From contig OX597825.1 of assembly GCA_951406725.2 (NCBI GenBank), positions 10,788,001-10,852,000 on the forward strand: DNA of 64,000 nt, given 5' to 3'. A program made the position numbers and the translations under genes. The notes under the pieces are model-generated. The model saw only the letters and a list, made by a program, of their open reading frames with translations, ran no database searches and was not told the DNA's origin. This DNA comes from Octopus vulgaris. Its lineage: Eukaryota. Positions within the stretch are counted from its first letter, which is position 1; each line of letters starts with the position of its first letter. Positions 1 through 64,000 of this stretch are shown one piece after another.

Positions 1-119
1 TGGAGCCTGGTGCAGCCTCCTGGCTTCCCAGACCCCAGTCAAACCATCCAACCCATGCTAGCATGGAAAACGGACGTTAAACGATGATGATGATGATTAT
101 TCTATTAAATGTAGTAGTA

Positions 120-161
<42 letters not shown>

Positions 162-513
162 TAGCAACAGCAACAGTAGTAGTGGTATGGGGATTTGCAC
201 TGTAACAGCACATTACTACATTCACCGTTTTTTGGATTCCCTACTCCTGGTGGCTGGTGCCCCTGCATGATCCTCCAACACATGGGTCTGTTTTGGGTAC
301 TCAATGTTGGAAAGGGTTTTGAGGTTGGTGCTGGTGGCATGTAAAAAGCACCCAGCACACTCTGTTGAGTGGTTGGCATTAGGAAGGGCATCCAGCTGAA
401 GGAACATTGCCAGATCAGACTGGGCCTGGTGCAGCCTTCTGGCTTTCCAGACCCCGGTTGAACCGTCCAACTCATGCTAGCATGGAAAACGGACGTTAAA
501 GGACGATGATGAT

Positions 514-717
514 GATTATTTACATTTGACGGATATTTGTCCCCATCTTGTTTGTTGTTAACACAACGTTTCAGCTGATATAACCTCCAGCCTTCATCAG
601 GTGTCTTGGGGAAATTTCGAACCTGGATTCTCATTCCTAAGCTATTTTTCAATGTTACTATACTACTACTACTACTACTACTATCACCACCACCACCACC
701 ACCACCAATACCACCAG

Positions 718-768
<51 letters not shown>

Positions 769-935
769 CACTTCTACTACTACTACTATTATTATTATTA
801 TTCAGGTCACTGCCTGGAATTGAACTCGGCTACTAACTGATGAAGGCTGGAGGGTATATCAGCCGAAACATTGTGCTAACAACAAAACAGATGAGGACAA
901 ATATCCGTCAAATGTAAATAATGTAAATAATGTAC
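514..935. mobile_element. Penelope-like inverted terminal-repeat pair around a (TAC/CAC)n microsatellite
   Basis: 514-600 is the reverse complement of 837-922; both carry CTGATGA..GAAAC; a third, degenerate copy lies at 19430-19575. Confidence 0.6.
560..605 (-). ncRNA. Minimal type I hammerhead motif in a Penelope-like terminal repeat
   Basis: Minus strand GACAC-CTGATGA-A-GGCTG(gaggttatat)CAGCT-GAAAC-GTT|GTGTT; stem I GACAC/GTGTT; helix III reduced to the palindrome AACGTT. Confidence 0.65.
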
Positions 936-1159
936 ATAATTCCTCGTCTCTTGAATACAGAACTGTAATTAAAAACAATTTGAATGAAAAAGCATATCAC
1001 ATCATGTATTATCTCACAGCTTTGAGATTTCAATACTGTGAAAACATTACAACTCTAAAGAAGCCAGTGTTGTTCTTAAACATTTGATCAATTACCTCAG
1101 TGACAACAATTTTACTGAAGCAGAGCTGATCCTAGAGCTAAGTAACCATAACAACTGGA

Positions 1160-1752
1160 GCATTTATGCGTATTCTTTCAGAAACATCTTTTCACGCTAA
1201 GAGTTGCTGAAGCATGGAACAAACTGCCGGCATCAGTTGTTAGTTGTCGGAGCCCTGCATCCTTCAAAACTTTATAATATCTGTGCTGGAGAAATTGTAC
1301 ATAAATCATGTTATTCTCTTTGTACACAGAAAAATAAAGGAGATTATTTGGATATGTTTTATAGCTGATTAGCCACTTTCCAGAAGATAAGTGCCCCCTT
1401 ATTCATCTGTTTACAAAGAGATCAGAATAGCAAATACTTTTTAAATCAAATACGCTAAGAGTTACTGAAGCATGGAAAAAACTGCTAGCATCGGTTGTCA
1501 GTTGTCGGAGCACTGCATCCTTCAAAACTTCCATGCTTCCTGAGATTCGCCAACACTACACCTGATTTTCTCCCCTCCATACACACGCAAGCATGTATCT
1601 GACTCATACACTGTTCACTTCCCAGACATTTGTACATTACTGCATATGCTTTATATGCACTTTTGACAAGTTGTGGTGCACCAGAGCACTGTATACAATA
1701 ATTTCATTATTATTATTATTATTACTATTATTATTATTATTATTATTATTAT
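1160..1752 (+). mobile_element. CR1-type LINE 3' end with internal duplication and (ATT)n tail
   Basis: TLRVAEAWNKLPASVVSCRSPASFKT-like RT C-terminus at ~1194-1271, repeated at ~1452-1530; (ATT)n at 1706-1752. Confidence 0.6.
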
Positions 1753-1765
1753 ATCATGTACTCAC

Positions 1766-1899
1766 TTCCGAAACAATTTACCAAGAGAAAAGTTCCAGTT
1801 GCTTCGGTTTTGTGTCTGCTGACTGAGGAAGTCTGGTGCCGGTGAGAGGAATTCAAAGAGTGCTTCACTTTGAGCCATACGATCATCTTTCATTACAGT
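1766..1899 (-). CDS. SNX25: SNX25 coding exon 17 (PX end)
   Basis: ttgtag|[25 protein letters not shown]..|gtgagt, 134 nt. Confidence 0.87.
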
Positions 1900-3417
1900 C
1901 TACAAGCAGAATGGAAAGGAATTAACTTAATAAACATTTAATGAAATACAGTTTATAAATAAAGTGAAACATTCATAATAATGTGAAGATCAATATATTC
2001 AAGACATAACTAATGCAATGTGATTGGTTATATGGATAGAGGTATAACCATGTGATTACCACGAGGACTGACACCCTACATAGTTTCTAACCAGGAAGAA
2101 GCTGCCTGACTCAGCTCTTACACTATGACTGGGTGTTGAAACAGGTGCTCAACCACTCAAATGTGGATGTGATGTATCTCAACTTTGCAAAGGCCTTCAA
2201 TAAAGTCAATCATGGATGATATGTCAAAAAAAGCTGCGTGGTCTCGGCATAGTCAGGAAATTGGGAGAATGGTTGCATGACTTTCTGAAGGATAGAAGTC
2301 AGGTGGTAGTAGCCAATGGGGCCACCTCCAATGACATGCAAATAGTGAGCGGTTTTCCACAAGGTACTGTTTTGGGACCACTGCTGTTCATTATGGCCCT
2401 CTCAGATTAGCCCTCAGCCACACGCAGAGCCACAGTTACCAAGTTATGCTGATAGCACAAGGCTTGAAACTTTTCAGTATCAAACTGCATGCTATTCTTC
2501 TCAGCCCACATTCTAGGTGCATAGTGCCTTCGGGGTTCTGTATCACCTGTGAGACTTTTGTATCATCTGTATAACTTGTGATCATGGCTCTCTGTGTGGC
2601 TGAGGGCATGAGCGGTCCCAAACAGTGCCTTGTGGAAAACTGCTCACTATTTGTGTGTCATTAGAGGTGGCCCCATTGGCTACTACCACTTGACTTCTAT
2701 CCTTCAGAAAGTCATGCATATTAGGTTCATAAGTTATTGGTAAAGACAAGGATGAACATGAGTTTATCAAGAATCAAAATTTGAAGAAAACAGAAAATGG
2801 AGAAGTACTGATGAACAACGATTGACATACATCAATTATTATTTATTTATTCAATGCAAATAGACTGCATCACATCAGTCTATTTGCATTGAATTCATCA
2901 TCATCATCATCATCATCATCGTTTAACGTCTGCTTTCCATGCTAGCATGGGTTGAACGGTTCAACTGGGGTCTGGGAAGCCTGAAGGCTGCACCAGGCCA
3001 GTCAGATCTGGCGGTGTTTCTACAGCTGGATGGCCTTCATAACGCCAACCACTCCGTGAGTGTAGTGAGTGCTTTTTATGTGCCACCGACACAGGTGCCA
3101 GGCGAGGCTGGCAACGGCCACGATCGAATGGTCTTTGTTACGTATATATGTATGTGTGTATTTATGTATATATTGTTTTTTGTTTTTTGTTTTTGTTTTT
3201 CCAGTTTCAGCTCTTGAGCTGTGGCCATGCTGGGGCACCGCCATTGTGGTGAAAGAGTACAGCAGGGATCACCACCCCCTGCCGGAGCCTCGTAGAGCTT
3301 TTAGGTGTTTTCGCTCAATAAACACACACAACGCCCGGTCTGAGAATCGAAACCGCGATCCTGCGACCGCGAGTCCGCTGCCCTAACCACTAGGCCATTG
3401 CGCCTCTACAATTTTCA

Positions 3418-3476
<59 letters not shown>

Positions 3477-3493
3477 GTGTGTGTGTGTGTGTG

Positions 3494-3578
<85 letters not shown>

Positions 3579-6500
3579 GTATGCATATAATCATCTTCCA
3601 TGGGTTGGACAAAAATGTTTTTCAGTGCCTGCTGGAATCATAATCCAGACACACCATAAATTGTGCAGACATGCTAAACACTAAGGCAATTGTCATTTTA
3701 TTCATTCTTTCACTCATTCATCCATCCATACATACATACATGTTTTGTGCGTGTGTGTGTAATTGCACACACAATTACGGAGAAAGAGAGTGAGAAATGG
3801 TAAAGTGTAATGCATAAATGAAAATCAGAAGAATTCCTTTTTTTCTTTGTTGCAGATTGCAGAAGAGATGGAAAAAGAAAGAAAAATGTTTCAGTTACAA
3901 GCATGTGAAGTAAGTATCTTTAATGACAGGACGGGCATCTGACTGTAGAGCAATGCTTTAGTAATATTTATTCGTCTGACCTTTACTACCACTGCAAAAT
4001 AGACAATATAATGAACAAAATATCAGAATGAAAATTGTATTTTCACCATTCAGCTGGTCATTAAAAATTTTTGGGTAAAATCACAAAGTATGGAAGGCCA
4101 GCGGTGCCAAAATTAAAAAGTATGGAAGGCAAGCGGTGCCAAAATCACAAAGTATGGAAGACCAGCGGTGCCAAAATCACAAAGTATGGAAGACCTTGTG
4201 ATTTTTCGAAAAATTTTTGAAGAAGATTTCACCCAAAAATTTTTCGAAAATTTTCACTGAAAATTTTCCCCAAAAATTTTTCGAAATTTTCACCTAAAAT
4301 TTTTCCGAAAATTTTACCCAAAAGTTTTACGAAATTTTTCCGAAAATTTTACCCAAAAATTTTTCGAAAATTTTCCCAAAAATTTTTCGAAAATTTTCCC
4401 CAAAAATTTTTAAAAAATTTTTGCCGAAAATTTTCCCAAAAATTTTTTCGGTGATATTTGGGTAAAATTTTAAGTGAAAATTTTGGAAAAATTTTAAAAA
4501 AAGTATGGAAGGCCAGCGGTGCCAAAATCACAAAGTATGGAAGGCCAGCGGTGCCAAAATTAAAAAGTATGGAAGGCCAGCGGTGCCAAAATTATAAACT
4601 ATGGAAGGCCAGCGGTGCCAAAATCACAATGTATGGAAGGCCAGCGGTGCCAAAATCACAAACTATGGAAGGCCAGCGGTGCCAAAATCACAAAGTATGG
4701 AAAACCAGCAGTGCCCAAATCACAAAGATTTTGACAACGCTGGCCTTCCATACTTTGTGATTTTGGCACTGCTGGTCTTCCATACTTTGTGATTTTGGCA
4801 CCGCTTGCCTTCCATACTTTTTAATTTTGGCACCACTGGCCTTCCATACTTTGTGATTTTGGCACCGCTGGCCTTCCATACTTTGTGATTTTGGCATCGC
4901 TGGCCTTCCATACTTTGTGATCTTGGCACCGCTGGCCTTGTGATTTTTCGAAAATATTCCCCAAAAGTTTTTCCAAAATTTCAGCGAAAATTTTACCCAA
5001 AAATTTTACGAAAATTTTCACTGAAAATATTTCCCAAAAATTTTTCGAAATTTTCACCGAAAATTTTTCCCACAAATTTTTCGAAAATTTTCTCCGAAAA
5101 TTTTACCTAAACATTTTTCGAAAATTTTACCCAAAAATTTTTCGAAAATTTTACACAAAAATTTTTCGAAAATTTTCCCAAAAATTTTTCCAAAATTTTC
5201 GCCAAAAATTTTTCCAAAATTTTCATCGAAAATTTTCCCCAAAAATTTTTTGAAAATTTTTGCCGAAAATTTTCCCAAAAATTTTTTCGGTGATATCTGG
5301 ATAAAATTTTCAGTAAAAATTGTGGAAAAATTTTAAAATCACAAAGTATGGAAGGCCAGGTGTGCCAAAATCACAAAGTATGGAAGGCCAGTGGTGCCAA
5401 AATCACAAAGTATGGAAGGCCAGCGGTGCCAAAATCACAAAGTATGGAAGGCCAGCGATGCCAAAATTAAAAAGTATGGAAGGCCAGCGGTGCCAAAATC
5501 ACAAAGTATGGAAGGTCAGCGATGCCATATTAAAAAGTATGGAAGGCCAGCGGTGCCAAAATCACAATGTATGGAAGGCCAGCGGTGCCAAAATCACAAA
5601 GTATGTAAAACCAGCAGTGCCCAAATCACAAAGATTTTGGCACTGCTGGTCTTCCATACTTTGTGATTTTGGCACCCTGGCCTTCCATACTTTGTGATTT
5701 TGGCATTGCTGGCCTTCCATACTTTGTGATTTTGGCACACCTGGCCTTCCATACTTCGTGATTTTGGCACCGCTGGCCTTCCATACTTTTTAATTTTGGC
5801 ACACGCTGGCCTTCCATACTTTGTGATTTTGACATCGCTGGCCTTCCATACTTTGTGATTTGACACCGCTGGCCTTTGTGATTTTCGAAAAATTTTTGAA
5901 GATTTTCACCCAAAAATTTTTCGAAAATTTTCACTGAAAATTTTCCCCAAAAATTTTCGAAATTTTCACCTAAAATTTTTCCGAAAATTTTTCCGAAATT
6001 TTACCCAAAAGTTTTACGAAATTTTTCCGAAAATTTTACCCAAAAATTTTTCGAAAATTTTCTCAAAAATTTTCGAAAATTTTCCCCCAAAATTTTTAAA
6101 AAATTTTTGCCGAAAATTTTCCCAAAAATTTTTTCGGTGATATTTGGGTAAAATTTTCAGTGAAAATTTTGGAAAATTTTTAAAAAGTATGGAAGGCCAG
6201 CGGTGCCAAAATCACAAAGTATGGAAGGCCAGCGGTGCCAAAATTAAAAAGTATGGAAGGCCAGCGGTGCCAAAATCACAATGTATGGAAGTCCAGCGGT
6301 GCCAAAATTACAAACTATGGAAGGCCAGCGGTGCCAAAATCACAAAGTATTTTGACAACGCTGGCCTTCCATACTTTGTGATTTTGGCACCGCTGGTCTT
6401 CCATACTTTGTGAATTTTGGCACCGCTTGCCTTCCATACTTTGTGATTTTGGCACCGCTGGCCTTCCATACTTTGTGATTTTGGCACACCTGGCCTTCCA

Positions 6501-8669
6501 TACTTTGTGATTTTGGCATCGCTGGCCTTCCATACTTTGTGATCTTGGCACCGCTGGCCTTGTGATTTTTCGAAAATATTCCCCAAAAGTTTTTCCAAAA
6601 TTTCAGCGAAAATTTTACCCAAAAATTTTACGAAAATTTTCACAGAAGATTTTACCCAAAAATTTTTCGAAAATTTTCACTGAAAATATTCCCCAAAAAT
6701 TTTTCGAAATTTTCACCGAAAATTTTTCCCACAAATTTTTCGAAAAGTTTTTCCGAAAATTTTACCCAAAAATTTTTCGAAAATTTTCCCAAAAATTTTT
6801 CGAAAATTTTCCCCAAAAATTTTTCCAAAATTTTCATCGAAAATTTTCCCCAAAAATTTTTTGAAAATTTTTGCCGAAAATTTTCCCAAAAATTTTTTCG
6901 GTGATATCTGGATAAAATTTTCAGTGAAAATTGTGGAAAAATTTTAAAAAGAAGTATGGAAGGTCAGTGGTGCCAAAATCACAAAGTATGGAAGGCCAGC
7001 GGTGCCAAAATCACAAAGTATGGAAGGCCAGCAGTGCCAAAATTAAAAAGTATGGAAGGCCAGCGGTGCCAAAATCACAAAGTATGGAAGGCCAGCGATG
7101 CCATATTAAAAAGTATGGAAGGCCAGCGGTGCCAAAATCACAATGTATGGAAGGCCAGGTGTGCCAAAATTACAAACTATGGAAGGCCAGCGGTGCCAAA
7201 ATCACAAAGTATGGAAAACCAGCAGTGCCCAAATCACAAAGATTTTGGCAACGCTGGCCTTCCATACTTTGTGATTTTGGCACCGCTGGCCTTTTCCATA
7301 CTTTGTGATTTTGGCACCGCTGGTCTTCCATACTTTTAATTTTGGCACCGCTGGCCTTCCATACTTTGTGATTTTGGCACCGCTGGCCTTCCATACAACA
7401 GGTATTGTTATTTACATGTTAAACACTGAAAGAACTTACAATGAGATAATTATTGAGAGTTTCTTTAGCTTTCTCCAGAAAAGATTCCCCAATGGATTTA
7501 AACCACATCTTATTGGTACTTGGAAGTTCCTTCTTTTTCAGCCATGCACCAATCTGTCAGAAAGATAAAGAAAATAAACAAAAGTTCAACAAAGAAACCA
7601 GACAAATGGTTTTACCCTTTAGTGTTTAAACCGGCCATATCCGGACCAAATATTCTATATGTTTTATATTCAAACTGGCGATATCTAGCTTCTCACACCT
7701 AACCTACATTGACATTCTAAAAATAAACAATCACATTATTGAAACCTCAAAGTTATAAGATAATGCATGATTAATTAAAAACAATTTGAGTAAAAAAATA
7801 TTACATTTAACAGAGTAATCTGAACACTAAAGGGTTAACTTGTTCACAACCATATTTTCAAGGAAATACACTCTAAGTATGAGGCAGTGTTGAAAACTTC
7901 CTGGTTTGGGGTAGAAGAAAATACAGGGGAATCAGTTAATTATGATTTTATTCAACATATTCCCCTCTCAGATTCACACACTTATTGCAGCAGTCCTTCA
8001 GTTTTTCTAAGTCCTGTAAAAGAACCCAGAAGGTTGGGCCCCCAACAAGGCCTTTCGTGACACCTTTAAAGCCAGGAACTTTACAGAACCTCCTTGTACT
8101 TCAATTCATTAAAAAAATAATCAAGAATTTGAAAAAATTTACTCAAAAATATTTTTTGTTATTAAGCTGGTGTTTGGACCACAACAAAAAGTTCTTCTTT
8201 AAAGTTATAAAGGATGGTTTTAATATAAACAAGAATGCTTTTAAAACAAAATATTTTGCTTCATAGAACTGAAGGTGGTCTTAGGCAAGTTGGTATAAAA
8301 ATGGTTAAGTAATAAACAAGAAAAAAAAAAGCTCATTAACCCTGTAGCATTCAGATCAATCTGCCAAATGCAATGCTCATACAGTCATGTTTTGAATTAA
8401 ACATGCTTTACCTTGTAGCTTCGAGATTTTGATGGTATGATTGTTCAGGTTTAAAATGATATTGTAGGGCAGATGTAAGGGGTATGATCTGGTCGGTTTG
8501 AGAATAAAGCAGGTAGAATGTTTTGGCTGGATATGACCAGTTTAAATGCCGAAGGGTCAAAGTTATTTAACCCAATAACTCCAACTTAGGAATATAGATT
8601 AAGATTACAGGAATTCAGTAGAAGTATATAAATATATATATATGTATATATATACTGTAATATAATGTG

Positions 8670-8710
<41 letters not shown>

Positions 8711-9061
8711 TAAAAAGCACCATTTGAAAAAGCATTTGAGTGAGGTCGTTGCCAGTGCCGCTGGACTGGCTCCTGTAGCACATAAAAAACACCATTTGAG
8801 CATGGCCGTTGCCAGTACTGCCTGACTGGCCCTCGTGCATGTGGCACATAAAAGCACCCACTACACTCTCAGAGTGTTTGGCATTAGGAAGGGCATCCAG
8901 CCGTAGAAACTCTGCCAGATCAGATTGGTGCCTGGTGCAGCCATCTGGTTCGCCAGTCCTCAGTCAAATCGTCCAACCCATGCTAGCATGGAAAGTGGAT
9001 GTTAAATGATGATAATGTGTGTGTGTGTGTATGTGTGTATGTGTGTATGTGTGTATGTATG

Positions 9062-9092
<31 letters not shown>

Positions 9093-10157
9093 GTAAGTAA
9101 GTAAGTAATATATAATGATTTCTTGCAGGTATAATCTTTCTGCTTTGATGCTGTAACAAATCAAATGACTCTATTTACCTGGATGAGCTTTTCATGCAAA
9201 ACACCAAAATCAGCCAATGTTCGAGAAATCGACCAGCCTTCACTTTTCATCAATGAGTCGGCATCGTCAACATCAACACCAATAACGAAGTAAGGAGTTA
9301 ATTTGTCTCCTTCTGAAACAATCTGTTATGAAATAAATAATTAACAAATAATGATAAAGACAATGATAATGACTCGATAAATAATTAATAAATCAGACTT
9401 CAGAATTAGTGATGATATACGGCATGGTGGTTGTTTAGCTCCAATCCAATCATGACCAACCATATCTATAATCCAATCTTGGCCAAACAGATCTATAATC
9501 TGTAATCAAACAAGTTTCAGATTTGTAATCCTACATGCTGAGACCCCTTTCGGTCATGAATGACCATGGGATTGCACCTAGAAAGTTACCCTCCGATGCA
9601 CAAGTCTGGGCAAGGTTGTTTTATGGAAGACTAGCAGTTGCCCATGCATACCAGCCTCCCCTCTCCATGCCACCAGTGTTATCCAAGGGAAAGGCAAAAG
9701 TCGATACAGCTTGGCACCAGTGATGTCACACCACATTTCTACAGCTGAGTAAACTGGAGCAATGTGAAATAAAGTGTCTTGCTCAAGAACACAACACACA
9801 GCCCGGTCCGGGATTCAAATTCACAACCTCGTGATCGTAAGCTCGATGCTCTAACCACTGAGCCATGCACCTTCACATAATCCTACATACAGGTGTGTTT
9901 AATAGTGATATATATTTCTGGGACAGTATTTCTTATCTTGGATATTGATACAATGTTTCAATTTATTTTCTTTCCATGTGTCTTCAGGTAAAATTCCTCA
10001 GCTGGGCCAGGGATTAAAAAAAAGCAATACACACACAAAATTAGATAAATAATATAAACATAATAATAATAATAATAATAATAATAATATGAGGGAGTAT
10101 TATTCCAAACTTACAGGGAAAAATTCAATTTAGAAATACTAAATCAAATTTCACAAA

Positions 10158-10214
<57 letters not shown>

Positions 10215-12866
10215 TAGAAAAAAAAATCACCTTTTATCAATTCAATTATGAAAAATTAAATTTAAAAATATGTAATTTTTCTAAATGGTATAATTTAATT
10301 TTTCATAATTGAATTGATAAAAGGTGGTTTTTTTCTAATTTATATATATAAACATATACATGTAGAAACAGAGAGAGAGAGAGAGAGAATTATAGACATG
10401 GACATGAGATAGCAAAAAATAAATATATAAAAGATCCCTAAGCTTCTTCATCATTATTACAACTATTTCACTGCCTGGTCTTATGTTATGGCCGACCCAT
10501 TTTATTAACCTTATATTCAACAGTAATACCAACATCATCAGAGTCTGAACTCAGAACATAGAGGGACAAAACTAAATATAATAGTAAGATATTTAATCTC
10601 AAGCACTCTACTTCTTTAACCCTGTCATTACCAACCTGGCTAAAACCGGCTCTGGCTCTTTAGTATAAATGTCTTGTTCCCATAAGTTTTGAATTAAAAC
10701 CTTCCACCAAATCTTGGTCACAATGTATGTTCCTAACACTAGCTTAATGATAACCAAGTTATTTTATTAAATTCTTTGTTATATTTAAAATAATCGAAAG
10801 AAACACACAGAGCATCTCAACAGAAATCTGGTAACAAAAGGGTTAACAAATGATTAATTTAACCCTTTCAATACTAACCTGGCTGAGACAGGCTCTGGCT
10901 TTGTAATACAAATGTCTTGTTTTCATAAGTTCTGAATTAAAATCTTCCACCAAACCTTAGTCACTAAGCTAGCTTAATGATAGCTGAGTTATTTTACTAA
11001 ATTCATTGTTATATTTAAAATCAATTGAAAGAAACACACAGAGCATCTCAACAGAAATCTGGTAACAAAAGGGTTAATAAATGATTAATTTAACCCTTTC
11101 AATGCTAACCTGGCTGAAACAGGCTCTGGCTTTGTAATACAAATGTCTTATTTTCATAAGTTCTGAATTAAAATCTTCCACCAAACCTTTGTCACTAAGC
11201 TAGCTTAATGATGACTAGCTGAATGATAACTAAGTTATTTTACTAAATTCTTTGTTATATTTAAAATAATCGAAAGAAACACAGAGCATCTCAAAATAAA
11301 CAGAGTAACGAAAGGGTTAACCTCTTCAATGCTCTTAAATAAACCATAACAAAGTGATCAGCTTACATCAGCGCTGTGAACTTGAGCCTTCCATTTGCCC
11401 TGGTTTTCCCACCATAAATCTGTTCGTTGAACATAAGCAGCAAACTGGTTCTTCTCACAATGCAACGTTTCCAATTCTTTCTTTAAGTCTTCGACAACTT
11501 TTTTAAACTGGAAAGAGAGAAAAATTGACAACATATTGACATACACTAAACATTATTTGTGCATGAATATATATGCACACACATTCATTCTGCATACATA
11601 TGCACACACATTCATTCTGCATACATATGCACACACATTCATTCTGGCATTCTGTCAGTTATGACAGCGAGGGTTCTAGTTGATCTGAACAATGGAATAG
11701 CCTTCTCATGAAATTAATGTGCAAGTGATTGAGTACCCCAGATACATCTACCTTTAATGTAGTCGTCAGGAGATTCAGTGTGACACAAAATGTGATAAGG
11801 CTGGCCCTTTGAATTACAGGTACATCTCAGTTTTGCCAGCTGAGCAGCCTAGAGCAAAATGAAATAAAGAGTCTTGCTCAAGGACATAAAGCTACACCAA
11901 GAATCAAACCCACAACCTTACAATCCTGAGCCAAATAATCTAACCAATCAGCCACAAACCTTCACAAATATCATCATCATCGTCATTTAATGTCCGTTTC
12001 CATGCACCAGATTCCAATCTGATCTGGCAAGATTTCTACAGCTGGATGCTCTTCCTAATGCCAACCACTCCGAGAATGTAGTGGGTGCTTTTACATGCCA
12101 CCAGCAGGGTGGGCCTGGCATTGATCATGTTCATATTGTGCTTTTTAGGTGTCACTGGCACGGGAGCCAATCAGGGGTCACTGGCATCGGCCACATTCCA
12201 ATGGTGCACATATATCAGTGATGTCTGGCAATTGTTATTACAGAGCATATTATCATATTGAACCTTCTTCTCTGACATATTGGGAGATTAACATCACCAC
12301 TGGACCTGAGTGGCCCTTAAGGACTTCTCTTAGTTGCAAATATTCAGGTTAGCCCTAATAATAACGACGTGACTTAACATCTTCAAACTAGGGCAAAAAT
12401 CATCATCATCATCATCGTTTAACGTCCGCTTTCCATGCTAGCATGATGGCTGTGTGGTTAGGGAGCTTGCTTCCTAGCTACATGGTTTCGGGTTCAGTCC
12501 CACTGCATGGCACTTTGGGCAGGTGTCTTCTACTATAGCCTCGAGCCGACCGAAGCTTTGTGATTGAATTTGGTAGGCGGAAGTTAATGCCATGTGTGTA
12601 TGTGTGCGTATAGCTGCTCTGTGCCTCTCTGAGAGAGAGAGAGAGGGGCAAAAGAATAAGTAAATAAATAAAATTCCATTAGAACCCACCTTAGAATCAG
12701 CTTTGGTAGAAGTGAGCAATGTAGCGAGGGCTTGACTTTTATTGACAATTTTTTCATCCAATTTCTCAAGTTTTTTCTGGATGGAATATGACTGATCAGC
12801 GAAAAGGACATCTTTGCCCACTTCAAAGGAACTAAAACTCTCTTTACCATCAATACAATCGTCTAC

Positions 12867-12906
<40 letters not shown>

Positions 12907-15900
12907 TGGGAATCAATAAACACATATAGTATGCTCCAGTGTTCTGGAATTACTGGATTTAATTTGCATGCAAACACATTGGCTACTCATTTCTCTGGAA
13001 TTGGTCAAGTAATGTAGATATCTCTGCAAAGACTCCAATAAGGATTGGATATAGATTCAAGGCTGTTCCTTGAATCTACAGAGAAATAGGTAAATTGGAC
13101 ATGTTGGTATGTCTGGCCTCATAAAACCCTCACCAGCAACGATGACTACCCAAACAGACCCATGGGTTGGGCGTTGTTGCCTGAATGGTGCAAAGATGTC
13201 ATCGGAACAGGTGTAGGGAATCCAGCCAACGGTGGGTGCAGCGATGCACTGTTACAGAGCATGCCCCCTGCACCACCACCACCACTACCACCACCACTAC
13301 TAGGTTTTACAAACACAAGCGCACACACACATGCACCAGGCTCCAGTCTGATCTGGCAAGGTTTCTACAGCTGGATGCCCTTCCTAATGCCAACCACTCC
13401 GAGAAAGAAGTGGGTGCTTTTTACATGCCACCAGCAGGGTGGGCCTGGCATCGATCACGTTCGGATTGTGCTTTTTACGTGCCACTGGCACAAGGAGCCA
13501 GTCAGGGGGCACTGGCATCGGCCATGTTCAGATGGTGCATATATATCAGTGATGCTTGATAAATTAAGAAAGTTAAACAATAGCGAGCGACCAAATGGTT
13601 AGTGTGTTGCATTCATAACCATCAGATTGGTGGTTCAATTCCTGGACTGAGTAGTACATGTTGCGTTCTTGAGCAAAACGCTTCATTCCATGTTGCTCCA
13701 GTGCTGTTTGGTTACTCTCTTTCTGTTGCTAAGAAACTCCATTAAGAGGTTGCTCAGCAACAACATTACTAGTGGCAACGATAATAACAAGAGCCAACAA
13801 GATGCTATTACATGGTCTATTAGTTTACTAGAAATAACAGCCAAAATTTCCTTCAAGTCACATTCTACTGTCTGGAGGAAAGAGGAACACATTAGATAAA
13901 GTGATCTTGGGTGCATAGTATACAGAAATAAACAGGATGGTCACAGATGGAATTTCACAATGAGAACAGAAAGAATAGATGTCTTACCAAGAGGGGATTT
14001 TGCAGAGGGTTCACTTTCCAGGGCAGCTATGTATTCATGATAAATATCACTGACTATGAAAGATGAATAATGTTCTTTTTCTAACAGTTGGTAAACCTGG
14101 GTCTGGCCATCGGCAAAACCATCCAGTCCCTGCAAACAGAGAGAATAGAAAAAAAACTGTAGAGCAGTGGTTGTAGCAGGTGGGGTCTGTGAACTAAATT
14201 CAAAATTTCACACACACACACACACACACAAAGATAAGCATATTAAAAGGGATCAGTGGGAAAACTCATTTAAATAAAAGGGGCCCATGGTAGTGAAAAG
14301 GTTGGGAACCACTGCTCCTAACCCTACCTCCCTAAATGGCATGTTTAGGTGAAATGATATTACTGCTATATATTCCTTATGCAATATATATATATATATT
14401 TACGCCACCTCGACTGGCTTCTGTGCCGGTGGCACATAAAAAGCACCATCCGAACGTGGCCCATGCCAGCGCCGCCTTGGCTGGCTTCCGGTGGTACGTT
14501 AAAAGCACCAACCGATCGTGGCCGATGCCAGACTCCCCTGGCACCTGTGCAGGTGACAAAATAACAACCACAACTCATGAAGGTTGGCGTTAGGAAGGGC
14601 ATCCAGCTGTAGAAACACTGCCAGATCAGACTGGAGCCTGGTGCAGCCTCCTGGCTTCCCGGACCCCGGTTGAACCGTCCAACCCATGCCAGCATGGAAA
14701 ACAGACGTTAAACGATGACGATGATGGTGTAGAATCTGCCCTTCACTAGGAGAGAGAAACCTTTTGTTGCCAGCTGAGGTAAAAGCTCCTTGAACTTTTA
14801 GCACACCAGTCTTACTTTACCAACTGAGCTTTCTGAACATCCACCTCCAAAGTTAATTAAGTGACCTGAGTAACAAAACATAATTCTAGGGAGCCTTCCC
14901 AGCTTTGAAGGGACATCTACTGTCACCACCAATGCCAGTCTGAAGCCAGATTACTTTCTCTGTGGAAGTTAAGTCTTGTCTCATTTCCTGTTAACTAAAA
15001 CTTTAGTCTTTGCTAGGTTTAATCTCTTACTCTTTACTCTTTTACTTGTTTCAGTCATTTGACTGCGGCCATGCTGGAGCACCGCCTTTAGTCGAGCAAA
15101 TCGACCTCGGGACTTATTCTTTGTAAGCCCAGTACTTATTCTATCGGTCTCTTTTGCCGAACCGCTAAGTGACGGGGACATAAACACACCAGCATCGGTT
15201 GTCAAGCAATGCTAGGGGGACAAACACAGACACACAAACACACACATATATATACACACACACACACAATGGGCTTCTTTCAGTTTCCGTCTACCAAATC
15301 CACTCACAAAGCTTTGGTTGGCCCGAGGCTATAGTAGAAGATACTTGCCCAAGGTGCCACGCAGTGGGACTGAACCCGGAACCATGTGGTTGGTAAGCAA
15401 GCTACTTACCACACAGCCACTCCTGCGCCTATCTGAGACCTCTAAAATCTAAAGTTTGCTTCCAAGTTTGGAATTTCTTTTGTAGACCTTTGACCAAATC
15501 AGCTATGAGGACCAAGTCATCAGAATATAGAAGTTTCCACAGACAACTGAGTTATCTTTTAATATTGGATCAAGATAGAACCGCTCATACAGCAGTCTTG
15601 TTTTAACCAATTCCAGCACCACAACAATAAAAAAGTTATCTCAATATGAAGAAATAAATGGAAGAAAGAATAAAGTAAACAGACTTACTGTGTCTCCAAG
15701 AACAAACGATTCCATCATCTTAATGATCTTCTTTTCCAAAATAATACTGTTGTTAGATGAAGAGAAGTATTGTTGTAAGATCTGACATGCTTTCGTCCGT
15801 TGTTCATCCTGTAAAATAAAGATTTCTTTTTTTGACTAAACAAACTCAAATCATCGAAAATGAATGATTTTTTATGGAAATCTTAGATATTTTTTTCTTA

Positions 15901-18900
15901 CTGCAACTTAAATTATTTATTTAACATTTTTGCTTCCACAATATTACAATTACAACTTTTACCTTTCTTGCAACTTATGAAGATCAAGTAAATTAAAAAT
16001 TTTTGCACGAGGCCAACAATTTCAGTGCCATTAAACTATCAGCCTTGAAAACTTCTCTATTTGTTAAGCAAAGACAAAACAGTAGATGACGTTTCATCAA
16101 CCGAAATTTGCTCTGGTATGGGAATTAGCATAGAGTGTTAAATTCACAAAAAGAAAAGAATGAGCTACAAAGAAAGTATCGATGCCACCCTCGGCAACGA
16201 TGCTGAGCTAAGAAGAGAAAGGTTGTCAGTGATAGATAGATAGATATCTTTAACATATTTTTCCTATAATTTTTTTATAAACATAATAAAAGTAAATTTA
16301 AGGGAAATAAATGGTTGCTACAGTTTGTCTTCTTATTTTGCATACACATATACCTGTATTATTCCGTTTTTGGCATTTTGAAGTGTTATTAGAACTTTTA
16401 AGGGGGCGGCCAAATAAACACCCGCCCAACATGGCATTTGTGCCAGGTACGCCACTGAATGACATTTGACCATAATATTATTTCTACCTACCTTAGCAAT
16501 TTGCTTTAACTCTTCAACATCATTCCAGAACCTACAAAATTAAAACAATATGGCATATTAATACAATATTATTTTGTGGGTTAGAGTAAAGAAAAACGCA
16601 GACACAACAACAGCATTAGCATTTTAATATTCACATTTCCAAGCTAGCAGGAATTGGATGGAATTTATTGAGGCAGATTTTCTATGGCTGGATGTCCTTC
16701 CTGCAACTGACCTTCATTTGTTTCCACACAAAGTAATATTTCCCCATGGTTGGACATGTTCTTGCAGAATACAGGAAGTGAATGACAGACATTCATTTAT
16801 AACTATTATAAAATGTCAAGATAAGGAGACATAAACAGAACAGTGGGACTGAACACAAAACCATGTGCTTGGGAAGCAAATGTCTTGACCACACAACCAA
16901 GCCTATGTAATGTAATTTTAATGGCTATTTTGTGATTCTTGAGTGGGAAAGTAGGTTGAGGGAAGGCAGCCTTTTCCAACACAGCTAGCACCAGTAAACC
17001 TGGTCCTTTGTCATCTCCTTAATAAGGTGTAACAGCTTCAGATCTGTCTTCACCATTTTGCAGCAAGTCTTCCTCAGTCTTTCTCTTCCACAGATTCCAT
17101 TTACTTTGAACACACACCATATTTTTATACAGCAGTCCTCCATCTCCAGAGATCTCCTCACATGCCCTCCTCTCTTACATCTGGTTCCTCCTCTCTTACA
17201 TCTGGTTCCTCCTCTCTTACGTCTGGTTCCTCCTCTCTTACATCTAGTTCCTCCTCTCTTACATCTGGTTCCTCCTCTCTTACATCTGGTTCCTCCTCTA
17301 TTACATCTAGTTCCTCCTCTCTTACATCTGGTTCCTCCTCTCTTACATCTGGTTCCTCCTCTCTTACGTCTGGTTCTCCTTATGTTTAGTTTGTCTCTCA
17401 GTTCATTTGAGCTTTGTTGTTCACACACACCAGCATTAAACATCTTCTAGTGGAACATGCTCTCTTCATTTCTTTCTACCTTTCACAGATCCTCTGTGTT
17501 CAAGGACCATGTCCTACCATGCAGTAGTGCATTCTGCACACAAGCATCATACCATCTATTCTTTACTTCAAGAGAGAAGCCCTTTGTTACTGGCAGAGTT
17601 AACAGCTCCTTGAACTTTCCCCCAACCAGTTCTTGTTTTAATTACTATATTCTCAGAACACTTGCCTCCACAACTAATTAGGCCTCCCAAGTAACAGAAA
17701 CTATCAACTACTTCTAGAGAACCATCTGGTCATTGGATAATACGTGAAGTATATCTTCTCTGTTAACCTACTTGTTGTCCCATTTCATCTGTATCCACAC
17801 TTTACACTGGGTACACCTTACAGAATGCCTTACCTACACTTACACTAATATCAAGCAAGAATAATTTTTTTAATGGAAACAGGGTCCCCTTTTCTATGTA
17901 CTTATTTCTTTTATGCATATGTGTGTGTGTGTGTGTGTGTGTGTACACACTTACTGAGCTACAAGCAGTGACATTTTTGTTATTTTACCTATCAAAAAAA
18001 TTCATCCGCTTATTTGCACTTTCAAAGTGTATAATAAAACATCCCTTGAAAAACAGCTAAGGATTAGTGACAGAAAGGGCATCTGGTTGTAAAACAATGC
18101 CTTAACCCTTTAGTATTTAAACCGACCATATCCAGCTAAAACTGACCAGATCCAGGCTCTCACACCTACCCTACAATGCTATTATACATTAAGTAATTGC
18201 ACCATCAAGATCTTGAAGATATGAGATAATGCATGATTAATTCAAATCAATGTGAATCAATAAGTATTACGTTTGATAGAATAATCTGAACACCAAAGGG
18301 TTAAAATCATATCCATCTAACCCATGCTAGCAAGGGAAAACAGACATAAAAGCAAGTGAATATCTTTGAACATTAGAGACAACAATAAGCACTCCATTAG
18401 TTCCTTCTCTCTTCTCCCAGCAGCTTATACCTGTGTAAAGGGAACTGGTCGCTTCTTTACACTTTTGGGGTGCAACTTGGGTGCAGCACAATTTCCTTTC
18501 TTTTTGTTTCTAGAAACTACCAGTCGGTAACAAAACGCAACTTTAAAAATATATACGATTCTTTATTCTCTTATTCACAAATGAAGCACGATGGTATACT
18601 GGTATCCACCTAGTTCAACACAGCAAGGCTGAATTCTAACGTTTGTAAGATTCTTACAACAATTCAGCAGCAACAGAGCAGGTCAAATCCTAAGCGTCTA
18701 GGACAGGAGAATAGGCTGATCTCACGTTTAAAAATACGTCCTTTCTCTTCTGTAGCCGTGTCTCAAGTCAACGACGCTATTAAGGAACGTGATAGAATTT
18801 CTTCCCCAGTCTCTAGTGCATGTGCAAACTTCCTTATGCCTTTCCAGAAGGTTCCAACCCTGCACACGCACACTGAAGAATGACATTGTGTGTGCGCACA

Positions 18901-21900
18901 CTGGAATATGACGTCACTACACCTGCAAAGTGGATGCAATAATATATTTTTTTAATAGACAATTAAAAATGATTGATACTTACTCAAGAAGTGCATGGGT
19001 GTTGTTTCGACGAAGGAACTTGAGAAAGAAAAGTCTTAGTTCTGGTGTGTCCATCACGGTTTTCACCGAAATAATCTGTGGAAAGGAAAGAAAAGACAAA
19101 AAGAATGGAAAAAACATTTCTGATTCTTAACATTTTTCTGGGTTCCTTAACATCCAATATATAAATCCCATGTGTACAGTCACATGTACAACTATTACTA
19201 CATGAGTTAGAGCTCCATGTAGATTATCCTTATCCAGTCAGCTTCCATCATAGTGGTTAGCCAACCACTGCTCTTTGTAGTGTTACTAGTTATGGACTTC
19301 AGATATTAGATCTCTGTAAGAGAATGCAATAAAGTGTTTCCCTGATGACCCATTGTGGTTAGGGATCCAAATGCATTCGGAACATCCACTGCAATGGTGA
19401 ACCTAATGTAGAAACTATTAATTTATATTATTTACATTATTTACATTTGACGGATATTTGTCCTCATCTTGTTTGTTGTTAACACAACATTTCGGGTGAT
19501 ATACTCTCCAGCATTCATCAAATGTCTTGGGGAAATTTCAAACCTGGGTCCTCATTCTTAAGGTATTTTTCAATGTTGTTGTTGTTGTTCTTCTTCTTCT
19601 TCTTCTTATTATTATTATTATTATTATTATTATCCATTATTATTATTTTATTCATATTATTAATTTGTACTTGTGTTTATCTTAATTTTCCAATACACAC
19701 ACACACACACAAACACACATGCAAACACACACACATGTGTGTGCACGCACACACACACACAAACACATTCATATGCTGGTGCCATGTATAAAGCACCCAT
19801 GCTGGTTCCACATATAAAACACTGGTGCTGGTGCCAGGTAAAAAGCACCCAGTACACTCTGTAGAGTTGTTGGCATTTGGAAGGGCATTCAGCCAAAACA
19901 GACAACTGAAGCCTCCTGCAGCTCCCTGGATTGCCAGCTCCTATCAAACTGTCTAACTTGTGTTAACACAGAAAATGAACATTAAATAATGATGATGATG
20001 ATGATGATGATGATGTGAACCATAACAAGACTTACTTTCTGACCAGGAAGAGTTAATTCTTCATTGACACTTCCTTCCCCATAACATTTATAGTCAGGGC
20101 CTCCAATGGCGTGAATCCTCTTCTCACAAGTCGTCTTAGCAACAGTTAACTGAAAAGAAAAATAGGAGATATAGAACTAAAACGTTTTTAGTGTGTGCTT
20201 ATATAATTTTTAAGGCAACCTGTTGAAGAAGGTGGTAACTTCTGATATAGAATAAAAAGGGTATCTTCACTACCCTTGTAAACAACCACCCTCTACCAGT
20301 GCAAAGATAAAAACATACCCAATTTACATTGTAAAACAGCTGATGAGAGGAAGGGCATCCAGCCATAAAGTCCATGTCAAAAATACCAACACACAGGCAT
20401 AGACGTGGTTGCTTGGATAAAAAGTTTGCATCCCAACCCACATGGTTTCAGTTCAATCTCACTTCAAGGAACCTGACCATAGAAAATCCACCCCAATAAA
20501 GTCTATCTGAACCACGCTTGCATGGAAAAGTGAACGCTACAATGATGACGATGGCAACATAATTGGCTGGTTTTTCTTTGTTGTTGTGTATAGGAGATGG
20601 AGAAGGCCAACAGTAGGTGAGGAAATGTCATGAGACCAGTGCAACCCATGCTAGCATTGAAAGATGGATATAAAATAATGCCAAGTTGACCTATGTAGAG
20701 TTTGAACCCAAAAAGTAAAGGGACATAACCAAATATTTCTCCGAAGTATTTTGTCCAACACTCTACTGATTCTGCCATGATTAAAATGCTAAGTCAAATT
20801 CCTTACTTGGTTGATGTATATCTTCAAATTCCTGGCTTTCAAAAGATCTCCTTTTGCCATACTCTTTGGTACATGAGCTTTAGCTGAAGAAAAGAAAAAA
20901 CAAAAATAAGTATAACGAGTCTACTTGTCCAAGTTTTACTGTGTCATTGGTGCCAAGATTAATTTTCTAGAGTTTGAAGAATCTTGTGAATGTTTTATCT
21001 CCAGAAGTTATTGTGAATATATATTTTTAGATAACATTTTAATTCTAGAGATTAATTTTTGCTTAAAAATATATTTCTGGTTTACAACTAGTAAGTAGTG
21101 CAACTATTCTATCAGCTCAGTCAATTGTGATCCCCAACAGAGTTTAAAAAGATGAAAAAAAAAAGTAATTAAGGTATTTACCTGTGCTGATTCCTTGTGA
21201 TTTCTTCCAGTTGTTAATAGTTGTAGCTTGCAGAATTTCACTTATGATATTATATCTACAAAAATCAATAAATCAGTATTATATATTTTGTTTATCTCAT
21301 GTAAGTCTTTGTAGAAATAAAGTGGTACAGTAGAAGAGGTATTTGGCTACCAGCCTATGCAACATACTATTCTATGTAACTGTCTGACTTTATGCTAACA
21401 AATAAAAAAATACACTGAAGCTAAAACTTTGATAATGGTGATGATTATAATAATCATCTTTAATGGAATATCTTATGTGTTCTTTCATAAAGGCTGAAGA
21501 AGAACAGAACTCGTGGCATTAGCAGGCAGCCTTCCCCAGATTGATGAGGTCAATGCAGCTACTGTTCAGTTTGAGCAGGGAAAATGTGGATAGGAAGACA
21601 ATTCTAGGGGATTGTAGCTCTGGGAAGGGACAGTAGAGAAAAGTGTTTGTTGTAGGATCAGTGAAGAGGGACACACTAGTAATAATGAGAGAAAGAGTGA
21701 GCATCTCTATTAAACGCACAGCACAAAAAAAAACACAGGTGGATGAGAAAACAAGAGAACAACTAATTGTTTTTCTTACCGAAGTTGTTTGAGGCATTCA
21801 ATGTCTTCACAGTTTTGAATCATTTTGACAAACTCTTCATATGTGGCAGCGTAAGAATAGGTTTTCCTGGTGTCTTCGGACAACTTGGCACGGTAACTTA

Positions 21901-24312
21901 AGTAGGAGCGCAGTTGTTCATTGATAAATTCCGGATCACATAACAGATCAATGGCAGGCTTCAGAACTAGAAGATGAGACAGCAAAAATAAATTTATCCA
22001 ACAACAACAGCAAAAACAGCAGCAGCTGCCGCCACCATGACGACGACAATGTCCTTCATTAAACAGACTCCAAAAATGAAATTGACAGTATACAACCATT
22101 CTATCGCCCCACCACCGTCCATATCTCAATGAGATATTTAGAAATTTAATATTTCTGATTTTGGTGATCAGTGAATAAACTTCACTGAAAATTAGATATA
22201 TATATTTACGAAGTCTAGACAGATATCTTCAGCTAGCAGGCTTCTGCTACTCTAGACCGATGATGGGCAAAGACCTAGAAACATGCGTGTCTCTAGATGC
22301 AGGCCTAGCTGTTGGGGGTATTTGTCTCCCCTTCGTAAATATATAAGGACACAGTAAGTGTGTCGAAGCCGACAGGAAGCGTCGATGCTTCCTAGGGCTA
22401 AACAGCGGTGGTGTAATCCCCTACTGTCACGTTAAATTGACAGTATACAACCATTCTACTTTAGATTGTTATCTGAATAAGTCCAACTATTTCTACCTCA
22501 CACATAAACATATATAAAGACACAGTTATGGCGTAGATAAGCTGTTTATTAAAAAGAAATTTGCATCCAAAATGCTTTTAAATCCTGACAAAAAGAACAA
22601 TAAAATCCCCTTATATCTGCTTCCAGTCCTCAATAGATTACAAAGTCACATGATTAAATATAATAAAAAGAAAATTAATTAAAACATTTATTTTTCTAAA
22701 CTGGAATGAAATGGAAAAAGTTCATCAGTAAATTATTTTGTTCGTTTTTAAATCTAAGCAGGGGGCTTCTTGTAATATTGATAAGTGAAAAAAATCAAAG
22801 AGAAGCAGTGTCTATATAGTCATTCAATCTGCAAGAAATAGCAGTGAAATTTCTCACAAATTAGATCTTGATGTCTTAAAATGGGAATGGAGCATTCATT
22901 AGCCACTACACACATTTTTTTCTCTCCTTGTTTTTTTATCTGTGTACCTTTCTGTAGAAGAGCGTAGGCTTGAAACGTAAAAGACTTTTTCTATTCCTGA
23001 GCGCTATACTAATACATCTGTTTGTTTTGTACACCACTTGCCTTCGTCTTTTTCCCTTTATATATCATATATATATATATATATATATATATGCCATATA
23101 ATGTATATCAGCCACAAGTTCCAGTCCTTGTCACAGTGTGGTGGCTTCTGTGCCTCAATGGCCCTGAGAGCTATGCCAGCAGAGTGCCAGCACCTGATAT
23201 CCAATGTGTCATTCCTTTTAAGATCATACTATATCACTTGAAAGAAATTTGACTGCTATTTCTAGCCAGTCGAGTGACCATATAACAAGTTGTCATCCTG
23301 ATCCCAGGTATTGAGTAGTGCATTAATTAAAAATTAAACTTTGGTAAGATGCTGAAAACAAAGGGAAGCTTACCAGACACAGTGAAAATCTCCCTGAGTA
23401 AATGTCGAACGATATCACAATGAGCATAGTTTGTAGGTAGAAGCACAAACATTACAGAATTGGTTAGAAATCTAAGGAATTCTTTCTCCTTTTCTTCATT
23501 CTCCAACCAGGGATAAATTGTGTATTTGTGATTGGCTGATGATTCCTTTGACCTAACAGCAGCAACAGAAGAAGAAATAAAGAAACTTACAGATCTTGTC
23601 ACTTTTCTGATGATCTGTGACTTTTAAAAGGAAAATGGATTCACTGGAGTATAGAAATCTTACAATGTAATCTATTATCATCAATATTGATTTCAAAGGT
23701 GGGGAGCTGGCACAAACGTTAGCACGCCGGGTGAAATGCTTAGCAGTATTTCGTCTGTCGTTATGTTCTGAGTTCAAATTCTGCCGAGATCGACTTTGCC
23801 TTTCCTCCTTTCAGGGTCGATAAATAACGTACCCATTTCATACTGGGGTCGATGTAATCGACTTAATCTGTTTGCCTATCCTTGTTTGTCCCCTCTATGT
23901 TTAGCCCCTTGTGGGTAGTAAAGAAATAGGTATTTCGTCTGTCATTAAGTTCTGAGTTCAAATTCCGCTGAGGTCGACTTTGCCTTTCATCCTTTCAGGG
24001 TCGATAAATAAAGTACCAGTTTCGCACTGGGGTCGATGTAATCGACTTAATCCCTTTGTCTGTCCCCTCTATGTTTAGCCCCTTACGGGTAGTAAAAAAA
24101 AAAATATTATCAATATTGATTTCAAATTTTGGCACAAGGCCAACAATATCAGAGAAGGGGTATTGATTATATCGATCTCAGTGCTCAACCGATCCCAAAA
24201 GGATGAAAGGCAAAGTTGACCTCAGCAGAAATTGAACTCGGAACGTAATGACGGATGAAATGCTGCTATGTCCACTTACCAATTCCTTTTGTGAGTAAGG
24301 AAAAAGAAACAT

Positions 24313-24361
<49 letters not shown>

Positions 24362-25902
24362 TTTAACGTCCATTTTCCATGCTAGCATGGGTTGGATGAT
24401 TTTGACTGAGGGCTGGCGAACCAGATGGCTGCACCAGGCTCCAATCTTGATCTGACAGTGTTTCTACAGCTGGATGCCCTTTCCTAACGCCAACCATTCC
24501 GAGAGTGTAGTGGATGCTTTTTACGTGCCACCGACGCAGGGGCCAGACAGGCAGTACTGGCAATGACCTCGCTTGAATCTTTTTACACATGCCACCGGCA
24601 CAGGTGCCAGTAAGGGAACGCTGGTAACGGTCATGCTCGAATGATGCCCTTTTACGTGCCACCGGTACGGAAGCCAGTTAGCCGCTCTGGCAAATATGAG
24701 GGAAAGAATTACTTATCACTCATATGGCTTACTGTGTCTCTTTGATGATATTTGATTGAAAGAGCCCAAAAATGAATTGGACAAAGAAACAAATAAAAAA
24801 ATATGCAAGAAAAATACTTACGTTTTCGATGACAACCGTATCTCTTTAAAGTGATTGTGTAATGCATTAATGAGGTCCTGCGTCATGAACTTCACCATGT
24901 CAACTTTCGACAGACGAACAGACAGTTTCTCTATTACAATCCAAATGTCAGATCTGTGAGTAAGGAAAAAGAAACAAAGAATGGCCAATATAAATGGACC
25001 AATTCTGAAGATACACCTGTAGTATAAAAAAGGTATTATAAAAGGAGAAAGGGGCTCTCTATCCCACTTTTGACCAGGCTCCTGTGGCTTTTATGGGTTT
25101 TTCCATGAGTAACCTTTCGAAGCGCCTCCCCCCTATTGGGAATTTCAATTGTTATATTTTCGTTGTTTTCTCTGGAATTTTTACACGTTTTTTTTGCAAA
25201 CGGACAAAACCTTTTGTAACTTTTGTCCTGTGTTTTGTCCCTTTATGTTTTAATTTTTGTCAGCCCTTGTGGCCAATAAAAGAATTAATTATTATTATTA
25301 GACAAAAACCAAGTAGATTCCCAACGTAGATTATGCAAATCAAAAGAGGAAAGCATTACTCATACAGTAAGTGAATGTAGCATGCTGGCACAGAAAGAAT
25401 ACAAGACATGGCAATCTAAGGAGAGCAATCCACTAGAAGCTATGTAGAAAGCTAGGATTTGAACATACGGATAAAGAAATACAAGATGTTGTGGGACTTT
25501 AACATTCAGACTGACAGAGTAATAGAAGCTAGAAGGCCTGGTTTAGTAGCAGTAGATAAAGAGAATAGAAAGTGCCAGATAATTGACTTTACAGTCCCAA
25601 ATGATGAAGAAATTAATATGAGGCATATAGAAAAATAGCAAAGTCCCTGGACCTAGCTATTTAATTACAGAGACTATGGAAAGTGTAGGTAAAATGTATC
25701 CCTGTAGTTACAGGTGCATTAGGAACTATCCCTAAAGATCTGAACAGATGTATAGAGGAAATAGGCATAAAACCCAGTTTAGTACAGTTGCAGAAAACAG
25801 TGTTATTAGGGGACAGCTAGGGTACTTAGGAGGGTTTTTGGCATCTAAGGTTACTTGCTGTAGCCCGATGTTAGGATTCTTTTCTTTTCCAACAGTTGAG
25901 TG

Positions 25903-25951
<49 letters not shown>

Positions 25952-27711
25952 TAAATTGCTACTAACTTGATTAACTGTGCTACTGACTCATCATCTTTAC
26001 CAATGGGTTTATACCATGTCATGACAAAATCTCTAATTGACAGATCGATTACTTCAAGAATGGCCAAATCCAAGTTCTGTGATGTTACCACTTTCCTCTG
26101 TTTTGAGAGAAGAGCCATTTTCTTTTTCTGCAAATGAAAGAGATAACAAAAAGAGGAGTAAAGAAATGAAAAAAGAAAAATAAAAACTTTAGCAATTAGG
26201 TGTAGGAGTGGCTGTGTGGTAAGTAGCTTGCTTACGAACCACATGGTTCTGGGTTCAGCCCCACTGCGTGGCACCTTGGGCAAGTGTCTTCTACTATAGC
26301 CTCGGGCTGACCAAAGCCTTGTGAGTGGACTTGGTAGGTGGAAACTGAAAGAAGCCCGTCATATATATATGTATATATATATATGTATGTGTGTATATGT
26401 ATGTGTGTCTGTGCTTGTCTTCCCCCAACATCGCTTGACAACTGATGCTGGTGTGTTTACGTCCCCGTAACTGAGCAGTTTGGCAAAAGAGACTGATAGA
26501 ATAAGTACTAGGCTTACAAAGAAGTCCTAGGGTCGATTTGCTCAACTAAAGGCGGTGCTCCTGTATGGCCACAGTCAAATGACTGAAACAAGTAAAAGTG
26601 TAATTATTTCACATAACGTTTCATGGGTGCCTTTAACTTCCCAAGACTCTCCACTAGAAGTAGAGATGGGATGGTCACAGCTGAAACACTTTTTATTGTA
26701 CATCTGCTCATTCAAGGCTGGCCTGAGACTAAAAAATACTTAATTTCAACTTTTGACAATGTTTGCAGTGAAACATGGGCTGTGACTGCCAAGGACATGT
26801 GACAGCCTGAAAGAAATAAAGCTAGTATGCTTTGCTGGATCTGCACTGTCAGTGTGCATGTAGAACAGAGTGTAAGCATCTTGAGAGAAAAATTGGGTAT
26901 AAGAGGCATCAGATGTGATGAGCAAGAGAGAAGACTGTGCTGGTATGGTCATGTGATGCATACGAGCGAGGACAGCTGCGTAAAGAGGTGCCGATCTCTA
27001 ACTATGAAGGGAACCAGGAAGACACGAGACAAGGTGATGAAGCATGATCTTTTGAATGTTGGGCCTCAGGGAGATGATGACAAGTGACCAAGATCTCTGG
27101 TGATTTGCTGTGCTTGAGAAGACTCACCATGCCATGTGAAATTGTAGTCATGGCTGATTCTGGTGACATATAAAAGCACCCACTACACTCTTGGAATGGT
27201 TAGCATTAGGAAGGGCATCCAGCTGTAGAAACATAGCCAGATCAGACTGGAACCCTGTACAGTTCTCTAGGTTACCATTTTCAATCGAATCATCTAATTC
27301 ATGCCAGAATGGAAAGCAGACACTAAATAATGATGATGATGGTGATGGTGGTGGTGAGGATAGTAATGATGATGATGATGATGGTGATGGTGATGATGAT
27401 GATGATAATGATGATGATGATGATGATTCATTCTTCATTAGTTTTAAAAGTGAAATGTATTTTTCTTTAAAAAACAGAATGCTTACCTTGACTTTCTGAA
27501 CCAGAAGCCCTAGGAAACTCGAAGTCTGAGGAGGTAATGCTGTACGGTAAAATGGGCTTCTGTCAATGAACCATCGCACTCCGACCGACACGCCAAGGAG
27601 GCAGACCGATGCGTAGAGCAATGTGAAGGAGATATAGCTAAACAAACCATGGCGCCAAAATACTGCAAGTGCCACACCTCCAAGACTGAAAGCCAGGGAC
27701 AATCTCTTCAT
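1766..27711 (-). CDS. SNX25: Sorting nexin 25-like (TM-PXA-RGS-PX; PXC C-terminus beyond left edge), 17 coding exons in window, ~749 codons, 3'-partial
   Basis: Manual splicing with GT-AG and consistent phases. Exons 27487-27711, 25967-26127, 24822-24953, 23374-23552, 21780-21966, 21182-21255, 20807-20883, 20036-20149, 18984-19075, 16492-16531, 15689-15808, 13988-14129, 12690-12862, 11367-11507, 9179-9322, 7440-7553, 1766-1899. Motifs: PXA ([32 protein letters not shown]), SNX25-type [31 protein letters not shown] ([24 protein letters not shown]), PX ([24 protein letters not shown]). Confidence 0.9.
2080..2718 (+). mobile_element. CR1/L2-group LINE reverse-transcriptase fragment with inverted duplication
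   Basis: [28 protein letters not shown] on +; inverted copy on - continues to SYTDDTK (YxDD motif). Confidence 0.75.
4063..7396. repeat. Hierarchical palindromic tandem array: 32-bp unit in forward and inverted blocks alternating with AT-rich TTTTCGAAAA blocks
   Basis: Unit aaaatcacaaagtatggaaggccagcggtgcc; inversion centres near 4728, 5633, 6349, 7242; ~1.65-kb higher-order duplication. Confidence 0.92.
7440..7553 (-). CDS. SNX25: SNX25 coding exon 16 (PX)
   Basis: tgacag|[26 protein letters not shown]|gtaagt, 114 nt. Confidence 0.88.
7878..8097. mobile_element. Mariner-type MITE
   Basis: Imperfect TIRs tatgaggcagtgttgaaaacttcctgg / ccaggaactttacagaacctccttgta with TA ends. Confidence 0.5.
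9179..9322 (-). CDS. SNX25: SNX25 coding exon 15 (PX)
   Basis: taacag|[36 protein letters not shown]|gtaaat, 144 nt. Confidence 0.88.
10211..10340. repeat. AT-rich palindrome inserted in (TA)n
   Basis: ~50-bp arms aaattagaaaa..caccttttatcaattcaattatgaaaaattaaa and its reverse complement. Confidence 0.7.
10617..11320. mobile_element. Three tandem ~220-bp TTAA-flanked MITEs (piggyBac-like)
   Basis: Each unit TTAACCCT...AGGGTTAA, separated by (c/t)aaatgattaat. Related TTAACCC..GGGTTAA elements near 7612-7837, 8336-8560, 18101-18304, 60459-61021. Confidence 0.65.
11367..11507 (-). CDS. SNX25: SNX25 coding exon 14
   Basis: ttccag|[31 protein letters not shown]|gtaagc, 141 nt. Confidence 0.88.
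12690..12862 (-). CDS. SNX25: SNX25 coding exon 13
   Basis: ttgtag|..[25 protein letters not shown]|gtgggt, 173 nt. Confidence 0.85.
13988..14129 (-). CDS. SNX25: SNX25 coding exon 12 (RGS end)
   Basis: ttgcag|[30 protein letters not shown]...|gtaaga, 142 nt. Confidence 0.88.
14750..15640 (-). mobile_element. RTE-type LINE RT remnant interrupted by a tRNA-derived SINE (~15025-15430)
   Basis: Minus-strand [10 protein letters not shown] and [10 protein letters not shown] fragments flanking the SINE. Confidence 0.55.
15689..15808 (-). CDS. SNX25: SNX25 coding exon 11
   Basis: ttacag|[15 protein letters not shown]...MESFVLGDT|gtaagt, 120 nt. Confidence 0.87.
16492..16531 (-). CDS. SNX25: SNX25 coding exon 10
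   Basis: ttgtag|[13 protein letters not shown]|gtaggt, 40 nt, restores phase. Confidence 0.82.
16985..17830 (-). mobile_element. RTE-type LINE 3' remnant containing a minisatellite
   Basis: [36 protein letters not shown]-terminal RTE-like residues; related + strand fragment at ~26750-27130. Confidence 0.55.
17166..17377. repeat. 21-bp minisatellite, ~10 copies
   Basis: cctcctctcttacatctggtt repeated. Confidence 0.9.
18984..19075 (-). CDS. SNX25: SNX25 coding exon 9 (RGS start)
   Basis: ccacag|[30 protein letters not shown]|gtaagt, 92 nt. Confidence 0.88.
20036..20149 (-). CDS. SNX25: SNX25 coding exon 8
   Basis: ttttcag|[20 protein letters not shown]...PGQK|gtaagt, 114 nt. Confidence 0.9.
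20807..20883 (-). CDS. SNX25: SNX25 coding exon 7
   Basis: ttcag|..[16 protein letters not shown]|gtaagg, 77 nt. Confidence 0.88.
21182..21255 (-). CDS. SNX25: SNX25 coding exon 6
   Basis: tgtag|[24 protein letters not shown]|gtaaat, 74 nt. Confidence 0.88.
21780..21966 (-). CDS. SNX25: SNX25 coding exon 5
   Basis: cttctag|[19 protein letters not shown]...CLKQLR|gtaaga, 187 nt. Confidence 0.9.
22104..22433 (+). mobile_element. ~330-nt structured, hammerhead-containing non-autonomous retroelement (retrozyme-like) with 25-bp target-site duplication
   Basis: Exact direct repeat aaattgacagtatacaaccattcta at 22079-22103 and 22434-22458; extensive internal base pairing; hammerhead core at 22251-22297. 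Confidence 0.7.
22251..22297 (+). ncRNA. Type I hammerhead ribozyme motif (U4C core variant)
   Basis: TCTAGA-CCGATGA-TGGG(caaaga)CCTA-GAAAC-ATGCGT-GTC|TCTAGA: stems I, II and III all pair; GUC cleavage triplet. Confidence 0.7.
23374..23552 (-). CDS. SNX25: SNX25 coding exon 4
   Basis: ..[47 protein letters not shown]|gtaagc, 179 nt. Confidence 0.88.
24822..24953 (-). CDS. SNX25: SNX25 coding exon 3
   Basis: ctcacag|..[39 protein letters not shown]..|gtaagt, 132 nt. Confidence 0.88.
25470..25950 (+). mobile_element. R4/Dong-clade non-LTR retrotransposon 3' remnant (restriction-like endonuclease) with (AAT)n tail
   Basis: [69 protein letters not shown]; stops present; (AAT)n at 25905-25950. 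Confidence 0.75.
25967..26127 (-). CDS. SNX25: SNX25 coding exon 2 (PXA start)
   Basis: tttgcag|KKKMALLSK...[23 protein letters not shown]|gttagt, 161 nt. Confidence 0.88.
26199..26600 (+). mobile_element. tRNA-derived SINE family 1 (representative copy)
   Basis: A box TGGCTGTGTGG and B box GGTTCAGCCCC, internal (TA/TG)n. Other copies ~15025-15430(-), 28915-29322(-), 31190-31668(-), 52570-52940(+). Confidence 0.8.
27487..27711 (-). CDS. SNX25: SNX25 coding exon 1 (ATG; two hydrophobic TM segments)
   Basis: [12 protein letters not shown]...LLVQKVK then GTAAGC; in-frame TGA just upstream of the ATG; probable acceptor ttttaag| before 27731. Confidence 0.8.
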
Positions 27712-28659
27712 TATATCAACAATTCATTGTCCTTAAAAGGAAATAACAAAATAGGCATTTTAGAAATAATCTGGAAAATATTCAGTTCTATTGCACATTT
27801 CACATTAGAAGCACTAACATATTTTTTTCTACCTTTAAGGACCATTTGCACATTCATAACTACAAAACTATATATATTTATAGTTATAAAAAGGAAGTTT
27901 GAAAATGCCACTATATAAGATACATTTAAATTTTCTCAGAGATTTTACATGTTTTGGTTCTTCTTGAAAAAACGAACCTTATCAAAAATATTTTTAAAAG
28001 TTAAGTGTAATAAAAAAGTTCATAATTGTTTCTTACTAGTCTCAACAGAGTCCACGTGGTGGTGTTTTGTGAGGGAGAGCATAATGGCTGTGAGTTAACT
28101 AGAATCGTTGGCTGTATAGTTATATTTATATCTGCTAAAACGATATCATAATACTGTTGTCCTTATGTATACTTGACCTGGGGTGAAAACAATAAAACAA
28201 CTTGGTAGCCTTCTCAGATCATCACGGGACACGTGATATCATCATCATCATCATCATCGTTTAGCGTCCGCTTTCCATGCTAGCATGGGTTGGACGGGTC
28301 AACTGGGGTCTGTGAAGCTGGAAGGCTTCGTCAGGCCCAGTCAGATCTGGCAGTGTTTCTATGGCTGGATGCCCTTCCTAACGCCAACCACTCCGCGAGT
28401 GTAGTGGGTGTTTTTTACGTGCCACCTGCACAGGTGCCAGACAGAGCTGGCAAACGGCCACGAACGGATGGTGCTTTTACGTGTCACCGGCACGGGGCCA
28501 GGCGATGCTGGCAACGGACATGAACGGATGGTGCTTTTACGTGCCACCGACACGGTTGCCAGACAGAGCTGGCAACCGGCCACGAGCGGACGGTGCTTTT
28601 ACGTGTCACCGGCACGGGGGCCAGCCGAGGCTGGCAACGGACACGGACGGATGGTGCTT

Positions 28660-29650
28660 AACTGCAAAAACATCACAAAAAACTGCTACTCATTCCCATT
28701 CGTTGGACAGTTGTGATACAGAATACTATATTCTGAATATATATAGTATTCTGAATGACAACTGTCTGACGAATGGGAACGTGAAACTCTGAGTAACAGC
28801 TTTTGCAGCTTTAATAGTAAAGCATATTACTCTACCCCCAGTACTCGATTACTATTTTCTCCCTACCTTGTTTCACATTTATGTGCTTACTATGGTATAT
28901 ATATATCTCTCTTTTTTTTCTTTTACTCTCTTTTACTTGTTTCAGTCATTTGACTGCGGTCATGCTGGAACACCGCCTTTGGTCGAGCAACTCGACCCCG
29001 GGACTTATTCTTTGTAAGCCTAGTACTTATTCTATCGGTCCCTTTTGACGAACCGCTAAGTTACGGGGACATAAACTCACCACCATCGGTTGTCAAGCAA
29101 TGCTAGGGGGACAAACACAGACACACAAACATATACACACACATACATATACACATATATGACAGGCTTCTTTCAGTTTCTGTCTACCAAATCCACTCAC
29201 AAGGCATTAGTCGGCCCAAGGCTATAGCAGAAGATACTTGCCCAAGATCCCACGCAGTGGGACTGAACCCAGAACCATGTGGTTGGTAAGCAAGCTACTT
29301 ACCACACAGCTACTCCTGCGCCTACACTATCATATATATATATGATAGTGTATGAAATATATATGCATGCTAACCACTTATATAAATTTAATAAATTTTA
29401 CCCTCGTATTTATAAAGTTATATACACACTGAAGTACCAGAGTAAGTATATAAATGTGAAACAAGGTGGAAAAAATAGTATTCAAATACCGGAGGTAGGG
29501 TAAAATGCTTTATTAATAAAGCTGCAAAGACGTCACAAAAACTGTTAGTCAGAGTTTCACGTTCCCGCTCATCTGACTGAGTTGAGAAACCAAAACTGTC
29601 CACCGAATGGGAACGTGAAACTCTGAGTAACAGTTTTTGCGATGTCTTCA
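28660..29650. repeat. ~230-bp inverted arms (28660-28900 / 29434-29650) flanking a SINE
   Basis: aaagcatattactctacccccagtac..ccttgtttcacatttat matches the reverse complement of ataaatgtgaaacaagg..gtagggtaaaatgcttt; each arm also contains an internal palindrome. Confidence 0.65.
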
Positions 29651-30004
29651 AATATGCTCAGGGAAATATTCGAACCTGCAAGAAAGCCATTCACTGTATT
29701 TTGTCATGGAGAAAAATTTCTCGCTGTAGACAGCGGGTTCGAATACGGGCAATCTTTCGTTTTAACTCGAAGGAGTGTACGCACAGCTCAGCTGCGAGTT
29801 ATATCGAAGGATAGCTCGAATATGCGTTGAGCATATTTGAACTGGCAACAAGTTTGGGCATAACTTCGGTATAAGTACCTGATGCATTTCAAGAAAGTGC
29901 TTTTTTTTATATAGGGGGGGTTAAGGTTAGGGGTGGGAGAAAAGGGTTTCTCTTATCTTCAGAACTGTAAACAAAGTCACGTGTGTACCTATACCGAAGG
30001 ATCG

Positions 30005-30042
<38 letters not shown>

Positions 30043-31456
30043 TATCTTAATCTTATATATATTGAATTTTAATGTATATATGTATGCTATTATGGTTCTT
30101 GTTTTGTTAAATAAATAAGTCAACTTTCTAATATCCTAAAGCTGATAAACCAATTAAATTGTTTCTCCATTTTCTTATTTGTATTATATATATATATGTA
30201 TATATCACCGTGACGGACCAGGCTATCAGATGTTGCTACAGATCGCTGGTCACAATGCGCTTCGCATTGTTTTAGCCTTCAAATGACGCCACCCCGCTGG
30301 CTAAGCGAGCAGGCCAATATATATATGAATGAATGAATGAGGGTCAAACGAAACAAAAGGGCACTCAACACACATAGTAGGAGTTACATGTATTATTTAA
30401 AATAGTTTGCTTCGGTTCTATGCGGCTTAGTTTCGCAGGCCCCTAATAGGCCATCTCTTTTAGGCTTCAGACGTGTTTGCTTGTATGTATGGTTCTTAAG
30501 ACAAGTGCTGGTAAGGGTTTAATATATATTTCTTTACTACCCACAAGGGGCTAAACACAGAGGGGACAAACAAGGACAGACACACGGATTAAGTCGATTA
30601 GATCGACTCCAGTGCGTAACTGGTACTTATTTAATAGACCCCGAAAGGATGAAAGGCAAAGTCGACCTCGGCGGAATTTGAACTCAGAACGTAACCGCAG
30701 ACGAAATACGGTTACGCATTCCGCCAAGCATGCTAACGGTTCTGCCAGCTCGTAAGGGTTTAAAATATTTATCAAAAAAGTCGCTGCTTAGACGACGATC
30801 GTCTTTATTTACTATTTGTGGGTGGGGCAAATAATTAAATACACAATTACTCCAGTCATGAAGCTATACATGCTTTCTTTTTTCTGAAACGAAATCTAAG
30901 AACCAGTTACATCGTTATTTTTCAAAAACTGCATTAGAAAACGAAATAAACGAAGCATATATTCAATGAATTTCAATGGAATCATTTATCGATCTACGTA
31001 CGGTCTTTTCTCGTTTAATCTTGTCTGCACTTTGATCATTCTGTTTTGCTTCCGTGATCAACCGGTGTCACCCGAATCTGTCGCCGACGAAATAATTGTC
31101 TTAAAAATCAATGTGCTTCATTTTATCGATGTCGTCTCTTCTCACATCTACAGTCATTTCTACCTTTCGTAGATTGTTACTCTCTCTCTCTCTCTTTACT
31201 CTCTTTTACTTGTTTCAGTCATTTGACTGTGGCCATACTGGAGCACCGCCTTTAGTCGAGCAAATCGACCCTAGGACTTATTCTTTTATAAGCCTAGTAC
31301 TTATTCTATCGGTCATTTTTGCCGAACCGCTAGATAACGGGGACGTAAACACACCAGACTTATTTTATCGGTCTCTTTTGCCGAACCGCTAAGTAACGGG
31401 GACGTAAACACACCAGCATCGGTTGTCAAGCGATGTTGGGAGGACAAACGCAGACT

Positions 31457-31506
<50 letters not shown>

Positions 31507-33685
31507 TATACGACGGGCTTCTTTCAGTTTCCGTCTACCAAATCCACTCACAAGGCTTTGGTCGGCCCGAGGCTATAGTAGAAGGCACTTGCCCAAGGTG
31601 CCACGCAGTGCGACTGAACCCGGTACCATGTGGTTGGTAAGCAAGCTATTTACCACACAGCCACTCCTGTCTTGTGTTAAATCATTTCTTTGTAAACCAG
31701 ACTTCTAAACTTATTTTTCTTAGCTGTTGTTTTGTAGCTTCAGCTCTAAGAACCACCAGAGTGTCCTTAAAACACTGCTGTCAACTTTGGCTTTCGTTAC
31801 GAATCCCTAACCATTATTGATTTATTCTTTATTATGTATCGTAATTTACTGTAATTTAATGATTAAAACAATCATCCAAAGTCGAGGGGCAGGAATCTGT
31901 AGTTATGCCATTTTTTTTTTTACAACTGCGATTTCTGATTTTGTTTACGCGAAATTATAAAAAAGAAAAATTTGTAAGATTTGGCTGTTATTTCTAGCAG
32001 GTGGAGAGGCCTTCTAGGCTTAACACTATATGTTGGTTGAAAATCACCTAAAAATTCTTCAAGGCGGTATCCCAGCATGGCCGCAGTCCAGTGACTGAAA
32101 CAAATAAAAGATTTTTAGAAATAAAAAAAAAAGAACCAAGAAATATAACCGGGTGGGGGGGGGGGGGGGGTATAAAAAATTTCAAGAGATTTGGCTGTTA
32201 TTTCTAGCATATTGAGAGACCTTCTAGGCTTAACTTCATGGGCTGGTTGAAAATCATCTAGAAAAATTCTGGGGTCGATACAATCGACTAAAAGTTCCTC
32301 AACGTGATGCCCCAGCATGGCCGCAGTCTAACAACTGCAGCAAGTAAAAAAGTTTTGGGTCGATTCATTCAACTAATAATTCTAAAAACGAAATAAATAA
32401 ATAAATAAATAACCTATTTCTTTACCACCCACAAGGGGCTAAGACGGAATATATCGATCCCTGTGCGTAACTGGTACTTATTTTATCGACCCCGAAATGA
32501 TGAAAGGCAAAGTAGACCTCGGCGGAATTTGAAATCAGAACGTAGCGGCAGACGAAATACCTATTTCTTTATTACCCACAAGGGGCTAAACATAGAGGGG
32601 ACAAACAAGGACAGACATAGGTATTAAGTCGATTACATCGACCCCAGTGCGTAACTGGTACTTAATTTATCGACCCCGAAAGGATGAAAGGCAAAGTCGA
32701 CCTCGGCGGAATTTGAACTCAGAACGTAGAAAAATATAACCGTGGGGCTTTTGTCCGAGGAGGCGTTTTCCCTGGTGGGGGCGGATCCCACGTCATCTAC
32801 ACTTTTGGAAAATTCCCATTGCAAATGAATTAATTGAATGTAGTGAAATAATTTTAACTTCCAACGAAATTAGATATTCTTTTCTACTCGAGGCACAAGG
32901 CCCGAAATTTGAGGGAAAGGGGCCAGTCGATTAGATCGACTCCAGTGTACAACTGGTACTTAATTTATTGACCCCGAAAGGATGAAAGGCAAAGTCGACC
33001 TCGGCAGAGTTTGAACTCAGAACGTAGCGGCAGACGAAATACTTATTTCTTTACTTCCCACAAGGGGCTACACATAGAGAGGACAAACAAGGAGAGACAA
33101 AGGGATTAAGTCGATTACATCGACCCTAGTGCGTAACTGGTACTTAATTTATCGACCCTGAAAGGATGAAAGGCAAAGTCGACCTCGGCGGAGTTTGAAC
33201 TCAGAACATAAAGACAGACGAAATACTGCTAAGGATTTCACCCAGCGTGCTAACGTTTCTGCCAGCTCAGCACTGTACGGCATTTGGTCCTCTATTACTT
33301 TTGTCACTTTATCATCACAGAAGCAAGTAATGATTAAATAATTATTAAGAAAATATTGGTTAATTAAAGGAACCTGTTTCTTTGCGGCAAGATACTTTTG
33401 GAAGTTAGTGTATCTAGAATAGTCTCCCTTGTTGGTCATCTCTTTGTCAATTAATTAATTGGATTTTAATTAATAAAAAAATACAAATTTGAATGCAATA
33501 AATTATAAAATATATATTTGTAGTGATTCAGAAATGAGCTTATTCCTGTTTATGGAAGTGTGTTTGGTTTAGATCGGTCGACCAATGAATGGAATCGTAA
33601 TTGTTCTCTGTGTATATATTGACCGACCTCTGCCAGAGAAGACATAAAAACGAAGGTTGGCAAGTTGCTTCATCGCCTTCCCCCG

Positions 33686-63547
<29,862 letters not shown>

Positions 63548-63905
63548 AATGTTGACAGGCCTGCTTCTTCAGAAACGGATTCTACCAACGTTTCAAAATG
63601 ATTCCATGGTGCATTTTGCATCCATTTGTTTAAGCTTGAGATTATTGATCTAGTATTTTAGACTAGATTATTGACCTGTAATCGAAGTCTCTTTGGTTAC
63701 TCTGATAGATGAAATCATGTCAATCAATATCCCCCCCCTCTCCACTTTCAATTACATACATTCACTCTCACACACACATGCACACACACACGCGATCCTT
63801 ATTCCCTTTTGGAGAAAATTTAGCGAATTGATGAAGGAATTTGAGCTAGAGCAGTAATAGCTTATCAAATTTCACAAAATATTTTTGTAAAAGACAAATA
63901 AGCTG

Positions 63906-63911
63906 AATAAA
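63906..63911 (+). terminator. Candidate polyadenylation signal of ALDH7A1
   Basis: AATAAA ~360 nt after the stop, followed by a GT/T-rich tract (atgtgttgtactttactttt). Confidence 0.5.
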
Positions 63912-64000
63912 AGCTATATAAAAATGTGTTGTACTTTACTTTTTATTTTTATTAGTTTTTGTGTTTTGTGAATTCATCATCATCGTTTAACGTCCGCTTT

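Follow-up and report, generated by a model that had tools for sequence, protein, structure and literature searches.

A hammerhead retrozyme of Octopus vulgaris with a putative snRNA-type promoter, probably a repeated start-site target of a LINE

Here we describe an insertion at positions 22079 to 22458 of a 64,000-nucleotide stretch of Octopus vulgaris DNA (hereafter called the window) that, we are almost certain, belongs to a known kind of element, the non-LTR retrozymes. It is probable that this tandem retrozyme unit carries an snRNA-type promoter, that it lands in the genome in the pattern of Penelope-like elements, and that a LINE of the L1/Tx1 group has repeatedly inserted at its predicted start site and has then been copied together with it. 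Together they are likely to form a parasite system of three tiers in which start sites are targeted. The parts of the window copy are the following:

22079..22458, + strand: whole insertion, 1.07 units long, 5'-truncated, its 3' end being the 'no-tail' end of the family
22104..22458, + strand: single 355-bp unit, GC 42%, longest ATG reading frame 28 aa
22079..22103, + strand: first copy of a 25-mer, the tail end of the preceding unit
22434..22458, + strand: second copy of the 25-mer, the fixed 3' end of tail-less arms
22104..22159, + strand: segment that in other copies makes up the ~56-nt tail of one arm
22167..22175, + strand: PSE-like motif ATCAGTGAA at -58, of putative function
22197..22207, + strand: TATA-like TA run at about -28, of presumed function, doubling as outer rod arm
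22225..22241, + strand: predicted +1 and the 13-17 bp duplicated on LINE insertion, unoccupied in the window copy
22199..22345, + strand: rod in which 22199-22256 pairs with 22292-22345, its outer helix lying upstream of the predicted +1
22251..22297, + strand: type I hammerhead motif with stem I 22251-56/22292-97, core 22257-63 (U4C), stem II 22264-67/22274-77, GAAAC 22278-82 and a predicted cut after 22291
22348..22445, + strand: 3' hairpins 22348-64, 22367-22400 and 22422-45, the first two of which entered the covariation test and covary between families

The insertion lies antisense within an intron of a PXA-domain gene, the PXA exons of the host being on the - strand at the upstream side. 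The closing stem, the hairpins and the rod described in the initial annotation were found where it had placed them, as was the hammerhead-like motif (CCGATGA at 22257, GAAAC at 22278 and GUC at 22289-91). The strand preference in folding that it had put forward is real but modest, both strands beating their shuffles: 22104-22433 folds at -131.3 kcal/mol on the + strand (z = -9.2) and at -116.4 kcal/mol on the - strand (z = -6.9). Folding of the full unit (22104..22458) as a circle again gave the stronger structure in the sense orientation (-132.1 kcal/mol, z = -10.2, against -120.7 kcal/mol, z = -7.1, for the antisense), and the sense fold beats the antisense in 9 of 10 family representatives. 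The minimum free energy fold of the unit does not show the hammerhead core as it would be when active, and a scan of 20000-25000 against Rfam (E ≤ 5), a check that the annotation had also proposed, returned no hammerhead match and only weak unrelated ones. A peculiarity of the window copy is the presence of CCTAGAAAC where most copies have CCCTGAAAC.

Comparison with other copies altered several parts of the earlier picture. The exact 25-bp direct repeat (22079-22103/22434-22458) is present as claimed, but it is no target site duplication (TSD): the 25-mer is sequence of the element itself, through which units run head to tail, and hairpin 22422-22445 straddles the supposed TSD boundary. It occurs twice in 20 of the 29 other copies fetched, a selection biased by a query that held both repeats. 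The unit is 355 bp and not 330 nt long, and the U4C change, which had been attributed to this copy, is shared by 27 of 30 aligned copies, which read CCGATGA. As for the suggestion of a circularly permuted monomer, the 5' ends do vary, whereas the 3' ends fall at two fixed points.

The assignment to dispersed non-LTR retrozymes with a type I hammerhead is upheld by the multiplicity of the element and by its covarying stems; other copies, tandem arrays and covariation had been named beforehand as evidence to look for, and all three were found. One 30-mer of the unit has 2,420 matches in the genome at no more than one mismatch (control, 0), and a DNA search that scored 40 of 2,627 candidates recovered full-length copies with 89-96% identity, so that the window element is one among thousands of dispersed copies. 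Head-to-tail units occur at four loci (L004, L084, L268 and L269), and in length, base composition and lack of a reading frame the unit falls within the range given for retrozymes (150-450 bp, GC below 50%, non-coding). The core CCGATGA was found exactly 119 times and CTGATGA 9 times, which makes U4C a family-wide state, the nine CTGATGA copies fitting decay of a CpG. About ten divergent sister families were also found. Unit DNA occurs in sequencing runs of four organisms, none of them recorded as an RNA run. Contigs assembled from three presumed RNA runs and from one DNA run extend over the unit, contigs being of a nature that cannot show ends or circles. Family E2 (L268, L269, L262) forms near-identical 362-bp tandem arrays with the core TTGAAAA and is the strongest candidate for present-day retrozyme activity.

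Among 11 family representatives, 19 of 42 pairs show double-sided change, including 6 of 6 in stem I and 3 of 4 in stem II; this exceeds all of 500 shuffles, with slid controls far lower, in a test whose structure was named by the analyst and whose score is inflated by the relatedness of the families. Upstream of the predicted start, 79% of the outer rod helix is paired and 2 of its 9 pairs show compensatory change, which would fit a monomer reaching from hammerhead to hammerhead, or a circle. The structure of the unit thus appears to be under selection. Hammerhead cores across the families include U3-A8, a known active hammerhead covariant (PMC3088659, PMC4209133). U4C is described as lowering activity without necessarily abolishing it, and U-U as a tolerated pair at the foot of stem II (PMC3088659); eight of nine Xenopus retrozymes assayed did not cleave (10.64898/2026.07.22.740005). 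U4C and U-U are best regarded as natural variants compatible with activity, and cleavage is a prediction here.

The anatomy of the insertions was examined in two sets of loci. In all 39 loci picked by their hammerhead one arm ends at about 22458 or at about 22159 of the next unit. Among 27 distinct loci picked by a 3' 30-mer, an inverted arm is present in 16, both arms reach a fixed end in 12, every one of these combining a tail with a no-tail end, and (TA)3 repeats adjoin 15. Truncation at the 5' end, partial tandems, an inverted 5' copy, a tail at one end and a bias towards TA repeats are the anatomy described for Penelope-like elements (PMC8557442, Craig et al. 2021). The variable 5' ends, fixed 3' ends, inverted arms and one-sided tail therefore point to Penelope-type integration, and the retrozyme has the 5' truncation, inverted arm, one-end tail and microsatellite bias of a non-autonomous Penelope-like element; it differs from the elements described in having no reading frame and a tail of about 56 nt as against their 30-40 (PMC8557442). 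Vertebrate retrozymes have likewise been linked to Penelope-like elements (10.64898/2026.07.22.740005). Autonomous Penelope-like elements co-occur in the octopus genome, where a search with profile PF01541 yielded 150 scored GIY-YIG matches, many of them in 781-aa RT/GIY-YIG frames with hammerhead-like 3' motifs. In a sample of 30 GIY-YIG loci no DNA shared with the unit was found by DNA similarity and tblastn, and the 111 retrozyme loci held no Penelope reading frame upstream, a single fragment in the opposite orientation being the only trace.

A young Penelope-like family with 781-aa frames (L134, L136, L139, L230) has a CxxxxC-type linker, TA-repeat flanks and, near its 3' end, a minimal hammerhead-like motif of the form TTGATAA.

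Searching between hammerhead pairs 2-9 kb apart for enclosed elements returned either a 5.4-kb LINE (ORF1 with a zinc knuckle; ORF2 with APE, RT and zinc finger) or a 1.65-kb ORF1-only element (zf-CCHC), whose protein has ~30% identity to ORF1 of the long LINE, the two having no DNA similarity. The LINE has the domains of the Tx1 clade (an ORF1 zinc knuckle and an ORF2 with APE, RT and zinc finger), which are common to L1 as well, and on its sequence we provisionally file it in the L1/Tx1 group; similarity of its ORF2 is to structures of L1 endonucleases and to a pol-like protein of Ciona, and relatives in other species form a group at 37% identity. The insertion point is equivalent to 22225 of the window, with 22225-22241 duplicated and TSDs of 13-17 bp, and one locus (L074) holds three separate insertions at this site.

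The 3' ends of these elements concentrate on the retrozyme. For the ORF1-only element, 48 of all 75 ends join a retrozyme directly, 7 stand in tandem after its TSD and 20 lie elsewhere (the pattern search gave 48 of 76 rows, from which one false match and one duplicate were removed and to which two decayed cores were added). Among the best 30 of 150 matches to the C-terminus of ORF2, counted by eye and with U2 identified by Rfam, 22 join a retrozyme directly, 3 join U2 at +1, 3 are in tandem and 2 are elsewhere; by the 3' end of the long LINE, 10 of 16 matches join the unit, with 0 of 5 in one subfamily. The fractions at the retrozyme site (22/30 and 55/75), which copying as cargo inflates, exceed the 20% of flanks used elsewhere to define a target (PMC4494074). 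The LINE also occupies +1 of U1 (L367, L368), and in U2 it inserts at +1 and not at nucleotide 38/39, the site of Keno. Distant LINE subfamilies lie 30-33 nt behind TATA boxes (L266, L273, L279, L333-335) or at unexplained sites, in a set where 7 of 20 loci have no clear 3' end. Most of the off-target sites examined lack an ATCAGT motif, and Rfam recognised only U2 and one 5S gene in the other target flanks.

Several LINE loci deserve description in their own right. A ~60-kb gap in a U1 cluster (C18:48990073-49051795; L317, L367, L368) contains stacked, partly nested LINEs that end at U1 +1. Head-to-tail arrays of 5-9 LINE copies were found at C9:59208606-59251235, C5:29183372-29204892 and C2:73046217-73068475 (L262-L267, L336); they contain many intact frames of 1,140-1,148 aa with only short TSDs in between and are very young. 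The 1,148-aa subfamily (L271, L272, L266) targets a ~65-nt hairpin ending in a T run that has no Rfam match and is possibly an undescribed small RNA gene or the end of a repeat. At L273 a ~517-bp tandem unit has a TATA box and an initiator-like start, at which another LINE subfamily inserts. Two off-target ORF1-only insertions (L104, L189) have a common repeat downstream, which suggests another multicopy target.

What the target sites have in common is a distance. In 33 of 35 U1/U2 loci the motif ATYAGT lies at -57 to -61 from +1, a LINE occupying its place in the two exceptions, and the window unit contains the U1 promoter 9-mer ATCAGTGAA at a spacing equal to that of the U1 promoters of the same genome. 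At 21 LINE junctions in retrozymes of families A, B, C, D, E, E2, F, I and J the offset of ATCAGT is -56 to -60, at two U2 junctions it is -59, and at three family-G junctions, all of one clade, it is -63/-66; these offsets rest on 28 junction anchors chosen by eye (L275 gave no row), and microhomology leaves an uncertainty of a few bases. The chance of ATCAGT at the right offset is 0.66% per site, the retrozyme families being related and hence not independent tests. Family C has 5 fewer bases between the motif and the homologous ATCT, and there the LINE insertion point is displaced by 5 nt as well, which returns it to -58. The sequence at the insertion site varies (ATCT, AACT, ATCG, AGCG, ATAC), as does its distance to the hammerhead (about 19-32 nt). 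The insertion site is constant in its distance from the motif and not in sequence.

A second indication of the start comes from the 5' ends of LINEs elsewhere. U2 LINEs (L276, L277, L406), one at a TATA site (L334) and one of another subfamily (L203) begin, after the TSD, with 10-14 nt that match the beginning of another retrozyme target, as expected if the donor RNA started at the insertion point; the heads at L188 and L202 are ambiguous by 3-5 nt, and the U2 heads may be a single event spread in arrays. With a proximal element at a fixed distance from +1, as in PSE promoters, the unit probably carries an snRNA-type promoter with its predicted start at 22225, as judged from motif spacing and LINE heads. 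A PSE together with a TATA box is the layout of Pol III U6 genes in vertebrates. Pol III transcription is judged unlikely here because the 5' ends of the LINEs hold T runs. The sequence AATAAAC/AATAGAC, 20 nt past the end of the tail, might, as a guess, be a 3' box.

That insertions of the LINE are independent, and not solely copies of earlier composites, is indicated by several observations. Three 5'-truncated LINEs (L092, L174, L221) are flanked by both halves of the target and a TSD and therefore represent true targeted insertion. A tree built from the 44 ORF1-only copies of 1,150 nt or more requires 16 changes of target family (minimum 7), with L180 labelled off-target despite a family-E left half, and family A never formed a single clade in 200 bootstraps. 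Copying as cargo occurs too: 5 of 12 loci checked (L087, L165, L208, L215, L223) consist of two back-to-back arms that both start inside the LINE and run into the 3' half of the retrozyme, and four of the five composites have a tail on one arm only. Penelope machinery has likely copied the LINE and retrozyme as a composite. We also considered the LINE and unit as one element with ribozyme-bearing LTRs, a candidate ruled out by the TSDs, the empty units and the switching between families.

Taking these results into a single model, an autonomous Penelope-like element would supply reverse transcriptase and GIY-YIG nuclease in trans. Pol II would start at 22225 from a PSE/SNAPc promoter and read into the next unit, and two hammerheads would then excise a 355-nt monomer that holds the promoter and can circularise. 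The promoter complex would position the LINE, in the way that TFIIIB positions Ty3 and TRE5-A. The LINE would thereby capture the promoter and would in addition spread passively as cargo of the retrozyme. On the part played by promoter factors we lean towards their positioning the LINE. With only slight preference we extend this to an animal LINE tethered to +1 by a Pol II snRNA-type/TBP complex, for which retrozymes may be self-renewing mobile landing pads that offer a promoter, the sparing of U1/U2 and carriage by Penelope, in a chain of Penelope, retrozyme and LINE on which the ORF1-only element would be the fourth rider.

The main competing explanation keeps the retrozyme as described and lets the LINE find its site by sequence, through several endonuclease subfamilies, aided by open chromatin and by read-through RNA pairing with the nicked target; the distance from the promoter would then be a by-product. 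Specificity in the Tx1 clade is usually ascribed to the endonuclease, and co-transcribed target RNA strengthens R2-like targeting (PMC4494074). Moreover, the junctions share A(T/A/G)C, one subfamily sits always on ATCG, and U2 and family D2 have ATCGCT in common at the junction, so that sequence does contribute to targeting. Near-identical ORF1-only copies nevertheless lie in families with unrelated site sequences, the homologous ATCT of family C is skipped for the base at -58, and U1 (ATAC), U2 and the TATA -30 sites are targets as well; as a full account we hold it to be unlikely. Far less probable, and largely refuted, is that LINEs entered retrozymes by chance on a few occasions and that Penelope machinery then multiplied the composites. 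The composite inverted insertions at five loci, the absence of the left target half in about a third of the junctions examined and the single clade of family-G copies are what it would lead one to expect, yet it is opposed by the 16 or more switches of target family that the 44 copies require, by the triple occupation of one site in L074 and the truncated copies with TSDs, and insertions into U1/U2 cannot arise in this way.

The nature of the unit has also been weighed against two other accounts. It could be the pseudo-LTR (pLTR) of an autonomous Penelope-like element, the copies being truncated ends of that element and no self-propagating non-coding family; the fully Penelope-like anatomy of the insertions, the relationship of vertebrate retrozymes to pLTRs (10.64898/2026.07.22.740005) and the fact that the search for a parent covered a sample of loci give this some plausibility. 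The head-to-tail units at four loci, the 111 loci with no Penelope frame upstream and a hammerhead canonical in size on a long rod, unlike the minimal motif of the 781-aa family, make it quite improbable. For the original version, a 330-nt circularly permuted monomer with a 25-bp TSD and a decayed core, there speak the exact direct repeat and the lack of an inverted arm or tail in the window copy; the other copies refute it, the 25-mer being element sequence, the 3' ends fixed and U4C the state of the family, and its probability is close to nil.

Our preferred reading, that of a start-site-targeted retrozyme, joins several known systems. Metazoan non-LTR retrozymes (PMC7229834, Cervera & de la Pena 2020; 10.64898/2026.07.22.740005, Li, Clavereau & Pollet 2026) are alike in the non-coding tandem unit with GC below 50%, the type I hammerhead, the high self-pairing and the co-occurrence with Penelope-like elements, and a mussel family has units of 350-390 bp (PMC7229834). 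The octopus retrozyme is unlike those in its family-wide U4C and U10.1-U11.1 and in being present mostly as dispersed partial tandems, and no LINE targeting is reported for them in the excerpted text of the two studies. PMC7229834 mentions neither octopus nor cephalopods, and the sample of the preprint consisted of vertebrates, insects and a coral (10.64898/2026.07.22.740005). Newt satellite 2 (Coats, Zhang & Epstein 1994, cited in PMC2220036) is similar in being a hammerhead repeat that reportedly has an snRNA-type promoter of its own, internal to the repeat, for transcription by Pol II; it belongs to another phylum, and the octopus promoter is deduced from sequence spacing and LINE heads. 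Our literature search found no report of a retrozyme combined with a start-site LINE, though an earlier annotation may exist in Repbase or Dfam, and the words 'ribozyme' and 'retrozyme' are absent from the available text of a paper on O. vulgaris repeats and its supplement (PMC13282606).

The LINE resembles Tx1L, Keno and Tx1-Mar (PMC4494074) and Utopia (PMC4640811) in its APE-RT-zinc finger ORF2, its TSDs, its multicopy targets, which in those elements include transposons and U2, and its tandem insertion. Keno and Utopia share an insertion site at U2 nucleotide 39 (PMC4640811), and a 'Sat' target is listed without detail in a figure legend (PMC4494074). The octopus LINE differs in its use of +1 of U1, U2 and retrozymes, targets unrelated to one another in sequence, and in riding on the transposition of its own target. 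Ty3 inserts at Pol III starts via TBP/Brf1, and ORF1p of TRE5-A binds TFIIIB (PMC5911963); Ty3 and TRE5-A/NLTR-A of Dictyostelium, whose insertion position is set by a promoter complex, may thus be analogous (PMC5911963). These act on Pol III genes in compact genomes, whereas the octopus LINE, with its putative tethering, would act in an animal on Pol II promoters of the snRNA and TATA types, and its main target is mobile. HAL1, the 'half-L1' credited to Bao and Jurka in 2010, is reportedly an ORF1-only non-autonomous LINE derivative. The octopus ORF1-only element (1.65 kb, zf-CCHC) is alike in type and shares the start-site targeting of the long LINE.

If our reading is true, the insertion of a LINE is set by its distance from a Pol II promoter element and not by sequence, the cases of promoter-positioned insertion described so far being those at Pol III promoters of yeast and amoebae (PMC5911963). 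LINE junctions would then mark, as a genetic readout, the start of retrozyme transcription, and there is a hint that an snRNA-type promoter like that of newt satellite 2 is a wider strategy of retrozymes. The anatomy of the insertions would give direct support from an invertebrate for Penelope-driven retrozyme mobility, with cargo of up to about 3 kb, a question left open by 10.64898/2026.07.22.740005. With their U4C, U3-A8 and U-U variants, the roughly ten natural families of hammerheads provide material for cleavage assays.

Two other repeats lie in the window. A common SINE-like repeat in inverted arrangement occupies 23946-24245, where a weak Rfam match to MIR2630 falls far below threshold, and 4400-7400 is a long compound tandem repeat that gives rise to spurious repetitive reading frames.
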